Assembly: GCA_977020255.1 (NCBI GenBank)
Contig: CDROCS010003840.1
Coordinates: forward strand, 62,001 to 126,000
Direction of reading: 5' to 3'
DNA from: Obrimoposthia wandeli
Lineage: Eukaryota
Length of the DNA: 64,000 nucleotides
Of this stretch, positions 1 through 64,000 are shown piece after piece (position 1 is the stretch's first letter; the number at the start of each line of letters is the position of its first letter). Made by a program: the position numbers and the translations under genes. The notes under the pieces are model-generated. The model saw only the letters and a program-made list of their open reading frames with translations. It did no database searches and had not been told where the DNA came from.

Positions 1-540
1 AAGTTTGGTGTTATTGACGGTTCTATTGACGGTCTGAAAACTGAAGTTCGCAAGAATATGGAACGTGAACTTAAGCAAGCTGTTAAAGGCCGCATTAAAG
101 AACAGGTTCTTGACGGTCTTGTTGAGCAGAACGACATTAATGTTCCTGCTGCTCTTATCGACCAAGAAATCAATGTTCTACGTCAGCAAGCTGCAAAGCG
201 TTTTGGTGGTGATGCGAAGAACACGCCTGAACTACCACGTGAGCTTTTCGAAGAACAAGCTAAGCGTCGCGTAGTTGTTGGTCTTCTAATCGGTGAAGTC
301 ATCAAAACTGAAGAGCTAAAAGCAGACGAAGATCGCGTTAAAGCAATCATCGCTGAAATGGCTTCTGCATACGAAGATCCAACAGAAGTTGTTTCTTACT
401 ACGAGCAGGACGAGAAGATGATGAACAACATGCGTAATGTTGCACTAGAAGAGCAAGCAATTGATGCGCTTCTTGCTAAAGCTCAGGTTACAGAAAAAGA
501 AGTTGGTTTTAACGACTTAATGAACCAACCAGCAGCTTAA
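1..540 (+). CDS. tig: Trigger factor, C-terminal part (gene starts before the window)
   Basis: Frame is open from base 1 ([24 protein letters not shown]...). C-terminal motifs [14 protein letters not shown] and [10 protein letters not shown]; lies directly upstream of clpP. Confidence 0.97.
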
Positions 541-592
541 TTTGCTGAAATTACTGTAGAGATTTGACTTTGTTTCGAATCATCTGCTAACA

Positions 593-630
593 ATGGTCCG
601 TGTGAGTCATTTCATTCGGGCCATTTATTT
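593..630 (+). terminator. Probable intrinsic terminator after tig
   Basis: Stem TGGTCCG/CGGGCCA (one G-U pair) followed by TTTATTTT. Confidence 0.45.
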
Positions 631-645
631 TAGGGAAATAACGTT

Positions 646-1269
646 ATGAGCTACCAAGAAAGAAACGCAATGTCTCCAATTACGGATGCGCTGGTTCCAA
701 TGGTGGTCGAGCAGACTTCTCGTGGTGAGCGTTCTTACGACATCTATTCCCGATTACTAAAAGAGCGTGTGATTTTCTTGACCGGTCAGGTTGAAGATCA
801 TATGGCTAATTTAGTAGTTGCACAGCTATTGTTTCTTGAATCTGAAAATCCAGATAAAGACATCTTCCTTTACATCAACTCTCCAGGTGGTTCTGTTACT
901 GCTGGTATGTCAATTTATGACACTATGCAGTTTATTAAACCAAATGTGAGCACTGTATGTATGGGGCAAGCATGTTCTATGGGTGCATTCCTGCTAGCTG
1001 GTGGCGCAAAAGGTAAGCGTTACTGCCTACCTAACTCTCGCGTTATGATTCACCAGCCGTTAGGTGGCTTCCAAGGACAAGCATCGGATATTCAAATCCA
1101 TGCAAAAGAAATTCTAACTATCAAACAACGATTGAATAACCTACTTGCTGAACATACAGGTCAACCTTTAGAAGTTGTTGAAGGTGATACAGACCGTGAT
1201 AACTTTATGTCAGCAGATCAGGCGGTTGAATACGGTTTGGTTGATTCTGTTTTGACGCAGCGTGACTAA
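646..1269 (+). CDS. clpP: ATP-dependent Clp protease proteolytic subunit
   Basis: [35 protein letters not shown], catalytic Ser in [10 protein letters not shown], His in MIHQP. Confidence 0.99.
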
Positions 1270-1384
1270 TTCTTTCTGATGGTTTTGTTGTGCAGCTTTA
1301 CTGCGTAACGGAGCAAAATCGTAAGAATTGTTATACACTCAAAACAAAGCAATGATGGGTGTAAACCCAAAATGAGGTTAGCGA

Positions 1385-2665
1385 ATGACAGATAAGCGAA
1401 AAGAGACTGGTAGTGGAAAACTGCTGTACTGCTCTTTCTGTGGAAAAAGTCAACACGAAGTTCGTAAGCTAATCGCTGGCCCTTCTGTGTATATTTGCGA
1501 TGAGTGTGTCGATCTTTGTAACGACATCATTCGCGAAGAAATCAAAGAAGTGATGCCTAAGCGTGACGGCAATGAACTTCCGACTCCGCAAGAAATTCGT
1601 ACAAACCTGGATGATTATGTTATCGGTCAAAACCATGCGAAAAAGGTTTTGGCTGTAGCGGTATACAACCACTACAAACGTCTTCGTAATGGCGACACTA
1701 CCAGTGATGGTGTTGAGCTAGGTAAAAGTAATATTCTACTTATCGGTCCTACTGGTAGTGGTAAAACGCTTCTAGCTGAAACGTTAGCACGTATGCTAGA
1801 CGTTCCATTTACAATGGCTGATGCAACGACGCTGACTGAAGCGGGTTATGTCGGTGAAGATGTCGAAAACATCATTCAGAAGCTGCTACAGAAATGTGAT
1901 TATGATGTAGCTAAAGCTGAGCGCGGTATTGTTTATATCGATGAGATCGATAAGATTTCTCGTAAGTCTGATAACCCATCAATTACGCGTGACGTATCTG
2001 GTGAAGGTGTTCAGCAGGCGCTATTGAAATTGATTGAAGGTACAGTGGCTTCTGTTCCACCACAAGGTGGTCGTAAGCATCCTCAACAAGAATTCTTACA
2101 AGTTGATACTTCTAAGATTCTATTTATCTGTGGCGGTGCATTTGCTGGCCTAGATAAAGTGGTTGAGCAACGTGTCGCAACGGGTACGGGTATTGGCTTT
2201 AGTGCTGATGTTCGTTCAAAGAGCGAAAAGCGTACAATCAGTGACTTGTTTAAGAAGGTAGAACCACAAGATTTGGTTAAGTACGGTCTTATTCCTGAGT
2301 TTATTGGTCGTCTGCCTGTAACTGCCACGTTGACTGAACTTGATCAAGATGCATTGGTTCAAATTCTTCGCGAGCCGAAGAATGCATTGACTAAGCAGTA
2401 TGCGGCGTTACTTGAGCTTGAAAATGTTGAGCTTGAGTTCCGTGACGATGCATTAGTTGCTATTGCACGTAAAGCAATGGATCGTAAAACTGGCGCACGT
2501 GGCTTACGTTCAATTGTTGAGGCTGTTTTACTTGATACAATGTATGAACTGCCATCGTCTGTTGGTGTAAGTAAAGTTGTTATTGATGAGTCTGTTATCA
2601 ACGGCGAGTCAGAACCACTTATGATTTACGAAAACACCGAAAATCAGGCGGCTGGTGCTGAATAA
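1385..2665 (+). CDS. clpX: ATP-dependent Clp protease ATP-binding subunit
   Basis: N-terminal C4 zinc-binding domain (CSFC...CDEC), Walker A GPTGSGKT, Walker B IDEIDK, IGF loop (GIGFSA). Confidence 0.99.
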
Positions 2666-2691
2666 GTGTCTAATAACTGCACATAATGAAT

Positions 2692-2720
2692 AAAAAAAGG
2701 AGGCTTTGGCCTCCTTTTTT
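2692..2720 (+). terminator. Intrinsic terminator after clpX
   Basis: AAAAAAAGGAGGC-TTTG-GCCTCCTTTTTT. Confidence 0.9.
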
Positions 2721-2737
2721 GTTTTCTGTTACTTCTC

Positions 2738-2767
2738 CCGTTGAATAATAGTGCGTTACCCCCATAT
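2738..2767 (+). promoter_or_regulatory. Sigma-32 (RpoH) heat-shock promoter of lon
   Basis: CCGTTGAA-13 nt-CCCCCATAT matches the RpoH consensus TTGAAA-N13/14-CCCCATNT; lon is a canonical RpoH target. Confidence 0.85.
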
Positions 2768-2802
2768 ACTCATTAAAGAGACCAAAAGGAAGAGAGAAGC
2801 AT

Positions 2803-5175
2803 ATGAACCTGGAGCGTTCCGAGCGCCTTGATATTCCGGTTCTGCCACTGCGTGATGTGGTGGTATACCCTCACATGGTGATTCCATTGTTTGTGGGACG
2901 GGAAAAATCAATTCGTTGCCTTGAATCAGCAATGGATAACAATAAACAAATTTTACTGGTAGCTCAGAAAGAAGCTGCCACAGATGAACCTGCAATTACA
3001 GATTTGTACGATGTAGGTACAGTTGCCACTATTCTGCAGTTATTGAAATTGCCAGATGGAACTGTGAAGGTTCTGGTTGAAGGTCAGCAGCGTGCGACGG
3101 TTGAAAATCTCGTCGACAATGAATTCTTCAGTGCACAAGCCGAATATTTGGTTACACCAGAAATGGATGAAAGAGAGCAGGAAGTACTAGTACGTACTGC
3201 GATCAACCAATTTGAAGGCTTCATTAAGCTGAATAAAAAGATCCCACCAGAAGTGCTAACGTCTTTAAATGGTATTGATGAAGCGGCACGCCTTGCTGAT
3301 ACCATTGCTGCGCATATGCCTTTGAAGTTGGCAGATAAGCAGAAAGTACTCGAAATTATCGATATCACAGAGCGGTTAGAGTTCTTGATGGCGATGATGG
3401 AATCTGAAATCGATTTGCTTCAAGTTGAAAAACGCATCCGTGGACGCGTTAAGAAGCAAATGGAAAAGAGCCAGCGCGAGTATTATCTAAACGAACAAAT
3501 GAAAGCCATCCAGAAAGAACTGGGTGAGCTTGATGATGCACCAGACGAATTCGAATCTTTAAAAATAAAGATCGAAGCCTCTAAGATGCCAGCAGAAGCG
3601 AAAGAGAAGACAGAACAAGAGCTTCAAAAGCTTAAAATGATGTCTCCTATGTCTGCGGAAGCGACTGTCGTACGTGGTTACATCGACTGGATGCTGAGTG
3701 TGCCTTGGCACAAGCGTTCTAAAGTGAAGCGTAACTTAGCGAAAGCAGAAGAAGTGCTGAATGCCGATCACTACGGCTTAGAACGCGTTAAAGAACGCAT
3801 TCTTGAGTATTTAGCGGTTCAGAGCCGTATCAATAAACTGAAAGGTCCAATTCTTTGTCTTGTTGGTCCTCCTGGTGTGGGTAAAACGTCACTAGGTCAG
3901 TCGATTGCCGCCGCAACAGGGCGTAAGTACGTACGAATGGCGCTAGGCGGTGTTCGTGATGAAGCTGAAATCCGTGGTCACCGTAGAACGTACATTGGTT
4001 CTATGCCGGGTAAGATAATTCAAAAAATGGCAAAAGTTGAAGTGAAAAACCCGCTGTTTTTATTAGATGAAATCGACAAGATGTCATCTGATATGCGTGG
4101 TGATCCAGCTTCTGCTTTGCTTGAAGTACTAGATCCTGAGCAAAATAATGCATTTAACGATCATTACTTGGAAGTTGATTACGATCTTTCTGATGTAATG
4201 TTTGTCGCAACGTCTAACTCAATGAATATTCCTGGTCCATTACTTGACCGTATGGAAGTGATTCGTCTGTCGGGTTATACCGAAGATGAGAAGTTAAATA
4301 TTGCGAAAAATCACCTACTCGATAAGCAGATTCAACGTAATGGCTTAAAAGTGGGCGAGGTTGAAATTGATGATTCAGCGTTAATCGGCATTATTCGCTA
4401 CTACACACGTGAAGCGGGTGTACGTAGTCTTGAGCGAGAAATTTCAAAACTTTGTCGTAAAGCAGTAAAAGAAATTTTATTGAATAAAGACGTTAAGAAA
4501 GTCACGATTAACCAAGCTAACCTAAAAGACTACCTTGGTGTTCAGCGTTGTGATTACGGTAAAGCTGATGAAAGCAATCGTATTGGTCAAGTGACTGGTT
4601 TAGCATGGACTGAAGTCGGTGGTGATTTATTAACCATCGAAACGGAGTCAATGCTAGGCAAAGGTAAGCTGACCTACACGGGCTCACTCGGTGATGTGAT
4701 GCAAGAGTCGATACAAGCAGCAATGACCGTAGTAAGAGCACGTGCAGAGCGTCTAGGCATTGCTACAGACTTTTACGAGAAGCGTGATATTCACGTTCAC
4801 GTACCAGAAGGTGCAACACCTAAAGATGGCCCTAGTGCCGGTGTCGCAATGTGTACGGCACTTGTTTCTAGCTTAACCGGTAATCCTGTTCGTGCTGATG
4901 TTGCAATGACGGGTGAAATTACCCTACGTGGTGAAGTACTGCCAATCGGTGGCTTGAAAGAGAAACTGTTAGCAGCCCACCGTGGTGGTATAAAAACGGT
5001 CATCATTCCTAAAGAGAATGAACGTGACTTGGAAGAGATTCCAGCTAACGTAATTGCTGATTTGCTCGTGCGCCCAGTACGTTGGATTGATGAAGTGCTA
5101 ACAATAGCATTGCAGAATAATCCAACAGGCATTGAACTGGTAAATGCTCCAAATAGTGATGTGCAGCAAAGTTAA
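2803..5175 (+). CDS. lon: Lon protease
   Basis: LPLRDVVVYPHMVIPLFVGREKS, Walker A GPPGVGKT, catalytic PKDGPSAG and Lys in GGLKEK. Confidence 0.99.
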   Translation: MNLERSERLDIPVLPLRDVVVYPHMVIPLFVGREKSIRCLESAMDNNKQILLVAQKEAATDEPAITDLYDVGTVATILQLLKLPDGTVKVLVEGQQRATVENLVDNEFFSAQAEYLVTPEMDEREQEVLVRTAINQFEGFIKLNKKIPPEVLTSLNGIDEAARLADTIAAHMPLKLADKQKVLEIIDITERLEFLMAMMESEIDLLQVEKRIRGRVKKQMEKSQREYYLNEQMKAIQKELGELDDAPDEFESLKIKIEASKMPAEAKEKTEQELQKLKMMSPMSAEATVVRGYIDWMLSVPWHKRSKVKRNLAKAEEVLNADHYGLERVKERILEYLAVQSRINKLKGPILCLVGPPGVGKTSLGQSIAAATGRKYVRMALGGVRDEAEIRGHRRTYIGSMPGKIIQKMAKVEVKNPLFLLDEIDKMSSDMRGDPASALLEVLDPEQNNAFNDHYLEVDYDLSDVMFVATSNSMNIPGPLLDRMEVIRLSGYTEDEKLNIAKNHLLDKQIQRNGLKVGEVEIDDSALIGIIRYYTREAGVRSLEREISKLCRKAVKEILLNKDVKKVTINQANLKDYLGVQRCDYGKADESNRIGQVTGLAWTEVGGDLLTIETESMLGKGKLTYTGSLGDVMQESIQAAMTVVRARAERLGIATDFYEKRDIHVHVPEGATPKDGPSAGVAMCTALVSSLTGNPVRADVAMTGEITLRGEVLPIGGLKEKLLAAHRGGIKTVIIPKENERDLEEIPANVIADLLVRPVRWIDEVLTIALQNNPTGIELVNAPNSDVQQS

Positions 5176-5181
5176 GTAAAG

Positions 5182-5224
5182 AAAAAACGCTTTCAAGTGC
5201 GAAAAGCCTTGTCAGCGTTTTTTT
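5182..5224 (+). terminator. Terminator after lon (long-loop hairpin)
   Basis: AAAAAACGCT ... AGCGTTTTTTT enclosing an inner CAAG/CTTG stem. Confidence 0.65.
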
Positions 5225-5237
5225 GTCTGGCTATAAG
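5209..5237 (+). promoter_or_regulatory. Sigma-70 promoter upstream of hupB, overlapping the lon terminator
   Basis: TTGTCA-17 nt-TATAAG. Confidence 0.6.
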
Positions 5238-5413
5238 TTAGGTCTAATTCGCTGTTAGCTCAATAATATCAATGCATGCACCCAATGTTGGGTTGTTGCA
5301 TTGACATAATAAAGCTTGATAAATATTTTGATTGTCCGCTGTGAAAGCTCAAACAAAATGGGTTTTCGCAAACAAGGTTGCTTACGGACAATGTTCATAG
5401 AGGGGATGAAATC

Positions 5414-5689
5414 GTGAACAAAACTCAGTTAGTTGATAAAATCGCAGAAAGTGCAGATATCTCAAAAGCATCTGCAGGTCGTGCTCTAGATGCATTCATT
5501 GATGCTGTATCTGGTACATTGAAAGATGGTGATCAGGTTGCTCTAGTGGGTTTTGGTACCTTCTCAGTGCGTGATCGTGCAGCGCGTACAGGTCGCAACC
5601 CTCAAACGGGTGAAGAAATCCAAATTGCAGCAGCGAAAGTACCGGGTTTCAAGCCAGGTAAAGCACTTAAAGACTCTGTGAATCTATAA
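5414..5689 (+). CDS. hupB: DNA-binding protein HU-beta
   Basis: GTG start after AGGGGA; [11 protein letters not shown]...[21 protein letters not shown]; conserved lon-hupB-ppiD order. Confidence 0.97.
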
Positions 5690-5808
5690 GCATCTGCAAT
5701 GTTGGCTCTTTAATAATAGAGCTGGGCATTAGCCTTATGTTTACGTTGTATGAAACTACAGCACAAAGATTATTGTCGGTTGTTTACACAATTAGACAAA
5801 TCTGATGA

Positions 5809-5834
5809 GGCGCATCGTGTAGATGCGTTTTTTT
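5809..5834 (+). terminator. Intrinsic terminator after hupB
   Basis: GCGCATC-GTGTA-GATGCGT followed by a T run. Confidence 0.75.
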
Positions 5835-5961
5835 ACTTTATACTGGTGTGATTTTATATCAGATGATATAGCGGTAGTCGGTTAGCCACATTGGTTGATT
5901 GTTATCACAGGCATTACTCACAGTACCATATTCGCTAGACATGTAGGAGATACGGCAGATT

Positions 5962-7833
5962 ATGATGGAACGATTGCGCGAAGGCGTTAACAGTATTTGG
6001 GTTAAGGTTATTCTTGGCTTAATTATTTTTTCTTTTGTTTTTGCCGGGGTTGGTAGTTATCTAGCCGGTGGTAGCCAACCAGTTGCAGCAAAAATTAATG
6101 GCTCTGAAATTAGCCAAAACGAATTTGAACAGGCTTACCAAAATGAGCGTAACCGAATGCAGTCACAGCTTGGTGATTACTTCTCGACGCTATTAGGTGA
6201 TCCTGAATATGTTAAACAGTTCCGTCAAAGCGTTCTTGATCGCATGATCAATGACGTATTGCTAGAACAACGTGCTACAGACCTTGGTCTTCGCATTAGT
6301 GATGAGCATATCCGTAAAACGATTACCTCAATGCCTGAATTCCAGCGTGATGGGCAGTTTGATAATGAGTCGTACACCATGTTATTGCGCCGTTCAGGTT
6401 TCACACCTGATCAGTTTGCGGAATATATGCGTACAGACATGCTGCGTACGCAATTCTTAACCGCTATTCAAGGTAGTGATTTCGCGCTAGATAGCGAGTT
6501 AACAGCACTTCGTCAATTAGAAGCTCAACAACGTGTTGTTCGTAGCCTAACATTAGATCTTGCTGGCTTTACTAAAAATGCAACCGTGACAGATGAAGAA
6601 GCAAAAGCATTTTACGAGCAAAATCCTCAAATGTTTACGCGTCCTGATCAAGTGAAAGTTGCGTATATCGAACTTTCAGGTGAAGGTTTAAAAGATACAC
6701 TGGATGTGTCTGATGAAGATGCAAAAGCGTATTATGAAGAACATAATGATAAGTACAGCTCTATTGAGCAACGTCAAGTTAGCCACATTCTAGTACAAGG
6801 TGACAATGCGGATGCGAAAGCAAAAGCTGAGGCGCTTAAAGCTGAACTAGATGCGGGTGCTGATTTCTCTGAGCTGGCGTTGTCATCATCTGATGATACA
6901 TACAGTGCTAAAGATGGCGGTAAGCTAGATTGGTTTGAACGTGGTGTGATGGATCCTGCATTTGAAGATGCAGCATTTGATCTTGCTAATAACGGTGATA
7001 TTTCTGGTGTTGTTAAGTCGTCTTTCGGTTACCACATCATCAAATTAGACGCAGTTAAAGCAAGCCAAGTTAAACCATTTGCAGATGTTAGCGCAGAAAT
7101 CATGGTAGAGCTTCGTGAACAGCAAGCTGCTGAACACTTCTACGATATGCAGACAAAGTTAGCGGAAACAGCATTCGAGATGCCTGACTCGCTAGACGAC
7201 GCTGCTGCTGTCGTGAATGCAACGGTTCATACAACAGATTTTATCTCACAAACAGATGCACAAGGTGTATTGGCTAACCCTGCGGTTATGCAAGCATTGT
7301 TCAGTGCTGAAGTACGTGAAGATGGTTTAAACTCTGATGTTATTGAGATTGCACCAGAGCACGTAGTTGTTGTACGTGTTGATGATTCTCGTGACGAAAT
7401 GGTATTACCGTTTGATGAAGTTTCTGCAAAAGTGAAAGCACAACTTGCAATCCAGAAAGGCGAGCAGAATGCACAAGCTAAAGCGGACGATCTGATTGCA
7501 GCACTTCGTGCAGGAAATATAGATGCGCTTGACGCTGAAGGTTTAAGCTTCGGTGAAGAGCAAACTATCAGCCGTTCAGGTCCTGATCGTATGGTTTCTC
7601 AAGTGGCGTTTAGTCTAACAAAACCAACTGATGATCAATCGGTATATGGTATGACGCGTGATGCTACTGGTAACGTTCAAATTATCGCACTTGATAAGGT
7701 GATTGATGTTGATGTTGCTAAAGAGGCAATCAGCAGTGATTTTGCTAAACAAGTTGAGCAAATGAACGCGCAGCAAGATGTGGCAGCAACGCTTCAAGCG
7801 CTTCGCGATACTGCAGAAGTAAGTTATCCATAA
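5962..7833 (+). CDS. ppiD: Periplasmic folding chaperone / peptidyl-prolyl isomerase PpiD
   Basis: N-terminal TM (KVILGLIIFSFVFAG), SurA-like domain, parvulin domain (SHIL...GGKLDWF...FGYHII), 623 aa. Confidence 0.96.
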   Translation: MMERLREGVNSIWVKVILGLIIFSFVFAGVGSYLAGGSQPVAAKINGSEISQNEFEQAYQNERNRMQSQLGDYFSTLLGDPEYVKQFRQSVLDRMINDVLLEQRATDLGLRISDEHIRKTITSMPEFQRDGQFDNESYTMLLRRSGFTPDQFAEYMRTDMLRTQFLTAIQGSDFALDSELTALRQLEAQQRVVRSLTLDLAGFTKNATVTDEEAKAFYEQNPQMFTRPDQVKVAYIELSGEGLKDTLDVSDEDAKAYYEEHNDKYSSIEQRQVSHILVQGDNADAKAKAEALKAELDAGADFSELALSSSDDTYSAKDGGKLDWFERGVMDPAFEDAAFDLANNGDISGVVKSSFGYHIIKLDAVKASQVKPFADVSAEIMVELREQQAAEHFYDMQTKLAETAFEMPDSLDDAAAVVNATVHTTDFISQTDAQGVLANPAVMQALFSAEVREDGLNSDVIEIAPEHVVVVRVDDSRDEMVLPFDEVSAKVKAQLAIQKGEQNAQAKADDLIAALRAGNIDALDAEGLSFGEEQTISRSGPDRMVSQVAFSLTKPTDDQSVYGMTRDATGNVQIIALDKVIDVDVAKEAISSDFAKQVEQMNAQQDVAATLQALRDTAEVSYP

Positions 7834-7875
7834 TTGGATATATCTGCAAATTAACTGAAATTGATGTTTCTGTTA

Positions 7876-7906
7876 ACGGGTCGCCATTGTGCGACCCGTC
7901 GTTTTT
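7876..7906 (+). terminator. Intrinsic terminator after ppiD
   Basis: ACGGGTCGC-CATTGT-GCGACCCGT followed by CGTTTTT. Confidence 0.8.
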
Positions 7907-8185
7907 ATACTGTAAAAACGCTTTTAAACCTTTCTCTTCGTTCCTGTCCCGCTATTCTCATCTCAGTTATAACCACTGTGGTTTATCACTAATACCATTC
8001 TGGATAAGTAAATGGTCAGATAATTGCGTAGATAAAATTGATAATAACAAGGCAGAAATTGAAGTAACTAGTGGTTCTAATTATAAAATTTCTAACGCAG
8101 TTATAAGCAATTTTAACCAGCAAGGATGATCAGATACTTGTCTAGATTGGTATAAGTACTTAATTGAATATTCAAAGGAATAGAA

Positions 8186-8470
8186 ATGAAGACGATTATT
8201 AAAATGGCATTATTTTCAATATTTTTACTCTTAGCGCCGTTAAGTCAGGCAGCTAATGAATACGAAGGAATTGAAATAAAAATTAACATCAATAATGCAA
8301 ACGCAGAAGAATTAGATAAGTTGTTGATTGGTATTGGTCCAGAGAAAGCCGAAAGTATCATTATCTATCGTAAAGAAAAGGGTAATTTTCAGACTGCAGA
8401 TGATTTGATTAATGTGAAAGGTATTGGCCTTGCGACTGTTGATAAAAACAGAGAAAGAATAGAATTATAA
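8186..8470 (+). CDS. comEA: ComEA-family helix-hairpin-helix DNA-binding protein (competence DNA receptor / YbaV-like)
   Basis: Signal peptide followed by ININNANAEEL...GIGPEKAESII...VKGIG (two HhH motifs); follows ppiD. Confidence 0.9.
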   Translation: MKTIIKMALFSIFLLLAPLSQAANEYEGIEIKININNANAEELDKLLIGIGPEKAESIIIYRKEKGNFQTADDLINVKGIGLATVDKNRERIEL

Positions 8471-8567
8471 ATGACTGGTAGATAACACGAGAAGGAGAGA
8501 GGCGTAGTACTCCTTCATCAGTGACGGTTCTACCGCTATGGTTCCCCCTGATAGTTTGTAAGCTGGC

Positions 8568-8762
8568 TTAGCTCATTGATGAACGCTTATTTTGATAAGT
8601 AAATGCAGCACGAGCAGTAGATAAAAACATGTCGTAGCCATAGCACTGGTAGTCACTCATTAGTGCCTGTGCATTTTCTAATGAAAATTTATACTTACCT
8701 CGCTTACCCACTCGAACAATGCCCTCAGGTAGTTTTATATTCACACGATATAGAGGTGTCAT
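8568..8762 (-). CDS. Small hypothetical protein (64 aa)
   Basis: ATG preceded by AAGGT about 7 nt upstream; overlaps no other gene; same strand and 87 bp downstream of the yeaR-like gene. Confidence 0.55.
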   Translation of the reverse strand: MTPLYRVNIKLPEGIVRVGKRGKYKFSLENAQALMSDYQCYGYDMFLSTARAAFTYQNKRSSMS

Positions 8763-8849
8763 TTACGTTACCTTTTTGAATTTAGATGAAGCCTTCCTTG
8801 GCGCCATACATTAAAAATACGATGATTTATTTATTCTGTTAAGACGTCA

Positions 8850-9188
8850 TTACTTTTTTGCATTAAACAGTGCTTGATTGGTTTTATCTTTGTCTGACCA
8901 AAAATTAATGTTGAATTGGGCGTCGTCAGATAATTCGACACGATGCCAATATTCAGGAGGGCTGGTCGCAAACTGCCCAGCGTGAATAACGATGGTCGCC
9001 TCTGGCTCTGTCGCATTTTCATCAGCAAAACCATAGTAGGTGACAGTACCTTCCATTACACAAAGCTGACCAAAAACACCTTCAGCGGTATTGTGGTGAG
9101 AGAGCAAAGCGGCAGGTACATTATCTTTGGTAAAGAAAGGAGTCGAACGTTGTACTTTCCAATTGTTAGGAATGCGTAAATGGCTCAT
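8850..9188 (-). CDS. yeaR: DUF1971 / YeaR-family cupin (TehB N-terminal-like)
   Basis: MSHLRIP...RSTPFFTKDNVPAALLSHHNTAEGVFGQLCVMEG...SPPEYWHRVE; ATG at 9188 with GAGG Shine-Dalgarno (SD). Confidence 0.85.
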   Translation of the reverse strand: MSHLRIPNNWKVQRSTPFFTKDNVPAALLSHHNTAEGVFGQLCVMEGTVTYYGFADENATEPEATIVIHAGQFATSPPEYWHRVELSDDAQFNINFWSDKDKTNQALFNAKK

Positions 9189-9247
9189 GGTTAACCTCTC
9201 TGATAGTAAATGTTTATTGATCATAGAAAGTGATTTCCCGATCACTA

Positions 9248-9270
9248 AAGATGCATTAATAATACACCTT
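9248..9270 (-). promoter_or_regulatory. NsrR operator overlapping the -10 of the yeaR-like promoter
   Basis: AAGATGCATTA-A-TAATACACCTT is an 11-1-11 inverted repeat close to AAGATGCATTT-N-AAATACATCTT. Minus-strand promoter TTGAAT(9286-9281)-16 nt-TATTAT(9264-9259). Confidence 0.8.
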
Positions 9271-9325
9271 TGCGGGTCGTATTCAATAATAATTCTCATT
9301 TACGCCAATTAATGGTTTTGTTATT

Positions 9326-9898
9326 TCAATTAATTACTTTTTTCTTCAGTAGCTTGTTGGGGTAAAAAAAACTGAGAAATCCTGACAATGAACCTATTAA
9401 CGCGCCAATTAAGTGTGCTTCGGTTGCCACGCGAGCACCAATTAGGGCTTCTGAACTGGCTGAACCGCCGTAGATTTGCTCCCAAGTGATCTTGATAATT
9501 AATCCAACAAATAACAGCCAGCCACCTTTCGTTTTTGTGCGTATATCACTAATCGCTCCCCAAGCGAATATGCCATGCAGTACCCCTGACAATCCAGCGT
9601 ACCATTGCATATTAGTGGCGAATATTCCGCCGCCTATGCCGATAGAAAGCACGATGATTAAAGCGGTGTAACGTTTGGCATTAAAATGGGCACGAAAAAT
9701 AAAACTAATAATCAGGAGTGCTAATGCGTTCATTAACAAATGTGCCCAATTGGTATGCGTTAGATTTCCTGTTAATATCCGCCATATTTCACCCTGAAGA
9801 ATCGCATTACGATCCCAAGCAAGCCAAGGCTGAAGCGTGGGTATTTGCGCAACAAGGCAGATAGTAATGACGAAAAATAAATACGTACGAATAGACAA
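9326..9898 (-). CDS. rrtA: Rhombosortase (rhomboid protease for GlyGly-CTERM proteins)
   Basis: WRILTGNLTHTNWAHLLMN, catalytic GLSGVLHG and EAHLIG; TTG start at 9898 with GAGG SD. Confidence 0.88.
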   Translation of the reverse strand: MSIRTYLFFVITICLVAQIPTLQPWLAWDRNAILQGEIWRILTGNLTHTNWAHLLMNALALLIISFIFRAHFNAKRYTALIIVLSIGIGGGIFATNMQWYAGLSGVLHGIFAWGAISDIRTKTKGGWLLFVGLIIKITWEQIYGGSASSEALIGARVATEAHLIGALIGSLSGFLSFFYPNKLLKKKVIN

Positions 9899-9907
9899 GG
9901 CAACCTC

Positions 9908-10561
9908 ATGAGTCGATATTGTGGACAGTGTAAAAAGGCTAAAAAAGCCTGTATTTGTCACTGGGTTCAGGTCATTGATGCTAAAACTGAATTATGGATA
10001 TTACAACATCCATCTGAAATTAATCGAGCGATTGGCACAGCGCGAATACTTACTTTGTCATTGCCGAACGCACATCTATGGGTGGGTGAAGATTTTTCTG
10101 AACACGATGAAATAAATGCCTTACTCAGCGATAAAAATAGAGAAGTGTGGATAGTCTATCCTGGGGATGGCTCAATCCCTATCTCTCAACTCGTTACGTC
10201 TTCGTTACCGATGCACTCTGATACAGTGGAAGAGGGTTCGGCGAATAAGATCCGAACATTCATCTTATTAGATGGGACGTGGAAAAAAGCGTTTAAGATG
10301 TGGCAGCTATCAAGTAATTTACAGCAATTGCCCACCGTTAATCTTGATAATGCCGACAATGGTAATTATCGAATTCGTAAATCATCGAAAGATCAGGGAG
10401 TTTCAACAGTAGAGGCGGGTTATTTAGCGTTAATTGTACTTGAAGAACACCCTGAAAAGTTTCAACCATTATTAGATACCTTCAATAAGATGATTGATTT
10501 TCAGATTCAGCAGATGCCTGAAGGGGTTTATCAGAAAAATTATGGCGGCTCTAGCAACTAG
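9908..10561 (+). CDS. DTW-domain protein (tRNA-uridine aminocarboxypropyltransferase family)
   Basis: CxxC...CxC N-terminus, ILQHPSE, LLDGTWKKA (DTW motif), STVEA. Confidence 0.9.
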   Translation: MSRYCGQCKKAKKACICHWVQVIDAKTELWILQHPSEINRAIGTARILTLSLPNAHLWVGEDFSEHDEINALLSDKNREVWIVYPGDGSIPISQLVTSSLPMHSDTVEEGSANKIRTFILLDGTWKKAFKMWQLSSNLQQLPTVNLDNADNGNYRIRKSSKDQGVSTVEAGYLALIVLEEHPEKFQPLLDTFNKMIDFQIQQMPEGVYQKNYGGSSN

Positions 10562-10582
10562 CGCGCTGTATTCTGTTCCTCG

Positions 10583-10620
10583 GTTATCTCAAGCTGCTGA
10601 AACAAACATCTTGAGATAAC
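10583..10620. terminator. Hairpin between convergent DTW and dGTPase genes
   Basis: GTTATCTCAAG-16 nt-CTTGAGATAAC, perfect 11-bp stem; no clear U tract. Confidence 0.55.
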
Positions 10621-10640
10621 GACAACCTTACCTTTAACGT

Positions 10641-12008
10641 CTATAAACCATGCCCTTCATTGCCAATCGCGATTGCAGATGTGGGTTGAAAAAGGGTGCT
10701 ATACAATCGTTGAGCAAATCCATCGGTCATTCCTGAAATGTAGTCAGCAATTATACGATGTGAATTTTCATTTTGCTCAACGGCGTTTAACCAACGATCT
10801 CGGGTATTTTCTGGCAGTAAGCGTTCAGGGTCTGATGCAAAGGCGTCGAACAGTTCCATCACCAACTGTTGCCCTTTGTATTCAGATAATTGAATTTCAG
10901 GCTTTTGCACCACATAAACGCTGACGAACAGCTTTAACACATCGAGTGCACGTTCCATTGGTTCGGTTAGAAAAGCGTTCCATTTCAGTAATGGCTCTTC
11001 AAAACAATGAATACCATCTTGAATCGTTGGACCAATATGAATGGATGTAAGCAGGGCATTTACCATTGCGCCAATCGCATCTTTGCGTTGGTAATGGGTG
11101 CCGAACAAATTTTCACTCAATTGCGTAATGCGTTCTTCTAACCAAGTATCCCCGCATTCTGCCAGCTTACTGGCAACAGTATTTTGCCATTGTTCACGGT
11201 TTACAATCCCCATCACGATGGCATCTTCTAAATCATGCACACCATAAGCGATATCGTCTGCCAGCTCCATGATAGAGCAATCAAGTGACTTGAAGCGGGT
11301 TTTCTGGTGTTCTAATGGCGATGTTCGTGCACCGCGCATCTGCTTAAACAATGCTTTGTCGTGATCAGACAAGGCTTCAAGCACCCATTGGAATGCCTTA
11401 TTATCATCACTATAAATCCCTTTTGCAGGGTGCCAGTCTTTGGCTTTAAGATGGCGAAAATTAGTGACGTCGTTAGGGCGCTCTGTTGCTTGAGTCTCGT
11501 GAATATAAGCTGGGTATTTAAGTAACCCCAGCAGACTGCGTCTAGCGAGGTTCATTCCGTGGTATTCGGTATAGGGTTCTAGCAAGGTAACAATACGAAA
11601 TGTTTGAGCATTACCTTCAAAGCCGCCGTGATCGCGCATCATGTAATTTAAAGCGACCTCTCCACCATGGCCAAAGGGAGGATGGCCAATGTCATGAGCA
11701 AGGCAGATACTTTCCATTAAGCTACTGGAAGGCAGTAAATCACGAAAGTCGGGTTGTTTGATTTTTAATTGAGCAACAATGCCCGTGCCGATCTGCGAGG
11801 CTTCTAAAGAATGCGTGAGCCGGGTGCGATAGAAGTCATGATTACCCGCACCGTGTACTTGTGTTTTTGCTTGTAGGCGTCGAAAAGCGGCTGAATGCAG
11901 AATACGGGCGCGATCTCGTTGATACACAGAGCGATGATCGTCGCGGCGCATTTTTTGTTCGTTACTTTTTCGTTGTTCCCAATCAGGTGATAGAACAAAA
12001 GTAGTCAT
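10641..12008 (-). CDS. dgt: HD-domain dGTP triphosphohydrolase family protein
   Basis: [60 protein letters not shown]. Confidence 0.93.
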
Positions 12009-12592
12009 TAACTGATGTCATCCAGTGTTAAATTAAAACTCTCTACAAACGTGTTAAGGAAATATTCCATTTCAGGTGTAGAACGTGTTTGTAAGGTTTT
12101 TTCTAAGCGCTTTTTTGCTTGGGTGAATTCGTGATTACCGGCATTGAGCTCTTCAAGACATTTCAGGTAAGCACATAATGAATCAGCTTGTTTTACTATC
12201 ACATAGTCATCTTTATTGATGCAATGGCTATCAAGCAGTGGTGCGTAATCTTCCTGAAATTCTTCTGGTAACATCGATAACAATTTTTGCTCTGCTGCCA
12301 ATTCAATTTTTTTGTATTCCTCTGCAATCGCAGGGTTGTAATACTTAATTGGAGTGGGCATATCTCCAGTCAACACCTCGCTGGTATCGTGAAACATACC
12401 TAAAAGTGCAATGCGCTCTGGATTGGTATTACCATCAAATTTTTTATTTTTTATCAGTGCGAGAGCGTGAGCAACAAAAGCAACTTGAAGGCTATGTTCT
12501 GAAATGTTTTCAGTTGATACACAGCGCATTAGTGGCCAACGCTGAATGAGGTTCATGCGTGCTAGGTGCGCGAAGAAATGACTTTTTTCCAT
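12008..12592 (-). CDS. yfbR: 5'-deoxynucleotidase (HD domain)
   Basis: [49 protein letters not shown]; stop overlaps the dGTPase ATG (TAATG). Confidence 0.95.
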
Positions 12593-12745
12593 ATCGGGTG
12601 CTCCTATTTCAAAAAAGAAAGGCCGATGACATTAAAGACGTATTTATTAAAGGTAACAGAAAACACCTAAAAGCAGGTAAACATTCCTACACATATTTTC
12701 CTTGAATTAAACCCTGAGATCATATTAAATACGTAATAAAGGTAA

Positions 12746-14038
12746 CTAAAAGAGGCCCCAGTTATAATCTAAAATGATGTTGATGCCGCGGGACGTTAAA
12801 CGTGGTCTATTAACGTTCTTTGGCGATTGACGATAGCTGTGCAAGAAGCGCTCTAGGCGACCAATCGCCATTTCTAAATCATCGACACGGGGTAAGGTCA
12901 CAATACGGAAATGATCCGGTTTTACCCAATTAAAGCCCGTACCATGCACGATAAGCACTTTTTCTTGTCGTAAGAAATCCAGTGCCATGCGTTGATCATC
13001 AACGATGTTGAATTTTTTCTGATCTAACTTAGGGAATAGATACAGCGCCCCTTTGGGCTTCACACAAGAAACGCCAGGGATTTGAGTGATCAAGTCGTAG
13101 GCTTTGTCACGCTGCTCTAATAAACGGCCACCCGGTAAGATAAGCTCATTAATACTCTGATACCCACCAAGCGCCGTTTGAATGGCATGCTGCATGGGTA
13201 CGTTGGCACACAGACGCATAGACGACAGCATCTCTAACCCTTCAATATAACCTTTAGCTTCATGCTTAGGACCAGATAGCACCATCCAACCTGCGCGGAA
13301 ACCACACACGCGGTATGATTTCGAAAGGCCATTAAATGTGATACAGAAAACGTCTGGTGCGAGTGGTGCGATAGAGGTGTGTTGAGCACCTTCATATAAA
13401 ATTTTGTCGTAGATTTCATCTGCAAAAATGATCAATTTATGCTTACGTGCAATCTCGATCACTTCGAGTAAGAAATCACGGCTATAAACGGCACCCGTTG
13501 GGTTATTCGGATTGATTAACACGATTCCGCGGGTATTGGAGGTGATTTTCTTTTTAATATCATCAAGGTCTGGGTACCAATCTGATTCTTCATCACAAAT
13601 ATAATGTACTGGGTTACCGCCAGACAAAGAAACCGCTGCTGTCCATAATGGATAGTCAGGAGAGGGAACTAAGATTTCATCATTGTTGTCTAGTAAGGCT
13701 TGCATCGCCATGACGATTAATTCAGATACACCATTACCGATATAAACATCTTCAACATCAAGATCGAGTAAACCGCGTTTTTGGTAATGTTGCACAATGG
13801 CTTTGCGTGCAGGATAAATGCCTTTTGAATCACAATAGCCTTGAGATGTCGGTAAGTTACGGATCACATCTACCAGAATTTCGTCAGGGGCATCGAAACC
13901 AAATGGAGCGGGATTACCAATATTAAGCTTTAAAATTTTATGGCCTTCTTCTTCCATGCGCTTGGCATGCTTCAGAACGGGACCACGTATGTCATAGCAG
14001 ACATTATTAAGCTTGGAGGACATCCCGATGTTATGCAT
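12746..14038 (-). CDS. alaA: Glutamate-pyruvate (alanine) aminotransferase AlaA/YfbQ with a 26-aa C-terminal extension
   Basis: SSKLNNVCYDIRGPV, INPNNPTG, ADEIYDK, PLP Lys in NGLSKSYR; recognisable homology ends at residue 404 (HSYRQ). Confidence 0.94.
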   Translation of the reverse strand: MHNIGMSSKLNNVCYDIRGPVLKHAKRMEEEGHKILKLNIGNPAPFGFDAPDEILVDVIRNLPTSQGYCDSKGIYPARKAIVQHYQKRGLLDLDVEDVYIGNGVSELIVMAMQALLDNNDEILVPSPDYPLWTAAVSLSGGNPVHYICDEESDWYPDLDDIKKKITSNTRGIVLINPNNPTGAVYSRDFLLEVIEIARKHKLIIFADEIYDKILYEGAQHTSIAPLAPDVFCITFNGLSKSYRVCGFRAGWMVLSGPKHEAKGYIEGLEMLSSMRLCANVPMQHAIQTALGGYQSINELILPGGRLLEQRDKAYDLITQIPGVSCVKPKGALYLFPKLDQKKFNIVDDQRMALDFLRQEKVLIVHGTGFNWVKPDHFRIVTLPRVDDLEMAIGRLERFLHSYRQSPKNVNRPRLTSRGINIILDYNWGLF

Positions 14039-14638
14039 TATTGTTTTCCTGCGAATTATGTTCTTATAGTGCCAAAATACACTATAAAACAGTATAAAAG
14101 GAATACCCGACAGGTAAAAATAAGCTTAAACAATATTTTGTACAATATAACTCTGTTCAAAGAAGTGTGATCAACTGCTTTATGCTTTGCCTTTTAGATA
14201 GAAACACCATTTAAAGCAATAAAGTAAAAACTCCAACCTGTGCGTTTTGGTGATTTACCATATTTCTTACTGAAAAATCATCATTTTAAATTAATATACT
14301 GTTGGAAGTAGCAATTACTGCAGAGCTTATTTCCCTTTGCCTTATCAAAACAGCGGTTGAGATCTATTTTTTATTATATTGAAGCAAAGTATGGTCGCAA
14401 AAAAAAGCTGTCTGAGAAGGTGTACATTTTGTAAGGATATAATGCTTAATAAGCGCTCGATATTTATATTGAGTAGTTACATCAATAGTCAGCGCGTGAT
14501 TAGTGGGGTAGAATACCGATCATTATGAGGTTATATATTTAACTATCATAAGGGTAGGATTGTGTGCTCAATGATAGGCACATTTTACAATCAGCCAGGG
14601 ATGACCGTTATGGTGTAATAGAGCTGAGTGAGGTTACC

Positions 14639-15976
14639 TTGACCGCATTACAAACTGCAGTTGATCTTTTAATTCAGAAAATTCAACAATCTTCAGATAC
14701 AACCCAACGATTAATGGTATCGCTGGATTTACCAGCCAATACTGATCTAATTGATTGGATGGACTCCCAACCTCTATTTCCCAAATTTTATTGGCAATCT
14801 CGAGATAGCCGTGAAGAGGTTGTAGCATTAGGACAAGTCAAAACATTCACCGACCCTATGGTGGCTGAGAAAGTGCTTGCTGATGATCAGCGTATTTGGG
14901 GAGGGCGTTCATTTGATGGACGGACTAACCGCAACCGTCGTTGCCTTTCTTCTTTTTTCTTTTTACCTCAACTTGAAGTTATCCGGATGGATGGTGATTG
15001 GCAGCTTGCTGTTAATTTGTCGACGGATAAAGAAAAGATGGTAGAAACATTAAATAAAATTACATCAACGGCAACTGAAGTAACAGAGATCAATAGTCAT
15101 ATTATTGCTCGAACACATGCCCCAGACTATTCGGGCTGGTCATCAATGATCGCTCAGGCATTAGATTCTATTTCGAATAAAGTGTTTGAGAAAGTAGTAC
15201 TCGCACGTCGTACAACCCTGACCTTAGATACACCTGTTGCTCCTGCGCAATTATTAAAGGCGAGCCGTAAAAGTAACAACAATAGCTTTCACTTTATGAT
15301 GGCGCTTGATGCTAAGCATTGTTTTGTCGGTTCAACGCCCGAGCGATTATTTCATCGTCATGATCGTGATTTAAAAACGGAAGCCTTGGCGGGAACAATT
15401 GGACGAGGTTTCGATGCCTCTGAAGATCACCGTTTAGCGAATTGGCTAATGGCTGATAATAAAAACGGCTACGAAAACCGTTTAGTGGTTGATGATATTG
15501 TGAATCGCTTAACGCCTTGTTGTGAGTCAATGAACGTAGCGCAAACACCAGAATTGATTCGTTTACGTAAAGTGCAGCATTTAAAGCGTGGCATTGATGC
15601 TCAGCTTCATGAGCAAGTATACAGCGCTGATTTACTTGATAACCTTCAACCTACTGCCGCCATTGCAGGTTTACCTCGAGATAAAGCATTAGCATTTATT
15701 AGTGAACATGAACCGTTTGCGCGTGGTTGGTATAGCGGTGCTGTCGGCTTTCTAAGCCGTCAACGTAGCGAGTTCTGTGTGGCAATTCGCAGTGCGTTAA
15801 TGATGGGTGATGAAGTACATTTGTTTGCAGGGGCTGGCATTGTGCCCGGTTCGACAGCAGACAGTGAGTGGAAAGAGTTGGATCGAAAAACAGCAACGTT
15901 ATGCAGTTTATTAGAATCAGATAGGCCTGATGAACGATCTAATGATAGGTCTGAGCTGGAGCGAAAAATAGCATGA
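14639..15976 (+). CDS. menF: Menaquinone-specific isochorismate synthase
   Basis: KFYWQSR, KVVLAR, GSTPERL, EALAGT, RGWYSGAVG, AGAGIV; TTG start at 14639 with GAGG SD (start uncertain). Confidence 0.93.
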   Translation: MTALQTAVDLLIQKIQQSSDTTQRLMVSLDLPANTDLIDWMDSQPLFPKFYWQSRDSREEVVALGQVKTFTDPMVAEKVLADDQRIWGGRSFDGRTNRNRRCLSSFFFLPQLEVIRMDGDWQLAVNLSTDKEKMVETLNKITSTATEVTEINSHIIARTHAPDYSGWSSMIAQALDSISNKVFEKVVLARRTTLTLDTPVAPAQLLKASRKSNNNSFHFMMALDAKHCFVGSTPERLFHRHDRDLKTEALAGTIGRGFDASEDHRLANWLMADNKNGYENRLVVDDIVNRLTPCCESMNVAQTPELIRLRKVQHLKRGIDAQLHEQVYSADLLDNLQPTAAIAGLPRDKALAFISEHEPFARGWYSGAVGFLSRQRSEFCVAIRSALMMGDEVHLFAGAGIVPGSTADSEWKELDRKTATLCSLLESDRPDERSNDRSELERKIA

Positions 15977-17703
15977 CGATAGGAACTACGGCCTCTCAGG
16001 TCAATTATCGTGCAGCATTAAATACGCTTTGGGCGAGTTTAATGCTGGAAGAGCTAGTGCGAATGGGAGTGAAACATGTTTGTATCGCCCCTGGATCTCG
16101 TTCAACGCCGTTGACGTTAGCTGCCGTCGCCAATAATAAGCTTACTATTCACACGCATTTTGATGAGCGTGGCTTAGGTTTTCTTGCGCTTGGTATTGCG
16201 AAAGCGTCGCAAGAACCTGTTGCTGTCGTTGTCACATCAGGTACGGCGGTTGCCAATTTATTGCCTGCCGTGGCAGAAGCCGGTCTTACTGGTGAAAAGT
16301 TGGTATTGCTAACGTCAGATAGACCGGTTGACTTGATTCAATGCGGGGCTAATCAGGCCATTGTTCAGAATGGTATTTTTTCACAGCATGTGACTGCTTT
16401 TCATGATATTCCCTCTCCGACGCTGGATATTTCCCCCGCTTGGCTATTGTCGACCATCGATGAAGCCATGCAACAGCAACTGCGGCAAGGTCGCGCGGTG
16501 CACTTCAATTGTCATTACCCTGAACCGCTATATGGGGATGATGTCGATTTTTCTGATTATCTTGCCCCAGTTTCTGAGTGGCAAGGTGATGAATTACCCT
16601 ATGTATCACACCATCAAGCTTTTACTCCTCAAATCGCAATAGATAAACAGCAATGGCAATCATTAACCCAACGTAAAGGGGTCGTGATTGTAGGGCGTTT
16701 AGCACCAGAAGCACTGGGTCAAGTCACTTTGTTAGCAGAAAAACTGGGGTGGCCATTATTGCTGGATCCACAAGCTGGTGGCACTAGTGGATGGGCTGGG
16801 TTTGATATTTGGCTGCAAAATGCCGATTGTCAGGTATTTCTTCAGCAAGCGGATACGGTTATTCAGTTTGGTGCTCGTATTGTTTCTAAACGTTTATTGC
16901 AGTTTATTGCGACGAGTAATATTGAACATTATTGGTTGATTGATCCCCTTGCGGGGCGTTTAGATTCAACCCATCGTCGTAGTTCGCGCATTCAAGCCCC
17001 AATTGATGAGTGGGCAACGTGTGCGTTGCACCTTACTGAAAACAGTGTGCATGCTGGTTGGGCTATGCCTTTACAAGTCGCCTCTGAACGTTATTTTGAG
17101 CTGCTGGGCGAGTATTCAGAACAACTGACCGAGTTATCTTTAGCGGCAAATTTAGGGGCATGGTTACCTGATAAAACCGAATTGTTTTTGGGGAATAGCT
17201 TAATAATCCGTTTATTGGATATGGTGGGTAAATTACCCTCAACGGCGACATTCGCCAATCGTGGGGCGTCAGGCATTGATGGTTTGATAGCGACCATCGC
17301 TGGCGTTAATAAAGCCAGACAAGCGCCAATGCTTGGGTTATTGGGTGATACATCACTGCTATACGATCTTAATTCATTAGCATTACTGCGTGATGTGTCT
17401 CAACCCGTTGTGATCATCGTAACGAATAATGATGGTGGTGGCATTTTCGATTTATTGCCGGTGCCAGAACTTCAACGTGATGCGCTCTATCGTATGCCGC
17501 ATGGGCTTGAATTTAGCCACGCAGCGGCAATGTTTGGTTTGGCTTATCACTGCCCAGAATCATTGCCTCAAGCCGAAGAACAATGCCTGTACGCATTAAC
17601 CCAGCCACAAACTACGATCATTGAAATTAAAACCCCGGCAGGTGAAGCGGGTGAAATGATAAAAGCGTTATTTGGGAAGGTTAAAAATGCGGCTTTACTC
17701 TGA
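15973..17703 (+). CDS. menD: SEPHCHC synthase
   Basis: CIAPGSRSTPL, HFDERGLGF, TSGTAVANL, NRGASGIDG, ThDP motif GDTSLLYD...NNDGGGIF. Confidence 0.96.
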   Translation: MTIGTTASQVNYRAALNTLWASLMLEELVRMGVKHVCIAPGSRSTPLTLAAVANNKLTIHTHFDERGLGFLALGIAKASQEPVAVVVTSGTAVANLLPAVAEAGLTGEKLVLLTSDRPVDLIQCGANQAIVQNGIFSQHVTAFHDIPSPTLDISPAWLLSTIDEAMQQQLRQGRAVHFNCHYPEPLYGDDVDFSDYLAPVSEWQGDELPYVSHHQAFTPQIAIDKQQWQSLTQRKGVVIVGRLAPEALGQVTLLAEKLGWPLLLDPQAGGTSGWAGFDIWLQNADCQVFLQQADTVIQFGARIVSKRLLQFIATSNIEHYWLIDPLAGRLDSTHRRSSRIQAPIDEWATCALHLTENSVHAGWAMPLQVASERYFELLGEYSEQLTELSLAANLGAWLPDKTELFLGNSLIIRLLDMVGKLPSTATFANRGASGIDGLIATIAGVNKARQAPMLGLLGDTSLLYDLNSLALLRDVSQPVVIIVTNNDGGGIFDLLPVPELQRDALYRMPHGLEFSHAAAMFGLAYHCPESLPQAEEQCLYALTQPQTTIIEIKTPAGEAGEMIKALFGKVKNAALL

Positions 17704-18484
17704 AAGTTTTGGTGTATTGAGCAATGAGTCACAGCCCACATTAGTGTTTCTACATGGTTTATTAGGGTCGGGACAAGATTGGCGTCATGTGGTGAATACA
17801 TTATCGTCAGGGCACCCTTGTATTACGATCGATTTACCTGGGCACGGTAAAAGCCAGATGGTGCAAGCCATCGACTTTGCTCACGTTAATCAGCTTATTC
17901 TTCAAACCTTGTTTCATCGTAATATTCAACAGTATGTGTTGATTGGCTACTCAATGGGCGCACGATTAGCGATGTATCATGCGGCATCCATGCATTCTAA
18001 TAAAAAAACACCACAATTAATGGGTGTTGTTATAGAAGGTGGGCATTTTGGGTTGCCACAAGTAGAATGTGCGGCAAGGTTTGCAAATGATCAAAAGTGG
18101 GCGCAGCGTTTTACATATGAGCCACTTAGCCTCGTTTTATCTGACTGGTATCAACAAGCGGTATTTTCGTCACTGAATCATGACCAAAGACAAAGCTTAG
18201 TACTGAAACGCAGTGGTAATCTTGCCTCTGGTGTTGCACGTATGCTGCTGGCTACATCATTAGCGAAGCAACCACAATTATTACAAACGATGGAAGCATT
18301 AATTTTGCCGACCATTTATGTGTGTGGCGAGCGAGACAAAAAATTTAAACGTCTGGTCGAAGACACCCAGTTACAGTATCAGGTGATCGCATCGGCGGGG
18401 CATAATGTGCATGTTGAACAACCTTATGCATTCAGCATGGCAATCAATAATTTTGTAAAACAGATTGGAATTAATCATGGCTAA
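17687..18484 (+). CDS. menH: SHCHC synthase
   Basis: LVFLHGLLGSG, IDLPGHG, nucleophile GYSMGAR, AGHNVH. Confidence 0.93.
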   Translation: MRLYSESFGVLSNESQPTLVFLHGLLGSGQDWRHVVNTLSSGHPCITIDLPGHGKSQMVQAIDFAHVNQLILQTLFHRNIQQYVLIGYSMGARLAMYHAASMHSNKKTPQLMGVVIEGGHFGLPQVECAARFANDQKWAQRFTYEPLSLVLSDWYQQAVFSSLNHDQRQSLVLKRSGNLASGVARMLLATSLAKQPQLLQTMEALILPTIYVCGERDKKFKRLVEDTQLQYQVIASAGHNVHVEQPYAFSMAINNFVKQIGINHG

Positions 18485-19484
18485 AACTGCAGTTCTGACA
18501 GAAGAAGATATGCGTAGCGCGAAATTATATCAATACCAACTGCCTATGGATTCAGGTGTTATTCTTCGCACTCAACGCCTAGCAACACGTGAAGGTTGGA
18601 TCGTTGAATTACGTGATGGCGATAAAGTCGGTTTCGGTGAGATTGCACCTTTACCTGAGTTTAGTCATGAAACTGTCGAGCAAGCAGGCGAGCAAGCAAA
18701 ACAGTTACTTGAAAGTTGGATTCAAGGTGAAACGATTGACTTAGCACAAGCGCTGCCGTCGGTTGCGTTTGGTTTGAGCATGGCAATGTTAGAGCTAGCT
18801 TCAAGGTTGCCAGCGGAAGGGAATTATTCAGTCGCGCCGTTATGCTCTGGCGATCCTGATGATTTGATCATTCGCTTGAATGAAATGTCAGGCGAGAAAG
18901 TCGCAAAAATTAAAGTCGGTATGTATGAAGCGGTGCGTGATGGCATCGTGGTAAACATGTTTATTGAAGTGATTCCTGAAGTACGTTTACGCTTAGATGC
19001 GAACCGTAAGTGGACGCCGATTAAAGCCCAACAGTTTGCGAAATATGTAAAACCTGAACACCGTGCTGGTATCGCGTTCTTAGAAGAACCTTGCAAGACA
19101 CCAGAAGACAGCTTAGCTTTTTCTAAAGAAACAGGAATCAACATCGCATGGGATGAAACCGTGCGTGATGAAGGTTTTGAAGTAAAAGCTGAACCTGGCG
19201 TGGTTGCTATTATCATCAAACCAACGTTAGTGGGCTCTGTGCAGCGTTGTATGGATTTAATTAAGCAAGCGCATGCGATAGGGCTTACGGCTGTTATTAG
19301 CTCTAGTATGGAGTCTAGCCTTGGCTTAAACCAGCTAGCGCGCTTTGCTGAATGGCAAACACCTGGCGTTATTCCTGGTTTAGACACAATGCAATTATTT
19401 AAGGCGCAACTTGAAACATCGTGGCCTGATTGTGATTTACCGAAAACAGCATTGTCTGATTTAGAGGTGGTATGGCAGAAGTAA
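18477..19484 (+). CDS. menC: o-succinylbenzoate synthase, with an 11-aa N-terminal leader resembling the MenB N-terminus
   Basis: MRSAKLYQYQLPMDSGVILR from 18510, KIKVG, LRLDANRKW, FLEEP, WDE, KPT; preceded in frame by MAKTAVLTEED. Confidence 0.94.
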   Translation: MAKTAVLTEEDMRSAKLYQYQLPMDSGVILRTQRLATREGWIVELRDGDKVGFGEIAPLPEFSHETVEQAGEQAKQLLESWIQGETIDLAQALPSVAFGLSMAMLELASRLPAEGNYSVAPLCSGDPDDLIIRLNEMSGEKVAKIKVGMYEAVRDGIVVNMFIEVIPEVRLRLDANRKWTPIKAQQFAKYVKPEHRAGIAFLEEPCKTPEDSLAFSKETGINIAWDETVRDEGFEVKAEPGVVAIIIKPTLVGSVQRCMDLIKQAHAIGLTAVISSSMESSLGLNQLARFAEWQTPGVIPGLDTMQLFKAQLETSWPDCDLPKTALSDLEVVWQK

Positions 19485-20908
19485 CTCAATACTTCGCCAC
19501 ATGGCCTTGGCAACATTGGGCAGAGGAGCGACCGTCAGCGGTCGCTCTTTCTTTTGGTGCGCAATGTGTCGATGGTGAATGTATTGGCGAGCAACGATTC
19601 AGCTGGGTGGAAATGAGCCATCGCGTTGATGAGTATGCACAAGGCCTAATTGAACAAGGCGTCAAGCGCGATCAAATGGTTGCGGTTGTTGCGCCTAATT
19701 CAATTCAAGTTATATGGCTTATTTTAGCAACGTTACGCATTGGTGCCCGTTATGTTGGGCTAAACCCGAAAAATACAGAAATAGAATTAAATGAACAGCT
19801 TGATCGATTAAAAAATGATTATATTTGGTATCCAGCACGTACCGTTCATCAATTCACAACAGGTAAACGCCTGCACTTATTGCAGCCAGAACAACCGCGT
19901 ATTGTGCCCGTTACTTGGCAACAAACCCGACCAGCAACCCTAACACTGACATCTGGCTCAACCGGAGCACCCAAAGCAGCCGTTCATACAGCCGAAAATC
20001 ATCTTGCCAGTGCCGATGGGTTACTGGAACAGATGGATTTTGGCAGTGATGACAGTTGGTTGTTATCTTTACCGTTGTTTCATATTTCAGGGCTCGCTAT
20101 TGTTTGGCGTTGGTTATACCGCGGTGCCAAGTTGGTGGTTACTGAACCCGCTTGTTTTGAACATGCACTAACGACGGTGACACACGCTTCTCTCGTGCCG
20201 ACGCAACTTCAACGTTTACTCGCCTCGAAGCATGGTGACGGCAATGGCACTTTAGTATTGAAACAAGTGTTATTGGGTGGCGCGGCCATTCCTGTTAGCT
20301 TAACAGATGCCGCTGAACGTATCGGTATTAGCTGCTGGTGTGGTTACGGTATGACAGAGATGAGCTCGACTGTTACAGCAAAAAAAGCAGATGCGAGTGG
20401 GGGCGTCGGTATTGTTTTAGGCAACCGTCACTTTATGATTAAAGACGGTGAAGTGTATGTGCAAGGAACGACCTTATGTTTGGGGTATTATCGTAATAAA
20501 ATGATATTCCCAGCCAGTGACGGAGAATGGTTTGCCACCCGTGATTTAGGCGAATGGCGAGACAATGAACTACACATATTGGGACGAGCTGATAACATGT
20601 TTATTTCTGGTGGCGAGAATATTCAACCAGAAGACATCGAAAAAGTATTAGTGACCCATGCGGCTGTTAAGCAAGCCTTTGTACTGCCAATTGATGATAC
20701 AGAATTTGGGCAACGCCCAGTAGCAATCGTCGAGATTGAGTCAGAATTATCAAGTGATGTTATTGAGTCGCTAGAAAGCTATATGGCAGATCATATTGTG
20801 AGATTTAAGCGCCCAGTTCGTTACCTAGCATTGCCAAAGGAATTAGCGACATCGGGTATTAAAGTGTCACGTAAGCAGTTAAGCGAGTGGCTAGCGCTAC
20901 AGGTTTAA
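19472..20908 (+). CDS. menE: o-succinylbenzoate-CoA ligase
   Basis: TLTSGSTGAPK, GYGMTE, WFATRDLG, GRADNMFISGGENIQPE. Confidence 0.94.
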   Translation: MAEVTQYFATWPWQHWAEERPSAVALSFGAQCVDGECIGEQRFSWVEMSHRVDEYAQGLIEQGVKRDQMVAVVAPNSIQVIWLILATLRIGARYVGLNPKNTEIELNEQLDRLKNDYIWYPARTVHQFTTGKRLHLLQPEQPRIVPVTWQQTRPATLTLTSGSTGAPKAAVHTAENHLASADGLLEQMDFGSDDSWLLSLPLFHISGLAIVWRWLYRGAKLVVTEPACFEHALTTVTHASLVPTQLQRLLASKHGDGNGTLVLKQVLLGGAAIPVSLTDAAERIGISCWCGYGMTEMSSTVTAKKADASGGVGIVLGNRHFMIKDGEVYVQGTTLCLGYYRNKMIFPASDGEWFATRDLGEWRDNELHILGRADNMFISGGENIQPEDIEKVLVTHAAVKQAFVLPIDDTEFGQRPVAIVEIESELSSDVIESLESYMADHIVRFKRPVRYLALPKELATSGIKVSRKQLSEWLALQV

Positions 20909-20927
20909 ATTATTATTATAAAAAAGG

Positions 20928-20969
20928 AAAAAGGGCGATGATCAGTGTTTTTGATCATCGCCCTTTTTT
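20928..20969. terminator. Bidirectional terminator between menE and the MFS gene
   Basis: AAAAAGGGCGATGATCA-GTGTTTT-TGATCATCGCCCTTTTTT. Confidence 0.9.
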
Positions 20970-20984
20970 GTATTATCTCGCTAT

Positions 20985-22865
20985 CTATTGATTATTGCCA
21001 CGTAAGGCAACGATTCGTTCACGCAGTTCAGAGCTATGAATATTGTCTGATGGTGAAATCGGTTCACCTGCCACTACGGTAACTTTTGACCAAAAACGTT
21101 TTGGCATCTTCAATAAAGCGCAGCCTCGTTCACGGCTGAAAAGACTGCCCCATAACCCTTGTAAAGCCACGGGAATCACGGGTACAGAAGACCGCTTAAG
21201 GATGATATCGATGCCACGTAAGAATGGGCCTATTTCACCGTCGTAGGTGAGTTGCCCTTCAGGGAAGATACAAACAATGTCGCCATTGTCTAAATATTGG
21301 GTAACTTGCGAAAAGGCTCTATGCACTGAACGACGATCATTAGGATCAACAGGAACAACCTTGCAAGCTTTACAAAATACCGAGATAAACGGCAGGCTAG
21401 AAATGTCTTTATCCATTAGAAAGCGAATAGGGCGAGGGTAAGCTCCCGCTAATAATAACGCATCCATGTAACTGACATGATTGCAGACAATCAGAGCACC
21501 GCCTTGCAGAGGAATATTCTCTAAATCTTTATGTTTCACTCGATACATGGTGTGTGTAACGAGCCACACCAGAAAGCGCCAGAAAAAATCGGGTACTTGT
21601 ACGTATAAGTAAATAACAACAATAAAGTTAGTGATTGATAGAAACAGAAAGAACTGTGGAATACTAAATTCTAATACTGACAAAAAGACAATCGATAGAA
21701 TGGCACTCGCCACCATGAATAGCGCATTCCAGATATTATTCGCAGCAATGATTTGTGCGCGCTCATCTTCTTTGGCTCGGCTTTGCATCATGGCGTAAAG
21801 AGGCACAATGAACACCCCACCAGAAACACCTAACAGCATTAATGCGATGAAAATATGGAAAAGCTCAGGGTGAGCAATGAACTCAATAAAACTGTTTGAT
21901 ACTGGCACCACATCTGGTGAAGCAAAGAAAAGAATGGCACTGAATAAAGTAATACCAAAACTACCCAGAGGGACAATACCGGGTTCAATTCGGTGGCCAG
22001 ACAGACGGTCACATAATAGTGAGCCTGTAGCTATACCAATTGAAAATAATGCGAGTAAGAAAGAAACAGAAGCCGCGCCACCACCAAGGTGGATTTTAGC
22101 AAAATTAGGGAATTGTGTTAGGTAACATGCCCCTAAAAACCAAAACCAACTAATGCCTAACACACATTGAAAAACGGTTTTGTCTTTCTTGGCTATTGCT
22201 AATGTATGGCGTGTTTGTTTAATCGGTTGCCATTTGAATTCAAGATTAGGGTTGCTCGGTTTTGCTTCGGGTATTTTACGGGACGTGGCATACCCTAAAA
22301 CAGCAAAAGAAACGACACTAATTGCTGCAATTAAGGGAGCATCTTGCTGGTTGGCTATCACGCCAGCTAACAACGTACCCAGTAGAATCGCCAGAAAAGT
22401 ACCAGTCTCGACCAATGCATTACCTGAAACGAGTTCTTCTTTTCTTAAATGTTGGGGTAAAAGTGCATATTTGGCTGGACCAAAAAATGCCGACTGGGTT
22501 CCCATCAAAAATAATAGAATTAGCAGCATCATGTAACTTTCGGTGAGAAAGGCGATAGCCGCTAAAGCCATAATAATAATTTCAGCAAACTTTACGATAC
22601 GCATAATCTGCGCTTTATCGTATTTATCGGCTAATACACCTGCCGAGGCTGAAAAAAGGAAAAAAGGGAGAATGAATAAGCCAGCCGCGAGGTTAATGAT
22701 CAGATCTGAATCGAGGGGTAATGTACCAGGAGCCGAAAATGCAATAAGAATGAGCAAGATATTCTTATAGACATTATCGTTAAAAGCCCCAAGAGCCTGC
22801 GTAAGAAAATAGGGTAGAAACCGCTGCTTAGTTAAAAGGCGCGATTGGGGCTGAACACTCATCAA
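20985..22865 (-). CDS. MFS transporter fused to a 1-acyl-glycerol-3-phosphate acyltransferase domain (LplT/Aas-like)
   Basis: TQALGAFNDNVYK, LADKYDK, FGPAKYALLP MFS motifs; C-terminal PlsC motifs NHVSYMD and FPEG. Confidence 0.88.
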   Translation of the reverse strand: MMSVQPQSRLLTKQRFLPYFLTQALGAFNDNVYKNILLILIAFSAPGTLPLDSDLIINLAAGLFILPFFLFSASAGVLADKYDKAQIMRIVKFAEIIIMALAAIAFLTESYMMLLILLFLMGTQSAFFGPAKYALLPQHLRKEELVSGNALVETGTFLAILLGTLLAGVIANQQDAPLIAAISVVSFAVLGYATSRKIPEAKPSNPNLEFKWQPIKQTRHTLAIAKKDKTVFQCVLGISWFWFLGACYLTQFPNFAKIHLGGGAASVSFLLALFSIGIATGSLLCDRLSGHRIEPGIVPLGSFGITLFSAILFFASPDVVPVSNSFIEFIAHPELFHIFIALMLLGVSGGVFIVPLYAMMQSRAKEDERAQIIAANNIWNALFMVASAILSIVFLSVLEFSIPQFFLFLSITNFIVVIYLYVQVPDFFWRFLVWLVTHTMYRVKHKDLENIPLQGGALIVCNHVSYMDALLLAGAYPRPIRFLMDKDISSLPFISVFCKACKVVPVDPNDRRSVHRAFSQVTQYLDNGDIVCIFPEGQLTYDGEIGPFLRGIDIILKRSSVPVIPVALQGLWGSLFSRERGCALLKMPKRFWSKVTVVAGEPISPSDNIHSSELRERIVALRGNNQ

Positions 22866-22874
22866 ATACTCCGC

Positions 22875-23471
22875 TTATGCGTGCCAAGCGTTTAAATAGG
22901 TGTTTAATAAGTTGTCTATTAGTGCTTTAGCGTCAACCGGAACGGAAGTAAATAATTTGTCATCAACACTTAATAACGTAATACCATGAACACCCGCCCA
23001 TAAAACGCGGCTTGCTTCTAAGATATCGGCATCCGATTTCTGAGGCGTGATTTGATGAATTAAGGTTTCAAGCATACTTGTCATGCTATTAATTCGTTCA
23101 GATTGCCATTCAGGAAGTTCATCGCCATTCATAGTGTGTTGGAATATTAACTGCCAGCGGTAAGGGTGAGCAGCGGCAAATTCTTGATAGCAATAAGCGA
23201 GTTTACGCAGTGCATCTTCAGGTGAAGTTGCAGAGTTCATCTGCGCTTCGGCTTCTGCGAATAACTCATCAAGCGTTTGTGCTACAGCATGAAGCAGTAG
23301 TAGGTTGTAGTTACCAAATACATTTACTAATGTGCTTGGTACATAGCCGATCATGCCTGCTACTTTTCGTAAACTTAGTTCGTGATGTGGGTGTTCGTTT
23401 AAAAAATTCTTCACTTGCTCTAGTGTCATGCTTACCAACTCTTCGCGAGTGTGGTCATTTCGTCTTGCCAT
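22875..23471 (-). CDS. TetR/AcrR-family regulator (WHG-type C-terminal domain)
   Basis: HTH LSLRKVAGMIGYVPSTLVNVF; HPYRWQLIF and LWAGVHG; 9 bp upstream of the MFS gene. Confidence 0.9.
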   Translation of the reverse strand: MARRNDHTREELVSMTLEQVKNFLNEHPHHELSLRKVAGMIGYVPSTLVNVFGNYNLLLLHAVAQTLDELFAEAEAQMNSATSPEDALRKLAYCYQEFAAAHPYRWQLIFQHTMNGDELPEWQSERINSMTSMLETLIHQITPQKSDADILEASRVLWAGVHGITLLSVDDKLFTSVPVDAKALIDNLLNTYLNAWHA

Positions 23472-23714
23472 TGAATAGTACTCTTAATGATTTATTTTTT
23501 TTATTCTTATAAATGAAATTAAAGGCAACGATAGTCATCGTTATACGAGCGGTTTAATTATAGAACGATGTTCGATATTCTAGTTGTTCACTTGTGATAT
23601 GGTCAAGTATTTAGCCGTATCTCAGTGTGAATAAAGGTATAGATGTGATATCACTCTCACTTGGAGCGGTATCACAAATATAGATTAATAATAAAACATA
23701 ATTTTATTGAATGC

Positions 23715-24110
23715 TTATGCGGCACGCTCAGAGTTCTTAACTGAAATCTGATCGTTCAACGTCCAGAAATCGACAAGAATACCGATTAAAAAGAAACCAA
23801 ATGTGCATAAATATAGAATGCCAGTCAGCCATTTACCCATATACATTCGATGAAGACCAAATACACCTAAAAACGTTAATAACAGCCATCCGACGGTATA
23901 ATCAATGTCGCCTGCTTGAAAGCGAAAATCCGCTTCGCGATCCATCGCGGGAATTAAAAATAAATCGATCAACCAGCCTATCCCGCACAAACCTAATGTT
24001 AAGAACCAAATTGTGCCAGTAACAGGTTTGCCATAGTAAAATCGGTGAGCACCTGTGAAGCCGAAAATCCATAATAAATAGCCAATTAACTTACTATGAG
24101 TGTCTTGCAT
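23715..24110 (-). CDS. TM2/NINE-domain membrane protein (two TM2 repeats)
   Basis: GFTGAHRFYYGK...GWLIDLFLIP and GVFGLHRMYMGK...VDFWTL. Confidence 0.85.
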   Translation of the reverse strand: MQDTHSKLIGYLLWIFGFTGAHRFYYGKPVTGTIWFLTLGLCGIGWLIDLFLIPAMDREADFRFQAGDIDYTVGWLLLTFLGVFGLHRMYMGKWLTGILYLCTFGFFLIGILVDFWTLNDQISVKNSERAA

Positions 24111-24355
24111 AAAAAGCCCTGCTTGTTGGTATTGTTTAAAGAGATTACGTTAAATTTCACAGACTTGTTAGATTTATGATTTGACAAGAATACGTGATAA
24201 AAGTGCCATTATGAATAATGATGGGTCAAAAAGTATATTATTCAATCATTTTAATATATTCATCATCATTAGTAACAATTTGCATATGAGGATTGATTGA
24301 CTTTCTAAGGTATACAGATAGGATGCAATCAGAACATGGCAAAGGTAATAATAAT

Positions 24356-25225
24356 ATGAAACGCTTCTTTACTCTGTTTGCTTTGATCGTGGCGGTGTCG
24401 TTTTCGGCTCCTCATGCAGAAGCAAAGAAATTTGGTGGTGGTAAATCGTTTGGTAAAAGCTTTAAAACAGCGCCAGCGAAACAGCAACAGCCACAACAAA
24501 CGAATACAATTAATAAACAAAATCCAACGGCTGCACAATCAGGCAAAAAAGGTCTGATGGGTGGTTTGATGGGCGGATTGCTGGCTGGTGGTCTACTTGC
24601 TGCATTCTTTGGTGGTGCGTTTGACGGCATTCAATTCATGGATATTCTTATCTTTGGTCTGATTGCATTTGTCATCTTCAAGCTATTCAATACAATGCGT
24701 GGCGCAAAAGGTACACCAACAGGTCACCGTGAAGCGTATGCCGGGAATTCTCCGCAACAGCAGAATAATACTCAGCAGCGTCAACAAGCGCCTGAAATGA
24801 ATGCAGCGCCTCAGCAAGCTGGTTATGCATCAACAGATAGCGATGTGCCATTTAACTTACCACCTAATTTCAATATGAATGCGTTCTTGAGCGGTGCTCG
24901 TGATCACTATCGTATTTTGCAAGGTGCATGGAACCACAACGAACTTGATAAAATTCGTGAGTACGTTTCACCCGCTTTATTAGCTGATCTAACGGCAGAG
25001 CGTGCAAAACTTGAAGGTGAGCAGCATACAGAAGTGATGTATGTTGATACTGAAATGGTACGTGCTGATTTTGATGCGAACTTAGCGCAGCTAAGTATTC
25101 AATTCTCTGGTCGCTATAAAGATCGTAACGAAGAGCACGAAGCTGACATCACCGATGTTTGGCATTTAGAGCGTGATTTACGTACGCCAAATGCACCTTG
25201 GTTAATTGTTGGTATTCAAGCCTAA
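24356..25225 (+). CDS. Tim44-domain protein
   Basis: Signal peptide, AEAKKFGGGKSFG, Gly-rich TM region, C-terminal GARDHYRILQGAW...DVWHLER...WLIVGIQ. Confidence 0.88.
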   Translation: MKRFFTLFALIVAVSFSAPHAEAKKFGGGKSFGKSFKTAPAKQQQPQQTNTINKQNPTAAQSGKKGLMGGLMGGLLAGGLLAAFFGGAFDGIQFMDILIFGLIAFVIFKLFNTMRGAKGTPTGHREAYAGNSPQQQNNTQQRQQAPEMNAAPQQAGYASTDSDVPFNLPPNFNMNAFLSGARDHYRILQGAWNHNELDKIREYVSPALLADLTAERAKLEGEQHTEVMYVDTEMVRADFDANLAQLSIQFSGRYKDRNEEHEADITDVWHLERDLRTPNAPWLIVGIQA

Positions 25226-25251
25226 CTGTTTCATTATGTAACAGCATAAAT

Positions 25252-25280
25252 AAAAGCCGCTTTAAACGAGCGGCTTTTTT
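25252..25280 (+). terminator. Intrinsic terminator after the Tim44 gene
   Basis: AAAAGCCGCT-TTAAACG-AGCGGCTTTTTT. Confidence 0.85.
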
Positions 25281-25768
25281 GTGCCTGTAATTGTCCCGTC
25301 CTGAGATAATTAATGGAATTGGGATAAATTGACACTATTGAGTACTGCATTTTTATCTTCTTTGTTCAAAGAGGTACTTATCCAAATTGGTACTAGGGGG
25401 GGCATATAAGAAAACAGTAAAATGTATTGAAGCACTCTTTTTACGTATCACGAGAGTATGATGAACAGATAGTCATCGTGTTTAAAAAAGCAGAGTCAGT
25501 AACTTTGAGTAGATGATTGAATTTATAGTTATGCGCATTGCGCATTTGTCATAAACAGGAGTGTTGGCATAGTGAGCGGGAGGATAATGAATACGAAGGG
25601 TATAAATATCCAAATATTTGAACTAGGTCGCGATATCTGCTTTAAAGGTTTCCAGAGATTGATCTCTACACCTACTTTTATTCATATCAGGCGCTATTAT
25701 TAAGCAAGTTGGTATTTAAACAAAACAGACCAAGTCTCGATTGGTAGTAAAATTATATAGAGGTGACT

Positions 25769-26014
25769 ATGCCATATACTGCAGAACTTGTTGATGAAAT
25801 GAACCTTCTTGTTAGGTTTCCAATGCACAGCGATTTGGAAGGAATCAAGGTCCGCGGTGATGCTGCGCCTGAAATGGTAGCAGCAGCAAAACGTTTGTTT
25901 ACTAAAGGTTTAGTAACGCAAGAAGATGGAGGTTATTTAACATTCTCTGGCCATCAAGCCGTAGAGCATGCTAAATCAACTATTCGTATTTTAACGGGTA
26001 CCGTAGCCGTTTAA
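25769..26014 (+). CDS. TIGR02647-family small protein
   Basis: ELVDEMNLLVRFP...GIKV...AAKRLFTKGLVTQEDGGYLT..G; GAGG SD before the ATG. Confidence 0.78.
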   Translation: MPYTAELVDEMNLLVRFPMHSDLEGIKVRGDAAPEMVAAAKRLFTKGLVTQEDGGYLTFSGHQAVEHAKSTIRILTGTVAV

Positions 26015-26045
26015 CACATCACAACAATTAGAGCATAACTTGTAA

Positions 26046-26294
26046 TTAGGTTATGTTTTCTAGTTCCGTAATAATAGCTAAAGCTTGCTCGTTTGATGTA
26101 CTACATATATCAGGGCAAGCTTTAAAATTATGGCACACCGCTGGCCGTTCTGGCTGACCAAAAATTTTGCAAAGATTCTTCTCGTTTAGCTGAATGCAGC
26201 GAACACCTGCTGGCTTACCATTTGGCATGCCAGGAATAGCAGAAGAGATACTCGGTGCAATACAACAAGCACCACAACTTAAGCGACATTCCAT
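26046..26294 (-). CDS. YkgJ/YeiW-family cysteine-cluster protein
   Basis: MECRLSCGACCIAPSISSAIPGMPNGKPAGVRC...C...RPAVC...C. Confidence 0.88.
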   Translation of the reverse strand: MECRLSCGACCIAPSISSAIPGMPNGKPAGVRCIQLNEKNLCKIFGQPERPAVCHNFKACPDICSTSNEQALAIITELENIT

Positions 26295-26474
26295 CTCATA
26301 TCCTATACTTCACGAAGATGTATCGTTGGGTTTTACAACCAATCACGACATTTACAAAAGGTTGCGCAAGTTACCACTCATCGTTCTCGGGGTCAAAATT
26401 TCATGCTTTTTAATGGTGTAAATACTAATGCCTCTTATTACAGCTATTCTTCAGACTTAATCCGTAGTATTCGC

Positions 26475-26503
26475 TTGCACTTTAATCATTAGACAGCTAT
26501 AAA
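26475..26503 (+). promoter_or_regulatory. Sigma-70 promoter of ycgN
   Basis: TTGCAC-17 nt-TATAAA. Confidence 0.55.
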
Positions 26504-26538
26504 ACCGCCTCCTTAGCTATATAGGCTAGGGTTAGGTA

Positions 26539-26991
26539 ATGAATAGGTTGGATAGTATGGTACGTTTTTGGGAAGATAAAGAATTAGCAATAATGACAGA
26601 TCAAGAGTGGGAATCTCTCTGTGATGGTTGTGGTAAGTGCTGTTTGCATAAATTAATTGATGATGCGACAGATGATATTTATTTTACCAATGTTGCGTGC
26701 AGCTTACTGGATAACAATACCTGTTCTTGCAAAGACTATCAGAACCGTTTTGAGTCTGGTGAAGAGTGTTTAAAGCTAACACGTGAGCGTATCGACGAGT
26801 TTGTTTGGCTGCCAGAAACGTGTGCCTACCGTTTGCTTGCGGAAGGTAAACCATTACCTGAGTGGCACCCTTTAATTACAGGCTCTAAAGTAGCGATGCA
26901 TAAAGCGGGTGAATCGGTGAAAGATCAAGTTGTCTATGAAATTGACGTCATCGATTGGGAAGATCACATTACCAATCACCCGAACCGTTAA
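26539..26991 (+). CDS. ycgN: YcgN-family cysteine-cluster protein (UPF0260)
   Basis: FWEDK...[33 protein letters not shown]. Confidence 0.92.
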
Positions 26992-27011
26992 TCACGTTAT
27001 CGAATTCTAAT

Positions 27012-27061
27012 AAAACCCCGGCAATGATGACTGATTATAAGTCACGCATTGCCGGGGTTTT
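27012..27061. terminator. Extended bidirectional hairpin between ycgN and dusC
   Basis: AAAACCCCGGCAATG...CATTGCCGGGGTTTT (15 bp) with an inner TGAC/GTCA stem. Confidence 0.85.
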
Positions 27062-27115
27062 GTGTATCTAATACCAAGAGAAAGTCTTACAGATTAAGAA
27101 CGGGTGCTTTCGTCA

Positions 27116-28075
27116 CTATAAGGCTTGAGTATGTGCTAATGCCTGAGCTCGTTGCAGAATTTCAACAATGGGCGTTGCTTTATTTAAACTGCGAATGTCG
27201 ACAAATAAGTCTTTAGCCTCGGGATACTCATGACGCAGGTAGGCAAACCATTGTTTAACGCGGTTAGGGTAGTAGAGCCCTTTATCACCTTTGATTTCAA
27301 ATTCAGAAAACTTAAGTAATAGCTGAATAACCTGGCTCCAGGGCATATGTGCTTCATTGCGTTTTATGACATTACACAGGTTGGGTAAGTTGAGCGCACC
27401 GCGGCAGATCATCAATGCATCTGTTTGGGTAACGTTTAAACATGCTTGTCCGTCTTGGTAGTTCCAGACTTCACCATTAGCAATAATGGGAATAGAACTC
27501 TTTTCTTTTACTTGACGGATGTAGTCCCACTTTATTGTTTCGGCTTTATAGCCATCGACTTTAGTACGGGCATGAATAGCAATTTCATCACCGCCAGCCT
27601 GTGCGACGGCATCGACAATTTCAAAGCAGTGGGTTGGGTCATCCCAGCCTAAACGGACTTTTGCCGTTACAGGTTTGGTTGGGCAAACAGCATTGCGCAC
27701 TTCTTTGACTATTTGGTAAATCTTTTCGGGTTCTTTAAGCAGTACAGCACCCCCGCGATTCTTATTTACCGACTTTGCTGGGCAACCAAAATTAATATCA
27801 ATACCCGCAGAGCCAAGATTACTGGCACGGTGTGCATTTTCAGCCATCCATACAGGCTCTTGACCTAATAGTTGAACACGCACAGGTGTACCTGACATCG
27901 TTTTTCCACCGTGATAAAGCTCTGGACACAGGCGATAAAAAACACTAGCGGGTAATAAGCTATCAATAATTCGAACGAACTCTGTGACGCAAAGATCGTA
28001 ATCATTGATGTTTGTTAGCATCTCTCGCATTAAAGGGTCTAAGACACCTTCCATTGGACCTAAAATTACTCGCAT
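27116..28075 (-). CDS. dusC: tRNA-dihydrouridine(16) synthase
   Basis: MRVILGPMEGVLD, DLCVTEF, PVRVQLLGQ, DINFGCP, HARTKVDGY, IANGEVW. Confidence 0.95.
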   Translation of the reverse strand: MRVILGPMEGVLDPLMREMLTNINDYDLCVTEFVRIIDSLLPASVFYRLCPELYHGGKTMSGTPVRVQLLGQEPVWMAENAHRASNLGSAGIDINFGCPAKSVNKNRGGAVLLKEPEKIYQIVKEVRNAVCPTKPVTAKVRLGWDDPTHCFEIVDAVAQAGGDEIAIHARTKVDGYKAETIKWDYIRQVKEKSSIPIIANGEVWNYQDGQACLNVTQTDALMICRGALNLPNLCNVIKRNEAHMPWSQVIQLLLKFSEFEIKGDKGLYYPNRVKQWFAYLRHEYPEAKDLFVDIRSLNKATPIVEILQRAQALAHTQAL

Positions 28076-28165
28076 ATCACCCGTGGCTTTATCTGTGTGG
28101 CTACAAAAAGTGTAAGGTGCGAGATTTTAGTGCCCAAAGGCGTGCTTGTCATCTAATCTTATGCG

Positions 28166-28879
28166 TTAAGCTGATTTATTCTTATCGTTCTTGTGTGATG
28201 ATTTTTTTCTTATTAATTCTTTCCCTGATATTACCCGTGTTTTTTTGCTATCGGTATACTCAGGTTTCAAACTTAGGGTAAGCATGTTGCGGGCAACATC
28301 TTCAGCAGGAATGGGTTCTAAATTACCAAGAGGCCCCATCATTAGAGGGTGGATGATTTCAAATAAACGTTGAACAACTATTTCATCTTTACGAGGCTTA
28401 GAGCGTTCGCCCGTTAATGGGCCGGGTCGAACGAATGTGCAGCGAGAAAAGTCCATCTTGCTTAATGCTCGCTCCATCTTGCCCTTACAGCGTAAATAGT
28501 GAGATGGCGACCACGGGTGAGCCCCAAAACTTGATACAACCGTAATGTTTCTTACACCGAGCAAATGCATCGTATTAGCCACATCTTTGACTAATTGATA
28601 GTCGATAGCCTCTAAGGCTGCGCTGCTGCCAGCTTGCTTCTTCGTCGTGCCTAGGCAGATGTAACCGTGTGTTGGCGTATGATCTGTCTCATCCCATGTT
28701 GTTACCCGCAGTTCTGGGTGAACAATTTGCGAAAGCTTTTTACTGTGAAAAGGCAGTTCACGGCGTGACAAAGAATAAACGATATTAAAATGCTCGCTGG
28801 CCAGTAATTGATGAAGAAGTTCGTCACCTACTAACCCACTAGCACCCGCAATAATCGCACTCGTTTTTTCTTGACGCAT
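28166..28879 (-). CDS. NAD(P)H-binding short-chain oxidoreductase (YraR-like)
   Basis: AGASGLVG, CLGTT, VSSFGA, YLRCKGKME, RPGPLTG. Confidence 0.85.
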   Translation of the reverse strand: MRQEKTSAIIAGASGLVGDELLHQLLASEHFNIVYSLSRRELPFHSKKLSQIVHPELRVTTWDETDHTPTHGYICLGTTKKQAGSSAALEAIDYQLVKDVANTMHLLGVRNITVVSSFGAHPWSPSHYLRCKGKMERALSKMDFSRCTFVRPGPLTGERSKPRKDEIVVQRLFEIIHPLMMGPLGNLEPIPAEDVARNMLTLSLKPEYTDSKKTRVISGKELIRKKSSHKNDKNKSA

Positions 28880-29198
28880 TATGTTGTCCCTAACTACCAA
28901 AAAGAAAGACGTATGAAGTCATGTGGATATATATATATCCCCAAGTTACCTCAAGATGCTCGTTTCAGCGAGAATAAAACCAGTTTTGCCTTTATCTTCA
29001 TTAAATATCAACACTATTTATTTAGAATTGCTGTGTTGGTTGAAGATAAAGTTTAGTTACACGCTTTGATTTAACTATTCGTTAACGTTTGTGATGGAAT
29101 TATTAACGCAGAGATTGCTGTCCAGCACCTCGCATCCTTAGGTTGTTGAGGTATAATCGGGCTATATTGAGAACCGTACGATAGAACCGGAAAATAAA

Positions 29199-29846
29199 AT
29201 GACAGACTTAATGACACTGCCTGCTGATTGGGAAGGCATGCCAGCCGCATTCATCGAAGGCGCATTATTGGCAGCGAATGCAAACCCAAAGCCATTAGTT
29301 CCAGAAGCATGGTTACCAGTACTTATTAATGGTGGTGTGGTTGAAGATGCTCAGAAAGATGTGACCGATGAACAGAAAAAGACAATTCTCAGTCACTTTC
29401 AAATGCAGTATCAGTACATCAAAGCGGGTGAATACGAATTACCTGAAAGTGTTACGTGGAATGCCGAAACCGGCGCGAGTGAATCTTTAGGGCATTTCGC
29501 TGAAGGTTTCTTAAGTGTATGGCCTCAAATCGAACCTAATTGGGCCGATCAAGCTATTTCAGATGGCACGATGCGTATGTTATCTGCGCTTATTACAACG
29601 ATGATGTTGCTGCTTGATGAAGAAGACACATTAGCGCAAATGAAAGAGGCTGGAATGACAAGCCTACCAGCTCCGAGCGATCTTTACCCTCAGGTATCAT
29701 TGATGATTGGTGAAGTGGTAATGGCTGCTGATGAAATGCAGCAAGGTGCGGGTGCGCAAGCGGTAAATCCCTATAAAGAAACAGGTCGTAATGATGCTTG
29801 TTTATGTAATAGCGGTAAAAAATTCAAGCAATGTTGTGGTAAGTAA
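29199..29846 (+). CDS. YecA/UPF0149-family protein with C-terminal SEC-C metal-binding motif
   Basis: FIEGALLA...EAWLPVL; C-terminus GRNDACLCNSGKKFKQCCG. Confidence 0.85.
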   Translation: MTDLMTLPADWEGMPAAFIEGALLAANANPKPLVPEAWLPVLINGGVVEDAQKDVTDEQKKTILSHFQMQYQYIKAGEYELPESVTWNAETGASESLGHFAEGFLSVWPQIEPNWADQAISDGTMRMLSALITTMMLLLDEEDTLAQMKEAGMTSLPAPSDLYPQVSLMIGEVVMAADEMQQGAGAQAVNPYKETGRNDACLCNSGKKFKQCCGK

Positions 29847-30286
29847 TGCCGCAAGAAAATGCGAGTAATACTGTTAATCCAGTAAGCAGTAAACCGACAA
29901 TCTTGGTCGTGGCTGGAGTGATTGAAAAGCAAGGTCGTTATTTATTAGCGCAGCGTTTTGAACATGCTAGTCAAGGTGGGTTATGGGAGTTTCCCGGTGG
30001 TAAAGTGGAAGAGGGAGAAACACCTCAATCTGCTTTAGAGCGGGAGCTAATGGAAGAACTCGCTATTCAAACAACGACAGGTCAGTTTCTTGCTGATAGC
30101 GTGTTTGATTATGGTGATAAGATAATCCACTTGAAAGGGTATCTTAGCCATTGGGTGTCGGGTTCATTAACTTTACATAGCCATCAAACAAGTGTGTGGG
30201 CTGAGTTAACAGAAATAGGCCATTATGCACTTTGCCCTGCAGACTATCCTATTCTAGAGGCTTTAGACGCAAAACAAAGCACATGA
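29846..30286 (+). CDS. nudG: Nudix pyrimidine (deoxy)nucleoside triphosphate pyrophosphohydrolase
   Basis: Nudix box GGKVEEGETPQSALERELMEELAI, LCPADYP. Confidence 0.85.
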   Translation: MPQENASNTVNPVSSKPTILVVAGVIEKQGRYLLAQRFEHASQGGLWEFPGGKVEEGETPQSALERELMEELAIQTTTGQFLADSVFDYGDKIIHLKGYLSHWVSGSLTLHSHQTSVWAELTEIGHYALCPADYPILEALDAKQST

Positions 30287-30316
30287 AAAAAGGAGAACAT
30301 GATGTTCTCCTTTTTT
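30286..30316. terminator. Bidirectional terminator between nudG and dsbB
   Basis: AAAAAAGGAGAACAT-G-ATGTTCTCCTTTTTT. Confidence 0.9.
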
Positions 30317-30371
30317 TGTTTAAACCGTATTCAAGGGTGCTTTATATCAATTTAGACAAGAAACTGAACAT

Positions 30372-30902
30372 TTACATATCCCGAATGGCATTCGTCTTCT
30401 TACTAAAAAACTGAGCAATAACGATCAATGCTAATGCGACCAAATTGCCTGCAAAGATAATAACGAGCCATTGTGGCATTGATTGCCCAAGGAAAGTCCA
30501 AACGACTTCTGCACAATCGCCGTAAGCTTCGAACATCCATGGAACCCATTTATTCAATGGTGCCCAGCTAGGGAACTGTACAAAGAGATCACAGGTTGCA
30601 AAAGGTGATGGGTTGAATTGATAACTCACATGTTCAATCGATAGCTGTAAGCCTCTTACTGCGCTGTAACCCCACGCGATAAGCCCTGTCCAACGAATGA
30701 TTGCATATTGTGGAGCAATAGCGCCTAACAGTGCTGCAAATGCAATGCCCATCATGGCAACGCGTTCATAAATACACATTACGCAAGGCCCTAGCTTCAT
30801 GCCATGTTGGAAGAACAGAGCACTACCCTCGAAAAAAACAATACACAGAAGTAACAGTAACCAAGATGCACGGCTTTTTGAGAATGTGTTTAGAAATTGC
30901 AT
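30372..30902 (-). CDS. dsbB: Disulfide bond formation protein B
   Basis: PCVMCIYER, PSPFATCD, WMFEAYGDC, MPQWL. Confidence 0.96.
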   Translation of the reverse strand: MQFLNTFSKSRASWLLLLLCIVFFEGSALFFQHGMKLGPCVMCIYERVAMMGIAFAALLGAIAPQYAIIRWTGLIAWGYSAVRGLQLSIEHVSYQFNPSPFATCDLFVQFPSWAPLNKWVPWMFEAYGDCAEVVWTFLGQSMPQWLVIIFAGNLVALALIVIAQFFSKKTNAIRDM

Positions 30903-30941
30903 GTGATGATCTCTAAGCTAATTGAAGTCAAAGTATAAAAT

Positions 30942-30965
30942 AAAGCCCTGACTAATCAGGGCTTT
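30942..30965 (-). terminator. Terminator after nhaB
   Basis: AAAGCCCTGA-CTAA-TCAGGGCTTT; the minus-strand transcript has a U-rich tail. Confidence 0.75.
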
Positions 30966-31004
30966 TACATTTATATCGGACACTTATAATCGCGAATAAT
31001 TCAA

Positions 31005-32597
31005 TTAATGTCCAGCAGCAGGTGCAATCGTCGACATGACTTCACCCGTATTATGAACCAGCCAGCCCATGTCGTAGAACCACTCTGTCATTGGCAGAAG
31101 CATAAATTCGATACCGGCTAAACCAACCAGTGCAAGTACAATAGTATAAGGCAATGCCATATATACCATACGACCATACGAAAGGCGGATTAAAGGAGCA
31201 AGTGCCGAGGTCAGTACGAACAAGAATGCAGCTTGACCATTTGGTGTAGCCACTGACGGTAGGTTTGTACCCGTGTTAATCGCAACAGCTAACATATCGA
31301 ATTGGTCGCGAGTAATTGCACCACTGACTAAGGCTGCTTTGACTTCATTGATGTAAACTGTACCCACAAAGACGTTATCCGACACCATAGAAAGTAGGCC
31401 ATTGGCGATATAGAACATCGTCATCTGTGCATTACCGTTCAGGGTCAGTACCCAAGAAATAATGGGTGTGAATAAATGTTGATCAATGATTACAGCAACA
31501 ATGGAGAAGAAAACGGCCAATAACGCGGTAAACGGTAACGCTTCTTCAAACGCCTTACCTAAAGCGTGTTCTTCAGTCACACCTGTAAAAGATGTTGCAA
31601 AAATAATAACAGTTAAGCCAATCAAGCCTACAGCAGCTAAGTGCATGGCTAGACCAACAATTAACCATACTGCGATTAGCGCTTGAGCCGTTAATTTAGC
31701 GTAATCAATGTTTGTACGACTTTTACGTTCTTCATTATCATAATCGACCAAAATTCTACGTACGTTTTCAGGTAACCGTGTTCCGTAGCCGCAAATTTGG
31801 AATTTTTCGACCAATGCACATGTCAATAACCCACAGAAGAAAACAGGAACAGTTACTGGTGACATGCGAAGAATAAACTCACCGAATAACCAACCTGCTT
31901 GGTCTGCAATAATTAGATTCTGAGGCTCACCAACCATTGTCATTACGCCACCTAATGCCGTACCGATACCGGCGTGCATAAGTAAACTACGTAAGAATGA
32001 GCGGTAATTTTCCAGATCATCTCGGCTCACTTCACGCACGTGAGTGTCTGTGGTGTGATCATGAGAAGAACTAGGATCTTGTCCTGATGCTACTTTGTGA
32101 TAAATGCTATAGAAGCCGACTGTAACGCTGATAACAACGGCGATAACCGTTAGTGCATCAAGGAAAGCGGAAAGAAATGCAGCCATTAAACAAAAAGATA
32201 ATGACAGCAGAATCTTAGAGCGAATACCAATCAGTATTTTAGTAAAGATATAAAGCAGTAACTGCTTCATAAAGTAAATGCCAGCGACCATGAAAATCAA
32301 TAGTAGTAGTACTTCAATATTCGCAACCAGCTCATGTTTTACCTGAGCTGGACTAGTCATACCGATAGCAACAGCTTCAATAGCTAATAATCCGCCAGGT
32401 TGGAGAGGGTAACATTTTAGTGCCATTGCTAGTGTGAATATAAATTCGACAACTAACAACCAGCCAGCAACAAAAGGATCAACTAAAAAGAAAACAAAGG
32501 GATTGATGATAAGAAAGGAAATTATTGTGATTTTATACCAATCAGGCGCTTTACCTAAAAAGTTCTTAATAAACGCGTTCCCTAGCGAAATAGCCAT
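31005..32597 (-). CDS. nhaB: Na+/H+ antiporter NhaB
   Basis: [52 protein letters not shown]. Confidence 0.98.
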
Positions 32598-32985
32598 CTT
32601 TGGGGTCTCTTATAATGTACGTGTTAATAAATGAGCTGGGCGCGGCCTTTGTATCCATTAAAACCTCTAAGCTAAACATCATATCTGGTTGGATAAATTA
32701 GATGGTGTTTAACTTAAAGTAGGCAGCAGCGTCCATTCAGCTCCCAGTATTAATTCGATGCTAACTGTACCGTTAGATCCGAAGCAGTCAAGTTATGTAA
32801 GCTGATGTTACATAAATTACTCAGGTTTCATCTCAAAATGAGAATATTAATGTGCTAGAAACTCATGGTATGCAATTTACAGTTAAAAGTGTAAGCAAAT
32901 GTTGCGCAGAATCAACTTTACTTAACATCTAGGCCTGAATATGTCTCTGTTCTACTTTCTGTAATTTCGCCTATTCTTGAACTGG

Positions 32986-32994
32986 TGGTATGAT
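32986..32994 (+). promoter_or_regulatory. Extended -10 element of the fadR promoter
   Basis: TG-G-TATGAT about 45 bp upstream of the ATG. Confidence 0.5.
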
Positions 32995-33038
32995 GAGTGA
33001 ATAAAATATAAACAAGAAGCAAATTGGATAGTATTTAA

Positions 33039-33890
33039 ATGGTTATAAAGGCTGACAGTCCAGCAACGTTTGCTGAGAAATATATCATTGAGAGTATCTG
33101 GAATGGTCACTTTCCTCAGGGTTCTATTCTTCCAGCAGAACGTGAATTATCAGAACTGATTGGCGTAACTCGCACAACATTACGTGAAGTATTACAGCGG
33201 TTAGCTCGTGATGGATGGTTGACTATCCAACACGGTAAGCCAACACGTGTGAATAATTATATGGAGACTTCAGGTCTTAGTATTTTAGACACTTTGATTA
33301 CGTTAGACGGTCAAGATGTTCAGAGTGTACTTGAAGATCTATTAGCTGCTCGCACTGATATCAGCAGCGTGTTCATGCGCTATGCCGTGAAGGGTAACGG
33401 TAAAGAATCTAGCGAGTTGATTGAGCATGTTATTCAATCATGTGAAGAGCTGTTGAATGCAAATAGCTTTGCTGAGTTCGTAGAAAATAGCGATGACAAA
33501 CTGCCACTTATGCAGCAAGTTAAGAAAATTGTTGATAAATATGGCAAAACGGATCCTGAATTGTGTGAAGCAGTTTGCCGTGCTCGTGCATTTAACTATT
33601 ATGATTATCGTTTGTTCCAAGGTTTAGCGGGCAAATCAGGTAACAAGTTGTATGTATTGACGATTAATGGTTTGCGTAAAATTTACACCCGTGTGGGTGG
33701 TTATTATTTCATGAGCCCAGAAGCGTGCCAGTTAGCACTAGATTTCTACCGTGAAATGCAGTCTTACTGTGATAATAATCAACCAGAACATGTTGCCGAT
33801 CGTTTAAAGAAATATGGTCGTGAAAGTGGTGCGATTTGGTATAGTAACCGTATCGAAATTGCACGTTACTTGTACGAAGAAGAACAGTAA
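33039..33890 (+). CDS. fadR: Fatty-acid metabolism regulator FadR (long Vibrionaceae type)
   Basis: [48 protein letters not shown]; 283 aa, includes a ~40-aa insertion. Confidence 0.97.
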
Positions 33891-33912
33891 CTGTTCTTTA
33901 ATTTATATATAT

Positions 33913-33946
33913 AAAAAGCCGAAGGTAATATTACCTTCGGCTTTTT
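33913..33946. terminator. Bidirectional terminator (34-bp perfect palindrome) between fadR and ycgB
   Basis: AAAAAGCCGAAGGTAAT|ATTACCTTCGGCTTTTT. Confidence 0.9.
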
Positions 33947-33998
33947 TTATCGTCTTTTTTACGTTACCTTTCACACAGTCTGTTACATAAAATAGGCT

Positions 33999-35528
33999 TT
34001 ATATTTCAGTGTTATATTGATTTTGAATAGGGCAAGTTGCCAGAATTTGTGTTCTGCCATCAGGCATCTCTTCTTCAAGCGTTACGTCAAACCCCCAAAT
34101 ACGGTGTAAATGTTTAATCACCTCATTATAGCTATCTGCGAGTGGTACACGATTGTGTGGTACATAACGAAGAGTTAATGAACGATCACCTCTAAGCGCT
34201 ACATTCCAAACTTGAATGTTGGGCTCATTATTACTGAGGTTGTACTGAGAGGATAACTTTTCACGAATAGCACGATAGCCTTCTTCATTATGAATCGCAT
34301 CGACTTCCACATAGTTGTGTCTGTCATCATCATTGACGGCAAAGAGCTTAAAATCACGCATTAACTTTGGCGATAGATATTGGCTAATAAAGCTTTCATC
34401 TTTAAAGTTTCTCATCGCAAAATGTACAGTTTCCAACCAATCCTTACCTGCAATATCAGGAAACCACTGTTTATCCTCTTCTGTTGGGTTTTCACACATA
34501 CGTCGAATATCTTGGAACATAGCAAAACCAAGGGCATAAGGATTAATACCACTGTAGTAAGGGCTATTATATTCAGGCTGTACCACAACATTGGTATGGT
34601 TGTGAAGGAATTCCATAATGAAACGGTCAGTGACTAAACCGTCGTCATAGAGGTGGTTCATGATGGTGTAGTGCCAAAAAGTCGCCCAACCTTCGTTCAT
34701 TACTTGGGTTTGTTTTTGCGGGTAGAAATATTGGCTAACTTTACGCACAATCCGAACAATTTCTCTTTGCCAAGGCTCTAGCAAGGGAGCGTGCTTTTCG
34801 AAGAAATAAAGAATATTTTCTTGAGGCTCAGAAGGGAAACGAACTTCTTCTGTATAGCTCTCTTTTTCTTCATTAACTGGAATTGTACGCCATAGTGAAT
34901 TCACTTGAGTTTGCAAATAATCTTCACGTGCTTTTTGGCGTGCTGTTTCTTCCACTAACGATATTTTTTGTGGTCGTTTGTAGCGATCAACACCGTAGTT
35001 CATTAATGCGTGGCAAGAATCGAGTAGCCTCTCGACATCATTTACGCCATACCTTTCTTCACATTCTGTAATGTATTTACGGGCAAATAATAGATAATCA
35101 ATGATCGAACTTGCATCTGTCCATGTCTTGAATAAATAGTTACCTTTGAAGAAAGAATTATGACCATAACATGCGTGCGCCATAACTAACGCCTGCATCG
35201 TGATGGTATTTTCTTCCATTAGGTAAGAGATACAAGGGTCTGAATTAATGACAATTTCATAAGCCAGACCCATTTGACCATGCTTGTAACCACGTTCCGT
35301 TTCGATGAAACGTTTACCGAATGACCAATGATGGTAATTAATTGGCATGCCGATACTGGAATAAGCATCCATCATTTGTTCAGCTGTAATGATCTCTATC
35401 TGGTTGGGATAGGCATCTAACTGATAATGGTCAGCAATACGTTTGATCTCTACGTGATACTGATCAAGTAGGTCAAAAGTCCAATCTGGACCATCACTGA
35501 GTGTTTTTGTCTTTGTGGTTGTAACCAT
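33999..35528 (-). CDS. ycgB: SpoVR-family protein
   Basis: DGPDWTFDLL, GLAYEIVINS, HACYGHNSFFK, KTQVMNEGWATFWH, INPYALG. Confidence 0.95.
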   Translation of the reverse strand: MVTTTKTKTLSDGPDWTFDLLDQYHVEIKRIADHYQLDAYPNQIEIITAEQMMDAYSSIGMPINYHHWSFGKRFIETERGYKHGQMGLAYEIVINSDPCISYLMEENTITMQALVMAHACYGHNSFFKGNYLFKTWTDASSIIDYLLFARKYITECEERYGVNDVERLLDSCHALMNYGVDRYKRPQKISLVEETARQKAREDYLQTQVNSLWRTIPVNEEKESYTEEVRFPSEPQENILYFFEKHAPLLEPWQREIVRIVRKVSQYFYPQKQTQVMNEGWATFWHYTIMNHLYDDGLVTDRFIMEFLHNHTNVVVQPEYNSPYYSGINPYALGFAMFQDIRRMCENPTEEDKQWFPDIAGKDWLETVHFAMRNFKDESFISQYLSPKLMRDFKLFAVNDDDRHNYVEVDAIHNEEGYRAIREKLSSQYNLSNNEPNIQVWNVALRGDRSLTLRYVPHNRVPLADSYNEVIKHLHRIWGFDVTLEEEMPDGRTQILATCPIQNQYNTEI

Positions 35529-35599
35529 ATAACACACTCCCCAAAAGCGCTTATTGACATCAAAAACTAATTATCAACACGTGTTAACTCTGTTAGCCA

Positions 35600-36871
35600 C
35601 TAGCTGACTTGTTTTTTAAATAGCTCCCTGAAGACAGGGAAAATGTCATCCACAGTCCTGATGTTTTGCATTGCAAAGTTGGCGTGAGTACCTTGCAGTG
35701 CTTCGTATTCTCTCCAGAGTGTTTGATGTGCTCGTCGAGTAATTTCGATATAAGAGTAATAACGGGTTACTGGTAGAATGTCTTTATTGAGTATTTCACG
35801 ACAGCCTGGCGAGTCATCAGCCCAGTTATCACCATCAGATGATTGAGCCGCATAGATATTCCATTCAGCAGGGGAGTAACGCTTTTTGATGATGTCATCC
35901 ATCATACGTAAGGCGCTGGATACAATAGTGCCCCCAGTTTCCTGCGAGTAGAAAAACTCGTGTTCATCGACTTCTTTAGCTTGTGTATGGTGGCGAATAA
36001 AGACCACATCTACATTCTTGTAGGTTCGATTTAAAAACAAATACAGTAAAATATAGAAGCGTTTCGCAATATCTTTTGTGGCTTGATCCATCGAACCAGA
36101 GACATCCATTAAGCAGAACATAACAGCTTGGCTGCTTGGCTGAGGACGACGCTCATAGTTTTTGTAGCGTAAGTCAAAGGTATCAATAAACGGCACACTG
36201 CTTATTTTCTTTTGCAGTGCCTCTATTTCTTCTAGAATCTTCTTTTCTTCAAACGGTTGTGCAGGCTCTGTGGTCTGTAACAAGTCTAGAGCTTGTTCAA
36301 ATTCACGTAGTTGTCGGCGTTTTGCTGCCGTCATTGCTGTACGACGTGCCAATGAATTTTGTAATGATCGTACGATGGCAATATTCGACGGTACACCAGC
36401 TGATTTATAACCGGAACGGAATGTTTTCCATTCAACAATCTTATTGAGTTGGTTCTTTTGAAGATTGGGTAATTCCAAATCTTCAAACAGTAAATCAAGA
36501 TATTCATCTTTTGATATTTGAAAGACGAACTCATCCTCACCTTCACCATCTTGGCTAGCTTGACCTTCACCCGCGCCGCCTTGACCCCCCCCACTAGGGG
36601 GGCGTTCAATACGATCGCCAGGGCTAAATTGATCGTTGCCTGGGTGAACAACATTACGTTGTCCACCGCGGCCTTGATGAAAGCTTGGCTCTCTGATATC
36701 ACGAGAAGGGATAGTAATATCTTCCCCGCTCTCAACATCGGTAATAGAGCGCTTATTGACCGCATCCGCAATTGATTCTTTAATTTGCGATTTATGGCGG
36801 CGTAAGAAGCGCTGTCGATTCACCGTGCTTTTATTTTTACCATTGAGCCTGCGGTCTATAAAATGCGCCAT
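35600..36871 (-). CDS. yeaH: YeaH/YhbH-family protein (VWA-like, MIDAS motif)
   Basis: [49 protein letters not shown]. Confidence 0.95.
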
Positions 36872-36922
36872 AAGCTCTCCCCCCTGTATATTTATCCTAC
36901 CGCGTATTCATCATCTTCCTAC

Positions 36923-38857
36923 TTATGAAGACTTACGTACGCGTAGATACCATTCAGATAACAAACGTACTTGTTTACGGGTGTAACCTTTTTCCATCAT
37001 TCGAGCGACAAAATCATCATGTTTCTTTTGTTCATCCGTTGATGTTTTGGCGTTAAAGGAAATAACAGGAAGCAGTTCTTCTGTATTTGAGAACATCTTC
37101 TTCTCAATGACAGTGCGCAGTTTTTCATAGCTAGTCCAATTGGGATTTGTTCCTGCATTGTTAGCTCGTGCACGAAGTACAAAGTTCACAATCTCGTTTC
37201 GGAAATCCTTTGGATTACTGATCCCAGCAGGCTTTTCAATTTTTTCCAGTTCATTATTTAATGCTGAACGGTCAAAGAGTTGCCCTGTGTCTGGATCGCG
37301 GTATTCTTGATCTTGAATCCAAAAATCAGCGTAACTCACGTAGCGATCAAAGATGTTCTGACCGTATTCAGAGTATGATTCAAGGTATGCGGTTTGGATT
37401 TCTTTTCCAATAAACTCAACATATTTCGGAATCAAATAACCTTTCAAGAATTCGAGGTATTTTTCAGACAAATCTTGCGGAAACTGTTCACGCTCAATTT
37501 GTTGTTCAAGTACGTAGAATAGGTGAACAGGGTTCGCTGCGACTTCAGAGTGATCGAAGTTAAATACGCGAGATAGGATCTTAAAGGCAAAACGAGTCGA
37601 TAGACCGTTCATTCCTTCATCGACACCAGCGTAATCGCGGTATTCTTGGTACGATTTTGCTTTAGGATCGGTATCTTTTAATGTTTCACCATCATAGACC
37701 CGCATTTTCGAATAAATGCTTGAATTCTCAGGCTCTTTCAAACGAGAAAGTGCGGTGAATCGAGCAAGGATTTCTAGTGTGCTAGGTGAACATGGCGCTG
37801 AAGATAGCTCACTGTTTTGCAGTAGTTTGGTGTAGATCTTAACCTCTTCCGAAACACGTAAACAATAGGGGACTTTGACGATATAAACACGATCGAGAAA
37901 GGCTTCGTTGTTCTTATTATTTCGGAATGCTAGCCATTCAGATTCGTTAGAGTGCGCAAGAATAATGCCGTCAAACGGCAGTGCTGATAAACCTTCAGTA
38001 CCGTTATAGTTACCTTCCTGTGTGGCTGTTAGTAGAGGGTGTAGCACTTTTAATGGTGCTTTAAACATCTCTACAAATTCCATCATCCCTTGGTTAGCTT
38101 TACACAATGCACCTGAGTAACTGTATGCATCAGGATCATCTTGTGAAAAGTGCTCAAGCTGTCGAATATCGACTTTACCGACTAGCGCTGAAATATCTTG
38201 ATTGTTTTCATCACCTGGTTCAGTTTTAGCAATACCTACTTGATCAAGAATAGATGGACGCACCTTGATAACTTTAAATTTGGTGATGTCGCCACCAAAT
38301 TCATGAAGGCGTTTTGCTGCCCAAGGAGACATAATACTATTTAGATAACGATCCGGAATTCCGTATTCTTTATTTAGAATATCGCTATCTTCATTTTTAT
38401 CGAATAAGCAGAAAGGGTGGTCATTAACGGGGCTACGCTCACCGTTTGCCGTTAGAATATAGATGGGCATTTTCTGCATTAAGCTTTTTAGCTTTTCAGC
38501 TAATGATGATTTACCGCCACCTACAGGGCCGAGTAAATACAGAATTTGTTTACGTTCTTCTAGACCTTGTGCAGCATGTCTTAGGTAGGAAACAATTTGT
38601 TCTATCGCATCTTCCATGCCATAGAAATCTTCGAATGTTTCGTAGCGTGAAATTACACGGTTAGAGAAAAGTCTGCTCAAGCATGGATCTTGAGCGGTAT
38701 CGATCATTTTTGGTTCACCGATGGCCATAAGCAGGCGTTCTGCTGCGTTCACATATGAACTACGGTCATTACGGCAGATCTCAAGGAATTCTTGCAACGA
38801 AAGCTCTTCATCCTTGGCTTCTTCATAGCGTTGACGATAATGGTCAAAAATACTCAT
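36923..38857 (-). CDS. yeaG: PrkA-family AAA+ / serine protein kinase
   Basis: MSIFDHYRQRYE, Walker A GPVGGGKS, EFVEMFKAP, EWYLRVRKSS. Confidence 0.97.
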   Translation of the reverse strand: MSIFDHYRQRYEEAKDEELSLQEFLEICRNDRSSYVNAAERLLMAIGEPKMIDTAQDPCLSRLFSNRVISRYETFEDFYGMEDAIEQIVSYLRHAAQGLEERKQILYLLGPVGGGKSSLAEKLKSLMQKMPIYILTANGERSPVNDHPFCLFDKNEDSDILNKEYGIPDRYLNSIMSPWAAKRLHEFGGDITKFKVIKVRPSILDQVGIAKTEPGDENNQDISALVGKVDIRQLEHFSQDDPDAYSYSGALCKANQGMMEFVEMFKAPLKVLHPLLTATQEGNYNGTEGLSALPFDGIILAHSNESEWLAFRNNKNNEAFLDRVYIVKVPYCLRVSEEVKIYTKLLQNSELSSAPCSPSTLEILARFTALSRLKEPENSSIYSKMRVYDGETLKDTDPKAKSYQEYRDYAGVDEGMNGLSTRFAFKILSRVFNFDHSEVAANPVHLFYVLEQQIEREQFPQDLSEKYLEFLKGYLIPKYVEFIGKEIQTAYLESYSEYGQNIFDRYVSYADFWIQDQEYRDPDTGQLFDRSALNNELEKIEKPAGISNPKDFRNEIVNFVLRARANNAGTNPNWTSYEKLRTVIEKKMFSNTEELLPVISFNAKTSTDEQKKHDDFVARMMEKGYTRKQVRLLSEWYLRVRKSS

Positions 38858-39461
38858 GGTATGCCCCCTTAATCGTTCTTTAATCAATTAGAAAGGACGA
38901 AAACAAAAAACTTTCACATCCCTCATCTCTAAGACTAGACCTAACTGATCAAAATGCTTCACTGAGTTGTTGGTTTTTAAATAAATTTCCTTTTTTCTCT
39001 CATTTAGCTGGCTTGTATATTTATTGCTCACAATCTCACTATCCTCTTAAAAAATGGGAGATGCAAGCAAGATTGTTAATCAAATGTAAGCGAATTTTGC
39101 CTGTATTTAGTATTTGTTCTATCAGTAGTCGTTAACATTATTTAATTAATATATTTCGGTTTTATATGCTTGCTTGTCGTCATTCTATAATTTTATTAAG
39201 GTGCTGAGATCGATTTTTATGGAGTATAACTGTGTTTTAAAGGCTGTTCGTATAATGATAATAAATATATTTTTACCCGCTTGTGTGATTTTTTTGTGCT
39301 ACGTGAATGAACTTACTTGTCTCTTTCTAAGAGTTAATTAAAAAATACGTAGCATTTACGGTATTTCTCTTCGTAGAGCTTATTTTTTGAGCGAAATCAA
39401 CAACCCTGTTTTAAGCTTAAGAGATAGAACAATAAAAATTATAGATAGGGGACTTTGATTT

Positions 39462-39842
39462 ATGGGTATTTCACGTGTTGATACAGTATCAATTCCTGTT
39501 TCTAACCAGAGTCAGTCATTGTTATTTTATCGTGATGCGTTGGGCTTTGAATTAGTACGTGATCATCATGCAAATAATAAGAAGCGCTGGATCCAACTTG
39601 CCCCTAAAGGGGCAGAAACAACCATTAGTTTAGTGGTGCCGTTTGCCGGAATGAAAGCGGGGTCTGTTCAAGGGTTGGTCGTGCAAACTGATGATATAAC
39701 ATCGACTTACAATGAATTGTCAGGCAAGGGAGTGAGCATATCGGAGGTTGTGTCGCTTATTGGCGGCCGCTTTGCAACGTTCACCGATCCTGATGGTAAT
39801 GGTTGGGTACTCATTGAAGCGACATCGCATATGATGGCTTAA
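39462..39842 (+). CDS. VOC/glyoxalase-bleomycin-resistance-family protein
   Basis: VSIPVSNQSQSLLFYRDALGFEL and FTDPDGNGWVLIE. Confidence 0.85.
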   Translation: MGISRVDTVSIPVSNQSQSLLFYRDALGFELVRDHHANNKKRWIQLAPKGAETTISLVVPFAGMKAGSVQGLVVQTDDITSTYNELSGKGVSISEVVSLIGGRFATFTDPDGNGWVLIEATSHMMA

Positions 39843-39870
39843 TGATCATTGTTTCAAGTATGCTAATAAT

Positions 39871-39899
39871 AAAAAGCCGCACGGTGATGCGGCTTGTTT
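39871..39899. terminator. Terminator between the VOC gene and yeaD
   Basis: AAAAAGCCGCA-CGGTGA-TGCGGCTT. Confidence 0.75.
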
Positions 39900-39941
39900 A
39901 ACTGAATATCAAAAACAAGGTAATGACGAATAAAAGTCTGA

Positions 39942-40817
39942 TTACTTTTTAACTGAAATCAGTGTACTTAAAGTGTGGGATTGACCTGGTGCTAACTCAA
40001 TACCTTGACCATAAATCGTTGATTCAACACACACCATAGTTTCAAAACTGTTATCAGCCATGTCACTCATACTGATTGATAGGTCTTGCCAAGGGTTCCA
40101 AATAACCGCGGCATTATTACCTTGGTTTTTAACTGCAATTTGGCGTGTATTATTTTTATCATTAATGGTGATAATATCTTGTGGTGAGGTGTAAACGCGA
40201 TCCACTTCTTGAGTAAAGGTGAGTGTGTTATTACCTTCTACGGCTTTATCACCTTGTGTGCTATCGCTGAAATTTTTACCCATACCTGTAATTTCAACAG
40301 TATTGATATCTGCAACAGTGAAATAAGTATGTAAGGCACCAGCGTATGACCAGCTATGATCATCAACATTGGTTGATGTTAAGTGGACTTTAAGTTCTGT
40401 GCCAATTTCAAAAATAAGTTCATTTTTGAATTTATGTGGCCACATTTCACGTGTTGACTCAGAGTCTTCCAATGCCAGTGAAATAACCACACCTTTACTA
40501 TTTTCACGGTGTTCCTTGAGTGTCCATTGGCTATTTCGTGCGAAACCATGAGACGGTGTTGCTGCTTTTCCAAACCAAGGCCAACAGACAGGAATACCGC
40601 CACGAATGGCTTTAGTTGTATCAAACTCAGCTTTTTCACTAAGCCATATTACATCTTGCTCACCTGCTGGTTTGAACCAAATTAGGTGTCCACCATGAAG
40701 AGATATACCCGCTTCGGCAGTATCATGAATAACGCGAACTATTTTCACGCCCTGAAATTCACAAATGGTAACAGCATCTGAAAGTGCATTAATCGTTGAA
40801 AGCTTACGTAAATCCAT
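39942..40817 (-). CDS. yeaD: D-hexose-6-phosphate mutarotase
   Basis: AIRGGIPVCWPWFG, HGFAR, ALHTYF, VIWNPW, MVCVES. Confidence 0.95.
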   Translation of the reverse strand: MDLRKLSTINALSDAVTICEFQGVKIVRVIHDTAEAGISLHGGHLIWFKPAGEQDVIWLSEKAEFDTTKAIRGGIPVCWPWFGKAATPSHGFARNSQWTLKEHRENSKGVVISLALEDSESTREMWPHKFKNELIFEIGTELKVHLTSTNVDDHSWSYAGALHTYFTVADINTVEITGMGKNFSDSTQGDKAVEGNNTLTFTQEVDRVYTSPQDIITINDKNNTRQIAVKNQGNNAAVIWNPWQDLSISMSDMADNSFETMVCVESTIYGQGIELAPGQSHTLSTLISVKK

Positions 40818-41119
40818 CGAGTATTCCTTACTTAACTAAGATTTAAATGTTTATTCTGCTATTTAATCAAAATTTCACGTAAAAAAGATAGCGGAATAAA
40901 AACTTATTTCTCGTTTAAAAATATCATCATTTATGAAAACTTATTTGTTAAATTTGTAAAATCTCAACAAAGGGAACAAATGTAAACCTGACTCTGTAGC
41001 GGTTCAATGATACTAAAAGTGATCTATTTATAGTGTTTTTTGTTATTTACAATACGAAAGGGGTGGGTTTCATTGCGTGTGGTGGCGTTACTATCAATGG
41101 TTGCGTGTATTTTAGGTAT

Positions 41120-41146
41120 AAAAAAAGGCAGCTAATAGCTGCCCTT
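41120..41146 (-). terminator. Terminator after gapA
   Basis: GGCAGCT-AAT-AGCTGCC with an A run that gives a U tract on the minus strand. Confidence 0.85.
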
Positions 41147-41168
41147 ATATCACTTTACTAAGTAAAAA

Positions 41169-42185
<1,017 letters not shown>

Positions 42186-42208
42186 CTAATGAAAGATAAC
42201 TGGTGGTA

Positions 42209-42237
42209 AAATTACAGAATCCTTAGTGACCCTGCAA
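42209..42237 (-). promoter_or_regulatory. Sigma-70 promoter of gapA
   Basis: Minus strand TTGCAG-17 nt-TAATTT. Confidence 0.6.
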
Positions 42238-42497
42238 GTAAAAAACGAACTTAAATTGCTTAAGGTCAAAAAAAAGTCCGTATTTTTTTACATTCCTACT
42301 ACAACGTCGTTAATTTGAACGATCTTTGTTTAAATATCCAGCGTTATAGTTATTAACTTTCAATATGGTACCTAAGAACAAAAAATTGTTTTAGGCAAGT
42401 AAACAAATCTTCAGAGCCGAAAGTATGTGCTACAGTTGTGATAATTGGCAAGCCTTAATGTCAGTTAGTGCTGAAATGGATGAAAATAGGTTTTAAA

Positions 42498-42887
42498 ATG
42501 ACAAATAAAACAGATGCTTATTGGCGAGAACAATTAACCGACGATCAATATCATATTTGTAGAGAAAAGGGGACAGAGGCACCTTTCTCTGGAACATTGC
42601 TGCATAATCGTGAAACTGGTCTTTATCGCTGTACATGTTGTGAAGTCCCTCTATTTATCTCTGACAACAAATACGACTCAGGTTGCGGCTGGCCAAGTTT
42701 TGATGCGCCAGTGAATAAGGAATCTGTCCGGTATATTGATGATAATTCACAGAGTATGCAGCGTACTGAAATTCGCTGTGCTAATTGTGATAGTCATTTA
42801 GGACATGTCTTTCCTGATGGACCCAATACGACTGGTGAACGGTATTGTGTTAACTCAGTTTCTTTAGTTTTTAATACTAAAGAGTAA
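42498..42887 (+). CDS. msrB: Peptide-methionine (R)-S-oxide reductase
   Basis: [40 protein letters not shown]. Confidence 0.97.
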
Positions 42888-42900
42888 AAATCCATTAAGA

Positions 42901-42928
42901 TTTAAAAGGACGAGATTGTCCTTTTAAA
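42901..42928. terminator. Hairpin after msrB
   Basis: TTTAAAAGGAC-GAGATT-GTCCTTTTAAA. Confidence 0.7.
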
Positions 42929-42990
42929 GAGATTAGATTGACAGTAAGACGCCACGATATCGCACTATAATAGTTTGTTATATTGTGGTT

Positions 42991-43803
42991 TTATTTCATC
43001 ATAGTTGCGGTAAATCGCCCTTTTTTGAGCGCATCTGTGATTTTATTAGCACTGTCATCTAATGCCTCTCGTTGACTGTCTGCCATCGGGTATAAAGCAG
43101 CAAGCTTTTCTTTATTCGCGACGGGCAGGTTAAAATGTGATCCTACTGTTGCCCAGATATACGCATTCTGAGTAAACCCTTCCTGATGTGAAATTGTTGC
43201 CAGACTCTGGATAATTTCAGGCTGAATTTTATCGCCTTTTTTATACAGCTCTAATGCGTGCTTCAATAATACTAATGTTTTGTCTTTATCTTTGTAGGTG
43301 TAGTAGGTTGCGAGTGCGAGCTGCATCGTGGGTGTTTCTAACTTGGGTGTGCCCTCTAGTAATAAAAATTCACGCAATGCATTTTGATCACCTTGGCTCC
43401 AACGGTAATAGATGATGTCAGGGTCTGGTGATGTTGATAGCTCTTCATTCAAACGTTTGATGGAATCGTAGCTATGAATAAGTGCATTCATGCGGATACT
43501 CTTACGTTCTTTTAATTCTGTTGGTTCAATACGTGCTGCGTACTCTAAGCATTTTTGATAATCATATGTGAATTGCAGCTCTTTGAATTTCTCAGCATCA
43601 GTTAGATTTTTCTGCACATCAAAACGTTGCCAAATTAAATTCGTGCGTTGAATACGGCATTGACCATCGTTGACGTTTAGTTCGGCACACAATGCGGGGT
43701 AAGTTTCGCATAAACTGTCTGTTGTTCGATGGCGCTCGTAGCAGCCGCTTAATAGCGTTGTTAACGTCGCTAAGAGAGCAAGTTTAATGAGTCGGGAAGG
43801 CAT
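42991..43803 (-). CDS. DUF2989-family lipoprotein
   Basis: Lipobox LSGC; LCETYPALCAELNVNDGQCR...LIWQRF. Confidence 0.75.
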   Translation of the reverse strand: MPSRLIKLALLATLTTLLSGCYERHRTTDSLCETYPALCAELNVNDGQCRIQRTNLIWQRFDVQKNLTDAEKFKELQFTYDYQKCLEYAARIEPTELKERKSIRMNALIHSYDSIKRLNEELSTSPDPDIIYYRWSQGDQNALREFLLLEGTPKLETPTMQLALATYYTYKDKDKTLVLLKHALELYKKGDKIQPEIIQSLATISHQEGFTQNAYIWATVGSHFNLPVANKEKLAALYPMADSQREALDDSANKITDALKKGRFTATMMK

Positions 43804-44119
43804 AAATTATCGTCACTCGTTAACAGTTTAAAGGAGGCAGCAAGTTCTATAGTTTATTATTTATAAGTTTGCCAGTAAATGGCATGGCATCAGTGTGAAC
43901 GAAAATATGAATGTGATCATCAAAGCAAAAATACGGTTCTTGCTTGACTGTTTATACCATGCCTTTATGGTTAGCGGTAAGGAAGCAATAAACCTTAGTA
44001 TTTTGATCGTACTTTTAGAAAACAATGAAAGAAATTGTGACGATCAATAAGGCATATACCTATTTAATGTAATGGCGGATCGTAAACGCACGGATGATAG
44101 TCGTGCAACGGAGTGAAAA

Positions 44120-44425
44120 ATGGATGTAAAACAATTATTAGATGTAATGACGCCAGAAGTATATCAGCGAATCTCAACAGCAGTTGAAATAGGTAAATGG
44201 CCCGATGGCTCGGTATTAACGCAAGAGCAGCGTGATTCTGCGCAGCAAGCCGTGATGCTATATCAGTCGCGACATAATGATAATGCTGAACATATGTCGA
44301 TCGAAGCCGGCGGCGACATTAAATTTAAGTCAAAAGCAGAATTGAAGCGCGACTTTGGTGTGAAAGAACCAGTATTAGAATCTGACCTTAATGATATTGC
44401 GCGCTTTGGTCATAACGATTTATAA
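44120..44425 (+). CDS. yeaC: YeaC/DUF1315-family protein
   Basis: MTPEVYQRISTAVEIGKWPDG..LTQEQRDSAQQAVMLYQ. Confidence 0.92.
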   Translation: MDVKQLLDVMTPEVYQRISTAVEIGKWPDGSVLTQEQRDSAQQAVMLYQSRHNDNAEHMSIEAGGDIKFKSKAELKRDFGVKEPVLESDLNDIARFGHNDL

Positions 44426-44434
44426 AGAAAGTCT

Positions 44435-45103
44435 TTAGTCTGCTTTAAAGATCATGGGTTCACAGTAAAAACTACTGAGCTCATGATTTTCTTCACTGAT
44501 AAGGTTTGCAATCCAAGGTTCTTGTTCTATCGTACTGATGTAAGCGTGTAACTTGGGATAATGTGAGTTGAGCCTTAATCCTGCCATCCAGCCATTTCGA
44601 AAAACACTCCATAAGCTCATTTCTGCCATAGAAAAGTGTTCACACACATAGCCTTGTGCCGGTACTTGCTGCTCTAAATAATCTAATACCATAGGAAGGT
44701 GGTGCTGTAAGCATTGATCGACGGCGTCTTGATCGATGTCTTTATTCAGAATTTTACCTCGTAATACTTTTTGATAGAAAAGCACCCCGCCAATGAGAGA
44801 GGTTAATCGTGTATCTGAATATTCTTCTAGCCAACGTATTTTTGCCCTGTCTTCTGCTGTACCTGGATAGAGGGGAGGTACGGGGCATATATCATCGAGG
44901 TAATGTGCGATAACGGTGGAATCCATGATCGTTTGATTATTATGTTCTAGAACGGGCACTTTTCCCATAGGATGACGTTTATGAGCCAATTCTTTTTCAA
45001 GATAAGGGTTTAGCGGCTGTAAATCATAAGCAATGCCTTTATAGGCAAGTGCTAACATGATTTTTCTAACAAAAGGGGAAATGGATGCACCGTGCAAAAT
45101 CAT
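44435..45103 (-). CDS. Glutathione S-transferase family protein
   Basis: SPFVRKI, HPMGKVPVL, DSTVIAHYLD. Confidence 0.9.
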   Translation of the reverse strand: MILHGASISPFVRKIMLALAYKGIAYDLQPLNPYLEKELAHKRHPMGKVPVLEHNNQTIMDSTVIAHYLDDICPVPPLYPGTAEDRAKIRWLEEYSDTRLTSLIGGVLFYQKVLRGKILNKDIDQDAVDQCLQHHLPMVLDYLEQQVPAQGYVCEHFSMAEMSLWSVFRNGWMAGLRLNSHYPKLHAYISTIEQEPWIANLISEENHELSSFYCEPMIFKAD

Positions 45104-45146
45104 AGTTATTTCTCAAGCTAACTTTATTGGTAATAAGTGTAGCTCT

Positions 45147-45180
45147 AAAAAAAGAGCCGAATTAAATTCGACTCTTTTTT
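45147..45180 (-). terminator. Terminator after ansA
   Basis: Minus strand GAGTCGAAT-TTA-ATTCGGCTC followed by a U tract. Confidence 0.8.
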
Positions 45181-45212
45181 GATGATTTTACAGCATATTT
45201 ATAATAATAAAC

Positions 45213-46223
45213 TTACAGGCTAAGCTCACCACGTAAATCTTGCTGCATCATACTGCGAATAGTTTCTACAGGATAATCGGTACTTAACAAATAGTGCAGT
45301 TTAGCGAGTGCTGCTTCAGGGGTCATATCATAACCGCTTAACACACCAGCCTCAGCTAATGCACAACCTGTCGCGTAACCGCCCATATTCACTTTGCCTG
45401 ACAGGCATTGAGTGAGGTTCATTACAATAACACCACGTTCACTTGCTTCTTTCAGTTGAGCCAGTAAATCGGGGTTTTGTGGTGCGTTACCTACTCCAAA
45501 TGTAAGCAAAATCATTGCATTAACAGGTTGGCGTAAAGTATTACGAATCACTTCAGGTGAAATGCCAGGGTACATTGTAATGACACCAATAGGCTGTGGT
45601 GTTATTGCATTGACCTTAAAATTACCTTCAGGCTTTTTATCAAGTTCAACATTGTTCAACTTGATATTAATACCAGCTTCAAGCAAAGGGGGCATGTTAG
45701 GTGAAATGAAAGCACCAAAGCCATCAGCATGTGCTTTTGTGCTTCGGTTTCCACGAATTAGCTGGTTATTGAAGAACAAGGTTACTTCATTGATAGGGTA
45801 ATTAGCCGCAATATGAAGTGAATTCAATAAATTACTTTGCCCATCAGAACGTAATTCCGCTAGAGGAATTTGCGACCCTGTTACAATGACGGGCTTATCT
45901 AGGTTCTCAAACATAAACGACAAAGCTGAAGCAGTGTAAGCCATGGTGTCCGTACCATGCAAAATGACAAAACCGTCATACTTGTCGTAGTTTGCTTTAA
46001 TATCATCCGCGATACGCTGCCAATCTTCTGGCGACATATCAGACGAGTCAATAAGCGGCTCGTATTCGTGGATAGTAAATTCTGGCATTTCCGCACGGTG
46101 AAATTCCGGCATCTTATTCAGTTGATTTTGCATAAATCCAGCAACTGGTACGTAGCCATGATCTGACTTTTGCATACCAATGGTGCCGCCGGTGTAAGCA
46201 ATGTAAATATTTTTTCTTTCCAT
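45213..46223 (-). CDS. ansA: L-asparaginase I (cytoplasmic)
   Basis: IYIAYTGGTIGM, ILHGTDTMAY, VTGSQIP. Confidence 0.97.
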   Translation of the reverse strand: MERKNIYIAYTGGTIGMQKSDHGYVPVAGFMQNQLNKMPEFHRAEMPEFTIHEYEPLIDSSDMSPEDWQRIADDIKANYDKYDGFVILHGTDTMAYTASALSFMFENLDKPVIVTGSQIPLAELRSDGQSNLLNSLHIAANYPINEVTLFFNNQLIRGNRSTKAHADGFGAFISPNMPPLLEAGINIKLNNVELDKKPEGNFKVNAITPQPIGVITMYPGISPEVIRNTLRQPVNAMILLTFGVGNAPQNPDLLAQLKEASERGVIVMNLTQCLSGKVNMGGYATGCALAEAGVLSGYDMTPEAALAKLHYLLSTDYPVETIRSMMQQDLRGELSL

Positions 46224-46278
46224 AATCGGGTACAGACTTATCGGTTTTGGTGAGCGCATTATACGGTTAACGAACGGT

Positions 46279-46304
46279 AAAAAAAGCCCAGCATATGCTG
46301 GGCT
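46279..46304 (-). terminator. Terminator after sppA
   Basis: AGCCCAGCA-TA-TGCTGGGCT with an A run that gives a U tract on the minus strand. Confidence 0.8.
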
Positions 46305-46308
46305 GATC

Positions 46309-48162
46309 TCACTTCTCGATATTACTGCAATTTAAGCAGAAGGCATATTGCCCTTTTGGATCGTTAAAGTTACTGAGTGTTGTGTAGTCGGTTACAATTT
46401 GTTGTGTGATAGGTTGTAATGCACTTGGTAGTTCACCAAGTACTATAGTGGCAATTTTCGTACTGACTTCACTTGAAAACTGCTGTAGAAATTTCTCAGC
46501 AGTACTGAGTGGCTCTTCCATCCAGTTCAGCTCGTAACTCTCTAATTTTGCCAATTCAACCGCAGCGGCAACGGCATCATCAAAATCACCAAGCTGATCG
46601 ACAAGCCCTAGCTCCATCGCATCTTGACCAGTCCATACGCGCCCTTGTGCAATTTTATCTGCTTGCTCTAGTGACATATTACGGTATTGGCTTACTAAGC
46701 CGATGAAGCGCTTATAACCATGCTCAACACCAAGTTGGAAAACCTGCCCAACGCCTTCTGGTAGTTCACGTGTTACACCAACACCTGAAAATGGTGTAGT
46801 GCCTACGCCATCACTGTATACGCCCATTTTTTCCAGTCCTTTTTCAAAGGTGGTAAGAATAGCGAAAATACCAATAGAGCCAGTAATGGTTGTTGGTTGC
46901 GCGATAATGCGATCAGCACTTGCCGATATCCAGTAACCACCTGAAGCAGCAACACTCGACATTGATACGACAACAGGTTTACCTGCTTGCTTTAACGCAT
47001 CCACTTCATTACGAATAATTTCAGAGGCAAATGCACTGCCGCCAGGGCTATCAACACGTAAGATAACAGCTTTAATATCATCATCTAGACGCGCGTCTCG
47101 TAACAACGCTGCGGTTGAATCTCCGCCGACTGTGCCTTGGCGTTGTGCTCCATCAATGATGGCACCACTTGCTACCACAATGGCAATTTGATTATCACTG
47201 GGTAAATCGGTGTTGATAATGGTTGGTTGGTATTCGTAATAACTGATTTGATTAAAGCTGTGTTCGCCATCACTGCCGAACGCTTCAATCATTTTATTAC
47301 GTAACTGAGGACGAGAAATGAGTTCATCCACTAAACCCATTTTTAATGATAGTTTGGCAAAATCACCATCAACAGCTTTGAGTTCTTGCACAAAGTCATC
47401 AATATTAGGGGTCAATGTTGCAGCCTCAATATGGCGGTTGTTCGCGACATCAGTGGTGAAGGCTCCCCACAATTGATTTAGCCACACGGTATTTGCTTCT
47501 CGTGCTGGAGCAGACATATCATCGCGGGTATAAGGTTCAACAAAAGATTTGTACGTACCGACACGAAAGACATGTGTATTAACGTTAAGCTTTTCTAGCA
47601 AGCTTTTGTAATACAGCGAGTAAGAACCGTAACCTGTCAGCATTACACCACCGTCAGGCGACATAAATACCTTATCAGCATAACTGGCAAGGTAGTACTG
47701 GCTTTGGCCGAAATTGTCACCGTAAGCGTAAACGGGTTTACCTGCTGCTTTAAATTCAGTAATCGCCTTAGCAATATAACGCAGTTTCGTTAAGCTGGTT
47801 TCAGACATGTCTTTTAGATTGAGAATTAAACCGTCAATTTTATTATCTGTTGATGCTTTTCGAATGGTTTCAGTAATATCAAATAGCACATTTTCTTGCG
47901 AAGGCGGTTGCCCTAGGGCATTTGATGCAATGCTATCAATAGGATTAATGTAGCGACGCTGCTCTACGATAGGGCCTGATAAGTTTAAAACTAATGCGGC
48001 TTTGTCGGGTTGTTCTGGCGTATCTTCACCATAATTAAGCGCAACAAAAATTGCACCCACAATGATCAAGAAAAATAGATTGAGAATAAGTTGTCGGGTG
48101 AAACTGATCAATTTCCAAATAGCACGGAATATCCTTCCAATTCCTTTAAATATTGCTTTCAT
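46309..48162 (-). CDS. sppA: Signal peptide peptidase SppA (protease IV, 67K type)
   Basis: N-terminal TM, GTYKSFVEP, RVDSPGGS, catalytic AASGGYWIS, TGSIG. Confidence 0.96.
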   Translation of the reverse strand: MKAIFKGIGRIFRAIWKLISFTRQLILNLFFLIIVGAIFVALNYGEDTPEQPDKAALVLNLSGPIVEQRRYINPIDSIASNALGQPPSQENVLFDITETIRKASTDNKIDGLILNLKDMSETSLTKLRYIAKAITEFKAAGKPVYAYGDNFGQSQYYLASYADKVFMSPDGGVMLTGYGSYSLYYKSLLEKLNVNTHVFRVGTYKSFVEPYTRDDMSAPAREANTVWLNQLWGAFTTDVANNRHIEAATLTPNIDDFVQELKAVDGDFAKLSLKMGLVDELISRPQLRNKMIEAFGSDGEHSFNQISYYEYQPTIINTDLPSDNQIAIVVASGAIIDGAQRQGTVGGDSTAALLRDARLDDDIKAVILRVDSPGGSAFASEIIRNEVDALKQAGKPVVVSMSSVAASGGYWISASADRIIAQPTTITGSIGIFAILTTFEKGLEKMGVYSDGVGTTPFSGVGVTRELPEGVGQVFQLGVEHGYKRFIGLVSQYRNMSLEQADKIAQGRVWTGQDAMELGLVDQLGDFDDAVAAAVELAKLESYELNWMEEPLSTAEKFLQQFSSEVSTKIATIVLGELPSALQPITQQIVTDYTTLSNFNDPKGQYAFCLNCSNIEK

Positions 48163-48230
48163 GAACGTTCCTGATGATGATGATTCTTATTGTTTATCGT
48201 AACTTAGTAAACAAGGAATTACATTTTTAA

Positions 48231-50342
<2,112 letters not shown>

Positions 50343-50370
50343 AGCTGGCAACGTCGAAAGATAATCAGGC

Positions 50371-50398
50371 ATAAAAGGGAATAATTATTCCCTTTTAT
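50371..50398 (+). terminator. Terminator after fadH (28-bp perfect palindrome)
   Basis: ATAAAAGGGAATAA|TTATTCCCTTTTAT. Confidence 0.75.
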
Positions 50399-50467
50399 TT
50401 ACAGGGTTTTACGCGAATAGTTTTATGATATTGTAAGAATAATTATTATTTGCAGTTCGAGGTTGCT

Positions 50468-51016
50468 ATGGATGCACTGACATTACTTTTAAATCGTCGC
50501 TCTTTGCCGAAGTTAATGGAGCCAGCACCGCAAGGTGAAGTGTTAGAAAATATCTTTCGTGCAGGTCTTCGAGCTCCAGATCATGGCGGTTTAACGCCTT
50601 GGCGCTTTATTGTCTCGCAAGGTGAAGGTTTACAAAGATTTGCTGATATTCTGGTGAATGCCGCCAAATTTGATGGTGCAGATGAATCCGTAATTGAAAA
50701 AGCGAGCAAAGCCCCGCTTCGTGCACCAATGATAATTACGGTGGTTGCAAAAGTAGCTGAGCACAATAAAGTCCCTGTTATTGAACAGCATTTGTCGGCA
50801 GGGTGTGCCACTCAAGCAATGCAAATGGCTGCGGTTGCACAAGGTTTTTCAGGTTTTTGGCGTACAGGAAAATGGGCTTATCATTCTGTGGTGCGAGAGT
50901 CACTCGGTTTAACGGGTGATGATATGATTGTCGGCTTCCTGTATATGGGCACCCCGGGTTGTCGGGAAGCGAAAGTGAATGAACGTGACATCAGTCAGTT
51001 TGTTGAATATCTATAA
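50468..51016 (+). CDS. ydjA: NAD(P)H nitroreductase family protein
   Basis: [34 protein letters not shown]. Confidence 0.93.
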
Positions 51017-51070
51017 GAAATTAGGATAGGTAGGCAATAAGTGGCGGTCAGTCATCAAGAATGAGTAAGC

Positions 51071-51112
51071 TTAGTTAAATAGACCTAGCTAAAGAGATCT
51101 AGTTAAAATTAA
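51071..51112 (+). repeat. Three degenerate 14-bp tandem repeats (core TAGYTAAA)
   Basis: TTAGTTAAATAGAC / CTAGCTAAAGAGAT / CTAGTTAAAATTAA, flanked by AAGCTT on both sides. Confidence 0.6.
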
Positions 51113-51218
51113 GCTTGATTGAATAAATATAACGCTTTGTTGAGTGATCAACAGGGCGTTTGTTGTTTATGGGTATGAATTAACATTGATTGATCGTCGT
51201 GATAAAAATGCCACTCTT

Positions 51219-51232
51219 TTGATAGTAATCAA
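51219..51232 (+). promoter_or_regulatory. FNR-type site upstream of selD-mnmH
   Basis: TTGAT-AGTA-ATCAA, exact FNR consensus. Confidence 0.75.
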
Positions 51233-51241
51233 GCCCTATAG

Positions 51242-51270
51242 ATGACACCTGCACCTTGCAGGAGTAGTAT
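51242..51270 (+). promoter_or_regulatory. Sigma-70 promoter of selD
   Basis: ATGACA-17 nt-TAGTAT. Confidence 0.55.
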
Positions 51271-51302
51271 TCACGGTTCTCAAAATTATTTCGGAGCGTG
51301 TC

Positions 51303-52343
51303 ATGGAAAATGTTCGCCTTACTCAATACAGCCACGGTGCAGGATGTGGTTGTAAAATCTCTCCTCAAGTTCTTGATACTATTCTCCGAACTCAGTTAGC
51401 ACCCTTCTCTGATCCTAACTTACTTGTTGGTAATGAAAGTAAAGACGATGCGGCTGTTTATGATTTAGGCAATGGCACAGCTGCAATCAGTACCACAGAT
51501 TTCTTTATGCCGATTGTCGATGACCCCTTTGACTTCGGTCGTATTGCAGCAACGAATGCAATCAGTGATATTTATGCGATGGGCGGTAAGCCGATCATGG
51601 CGATCGCAATTCTAGGTTGGCCAGTGAATGTACTGGCACCTGAAATTGCTCAGCAAGTGATTGAAGGTGGTCGTTCAGTGTGCCGTGAAGCGGGTATTTC
51701 TCTTGCTGGTGGTCATTCGATTGATGCGCCTGAACCTATTTTTGGTCTGGCAGTAACAGGCATTGTTGATACCGATCGTGTAAAGCGTAATAACCGTGCA
51801 GAAAATGGCTGTAAGTTGTACCTCACTAAGCCGTTGGGTATAGGGGTATTAACAACAGCAGAGAAACAATCTAAGTTAGCGGATGAGCACAAAGGCTTAG
51901 CTCGCGATTGGATGTGTAAATTGAATATTCCGGGTCAAGACTTTGCTAATGTCGAAGGCGTTAAAGCCATGACAGATGTAACTGGTTTTGGCTTGATGGG
52001 GCACCTAAGCGAGATTTGTGAAGGTAGCCAACTAAAAGCACGTATTGACTTTGATAGTGTACCGTACCTACCAGGTGTGTTTGATTATATCGCACAAGGT
52101 TGTGTACCGGGTGGCACCACGCGTAACTTTGATAGTTACGGTCAAAAATTAGGTGCAATGACAGAACAACAAAAAGCGTTGTTATGTGATCCACAAACAT
52201 CGGGTGGTCTACTTATTGCCGTAACCCCTGATGCGGAAACAGAGCAGCAGCTGCAAGCGATTGCTGTGCGTCATAATATTGAACTGCAAGCTATTGGTGA
52301 AATGATGCCGCTAGATGGCGATACATTGATTGAGATTTGCTAA
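51303..52343 (+). CDS. selD: Selenide, water dikinase (selenophosphate synthetase), Cys type
   Basis: [43 protein letters not shown]. Confidence 0.98.
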
Positions 52344-53431
52344 TGTCACGCCAAAATTGTGAAGATTTTCGTCAGCTGTTTGTTAATGATACCCCGTTGA
52401 TGGATATGCGTGCACCGATCGAATTTGCCCAAGGTGCATTTCCAACATCAATTAATCATCCTTTAATGGAAGATGAAGAGCGTAAAGCGGTTGGAACATG
52501 CTACAAAGCGCGTGGTCAAGATGCCGCCATTGCATTGGGTCATCAGTTAATCAACGGCGATATAAAAGCAGCACGACTTGCACAGTGGAAGGCATTCGCA
52601 GAAGCGAATCCAAATGGTTATCTGTATTGCTTTCGTGGTGGGTTACGTTCATGTATTACTCAGCAATGGCTAAAAGAAGCGGGTATTGATTACCCGATGG
52701 TTGTCGGTGGATATAAAGCCTTACGTCGTTTTTTAATTGATACTATCGATACGGTTGCGCAGCAGCCGATGACGATTGTTGGTGGCAATACGGGTAGCGG
52801 TAAAACCATCATGGTGAATGAACTTGCCAATGGTATTGATTTAGAAGGTGCGGCAAACCATCGGGGCTCTTCATTTGGTCGTTATGTAACGGCGCAACGA
52901 ACACAAATTGATTTTGAAAATGTATTAGCTGTGGAAATGCTTAAAAAGCAAGCCCAGGGTTGTACGCACTTTGTGTTTGAAGATGAAGGTCGCGCTATCG
53001 GTTCTACAAGTGTGCCGTTATCAATTAATGCAGCGATGGGCAACGCAGATGTAGCGATTGTAGATGATCCGCTAGATGTGCGTATTGATCGATTAATTGA
53101 TGATTACGTTGTGCGTATGCAGCGTGACTATATTGCACAATACGGTGAGCAGCAAGGCTGGGACTTATTTACGGAATACCTTGAGCGTGGCATGTTTGGT
53201 ATTCGTAAGCGTCTAGGCATGAAGCGCTATGAAGAATTATTGATAGCGCAACAACAGGCAATTGCAAACCAGAAAAGTAATGGCTCATTGACTGAGCATG
53301 ATAATTGGTTACGCCCACTCTTAATTGAATATTACGATCCAATGTATACCTATCAGCTGAGTAAAAAAGCGGATCGCATTGTGTTCCGTGGTAATTACCA
53401 AGAAGTCAAAAGTTGGTTAGCTGATAAATAA
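52343..53431 (+). CDS. mnmH: tRNA 2-selenouridine(34) synthase (SelU/YbbB)
   Basis: Rhodanese domain (DMRAPIEF, YCFRGGLRS), P-loop GNTGSGKT, DLEGAANHRGSSFG; coupled to selD via TAATG. Confidence 0.96.
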   Translation: MSRQNCEDFRQLFVNDTPLMDMRAPIEFAQGAFPTSINHPLMEDEERKAVGTCYKARGQDAAIALGHQLINGDIKAARLAQWKAFAEANPNGYLYCFRGGLRSCITQQWLKEAGIDYPMVVGGYKALRRFLIDTIDTVAQQPMTIVGGNTGSGKTIMVNELANGIDLEGAANHRGSSFGRYVTAQRTQIDFENVLAVEMLKKQAQGCTHFVFEDEGRAIGSTSVPLSINAAMGNADVAIVDDPLDVRIDRLIDDYVVRMQRDYIAQYGEQQGWDLFTEYLERGMFGIRKRLGMKRYEELLIAQQQAIANQKSNGSLTEHDNWLRPLLIEYYDPMYTYQLSKKADRIVFRGNYQEVKSWLADK

Positions 53432-53455
53432 GGCAACAACCAAACTGATTCAATT

Positions 53456-53510
53456 AAAAGCACCTTGCATTCGGCCTGCACATTAGTAGAGCTGAATACG
53501 AGGTGTTTTT
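53456..53510 (+). terminator. Extended hairpin terminator after mnmH
   Basis: AAAAGCACCT..ATTCGGC...GCTGAAT..AGGTGTTTTT. Confidence 0.7.
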
Positions 53511-53514
53511 ATTT

Positions 53515-53534
53515 AACTGTTGTTATATCCAGTA
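53515..53534 (+). promoter_or_regulatory. LexA (SOS) box upstream of topB
   Basis: AACTGTTGTTATATCCAGTA: CTG-N10-CAG, 15/20 identity to TACTGTATATATATACAGTA, abutting a TATTAT -10. Confidence 0.65.
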
Positions 53535-53602
53535 TTATGTTGCCCGTTCACTCGCTTTTCGGTACAGTTTCTTCATCTTTTTTGTCATTGTGTATTATTT
53601 AA

Positions 53603-55552
53603 ATGACTCGTCTATATATTGCAGAAAAACCCAGTTTAGGTCGTGCGATTGCCGCGGTATTACCTCGTCCTCATAAAAATAATAATGGTTATATTGAAAT
53701 CGGCAATGGGGACATAGTAACTTGGTGTATCGGGCATTTGCTGGAACAGGTTGAACCCGATGCCTATGACGAGAAATACAAAAAATGGAACATGGCAGAT
53801 CTTCCTATTATCCCAGAGCAATGGCAGCTTTCTCCGCGTAAATCGGCTAAACAGCAATTGGCTGTGGTGCGTAAACTCGCCAAACAAGCCACTGACATTG
53901 TGCATGCTGGCGACCCTGATAGAGAAGGGCAGTTATTAGTTGATGAAGTGATCGATTACGTTAAAGTTTCTGCTAAAAAGAAAACGGAAATTCAGCGTTT
54001 ATTGATTTCAGATTTAAACCCAGCAGCGGTAAAACGTGCCTTATCAAGCATGCGTAGCAATCGTGAATTCATCCCTTTATCTGTTTCTGCTTTAGCGCGA
54101 TCACGTGCAGATTGGCTATACGGTATGAACATGACTCGAGCGTACACTTTGCTTGGTCAGAAAGGCGGTTATCGAGGTGTGTTGTCTGTAGGGCGAGTAC
54201 AAACACCTATTTTAGGGTTAGTGACTCGACGTGATGATGAGATTGCGAATTTTAATCCGAAACCCTTTTACGAAGTATTTGCGCTGATCCCTTATCAAGA
54301 TATGGATATTCGTGCTCGCTGGAAGCCGAGTGAGGCATGCCAACCTTGGCAAGATGAAGAAGGGCGAGTGCTTAATCGTCAGTTGTGTGAGAACGTGCTC
54401 AAGCGCATTAAAGGGCAACCCGCAGAAGTAACAGAATCGGAACGTAAAGAAACACGCCAAGCGCCGCCTTTGCCATATTCTTTATCAGCATTACAAATTG
54501 ATGCCGCCAAGCGATTTGGTATGAGCGCTGTTGATGTACTAGCGAACTGCCAGTCTTTGTATGAAAGGCATAAAGCGATTACTTACCCTCGTTCAGATTC
54601 TCGCTATTTACCCAGCGAGCACTTTAAACAAGCCAACGAAGTATGCCGCGCGGTGGCATCCAATGTGAGCGAGTTGTCATATGCATGCAATGGGGCAAAC
54701 ACGACGTTGAAATCGAAAGCGTGGAATGACAAAAAAGTGGATGCTCACCATGCAATCATACCAACACCAAAACAACTCAGCCCTAATGCATTAAGTGGTA
54801 GCGAGAGTAAAGTTTACCAGTTGATTGCGCGTCAATACGTCATGCAATTTTATCCTGCTGCGATTTATGCTGAAGCGAAGTTAGTGTTTACCATTGCACA
54901 AGGACACTTTATTGCCCGTGGTCGTCAGCTAATGAGTGCCGGATGGCGAGAATTACTAGGGCGAGATCAGGCTGAAGACAAGACGAAAGTCGCTGGAAAT
55001 AGTGACCAAGGGTTAACAGATAAAGTCCCCCCTCTTGATAAGGGGACGGTTTTAACCTGTCGAGAAGGTGAAATCAAAGACAAGATGACCGAGCCGCCGA
55101 AAGCCTTTACTGAGGCGACTCTACTACAAGCGATGACGGGAATTGCCCGCTTTGTTTCGGATAGCTCACTGAAAAAGATACTACGAGATACCGACGGCTT
55201 AGGCACTGAAGCAACTCGTGCGGGTATTTTAGAGTTATTGTTTAAGCGACAGTTACTAATGCGCCAAGCGAAAAATATTCATGCGACGGATGCTGGTCGA
55301 GGGCTTGTTTATGCACTGCCCGATGAAGCGACATATCCCGATATGACGGCTCACTGGGAACACCAGTTGCAAGATATGGCAGATAAAAAATGTGCCTATC
55401 AACCATTTATGGATGCTTTGCAGCAGCAAGTTAGTCAATTGATGGATAAAGTGAAATACAGTGAGGTGCCTGAAAGCCTGCGCCAACTAACATCACCAGA
55501 ACCTAGAAAACCCATGAAAAAAAAGCGTTATACGAAAAGTAAGAAAAGCTAA
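53603..55552 (+). CDS. topB: DNA topoisomerase III
   Basis: LYIAEKPSLG, HAGDPDREGQL, SVGRVQTP, catalytic ITYPRSD, AHHAIIPT, GLGTEATRAGI. Confidence 0.97.
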   Translation: MTRLYIAEKPSLGRAIAAVLPRPHKNNNGYIEIGNGDIVTWCIGHLLEQVEPDAYDEKYKKWNMADLPIIPEQWQLSPRKSAKQQLAVVRKLAKQATDIVHAGDPDREGQLLVDEVIDYVKVSAKKKTEIQRLLISDLNPAAVKRALSSMRSNREFIPLSVSALARSRADWLYGMNMTRAYTLLGQKGGYRGVLSVGRVQTPILGLVTRRDDEIANFNPKPFYEVFALIPYQDMDIRARWKPSEACQPWQDEEGRVLNRQLCENVLKRIKGQPAEVTESERKETRQAPPLPYSLSALQIDAAKRFGMSAVDVLANCQSLYERHKAITYPRSDSRYLPSEHFKQANEVCRAVASNVSELSYACNGANTTLKSKAWNDKKVDAHHAIIPTPKQLSPNALSGSESKVYQLIARQYVMQFYPAAIYAEAKLVFTIAQGHFIARGRQLMSAGWRELLGRDQAEDKTKVAGNSDQGLTDKVPPLDKGTVLTCREGEIKDKMTEPPKAFTEATLLQAMTGIARFVSDSSLKKILRDTDGLGTEATRAGILELLFKRQLLMRQAKNIHATDAGRGLVYALPDEATYPDMTAHWEHQLQDMADKKCAYQPFMDALQQQVSQLMDKVKYSEVPESLRQLTSPEPRKPMKKKRYTKSKKS

Positions 55553-57171
55553 ATGACAAAGTAGCGATTACGACCTTGTGATTTTGCTTCATACAGTGCC
55601 ATATCGGCTTGTTTGAATAATTCTTGATGAGAACTGTGTGACACAGGAGTAACAGTACTAACACCAATACTGATTGTGACGATTGTCGAGTCCCCGTCAG
55701 TATTGGCACATTTCATTCTTGTTAGTTGAAGCTGTTGAATTTCAGCTAATGCTTGTTTGGCTGCGTATTGTGCCGCATGTGTATCTTGCCCTGGTAATAA
55801 GAGCACAAACTCTTCACCACCATAGCGAGCAAATAATGCACCCGCTCTACGTTCTCGTTTTTCTAATGTAGAAGCAATAATCTTTAAACACTCATCGCCA
55901 GCGGCATGCCCGTAATTGTCGTTGTAAGATTTAAAATTATCCACATCCATTATCAATAAAGATAAAGGCAGTTGATGCCGTTCAGCTCGACGCCATTCTT
56001 CGATAATTTTCTTATCAAACACTCTACGGTTAGCAATGTTAGTAAGCGGATCGAGTTTCGATAGGCTTTCTAGCTTTTGATTCACAAGCTCAAGCTCTGC
56101 GGTTCTTTTTGTGACGCGTTGTTCTAATTCTTTATTGAGGTTTCTAAGGTTCTCTTCAGCTTGTCTGCACACGATATTCTGAGAAAGAATAAAACCAAAT
56201 TGTTTGAGTAAATGAGGGTGGTAGTTATACAGTGGGGTACCGGTAATTAGGTTGTCGCAAGCTATCCAACCAACGGGGGTATTTTCATCCCATAATGCAA
56301 TGTAACAACTCCAACCAAAGCCAACTTGTTTAAGATTGTGATACAGCGGAGTATTATTTTCGATAGCAAGGTATTCTTTATTTGAACGGGTGTGTGCTAA
56401 AAACCATAGATTGGGGATATCAGATTCAAAATAATGTTCATCAACCGTTTTACCATGTAGGTCTGTACCATAAGTGCCGCGCATACGGTTATTTTTGTCT
56501 CGAATAAAAATGGCCATGCGATCAATTTGTAATTGTTTTTTGCCTTCTTCAACAGCAGTGTAAAGCATCTCGTTCATTGAGTGTGAACGCCAAAGCTTAA
56601 AAGAAATATCATGCAATGCTTGTAGTTGTTCTAATAAGTTTTTTTGCTCGTGCTGGCTGATTTCTAATTCACGTTCAGCTGAACGACGACCCCAGTGCTC
56701 ATCTTGAATTGACTGAGTAAGAAAGCCTGTATCAATTTCGGAGGCTAATAATGAGGTTAGCGTGGCAAATGCCTCACAATCTAGCAGTGGTTCGCTAAGC
56801 GGTATATCAACCACTAAGCATCCGATAATGCGAGATCGACGCTCTAAAGGTAGCCATAAACGTTGTACATCATGTTGGTGTGTAATATGTGGTTGGTTGT
56901 GCTTTGTGAATTCTATGATGTGATCCAATGGAAAATGATTGCTAGCAGGAATTTCAGAGGGAGGAGATTGATAGCTTATCTCTTGGCTATTCATCTCAAG
57001 CAAGATTTTCCATGTTGATTGAGCGTCGACAATGATTTGGCAATGCAACGCATTAAAGCTTTCACAAAAATTACGGCACGTTAACTCACAAATTGTGCGC
57101 AGGCTATGGGCTTTGCCCCATTGCTCGATAATTCTCTGATAGAAAATACTTAATTGTTGATTACTTGCCAC
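55549..57171 (-). CDS. Sensor (GAF-like)-GGDEF diguanylate cyclase
   Basis: DPLTNIANRR, DVDNFKSYNDNYGHAAGD, ARYGGEEF, TISIG, ADMALYEAKSQGRN. Confidence 0.92.
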   Translation of the reverse strand: MASNQQLSIFYQRIIEQWGKAHSLRTICELTCRNFCESFNALHCQIIVDAQSTWKILLEMNSQEISYQSPPSEIPASNHFPLDHIIEFTKHNQPHITHQHDVQRLWLPLERRSRIIGCLVVDIPLSEPLLDCEAFATLTSLLASEIDTGFLTQSIQDEHWGRRSAERELEISQHEQKNLLEQLQALHDISFKLWRSHSMNEMLYTAVEEGKKQLQIDRMAIFIRDKNNRMRGTYGTDLHGKTVDEHYFESDIPNLWFLAHTRSNKEYLAIENNTPLYHNLKQVGFGWSCYIALWDENTPVGWIACDNLITGTPLYNYHPHLLKQFGFILSQNIVCRQAEENLRNLNKELEQRVTKRTAELELVNQKLESLSKLDPLTNIANRRVFDKKIIEEWRRAERHQLPLSLLIMDVDNFKSYNDNYGHAAGDECLKIIASTLEKRERRAGALFARYGGEEFVLLLPGQDTHAAQYAAKQALAEIQQLQLTRMKCANTDGDSTIVTISIGVSTVTPVSHSSHQELFKQADMALYEAKSQGRNRYFVI

Positions 57172-57437
57172 TAGCGCAGTTCCAAATGATATGTATTGAT
57201 TAATATGAGCTTATTTTTAACCAAATTACGCTAAAAGTATGCGTATACCCCACACTATGTTGTGATTATTCGTATAGATTTATAAAATTGCGATGTATGC
57301 CTCATCGGCACATGGTGAATGTTCTCGAGAACGATAAATCATCATAAGAATTTTTGCAGGGTGTTGAAAATGAGACAAATGTAAATGCCTTGATTGACTA
57401 GCTTTAAAGACTAAAACAATGAATAGTGAGAGCAGTT

Positions 57438-57713
57438 ATGTTCGTAATTATGCGTATAAGTATTGCTGCTGGCATGTTGATTATTGTGAGTGGATGCTCT
57501 GCTACGCGGCATGATCAATTATCGAATTTAGGCTTCACTAGACACTATCTCGATGGCTATCAAGATGGATGTAATAGCCGTAAAGAAGATTTGAATACCT
57601 ATTTAGAGGGTTTTCGTCGAGATCCCGAGCGAATGAAGGTTGAAGGTAAATATGCGAGTGGTTGGAATGATGGTTACGAACAGTGTTATGCCGATAATGC
57701 TGAATATCATTAA
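57438..57713 (+). CDS. Small hypothetical lipoprotein
   Basis: Lipobox VSGC; paired motifs YLDGYQDGC / YASGWNDGYEQC. Confidence 0.75.
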   Translation: MFVIMRISIAAGMLIIVSGCSATRHDQLSNLGFTRHYLDGYQDGCNSRKEDLNTYLEGFRRDPERMKVEGKYASGWNDGYEQCYADNAEYH

Positions 57714-57793
57714 CGCAGCCAATATTAGGCTCAACGTGAATGTGTCAACTTATCTCAGAACGGGACACTATTTTAGGAGGAGACTGTCGATAT

Positions 57794-57820
57794 AAAAAAG
57801 GCAACGAAATCGCTGCCTTT
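57794..57820 (-). terminator. Terminator after yejM
   Basis: Minus strand AGGCAGCGA-TT-TCGTTGCCT followed by a U tract. Confidence 0.75.
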
Positions 57821-57844
57821 AATTATTGCGGGTTTGGCTGAAGG

Positions 57845-59704
57845 CTAATTTGGCTGGTAAAAGCGTTTTAGTTCATTCATTACCTGCATTAACGTCGATA
57901 ACCTAGGTTTACCTTCACTCATCAGCTTGTAATCTTCATCGTAAACACGGTAATTACCGTACTTATCAACGACAGTAGTGCTGTTTTTCTGAATCATTAC
58001 GATATCACGGTCATCTCCAGCCAGAATCCAGCGTCGTTTGGGATTCGTCTCAAACAGATTCGTACCACTGCTGTATGTTGTCGGTGCCGAGGCGACGTCT
58101 AATAGCGACTCCATTAAGGTCGGTACAACATCTAAATGACTGGTAATACGGTCAATTTGTGCGGGCGCTTGCTGTGGCCAATGTATAACCATAGGTACTT
58201 TTAATTGGTACTGACTATAGTTGGTATCTGCACCCCAGCTATTGGTACCGGTTTCGTTAAACTCAGTACCGTGATTAGCTGTGATAATGACAATCGTGTT
58301 ATCAAGTACCTGTTTACGTTCTAGTTCATCAAGGATATCAGCAATTTGCTTATCAACGTGATATGCCGCGTTACGGTAACTATTTTTAAGCAGCAGGTTT
58401 GAATCTACGCCGACTGTATTTATTTTAACGCTACCCAGTGAAGGGGTGAATTGTGGTATGTAATCACCACCTTCTTCGAATTCTTCCACAGAGGTCAGCT
58501 CTAGATAACTGAACCATGGGTTATTATTTTGCTCGCCTAACCAAGTTGTCCAATCTTCAATCGCTATATTATCGTTAGCTTGTTGCTCTGATTCCGTCGA
58601 TAAATGCTTTTCAATCTGTTTATCACTAAAAATAGCCTGAGAGTAAATTGAAGATTTAAATTGGTCACCACTGAATAGCCCAAAGTCATAGCCGCGTTTC
58701 TCCAATGTATTCAGAAGAATCGGGGTGGTCCCTTCAGCGCGTATACTATTAGCGTAACCGCCAGGTAATCCATAGAACAAACCAAAAATACCCACTATGT
58801 TGTCATTGTTAGCACTGTAATGGTTGGTGTAATTCATATTTTGGTTAGCAAACGCAGATAGGTTGGGCATGGTTGTTTCGTTAACCATGTCACTGCGAAG
58901 GTTATCAATCATAACAACGAGTAGGTTTTGGCCTGTTCCCAAGCTATTAAAATTTAAATTTTCGGTTGGATAGCGAATGCGTTGGCTTTCACTTAAGCCT
59001 TGTTCGGCACTCCGCTTAGCATAATCTTGAAGATCAAGCAGACCATGCTTTTCCATAAAGCTTTTCGCTGTCATTGGGTATGACAATGGAAAATTTGAAC
59101 GTTGCATAGTAACAGGATGATACAAGTTAGCATCAGCCCAAATATATAAAAGATGGCTACCCAGGAAGGACATACCAAACACGATAGCGATAGGCACGCC
59201 GACATGTTTACGAGTGAGCTTCCTGAGTTTTCGCCATAGCCATTCTGACAGAATTAACTGTAGAAGGAAGATGATCGGAACAACAATAAAGAGGTACTGC
59301 CAACGGGCATTCAGATCTGTTTTCTCACCACTTAGCAATAGGTCCCAAACTAGGGGACTTAAGTGTAAGCTTATACTTTCGTAAGCATGAGTATCTAACA
59401 ACAATACGGTTAGACCAATCGTGCCGACTAATACGGCAAAAAACCGCATTAAGCGTTGTGAAGGGATCAAAAAGCTCGCAGGGAAAATGATTAATATATA
59501 AAGACCAAATACCAGAAAACCAAAATGACCAACCCAGCTCAACAAGAGGTAAAGTTGTCCAAGTAAGGTTTCTGGCCATTCAGAATGCACAATATATCGC
59601 GAGCCTAATAGCATGGCTGCGATGATATTGAAAAAGCTGAACCAGTGTCCCCAGCTAATCAGCTGTGAGACTTTGTCTTTATAATTATTTCCGCTGGCGA
59701 CCAT
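57845..59704 (-). CDS. yejM: LPS-biosynthesis regulator / sulfatase-like inner-membrane protein YejM (PbgA/LapC)
   Basis: YKDKVSQLISWGHWF, five TM helices, QRSNFPLSYPMTAKSF, ITANHG. Confidence 0.96.
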   Translation of the reverse strand: MVASGNNYKDKVSQLISWGHWFSFFNIIAAMLLGSRYIVHSEWPETLLGQLYLLLSWVGHFGFLVFGLYILIIFPASFLIPSQRLMRFFAVLVGTIGLTVLLLDTHAYESISLHLSPLVWDLLLSGEKTDLNARWQYLFIVVPIIFLLQLILSEWLWRKLRKLTRKHVGVPIAIVFGMSFLGSHLLYIWADANLYHPVTMQRSNFPLSYPMTAKSFMEKHGLLDLQDYAKRSAEQGLSESQRIRYPTENLNFNSLGTGQNLLVVMIDNLRSDMVNETTMPNLSAFANQNMNYTNHYSANNDNIVGIFGLFYGLPGGYANSIRAEGTTPILLNTLEKRGYDFGLFSGDQFKSSIYSQAIFSDKQIEKHLSTESEQQANDNIAIEDWTTWLGEQNNNPWFSYLELTSVEEFEEGGDYIPQFTPSLGSVKINTVGVDSNLLLKNSYRNAAYHVDKQIADILDELERKQVLDNTIVIITANHGTEFNETGTNSWGADTNYSQYQLKVPMVIHWPQQAPAQIDRITSHLDVVPTLMESLLDVASAPTTYSSGTNLFETNPKRRWILAGDDRDIVMIQKNSTTVVDKYGNYRVYDEDYKLMSEGKPRLSTLMQVMNELKRFYQPN

Positions 59705-59757
59705 ATATGTTAGTTCTTCTCAGTCTTAAATGTCGTTTACTACAGCAAACTTAAATC

Positions 59758-59970
59758 TTATTTAGTTGACTTAAGCAGAGCTTGAGAAAATTGCTCGGCA
59801 ATTTCTTTTTTCTTTGATGCTGGAACATCGGCATTAATGATGTTGGTTGCGATGTTACCTACAACCATCAGCGCTAATTCCGCTGATGCATCATGCTTTT
59901 CAAGTACGTCAAACACATCGCTAATGATCTGTTCAATTTTCTGATTTGTATATTTTGAAGTAATTGGCAT
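59758..59970 (-). CDS. yejL: YejL (UPF0352)
   Basis: MPITSKYTNQKIEQII...VVGNIATNII. Confidence 0.94.
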   Translation of the reverse strand: MPITSKYTNQKIEQIISDVFDVLEKHDASAELALMVVGNIATNIINADVPASKKKEIAEQFSQALLKSTK

Positions 59971-60059
59971 AGGAAATCTTGTTTAATGTCTTAGTTTAAA
60001 GTTTAAGAAAGCGCTCTATAATAACCCACACTCTAGTCTTACTGATAACCTTTTCCATT

Positions 60060-61073
60060 ATGAGTCTTACACTTTCTAATGTCATCCTTCATCAGCTGAC
60101 AAAAAACGATCAAGATGAAATTGAGATTAACCTAAGAAATCAGGTGCTTGATGCTAATTCTTCTACTGAGGGGCTCGTTGCAGAACTGCATAGAGTATAC
60201 AGCAGTAAAGGGGCAAAAGGCTTCGCTCTCTTTGCTGAAGATAGTGAATTTTGCCATTGGTTGAAACAATATCGCACTGGCGAAATGGATTTTTTAACTT
60301 TTTCTAACAAATCTGCCCAGCGTTTACAGGTTGAATTAGCAAAATACCCCTTTGCAGAAGCAGGCACATTGGTGATGACAGAATACCAATCACTGGCTAC
60401 TGATTATTTATTTATTGGTTTGTTACCAACTTGCCATAGCATGAAAGTGACAGAGCAATTAGATATCAGCGCAACTGATTATCTTGATGTTGCTAAAATG
60501 GATATTGTTGCTCGCATTGATTTATCATCATGGGAGACTAATTCGGATTCAAATCGTTACCTCACGTTTATTAAAGGCCGCGTGGGACGAAAAATTTCAG
60601 ATTTCTTCCTTGATTTTCTACAAGCTGTCGTTGGTCTTGATGCAAAAGAACAAAATCAAGTGTTGATGCAAGCCGTTGAAGATTTTTGTGCTGATTCTCG
60701 TCTTGATAAAGAAGAGAAGCAGCAATATCGTAAGCAAGTTTATGACTACTGTAATGGTCAATTACAAGCTGGTGATGAAGTGGCGGTTAAAGAATTGGCG
60801 GGTGAATTACCACCTTCAGAAGACGGCACTAATTTTTATGAATTCACGTCAAAGCAAGGTTATGAGCTAGAAGAAAGCTTCCCTGCTGATCGTACCGCGA
60901 TGCGTAAATTGACGAAATTTGTGGGTGCGGGTGGTGGCATGTCGATTAATTTTGACAGCATGTTATTGGGTGAGCGTATTTTCTATGATGCAGAAACCGA
61001 TACCTTGACGATTAAAGGCACTCCCCCTAACTTGAAAGATCAGTTATTACGCCGTTTGAATACTGATAATTAA
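60060..61073 (+). CDS. yejK: Nucleoid-associated protein YejK (NdpA)
   Basis: ILHQL, RYLTFIKGRVGRKISDFF, TIKGTPPNLKDQL. Confidence 0.97.
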   Translation: MSLTLSNVILHQLTKNDQDEIEINLRNQVLDANSSTEGLVAELHRVYSSKGAKGFALFAEDSEFCHWLKQYRTGEMDFLTFSNKSAQRLQVELAKYPFAEAGTLVMTEYQSLATDYLFIGLLPTCHSMKVTEQLDISATDYLDVAKMDIVARIDLSSWETNSDSNRYLTFIKGRVGRKISDFFLDFLQAVVGLDAKEQNQVLMQAVEDFCADSRLDKEEKQQYRKQVYDYCNGQLQAGDEVAVKELAGELPPSEDGTNFYEFTSKQGYELEESFPADRTAMRKLTKFVGAGGGMSINFDSMLLGERIFYDAETDTLTIKGTPPNLKDQLLRRLNTDN

Positions 61074-61134
61074 TCGTTAGGGCCTAGTACTTAATACTTG
61101 GCACTTAATATCTAGTATTCGACGGCTTTTATAC

Positions 61135-61188
61135 AAACCACCTAACGTGCTTTTGTGAAATACAAAGGTAAACGAAGGTGGTTTTTTT
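61135..61188 (+). terminator. Extended hairpin terminator after yejK
   Basis: AAACCACCT...AGGTGGTTTTTTT enclosing TTTGT-GAAAT-ACAAA. Confidence 0.75.
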
Positions 61189-61326
61189 GTGCCTGCTTTT
61201 CATATTTATGACTTGTTGGTATTCACTCATATATTGTCTACTCTTTTAATAATACAAAACAAATTTCATATTAAGGTATTGAGAGTCGTTGTCCTTACTT
61301 TAAATTGTAACTTTTCAGGTGGTTAA

Positions 61327-62652
61327 ATGCGTAAAGTGCAGTCGCTCGATAGTAGGCGTACTCGTAAAATACTTAATGTGATGATTTTTATCATTGCAGC
61401 TTCTGTGGTGGGGGTGAGCTACTTTTCTTATCAATCTTCCCAAGCATTGAATGTTATTGCTCAAATTTCGAGTCTAGAAAGTGAGGCAGAACAACTTCAG
61501 AATGGCTTGCTAATGTATGTATCAGAGTTAGTGTTGTTCAATATGGTACTGATGGGCATAACATCAGTACTGGCTATTACTTCAATGTTTACTGCTGTTA
61601 GGCTACTGATTTCAGTGGAAGCGATAGAGCGTTCTGAAGCAGTAGATCGATCTGAAACTGAAGAGCGATCCGATACAGTCGAAGCACAATACGTAGAAGA
61701 GACGATTTCTGTAGCAACGATTGTAACTAAACCTGACGAAAAACCATTAGCTGCAACTCAACGTTCACCTCAAGGTACGCGTTATCATGATTCATCAGAA
61801 GATTCGATCATAGACATCAATTATATTTTAGAGAGCATGAATGGTGACAAAGAATCGGTTGTGATGTTGTTAGAGATATTTCGAGAAGAGCATGCAGCCG
61901 ACGGGTTACAACTGAGAGAATTGATCGAAGATTCAAAAAACGAAGATGCATTATGTTTAGTGCACAATTTAAAAGAGGTGGCTGGTGGTCTTGGTACGTC
62001 AAGATTAAAAGTTGAATCTGAACGACTTGAACAAAATTATCAACAGCAAAAGTCAGTAACGGTTAATGATGCAGAAAAATTGACTGTTCTTATTTATCAA
62101 GTCGTTAATGCGATTAATGAATATTTGATCGTTGAAATAAAAGACTCCAATAATATCCCACTGAATATAGACGCAAAGAAAACCTCATCTATCGTAGACG
62201 CAAGTGATGAAGTGTCGGGGAGTACCAAACAGTCAGTGGTTGATAAAGATAAAGAAAAAAGACCGTCATTTTCTGAATCCACATCTAAGGTTGCTATCGA
62301 TCTTCCACTGATGTTGGAAGCAATGGATGGCGATCTAGATTCTGTACAAATAATCTTGGGTATCTTTATGGATGAACATGCCTCTGATGCAGAAAAATTA
62401 CACCATTTCGTATCGCAGTGTGAGCCAACCAATATTAGCGAACCAGCTATCAGAATCGTACATAGCTTAAAAGGTGTAGCAGGTAGTTTGGGCGCGGCAA
62501 AACTAAAAGCGATAACGGGTGAAATTGAAATGAAGTTTATACAGCATCAAGTTGTGGGTGATGCGGATTATCGCGTTTTATCTCTTGCTCTAGATGAATG
62601 TATTACGCAAGCTATATCTTATATTTCTGAAGAATCTAATGTTCATGCTTAA
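61327..62652 (+). CDS. Membrane-anchored protein with two Hpt (histidine phosphotransfer) domains
   Basis: Two N-terminal hydrophobic segments; Hpt1 (aa ~161-265, VHNLKEVAGGLG, His213) and Hpt2 (aa ~323-435, VHSLKGVAGSLG, His379). Confidence 0.85.
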   Translation: MRKVQSLDSRRTRKILNVMIFIIAASVVGVSYFSYQSSQALNVIAQISSLESEAEQLQNGLLMYVSELVLFNMVLMGITSVLAITSMFTAVRLLISVEAIERSEAVDRSETEERSDTVEAQYVEETISVATIVTKPDEKPLAATQRSPQGTRYHDSSEDSIIDINYILESMNGDKESVVMLLEIFREEHAADGLQLRELIEDSKNEDALCLVHNLKEVAGGLGTSRLKVESERLEQNYQQQKSVTVNDAEKLTVLIYQVVNAINEYLIVEIKDSNNIPLNIDAKKTSSIVDASDEVSGSTKQSVVDKDKEKRPSFSESTSKVAIDLPLMLEAMDGDLDSVQIILGIFMDEHASDAEKLHHFVSQCEPTNISEPAIRIVHSLKGVAGSLGAAKLKAITGEIEMKFIQHQVVGDADYRVLSLALDECITQAISYISEESNVHA

Positions 62653-62737
62653 GGTTTGAAAGCTCAGACGTTATTACAGTATTTTACGCTGTAAAATGAT
62701 GGATTTATCGACATAAAAGTGTGATCGAAGTATTATT

Positions 62738-62751
62738 TTGATCTTAATCAA
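62738..62751 (+). promoter_or_regulatory. FNR-type site upstream of the ygbA-like gene
   Basis: TTGAT-CTTA-ATCAA, exact FNR consensus. Confidence 0.75.
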
Positions 62752-62787
62752 CAATCAAATGGTGTAGCGGCGGATAATAGCCGCACT

Positions 62788-63150
62788 ATGACAGTACTAA
62801 ATAGACATTCAGTTCGTACGCAACGTGAACTGGATACAGTGACGGCGATGATTCGCCTATATTGTAAAACGTTGCACCGTGGGGCGATTACTTGCCCTGA
62901 ATGTGAAAGTCTTCTCGCGTATGTTGAAAGTAGGATGGCTAATTGTCGTTTATCCGATGAAAAACCAACATGCTTACAATGTCAGGGACATTGTTACCAA
63001 TCAGCAAAACGCTTGCAAATCATGCATGTGGTGCGCTGGTCGTTACCAAGGTTCATGTGGCGGCATCCAGTTAAAGCGCTGCAGTTTAAATTCGATAAGA
63101 TGCGTTCAAACACTATTTTATCTTCACGTAGAGCTGGCTATATTAAATAG
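62788..63150 (+). CDS. ygbA: YgbA-family (nitrosative-stress-associated) Cys-rich protein
   Basis: RE..TV..MIRLYC...CPECESLLAY...C....KPTCLQC..HCY....R..I..VVRWS.PR...RHP. Confidence 0.85.
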   Translation: MTVLNRHSVRTQRELDTVTAMIRLYCKTLHRGAITCPECESLLAYVESRMANCRLSDEKPTCLQCQGHCYQSAKRLQIMHVVRWSLPRFMWRHPVKALQFKFDKMRSNTILSSRRAGYIK

Positions 63151-63201
63151 CTTGATGATAGTGATAGAGCAAGGGCGGGAGCCGCTGAAGTAGGGTATTA
63201 C

Positions 63202-63275
63202 AAAGGCTGTGTTTTGAGAGTTGTTTTTCGGTAATCATCAAATTACCGAAGTACAGTTAACAGATCACAGCCTTT
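63202..63275. terminator. Long nested hairpin between convergent ygbA and M20 genes
   Basis: Outer AAAGGCTGTG/CACAGCCTTT, inner TTCGGTAAT-CATCAA-ATTACCGAA. Confidence 0.7.
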
Positions 63276-63295
63276 TTTATTACGTATGTTTTATA

Positions 63296-64000
63296 TTAAC
63301 CAGCAATCTTGGTTAATACTTTCATCAGTAGTTTAATGCGAGGTTCGATAGTATCGAGCTCTAAGTACTCATCAGCACTGTGGAAGCCTGCACCAGCAGG
63401 ACCAAGGCCATCAAGTGTTGGAATGCCCATTACCGCGGTTAGGTTAGCATCTGAGCCACCACCCACTTCTTGCCACTTAATATCGATACCAAGCTCTTTG
63501 CCTGATTCTTCAACCAATGCCATCAGTGCTTCTGTTTTCTCTGTTGGTACCATTGATGGTTTATGCGCTTCACGTTCAACCGTGATAGTCACGCCTTCAA
63601 CAAAGGGTGTTTCTGTTAGTGCACGAATCTTCGCATCAGCTTCAGCGTATTCGTCGTTATCCCAGAAACGTACATCAACAACCGCTTCTGCTGAATCAGG
63701 TACGATATTCGCACCAGCACCACCTTTGGCGATACCGACATTTAACGTAGTACCTGATTCAAAATTGGTTAGATTGTTTATCGCCAAAACCCAGTTAGCC
63801 ATTTCAGTGATAGCACTACGACCGTTCTGCGGTTCGTTGCCAGCATGCGCGGCTTTACCTGCGAATGTTAGGCGGTAACGCGCCATTCCTTTACGTGCTT
63901 TCACTAAAGAGCCATCAGCACGTGCAGCTTCTGCAACAAGTACATTTTTTGCATTTACGGCAACGCTTTTTAGCCATGCTTCAGAGTGCAATGAACCAAT
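63296..64000 (-). CDS. M20-family metallopeptidase (glutamate carboxypeptidase-like), 3' part; gene starts beyond the window
   Basis: Frame open to the window end (IGSLHSEAW); GKAAHAG, TLNVG, GGGSDAN, TLDGLGPAGAGFHSADE. Confidence 0.92.
   Translation of the reverse strand: MGSLHSEAWLKSVAVNAKNVLVAEAARADGSLVKARKGMARYRLTFAGKAAHAGNEPQNGRSAITEMANWVLAINNLTNFESGTTLNVGIAKGGAGANIVPDSAEAVVDVRFWDNDEYAEADAKIRALTETPFVEGVTITVEREAHKPSMVPTEKTEALMALVEESGKELGIDIKWQEVGGGSDANLTAVMGIPTLDGLGPAGAGFHSADEYLELDTIEPRIKLLMKVLTKIAG

What the first reader, a model, noticed from the sequence alone, without database searches (positions are those of the whole stretch)
18465..18512. menB is missing from the menaquinone operon; a MenB-like N-terminal stub is fused in frame to MenC
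Seen: the order is menF-menD-menH-menC-menE with no naphthoate synthase ORF in the window. The menH stop overlaps an ATG at 18477 that opens MAKTAVLTEED, followed in frame at 18510 by the typical MenC start MRSAKLYQYQLPMDSG. Known: the canonical order is menFDHBCE, and MenB (DHNA-CoA synthase) is required to make the naphthoquinone ring. From memory (verify), Vibrionaceae MenB begins MA[K/R]TVG[I/L][S/T]EEE, resembling this stub. Inference: a clean deletion from menB codon ~11 to the menC start, possibly at GAAGAAGA microhomology, that keeps menH-menC translational coupling. menB is then either relocated or replaced by an unknown enzyme, or MK/DMK synthesis is broken although the other five genes are intact.
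Basis: partly seen in the sequence, partly recalled or inferred. Interest (0 to 1): 0.75.

Follow-up and report, generated by a model that had tools for sequence, protein, structure and literature searches.

The report
menB deletion scar fused to menC
In this Photobacterium the vitamin-K2 (menaquinone) operon has lost its menB gene through a small repeat-mediated deletion that left the first ten menB codons as a leader on the next enzyme, MenC. The same gene was lost several separate times in the genus, so the missing enzyme activity must be supplied from somewhere I could not locate.

Summary
Window 14564-20908 encodes menF-menD-menH-menC-menE, and no MenB is encoded anywhere in the 64 kb. 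The menH stop (18482-84) overlaps an ATG at 18477. That ATG opens MAKTAVLTEED in frame with the canonical MenC Met at 18510.

The deletion reading is supported. The first 31 nt of the leader match the 5' end of menB in Photobacterium species that keep menB at 25-28 of 31 positions. Those species carry ACTGAAGA/GAAGA both at menB codons 8-10 and just upstream of menC, and a deletion between these repeats reproduces the window sequence. The deletion also removed menC's own ribosome-binding site. Two sister species have ATT at the old MenC start, so MenC is now translated from the former menB start.

The lipolyticum clade carries a different junction. On a men-operon tree, losses alone require 5-6 independent menB deletions.

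The remaining men genes are under purifying selection (dN/dS 0.05-0.13), so the pathway is probably alive and DHNA-CoA synthase activity must come from elsewhere. I could not find that gene. The menB-like fragments I could trace in the run that holds the window came from other bacteria.

Interest is moderate. It would be high only if no MenB homologue exists in the genome.

The parts
14564..15976 (+). menF, isochorismate synthase (GTG start as listed; true start not tested)
   Evidence: NCBIfam TIGR00543, 349 bits, above its cut-off of 225
15973..17703 (+). menD, SEPHCHC synthase
   Evidence: NCBIfam TIGR00173, 456 bits
17672..18484 (+). menH, SHCHC synthase. Its TAA stop at 18482-18484 overlaps the next start codon.
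   Evidence: NCBIfam NF008340, 347 bits; sequence
18456..18479 (+). Former menB translation-initiation region (AGATTGGAATTAATC + ATG), now used for menC
   Evidence: The same AGATTGGAAT(A/T)AATC-ATG precedes menB in P. alginatilyticum, proteolyticum and marinum. It has a weak SD (-3.3 kcal/mol), identical to that of menB in the menB+ species.
18477..18509 (+). menB remnant: menB codons 1-10 plus the junction codon, read as the MenC leader MAKTAVLTEED
   Evidence: 25-28/31 nt identical to the menB 5' ends of Photobacterium menB+ operons. Residues 1-7 are disordered in the AlphaFold model.
18501..18508 (+). GAAGAAGA: deletion junction (microhomology)
   Evidence: menB+ relatives carry ACTGAAGAAGA at menB codons 8-11 and ACTGAAGA 3 nt upstream of the menC ATG. 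Joining these two reproduces the window sequence.
18477..19484 (+). menC, o-succinylbenzoate synthase, 335 aa when read from the ex-menB ATG. The ancestral Met is at 18510.
   Evidence: NCBIfam NF003473, 482 bits. P. indicum and P. frigidiphilum have ATT at the ancestral Met. The native menC SD has been deleted.
19472..20908 (+). menE, o-succinylbenzoate-CoA ligase
   Evidence: NCBIfam NF006539, 608 bits

Best explanation
An ancestor of the P. profundum/indicum/frigidiphilum clade had the canonical menFDHBCE operon. Shown by comparison: a deletion of about 860 bp between two short direct repeats removed menB. One repeat (ACTGAAGAAGA) lay at menB codons 8-11 and the other (ACTGAAGA) lay 3 nt upstream of the menC ATG. 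The deletion also removed menC's own Shine-Dalgarno sequence. What remains is the menB start region, coupled to the menH stop, and ten menB codons fused in frame to menC. Inferred from sequence: menC is now translated from the former menB start codon, giving MenC an 11-residue disordered leader with no function of its own. Inferred from selection and phylogeny: the loss was tolerated because DHNA-CoA synthase activity is provided from elsewhere in the genome. The source is most likely a second, possibly divergent, menB homologue. The in-operon copy was lost independently in at least five other Photobacterium/Thaumasiovibrio lineages, while menF, D, H, C and E stay intact and constrained.
For: The gene order is menF-D-H-C-E and no MenB is encoded in the window. 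Of 80 related genomes, 43 have menB in a gap of about 890 bp between menH and menC, and 37 have a gap of only -4 to 120 bp. The leader DNA is homologous to the menB 5' end, and the repeats lie at both endpoints. In the lipolyticum clade the junction is different: menB codons 1-5 are joined to the menB stop and spacer. Neither junction can be derived from the other. On the MenF+D+C+E tree, menB+ and menB- clades are interleaved, needing at least 4 changes and 5-6 if only losses are allowed. SD strength upstream of the old menC ATG is -1.0 to -1.9 kcal/mol in the profundum clade, against -4.3 to -11.2 in menB+ species and -8.3 in the lipolyticum clade. L001 and L003 have ATT at the old start. 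dN/dS of the window against L001-L003 is 0.05-0.07 for MenF, about 0.10 for MenD, 0.07-0.13 for MenC and about 0.10 for MenE. MenC (PBPRA2622) was detected in the P. profundum SS9 proteome (PMC3669370). Precedent: in Shewanella putrefaciens CN32, menC, D, E and H are co-transcribed without menB, and menB is a separate, required gene (PMC13688807).
Against: No menB could be shown elsewhere in this genome or in any menB-less Photobacterium. Two word-index protein searches with a Photobacterium MenB listed many Vibrionaceae MenB clusters. None was named for P. profundum, damselae, phosphoreum or angustum. Every one of the 10 clusters I looked up lay inside a men operon of another taxon. A public run with a close relative at about 9x depth (X3) laid only the junction contig on a menH-menB-menC reference and no menB piece. 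The menB-like fragments I could trace in the best-holding run belong to a flavobacterium and to a Moritella-like organism. Use of the upstream ATG is inferred, not measured. NCBI annotates the P. profundum MenC from the inner ATG (324 aa).
Confidence: 0.8

Rival explanations
1. No MenB homologue exists in these genomes. A non-homologous or very distant enzyme closes the naphthoate ring, or OSB-CoA is used for something other than menaquinone.
For: No Vibrionaceae-type MenB could be attributed to any menB-less Photobacterium. Run X3 shows the operon junction but no menB-like contig at 80% likeness, although pieces of even a 52%-identical flavobacterial menB were laid from run X19. The SS9 proteome table lists MenC but no 'naphtho...' protein.
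Against: All of these are absences from capped, ranked or truncated listings. The contig tool itself says that a hole proves nothing. No MenB-independent route from OSB-CoA to DHNA is known (established pathway knowledge). A divergent MenB, such as a type I xenologue, would escape every test used here.
Confidence: 0.1
2. The classical pathway is dead in this clade, and the remaining men genes are relics.
For: A required step is missing from the operon.
Against: All five genes are full-length in all 37 menB-less loci. dN/dS is 0.05-0.13 for four of them, accumulated since the deletion. The catalytic K-x-K, D, E, D, K positions of MenC are invariant in the alignment. MenC protein has been detected in SS9.
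Confidence: 0.05
3. Artefact, or an unrelated leader. Either an assembly collapse removed menB, or MAKTAVLTEED is an ordinary MenC extension or a chance upstream ORF.
For: The leader is short and weakly conserved at the protein level: MAKTAVLTEED, MAKTVVLTEED, MAKTVDLTEDV and MAKTVVLTEEY.
Against: The same junction is present in three other species' assemblies and in contigs of two independent runs. The leader is absent from MenC in every menB+ operon. 25-28 of 31 nt are identical to the menB 5' ends, at the homologous position immediately after menH.
Confidence: 0.02

Closest known systems
Classical menFDHBCE operon of E. coli and most Vibrionaceae (Aliivibrio, Enterovibrio and Vibrio loci here)
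   Same: It has the same five genes in the same order, with the same flanks: an aminotransferase upstream and TM2/Tim44-like genes downstream. The menH-menB start region is conserved.
   Different: menB is reduced to its first ten codons, and menC has taken over the menB start.
Shewanella men gene organisation (S. putrefaciens CN32, PMC13688807)
   Same: menC, menD, menE and menH form one transcript without menB. menB lies elsewhere and is required for menaquinone-dependent phenotypes.
   Different: No menB remnant is described there. In Photobacterium the separate menB has not been found, and the loss is recent enough to leave a datable scar.
The independent menB deletion in the P. lipolyticum/sagamiensis clade
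   Same: The in-operon menB is lost, leaving an in-frame stub that begins with the menB ATG (MARVIRQAET-M).
   Different: The junction lies between menB codon 5/6 (GTAGG) and the menB stop (TAAGG). The menC SD (UAAGGCAGG, -8.3 kcal/mol) survives, so menC probably still starts at its own ATG.

Membership tests
o-Succinylbenzoate synthase MenC (enolase superfamily; NCBIfam NF003473/TIGR01927) | Whole-protein match above the curated cut-off | tested here: met
   482 bits against a cut-off of 236, and 365 bits against 131. The match covers residues 12-334.
o-Succinylbenzoate synthase MenC (enolase superfamily; NCBIfam NF003473/TIGR01927) | Catalytic Lys-x-Lys, three metal-binding carboxylates and the second Lys (E. 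coli K131/K133, D161, E190, D213, K235; residue numbers from my own knowledge) | tested here: met
   K144, K146, D174, E203, D226 and K248 are invariant in a 23-sequence alignment that includes Proteus and Vibrionaceae MenC.
o-Succinylbenzoate synthase MenC (enolase superfamily; NCBIfam NF003473/TIGR01927) | Capping domain plus TIM-barrel fold | tested here: inconclusive
   The AlphaFold model has mean pLDDT 91.5 and pTM 0.90. Residues 1-7 of the leader are below 50. No fold search was run.
DHNA-CoA synthase MenB (crotonase superfamily, PF00378) | A crotonase-fold domain of about 285 aa with the MenB core motifs | tested here: not met
   Only the first 10 codons remain at 18477-18506. tblastn of MenB against the window gives a best E of 0.035, in an unrelated S49 peptidase.
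Canonical menFDHBCE operon | menB between menH and menC | tested here: not met
   The menH stop overlaps the leader ATG, and the gap between the MenH and MenC matches is 26-29 bp in the profundum and lipolyticum clades, against about 890 bp in menB+ genomes.
Complete classical menaquinone pathway in this organism | A functional DHNA-CoA synthase somewhere in the genome | not testable with these tools
   Only 64 kb of the genome is available. The protein-index and read-based attempts were uninformative.

The most novel reading that the evidence does not exclude
Most Photobacterium species, including the strong TMAO reducers P. phosphoreum and P. profundum, have no MenB homologue at all. They would close the naphthoate ring with an undescribed enzyme, and that would explain why the in-operon menB could be discarded five or six times.
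Probability: 0.1. Interest if true: 0.85.

Novelty: new variant of a known kind. Interest (0 to 1): 0.4.

Why it matters
This is a clean, datable case of operon remodelling. A microhomology deletion removed an essential-pathway gene. The downstream gene survived by capturing the deleted gene's start codon and its translational coupling to menH, and a relic leader peptide remains. The practical consequences are threefold:

- MenC start sites are annotated inconsistently in this clade (324 against 335 aa).
- Metabolic reconstructions will flag a pathway hole at menB.
- The repeated loss across the genus points to a second, still unidentified source of DHNA-CoA synthase activity in Photobacterium.

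If that source turns out not to be a MenB homologue, it would be a new enzyme in a well-studied vitamin pathway.

Tried and rejected
1. Public reads. I laid four runs on the P. alginatilyticum menH-menB-menC region. Run X19, which holds 98% of the window's words, does contain menB-like fragments. Their loose ends translate to a flavobacterial MenB, found again on low-GC metagenome contigs L083-L087. One 30-mer matches exactly a Moritella-like menB that lies inside a men operon, L101/L102. Two further fragments in that run were not traced. X19 is therefore a mixed sample, and the traced fragments say nothing about the Photobacterium.

2. Protein index. I made two MenB searches, one full-length and one restricted to N-terminal residues 1-75, and two cluster listings on MenB. 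The only Photobacterium names found were from menB+ species (alginatilyticum, marinum, swingsii, jeanii, sanguinicancri, sp. 1_MG-2023).

3. Genomic context of 10 unnamed or suspect MenB clusters. All lie in men operons of other organisms.

4. Representative search at 50% clustering. It returned fragments and fusions without names and was of no use for this question.

5. tblastn against PLSDB plasmids with a type II and a type I MenB, and a viral-contig scan. Neither gave a Photobacterium hit.

6. Literature. No paper links Photobacterium with menB or naphthoate synthase. The SS9 supplementary tables are truncated or partial. Collins and Jones 1981 is not held.

7. Exact look-ups of the 335-aa and 324-aa MenC and of MenE of the window found nothing, so this strain's proteins are not in the collection.

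8. I considered a Shewanella-like type I MenB xenologue as the replacement. It could not be tested because I had no referenced sequence of that type from a gammaproteobacterium, and the third costly protein search was left unused for that reason.

Full report
**Observation.** Window 18300-18700 shows the menH frame ending in TAA at 18482-18484. An ATG at 18477 overlaps it (ATGGCTAA). From that ATG the frame reads MAKTAVLTEED and runs on without a stop into ATG 18510, MRSAKLYQYQLPMDSG. NCBIfam models identify the five consecutive ORFs at 14564-20908 as MenF, MenD, MenH, MenC and MenE, all far above the curated cut-offs except the E. coli-specific MenF model. The MenC profile begins to match at residue 12 of the long form, which is the Met at 18510. 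A Photobacterium MenB, taken from locus L007, finds nothing in any frame of the 64-kb window. The best E-value is 0.035, inside an S49 peptidase.

**What the relatives show.** One scan of the species-representative genome collection with MenC returned 80 loci with 6-kb flanks. The window belongs to the Photobacterium profundum/indicum/frigidiphilum clade, with 94-96% MenC identity. I mapped the window's Men proteins on all loci and the L007 MenB on all loci.

- 43 loci have menB in a gap of about 890 bp between menH and menC. These are Proteus, Vibrio, Aliivibrio, Enterovibrio, Parasalinivibrio and nine Photobacterium.
- 37 loci have a gap of -4 to 120 bp and no MenB within 6 kb on either side. 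These are 35 Photobacterium and two Thaumasiovibrio.

The menB-less operon is thus a widespread natural state and not a peculiarity of this assembly. Contigs of two public runs (X19, X3) skip 898 bases of a menB+ reference at exactly this place, with 49 other letters between.

**Origin of the leader.** MenB of the menB+ Photobacterium starts MARTVGLTEEE. At the DNA level these operons read ...AGATTGGAATAAATC ATGGCAAGAACCGTAGGTCTGACTGAAGAAGAACTG... at the menH/menB boundary. At the menB/menC boundary they read ...AACCCA TAA GGCGAGTACTGAAGAT ATGCGTAGT.... The window reads ...AGATTGGAATTAATC ATGGCTAAAACTGCAGTTCTGACAGAAGAAGAT ATGCGTAGC....

Its first 31 nt are identical to the menB 5' ends at 25-28 of 31 positions. 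The binomial P against 25% chance identity is about 1e-10 to 1e-14. The rest is the last few bases before menC. The repeat ACTGAAGA (GAAGA in the register that fits exactly) occurs at both endpoints in P. alginatilyticum and P. sp. OFAV2-7. A deletion between the two copies gives the window sequence apart from later point changes. MenC in every menB+ operon starts at MRSAKLY, without a leader.

**How menC is now expressed.** The deletion removed the Shine-Dalgarno sequence that serves menC in menB+ species (UAAGGCGAG or UAAGGGGAGG). Its duplex energy with the 16S 3' end is -4.3 to -11.2 kcal/mol. Upstream of the old ATG the profundum clade has only -1.0 to -1.9 kcal/mol. The former menB start keeps its unchanged upstream region (-3.3 kcal/mol, the same as for menB itself), and it now overlaps the menH stop. 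P. indicum and P. frigidiphilum have ATT in place of the old MenC ATG. The next in-frame ATG lies beyond nearly invariant N-terminal residues.

I therefore infer that MenC is translated from ATG 18477 and carries the 11-residue relic. This is inferred, not measured. NCBI annotates the P. profundum protein from the inner ATG (324 aa), while another gene caller chose 335 aa. An AlphaFold model built on 23 sequences is confident for the MenC body (mean pLDDT 91.5) and gives pLDDT below 50 for residues 1-7. The leader sequence drifts among the four genomes. It looks like a tolerated, functionless tag. The MenC catalytic positions are invariant.

**More than one deletion.** The sister clade (P. lipolyticum, P. 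sagamiensis and a MAG) has a different junction, ATGG(C/T)nAGA(R)(Y)(Y)RTA|AGGCAGGCTGAGACT ATG. This is menB codons 1-5 joined to the menB stop and spacer, at GTAGG/TAAGG. It keeps spacer sequence that the window lacks, and it lacks menB codons 6-10 that the window keeps. Neither junction can be derived from the other.

- The ganghwense/rosenbergii/sanctipauli clade carries an AGATGGAATT-like motif, resembling the region upstream of menB, directly before the menC ATG.
- The damselae/phosphoreum/angustum clade has a 46-99 bp spacer ending in a TAAGG-type SD.
- Photobacterium sp. MCCC 1A19761 and Thaumasiovibrio differ again.

On a tree of concatenated MenF+MenD+MenC+MenE (FastTree, 81 rows), menB+ and menB- clades are interleaved. 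At least 4 changes are needed. If re-insertion at the identical site is excluded, 5-6 independent losses are needed. In-operon Photobacterium MenB sequences group together, though weakly supported, which fits vertical descent rather than re-acquisition.

**Is the pathway alive?** All five remaining genes are full-length in all menB-less loci. Between the window and its three closest relatives, which share the deletion, NG86 dN/dS is as follows:

| Gene | dN/dS |
|---|---|
| MenF | 0.05-0.07 |
| MenD | 0.09-0.11 |
| MenC | 0.07-0.13 |
| MenE | 0.10-0.12 |
| MenH | 0.28-0.42 |

MenC of P. profundum SS9 (PBPRA2622) was detected by mass spectrometry (PMC3669370). MenA and UbiE are annotated and expressed in SS9 (PMC3505737). 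These results argue against a decaying pathway. Since no route from OSB-CoA to DHNA without MenB is known, a DHNA-CoA synthase must be encoded elsewhere. The repeated loss of the operon copy suggests that this second source already existed in an early Photobacterium. Shewanella putrefaciens CN32 is a precedent: menC, D, E and H are co-transcribed without menB, and a separate menB is required (PMC13688807).

- Reads. The run that holds 98% of the window's words (X19) contains menB-like fragments. Their loose ends belong to a flavobacterial MenB, recovered on low-GC metagenome contigs. One 30-mer belongs to a Moritella-like menB that sits in its own men operon and matches exactly. X19 is a mixed sample, so the traced fragments cannot be assigned to the Photobacterium, and two others were not traced. 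Run X3 holds a close relative at about 9x and laid only the junction contig. That hints that no Vibrionaceae-type menB is present, but the tool warns that holes prove nothing.
- Protein index. Two searches and two cluster listings gave Photobacterium names only for menB+ species. Ten context look-ups all landed in men operons of other taxa.
- The representative search, the plasmid searches and the viral scan gave nothing useful, and neither did the literature.

The trans-acting enzyme may be a divergent MenB, for instance a type I xenologue, the kind that the S. baltica MenB placement in PMC3914697 suggests, or part of a second men cluster. Less likely, it is something new.

**Verdict.** The feature is a microhomology deletion scar with capture of the menB start by menC, and it is one of several independent menB losses in the genus. 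I found no paper describing it. It is a new variant of a known kind of operon. Its wider interest depends on what replaces MenB, and a single whole-genome search would settle that.

Noticed in passing
window 17672-18484 (menH) compared with L001-L003: menH has a much lower dS (0.10-0.15) than its neighbours (0.21-0.44) and a higher dN/dS (0.28-0.42). This could mean recent recombination across menH, or relaxed constraint.
   Followed up: no
window 20985-23471, minus strand: A fused MFS transporter-acyltransferase (626 aa, LplT/Aas-like) and a TetR-family regulator lie between menE and the TM2-domain gene. In other Vibrionaceae loci (L088, L091) menE is followed directly by the TM2 gene.
   Followed up: partly
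L001:6034 and L003:6034 (P. indicum, P. frigidiphilum): The ancestral MenC start codon is ATT. Any annotation that starts MenC there would need a non-canonical start.
   Followed up: partly
L114/L115 (P. profundum, PYOD01000008.1 and a Logan contig): The same DNA is annotated with MenC of 324 aa by NCBI and of 335 aa by another gene caller, so start-site annotation in this clade is inconsistent.
   Followed up: yes
L064:5139-6001 (Enterovibrio coralii menB): The MenB match is split into two pieces in different frames at about residue 92. This is a possible frameshift or sequencing error in an otherwise canonical operon.
   Followed up: no
L110:5220-6989 (Vibrionaceae MAG, GCA_028748625.1): No gene is called where menD should lie, between menF and menH, and in L111 no menE is called after menC. 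This may be a decaying men operon in a symbiont-like genome.
   Followed up: no
public run X19 (holds 98% of the window's sampled words): The run also contains flavobacterial and Moritella-like menB sequences, and the Photobacterium operon contig has a word depth of only about 12. The sample behind this genome is therefore a mixture and not a pure culture.
   Followed up: partly
L106-L109 (Logan contigs carrying P0089): An unnamed organism has menA next to menF-D-H-B, then an M48 peptidase gene inserted between menB and menC-menE. This is another variant of the operon.
   Followed up: no

Follow-up and report, generated by a model that had tools for sequence, protein, structure and literature searches.

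The window, the whole 64,000-nucleotide stretch of DNA analysed here, carries at 61327-62652 on the forward strand an intact gene for a 441-residue, membrane-anchored protein with two Hpt domains in tandem. The gene comes from Photobacterium. Of a two-gene unit that comprised a membrane Hpt protein and a CqsR-like hybrid kinase, it is the half that survives, in trimmed form. We favour, with moderate confidence, an inner-membrane-tethered Hpt protein derived from the dedicated partner of such a kinase, in which the second domain (Hpt2) would be active and serve non-adjacent hybrid kinases, and the first (Hpt1) would be a docking module or pseudo-Hpt.

Structure of the tandem-Hpt protein

Features of the locus, with strand and, in brackets, the evidence:

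61135-61188, +: intrinsic terminator of yejK, a hairpin followed by U7 (fold compared with shuffles)
61208-61235 and 61279-61306, +: two weak sigma-70-like promoter candidates of the Hpt gene (9/12 consensus matches)
61317-61322, +: ribosome-binding site AGGTGG of the Hpt gene (sequence)
61327-62652, +: tandem-Hpt reading frame, membrane-anchored, 441 residues (ORF list, Pfam, homologues, AlphaFold2)
61369-61431, +: TM1, residues ~15-35 (hydropathy)
61432-61521, +: periplasmic stub, residues ~36-65 (orthologue alignment)
61522-61614, +: TM2, residues ~66-96 (hydropathy, AlphaFold2)
61615-61806, +: linker 1, acidic, disordered and length-variable, residues 97-160 (pLDDT, orthologue indels)
61807-62151, +: Hpt1, residues 161-275, with His213 at 61963-61965 and Glu217 (H+4) at 61975-61977 (Pfam, AlphaFold2)
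62152-62292, +: linker 2, disordered, residues 276-322 (pLDDT)
62293-62649, +: Hpt2, residues 323-441, with the canonical HSLKG and His379 at 62461-62463 (Pfam, AlphaFold2)
62738-62751, +: FNR-type box TTGATcttaATCAA upstream of ygbA, belonging to ygbA and not to the Hpt gene (conserved in related loci)
62788-63150, +: ygbA, YgbA_NO family (Pfam/NCBIfam, synteny)

The arrangement of two transmembrane helices, a linker and two Hpt domains lacking any kinase or receiver module, put forward in the original prediction, is borne out by Pfam, hydropathy and AlphaFold2. Hpt (PF01627) is the sole Pfam domain, matching in two stretches with 61.2 bits (cut-off 24.6), and no HisKA, HATPase_c or Response_reg domain was detected in the protein at E<=1; the hidden kinase or REC domain for which the prediction had allowed did not materialise. 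NCBIfam returned LuxU-like matches alone, all of them sub-threshold, the best being LuxU NF041948 with 39.8 bits against a cut-off of 140. The two Hpt domains are homologous (35% identity, E 9e-20) and retain His213 and His379, respectively. As first noticed, the canonical H-x-x-K-G motif is present in Hpt2 (HSLKG, 62461-62475), while Hpt1 displays the non-canonical HNLKE (61963-61977).

The AlphaFold2 model comprises a helical hairpin (residues 9-51 and 57-111) and two bundles with pLDDT >92, with residues 111-157 and 276-319 disordered (pLDDT <50). The modelled domains adopt the fold of the Hpt superfamily, a four-helix bundle in which a His of the second helix faces the solvent, and the top fold matches in the PDB are all Hpt domains (3myf, TM 0.83; HptB 7c1i, 0.81; ShpA; BarA). 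The N-terminus (residues 1-14) is basic, containing six Lys/Arg residues with a charge of +6, and the 30-residue loop is acidic; the N- and C-termini are thus both predicted from hydropathy to be cytoplasmic. The periplasmic stub is conserved among the clade orthologues, with QISSLESEAEQLQ as the invariant alignment columns.

Transcription signals and the neighbouring ygbA

The yejK terminator folds with an MFE of -21.3 kcal/mol (z -3.65), an equally good fold being found in 0 of 200 shuffles, and its position at 61135-61188 indicates that the Hpt gene forms its own transcription unit. The two promoter candidates upstream of the gene, each matching 9 of 12 consensus positions, do not exceed shuffle expectation. 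Short assembled contigs of a relative from a marine-sediment metatranscriptome fall within the Hpt reading frame and may hint at expression, DNA carry-over being possible. Downstream, the FNR-type box that the prediction had placed before ygbA is present and is kept in 16 of 17 related loci. In loci of the ancestral type the gene of a hybrid kinase separates the Hpt gene from ygbA. A functional link between the Hpt gene and ygbA through a shared transcript was rejected, as ygbA's own box is conserved even where the kinase gene intervenes.

A conserved family at the yejK locus

The 48 homologues retrieved are each annotated just as 'Hpt domain-containing protein', and no published description of the family was found in the literature on membrane-bound or tandem Hpt proteins of Vibrio or Photobacterium or on cqsR neighbours. 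Related loci were collected with an alignment of Hpt2. Matches to the family were obtained in 131 of 251 sampled Vibrionaceae genomes (E<=1e-8). The window's own assembly is mixed and spans 1.35 Gb; named Photobacterium genomes served as the comparison set. In every locus examined, the window included, the Hpt gene directly follows yejM-yejL-yejK and lies on the same strand as yejK. The order yejM-yejK-Hpt recurs in about 40 loci of named Photobacterium and Vibrio, to which 10 more Vibrionaceae loci can be added. The gene had been described as sitting at a variable site after yejK; it is instead a constant of this locus in Photobacterium, in Vibrio and in other Vibrionaceae, and variation is confined to its downstream neighbour.

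The ancestral form of the family displays a transmembrane helix, a ~200-residue helical periplasmic domain, a second transmembrane helix and one Hpt domain, and its gene is followed by that of a hybrid kinase. The periplasmic domain of the long form is modelled as all-helical, with weak likeness to the McpS HBM and TorS sensors (TM 0.4-0.5, E about 5e-3 to 6e-2). The window protein keeps the transmembrane pair, with a periplasmic part of merely ~30 residues. Its residues 15-58 align with residues 20-63 of the P. obscurum homologue and residues 59-75 with about 236-252, and this split alignment indicates an internal deletion of ~170 residues from the periplasmic domain. Duplication of the Hpt domain arose in Photobacterium, before the kinase and the periplasmic domain were lost in the window's clade.

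PF01627 matches in 30 of 30 aligned relatives, and remnants of HisKA, HATPase_c or REC were detected in none of these 30 (E<=0.01). The suggestion that the protein is a hybrid kinase that eroded after its Hpt domain was duplicated therefore does not stand as made, since no family member displays a kinase remnant and in relatives the kinase is a protein of its own, encoded next to the Hpt protein; erosion hit the two-gene module, through loss of the kinase gene and of the periplasmic domain, and not the protein itself. The nearest Hpt domains outside the family belong to an unnamed hybrid kinase of ~940 residues, which falls under all NCBIfam cut-offs, and descent of the family from a TorS-like unorthodox kinase is speculative.

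An adjacent CqsR-like kinase and its loss

A hybrid kinase is encoded directly downstream of the Hpt gene in P. sanguinicancri, P. jeanii, P. kagoshimensis and HQB-150, as well as in 10 of 10 further Vibrionaceae loci (14 examined loci in all), and match coordinates place the two genes next to each other in 15 genomes. In several loci the pair shares a 4-nt ATGA stop/start overlap. The partner kinase comprises a Cache sensor, HisKA, HATPase and REC domains, without Hpt, and its sensor is nearest to that of V. cholerae CqsR (gene VC1831; PDB code 9NIA; E 1e-19 to 1e-20).

Neither the window nor any other member of the profundum/frigidiphilum/indicum clade has this kinase next to the Hpt gene. 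The local orphan status described in the original prediction holds: no kinase or receiver gene was found in the part of the window scanned, nor in the 8 kb that flank the gene in each direction at the syntenic locus of P. profundum. No kinase orthologue with the sensor region was found in the genomes of P. frigidiphilum, P. profundum and P. indicum or in the window's assembly. Relocation of the kinase was considered and rejected, as a whole-kinase search of the three reference genomes returned paralogues only (kinase-core matches up to 36-39% identity) and a sensor-half search of the window's assembly returned generic Cache matches only (22-39%). A 394-residue protein encoded downstream in Vibrio was likewise rejected as a kinase remnant; it has no BLASTP similarity to the kinase and is a lipoprotein with a C-terminal transmembrane helix. 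In a yejM+yejK tree, kinase-bearing lineages fall both outside and inside Photobacterium, which points to loss of the kinase and not gain. Potential donors are represented by at least five hybrid kinases without Hpt in the P. frigidiphilum genome, which encodes only three small free Hpt proteins.

Active sites and selection

Among the terminal Hpt domains the His is present in all sequences examined, and over about 90 sequences the His, Lys (H+3) and Gly (H+4) of Hpt2 are strongly conserved, with Ser at H+4 in two; Hpt2 is thus predicted from its sequence to be the active phosphotransfer site. In Hpt1, H+4 is Glu in 11 of 13 clade sequences, and the His is dispensable in at least two lineages; in one relative that is 91% identical it is replaced by Cys. 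The catalytic positions of Hpt1 are relaxed. In the yeast protein Ypd1, a large or charged residue at the H+4 position (G68) nearly abolishes phospho-acceptance, with binding modestly affected (PMC6341664). Extrapolated from yeast Ypd1, this effect suggests that Hpt1 is probably a phosphotransfer-impaired or docking module.

Purifying selection still acts on both Hpt domains, with dN/dS values of 0.10-0.33 for Hpt1 and 0.13-0.23 for Hpt2 (dS up to about 1). Values are higher in linker 1 (0.35-1.4), which also displays indels between orthologues, and in linker 2 (0.44-1.6). The gene as a whole (0.28-0.38) evolves far faster than its neighbours (0.01-0.09). The reading frame is intact in 13 of 13 close orthologues and in every kinase-less Photobacterium lineage; a pseudogene was rejected on this ground and on the dN/dS values, and the pseudogene-like decay of orthologues that would have told against the original prediction was looked for and not seen.

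Proposed function of the orphaned protein

Under the favoured reading, the membrane Hpt protein would ancestrally have served, as its dedicated partner, a CqsR-like hybrid kinase encoded next to it and co-translated with it, the two forming a split phosphorelay in the manner of RcsC/RcsD. The Hpt domain was duplicated first, and the window's clade later lost the kinase gene and about 170 periplasmic residues. Hpt2, with His379 anchored to the membrane through a long, flexible linker, may be phosphorylated by receivers of at least one of the genome's Hpt-less membrane hybrid kinases and may then hand the phosphoryl groups on to a response regulator or give them back. Hpt1 would no longer transfer phosphate efficiently, because of the charged Glu at H+4 and the dispensable His, and may act as a receiver-docking or regulatory module. 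Weighing against this explanation, neither a donor kinase nor an acceptor regulator is adjacent; V. cholerae CqsR works through soluble LuxU, so that a dedicated membrane Hpt protein is not strictly needed by CqsR-type kinases; and the fast evolution of the gene is also compatible with weakening function.

The hub or sink role raised in the original prediction is possible. As a phosphate sink or insulator, the tethered modules would rival LuxU-type soluble Hpt proteins for the receivers of quorum-sensing-type kinases, draining or buffering phosphoryl flux without a dedicated regulator, and Hpt1 would be a non-productive decoy. Such a role, which we consider unlikely, is consistent with the lack of an adjoining regulator or kinase gene in every kinase-less locus and with selection on both Hpt domains. 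It also fits the H+4 residue of Hpt1, expected by analogy to block transfer and not binding, and an ancestral partner that resembles CqsR, which in V. cholerae has LuxU in common with three other kinases. However, a sink has no need of a second canonical module, and the active site of Hpt2 is canonical, H+4 being Ser in just two sequences, as productive transfer would lead one to expect; between a sink and a shuttle the computational results do not discriminate. A broader proposal, which we entertain only tentatively, is that Vibrionaceae CqsR-type kinases were ancestrally wired to their own RcsD-like membrane 'sensor-Hpt' and not to LuxU, and that in the kinase-less deep-sea Photobacterium clade the duplicated protein became an autonomous membrane hub, in which the pseudo-Hpt docks receivers and the active Hpt redistributes phosphate among Hpt-less kinases of the LuxQ, LuxN and CqsS class. 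If so, the protein would act in competition with LuxU, as a second integrator located at the membrane.

A role outside phosphotransfer is distinctly unlikely. The two bundles would then constitute a membrane scaffold or adaptor localising receivers or other proteins, the histidines being incidental, as the dispensability of the Hpt1 His in at least two lineages might suggest; tethers that are long and disordered, and conservation of the transmembrane helices and the periplasmic stub, likewise suggest protein-protein contacts. The conservation of His, Lys and Gly in Hpt2, in contrast, is a signature of catalytic use. We give least credence to an evolutionary leftover in slow decay, devoid of signalling function since the kinase went. 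Loss of the kinase partner and the periplasmic domain, rapid evolution relative to the neighbours, variable linker lengths and the altered Hpt1 site (His replaced in one close relative, H+4 non-canonical) are compatible with it, but the intact orthologues, the low dN/dS of both Hpt domains, the invariant His and nearly invariant Gly of Hpt2 and the conserved periplasmic stub argue against it.

Comparison with known Hpt proteins

The closest analogue is the RcsD/RcsC pair. Similar to the window protein, RcsD (YojN) is an inner-membrane protein with two transmembrane helices around a periplasmic domain, a C-terminal Hpt domain and no kinase activity. Its phosphate comes from RcsC, an Hpt-less hybrid kinase with a gene of its own, and the ancestral form of the family, with its adjacent hybrid kinase, is built on this logic. 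In contrast, RcsD contains its own degenerate kinase-like (ABL) region between TM2 and Hpt, where the window protein is disordered and Pfam and NCBIfam detect Hpt only. The window protein further differs by its two Hpt modules, the lack of a real periplasmic domain and the lack of an adjacent kinase, and no sequence relationship is detectable past the Hpt fold. The Rcs phosphorelay (background in PMC7418988 and PMC12785465) is described as enterobacterial, and the RcsD partners RcsC, RcsB, IgaA and RcsF are not known outside the enterobacteria.

LuxU is the best NCBIfam match of the Hpt domains, and the family's ancestral kinase has a CqsR-like sensor; the hybrid kinase CqsR of V. cholerae depends on a separate Hpt and signals through soluble LuxU. 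LuxU is, however, a soluble, single-domain protein of about 115 residues common to several kinases, whereas the window protein, at 441 residues, has two transmembrane helices and tandem Hpt domains, occupies a different locus and scores below the LuxU equivalog threshold. HptB of Pseudomonas aeruginosa and ShpA of Caulobacter are likewise stand-alone Hpt proteins (fold TM 0.78-0.81) that receive phosphate from non-adjacent hybrid kinases, but they are soluble, with one domain each. The multi-Hpt kinases of the ChpA/CheA type also present tandem Hpt/Xpt modules on flexible linkers, some with non-canonical phospho-sites, although these are fused to a CheA kinase core, and the window protein has a membrane anchor and no kinase domain. 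A multi-Hpt reading frame of 2171 residues is present elsewhere in the window's assembly. Predicted plant TM-HPt proteins are small Hpt proteins with a transmembrane anchor (PMC12785465); they differ in kingdom, in their single transmembrane helix and single Hpt domain and in that their genes are not paired with a kinase gene. The paper on the plant proteins also remarks that databases hold many bacterial proteins of the TM+HPt type (PMC12785465).

Significance

The window protein varies a known kind of signalling protein in an interesting way and does not constitute a new type of system. Stand-alone Hpt proteins set whether the signals of several hybrid kinases merge or stay apart. To our knowledge, those studied are almost all soluble (LuxU, HptB, Ypd1), and among membrane proteins RcsD alone is well known. 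In many Vibrionaceae an uncharacterised Hpt protein of the membrane, similar to RcsD, shares an operon with a relative of CqsR, the quorum-sensing receptor by which V. cholerae senses ethanolamine, and this pairing provides a testable hypothesis on how CqsR-type signals are routed outside that species. The window gene constitutes a natural experiment, in which the kinase and the sensor domain were lost and the Hpt domain was duplicated, leaving one perfect active site and another with a residue of the kind that blocks transfer, but not binding, in yeast Ypd1. It thus offers a simple system in which to ask why an orphaned phosphotransfer protein is retained.

Architecture of the tandem-Hpt protein and its genomic surroundings

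The Hpt gene and its neighbours comprise the following features:

55549-57171, minus strand: GAF-GGDEF diguanylate cyclase of 540 aa without a receiver domain, upstream of yejM
57426-57713, plus strand: small ORF of 95 aa, outside any Pfam family, whose N-terminus resembles that of a lipoprotein
61327-62652, plus strand: Hpt gene, 441 uninterrupted codons
62125-62154, plus strand: weak sigma-70-like match inside linker 2, upstream of Hpt2
62738-62751: perfect FNR-type palindrome TTGAT-N4-ATCAA upstream of ygbA, found in 16 of 17 related loci (equivalents in the compared Vibrionaceae loci L021-L056)

A Pfam scan of the 441-aa protein identified Hpt (PF01627) in two stretches, with 61.2 bits against a cut-off of 24.6, and no other domain at E≤1, in agreement with the original prediction, which had noted the absence of kinase and receiver motifs. 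The sole NCBIfam match, LuxU-like, was sub-threshold. Hydropathy and charge indicate a cytoplasmic basic N-terminus, TM1 (residues ~15-35), a 30-residue acidic periplasmic loop and TM2 (~66-96). The AlphaFold2 model, built with a 30-sequence alignment, displays a helical hairpin (9-51 and 57-111) and two four-helix bundles (161-275 and 323-440; pLDDT above 92), with disordered linkers at 111-157 and 276-319. The top PDB fold matches are exclusively Hpt domains, namely the Shewanella hybrid-kinase Hpt (3myf; TM 0.83), HptB, ShpA and BarA. The two bundles share 35% identity (E 9e-20) and carry the motifs HNLKE (His213, Hpt1) and HSLKG (His379, Hpt2). Domain search, hydropathy, model and motif positions thus bear out the description initially made of two hydrophobic helices, a linker and two homologous Hpt domains with His213, His379 and HNLKE.

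The ribosome-binding site AGGTGG lies four bases before the ATG. Between yejK and the Hpt gene, there is a strong terminator-like hairpin with a trailing U7 tract (-21.3 kcal/mol, z -3.65; none of 200 shuffles folds equally well), and the Hpt gene is therefore its own transcription unit. Short contigs inside the ORF in a marine-sediment metatranscriptome, 95-99% identical and with a depth like that of yejK, lend weak support to expression, DNA carry-over being possible. The FNR-type palindrome overlaps the 3' end of an adjoining kinase gene in some loci and is conserved even there; ygbA is thus driven from an anaerobic-type promoter of its own, separately from the Hpt gene. An internal start at the sigma-70-like match, yielding a soluble protein with Hpt2 alone like the one reported from rcsD of Yersinia pestis, is possible; nothing found here supports it. 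Upstream, the position of the diguanylate cyclase is conserved in the P. profundum and P. lutimaris loci, and a similar-sized gene is called at the place of the 95-aa ORF in P. profundum, P. sanguinicancri and P. lutimaris.

Host lineage and distribution of the family

The window's assembly (1.35 Gb, 6912 contigs) is a mixture of organisms that includes many bacterial contigs. The contig under study belongs to Photobacterium, in the profundum/frigidiphilum/indicum group, as YejK (99% identity), YejM (about 95%) and an M20 peptidase (99%) reveal; the Hpt protein is only 63-74% identical. Two further multi-Hpt ORFs of the assembly, each with several Hpt matches and each on a contig of another bacterium, are probably ChpA-type chemosensory kinases:

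contig C2317, 58508-62860: 2171 aa
contig C6003, 1687-3979: 1156 aa

A word-based protein search returned 48 relatives, from Photobacterium or Vibrio only, all annotated as 'Hpt domain-containing protein' or hypothetical and nothing further. Whole-genome searching at E≤1e-8 gave a match in 131 of 251 evenly sampled family genomes, a count that misses carriers whose gene falls below this detection level; nearly all matches lie in ORFs of 400-720 aa. The site after yejK had been considered variable. In every genome of the synteny sample (about 40 named genomes located via the Hpt2 motif and a further ten from Vibrionaceae retrieved by coordinates), the Hpt gene directly follows yejM-yejL-yejK on the yejK strand; the address is therefore fixed, and it is the architecture and the downstream neighbour that vary.

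The ancestral form and its kinase partner

Outside Photobacterium the Hpt protein comprises a TM helix, a stretch of ~195-210 aa, a second TM helix, a disordered linker and one Hpt. The periplasmic part of a long Photobacterium form is modelled as all-helical, and its best meaningful fold matches are weak (McpS helical bimodular sensor and TorS sensor; TM 0.4-0.5). In 14 examined loci, from P. sanguinicancri, P. jeanii, P. kagoshimensis, 'Bacterium HQB-150' and ten other Vibrionaceae genomes, the next gene encodes a hybrid histidine kinase of about 830-860 aa; in many Vibrio species a conserved lipoprotein gene is found there instead:

L022, 10066-12627: adjoining hybrid kinase gene, also in L030, L033, L056 and L106-L115
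L023 (V. vulnificus), 9420-10604, and L039-L058, about 7395-8588: protein of 394-397 aa with lipoprotein signal LSGC, C-terminal TM helix and no Pfam match

The kinase contains a Cache/PDC sensor, HisKA, HATPase_c and REC, and lacks an Hpt. A 4-nt overlap between its start and the Hpt stop codon is frequent, suggesting that the two genes form a translationally coupled operon. Comparison of Hpt-search and kinase-search coordinates placed the two genes side by side in 15 sampled genomes, direct inspection confirmed this in three more, and the kinase is present in about ten further genomes. Among solved structures, the closest by far to the kinase periplasmic domain (E 1e-19 to 1e-20) is the PDB 9NIA family, identified as the V. 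cholerae CqsR ethanolamine-binding domain (PMC12410723). The lipoprotein may act in the periplasm as a partner for the domain that the Hpt protein exposes there. The Vibrio Hpt protein preceding it is a membrane form with a single Hpt.

Kinase loss and periplasmic shrinkage

HQB-150, with the kinase and a single Hpt, comes out as sister to Photobacterium in a maximum-likelihood tree built from YejM+YejK; every Photobacterium in the tree possesses two Hpt modules. The jeanii/sanguinicancri/kagoshimensis clade retains the kinase and the long periplasmic domain, and the remaining two Photobacterium clades lack the kinase. Between genera, same-position kinases show full-length homology (30-46% identity), so that one ancestral kinase followed by loss is much more parsimonious than repeated insertion; the losses number one or two, given midpoint rooting and an unresolved split at the base of Photobacterium. 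No kinase orthologue was found in the window's assembly or in the P. frigidiphilum, P. profundum and P. indicum reference genomes, where only kinase-core paralogues (≤36-39% identity) without the sensor region were detected.

Shortening of the periplasmic domain occurred on several occasions among lineages lacking the kinase, leaving about 120 aa, a bare hairpin or, in the window, 30 aa; none of the kinase-bearing lineages examined shows it. Residues 15-58 of the window protein align with TM1 and the first periplasmic helix of the long P. obscurum form, and residues about 59-75 with the segment just before its TM2, indicating an internal deletion of about 170 residues.

Selection and active sites

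All 13 close orthologues are full-length. Nei-Gojobori dN/dS between the window and three named relatives shows that both bundles are constrained and the linkers nearly neutral, and that the gene overall is much less constrained than its housekeeping neighbours. The full-length orthologues and the values of the Hpt modules argue against decay of the gene.

dN/dS by region and gene
Hpt1: 0.10-0.33
Hpt2: 0.13-0.23
N-terminus and TM part: 0.26-0.53
Linkers: 0.35-1.6
Whole Hpt gene: 0.28-0.38
yejK: about 0.015
yejM: 0.05-0.09
ygbA: 0.18-0.34

Between the window and loci L025, L026 and L027, dS is patchy along the gene, which suggests recombination between lineages inside it. For Hpt2, dS is 0.10 between P. 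frigidiphilum and P. profundum and 0.64-0.69 to P. indicum; for the N-terminus, it is 0.13 between the window and P. frigidiphilum and 0.5-0.6 to the others.

Across about 150 aligned Hpt domains of the yejK-linked family, the His of the terminal (or sole) Hpt is invariant and H+4 is Gly, except for Ser in two sequences. Species with the kinase have a canonical Hpt1 motif (HSLKG), against HNLKE (11/13) or HNLKG (2/13) in the clade of the window. The closest relative (91% identity) has Cys in place of the Hpt1 His, and an unrelated Logan-derived sequence has Glu, also with Glu at H+4. Replacing the H+4 residue of yeast Ypd1 by a large or charged one nearly abolishes phospho-acceptance and lowers receiver binding only modestly (PMC6341664). 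Extrapolating from Ypd1, Hpt1 of the window is probably a poor phosphotransfer site still able to bind receiver domains; its overall sequence is still under selection.

Proposed function and relation to known systems

Hpt2 would be tethered close to the membrane by two long flexible linkers, acting as phospho-acceptor and donor for the receiver domains of non-adjacent membrane hybrid kinases, with Hpt1 as a docking or regulatory module. Hybrid kinases lacking an Hpt number at least five in P. frigidiphilum (ORFs of 622, 645, 701, 855 and 1145 aa), which encodes, besides the membrane protein, only three small free Hpt proteins. Such a membrane-tethered relay is the most likely interpretation, which we judge somewhat probable. 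A sink, buffering phosphate and competing with LuxU-type carriers rather than relaying productively to a regulator, is unlikely; sequence alone does not separate it from a relay. A scaffold without phosphotransfer is rather improbable, and a functionless remnant very improbable.

The closest functional analogue is RcsD with RcsC. RcsD, as cited in PMC7418988 and PMC12785465, resides in the inner membrane, has no kinase activity and combines a periplasmic domain with a C-terminal Hpt; it serves a separately encoded hybrid kinase. The yejK-linked family differs in lacking an ABL or pseudo-kinase region, and the window protein does not reach the LuxU equivalog threshold. A recent survey found bacterial TM+HPt proteins to be numerous in databases (PMC12785465), and the membrane anchor alone is therefore not new; in the literature, no description was found of the yejK-linked family, its pairing with a CqsR-like kinase or a kinase-less tandem-Hpt membrane protein. 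In V. cholerae the hybrid kinase CqsR signals by way of soluble LuxU (PMC4398556). Outside V. cholerae, CqsR-like kinases, whether orthologues or paralogues of CqsR, may use a dedicated membrane Hpt instead of, or besides, LuxU.
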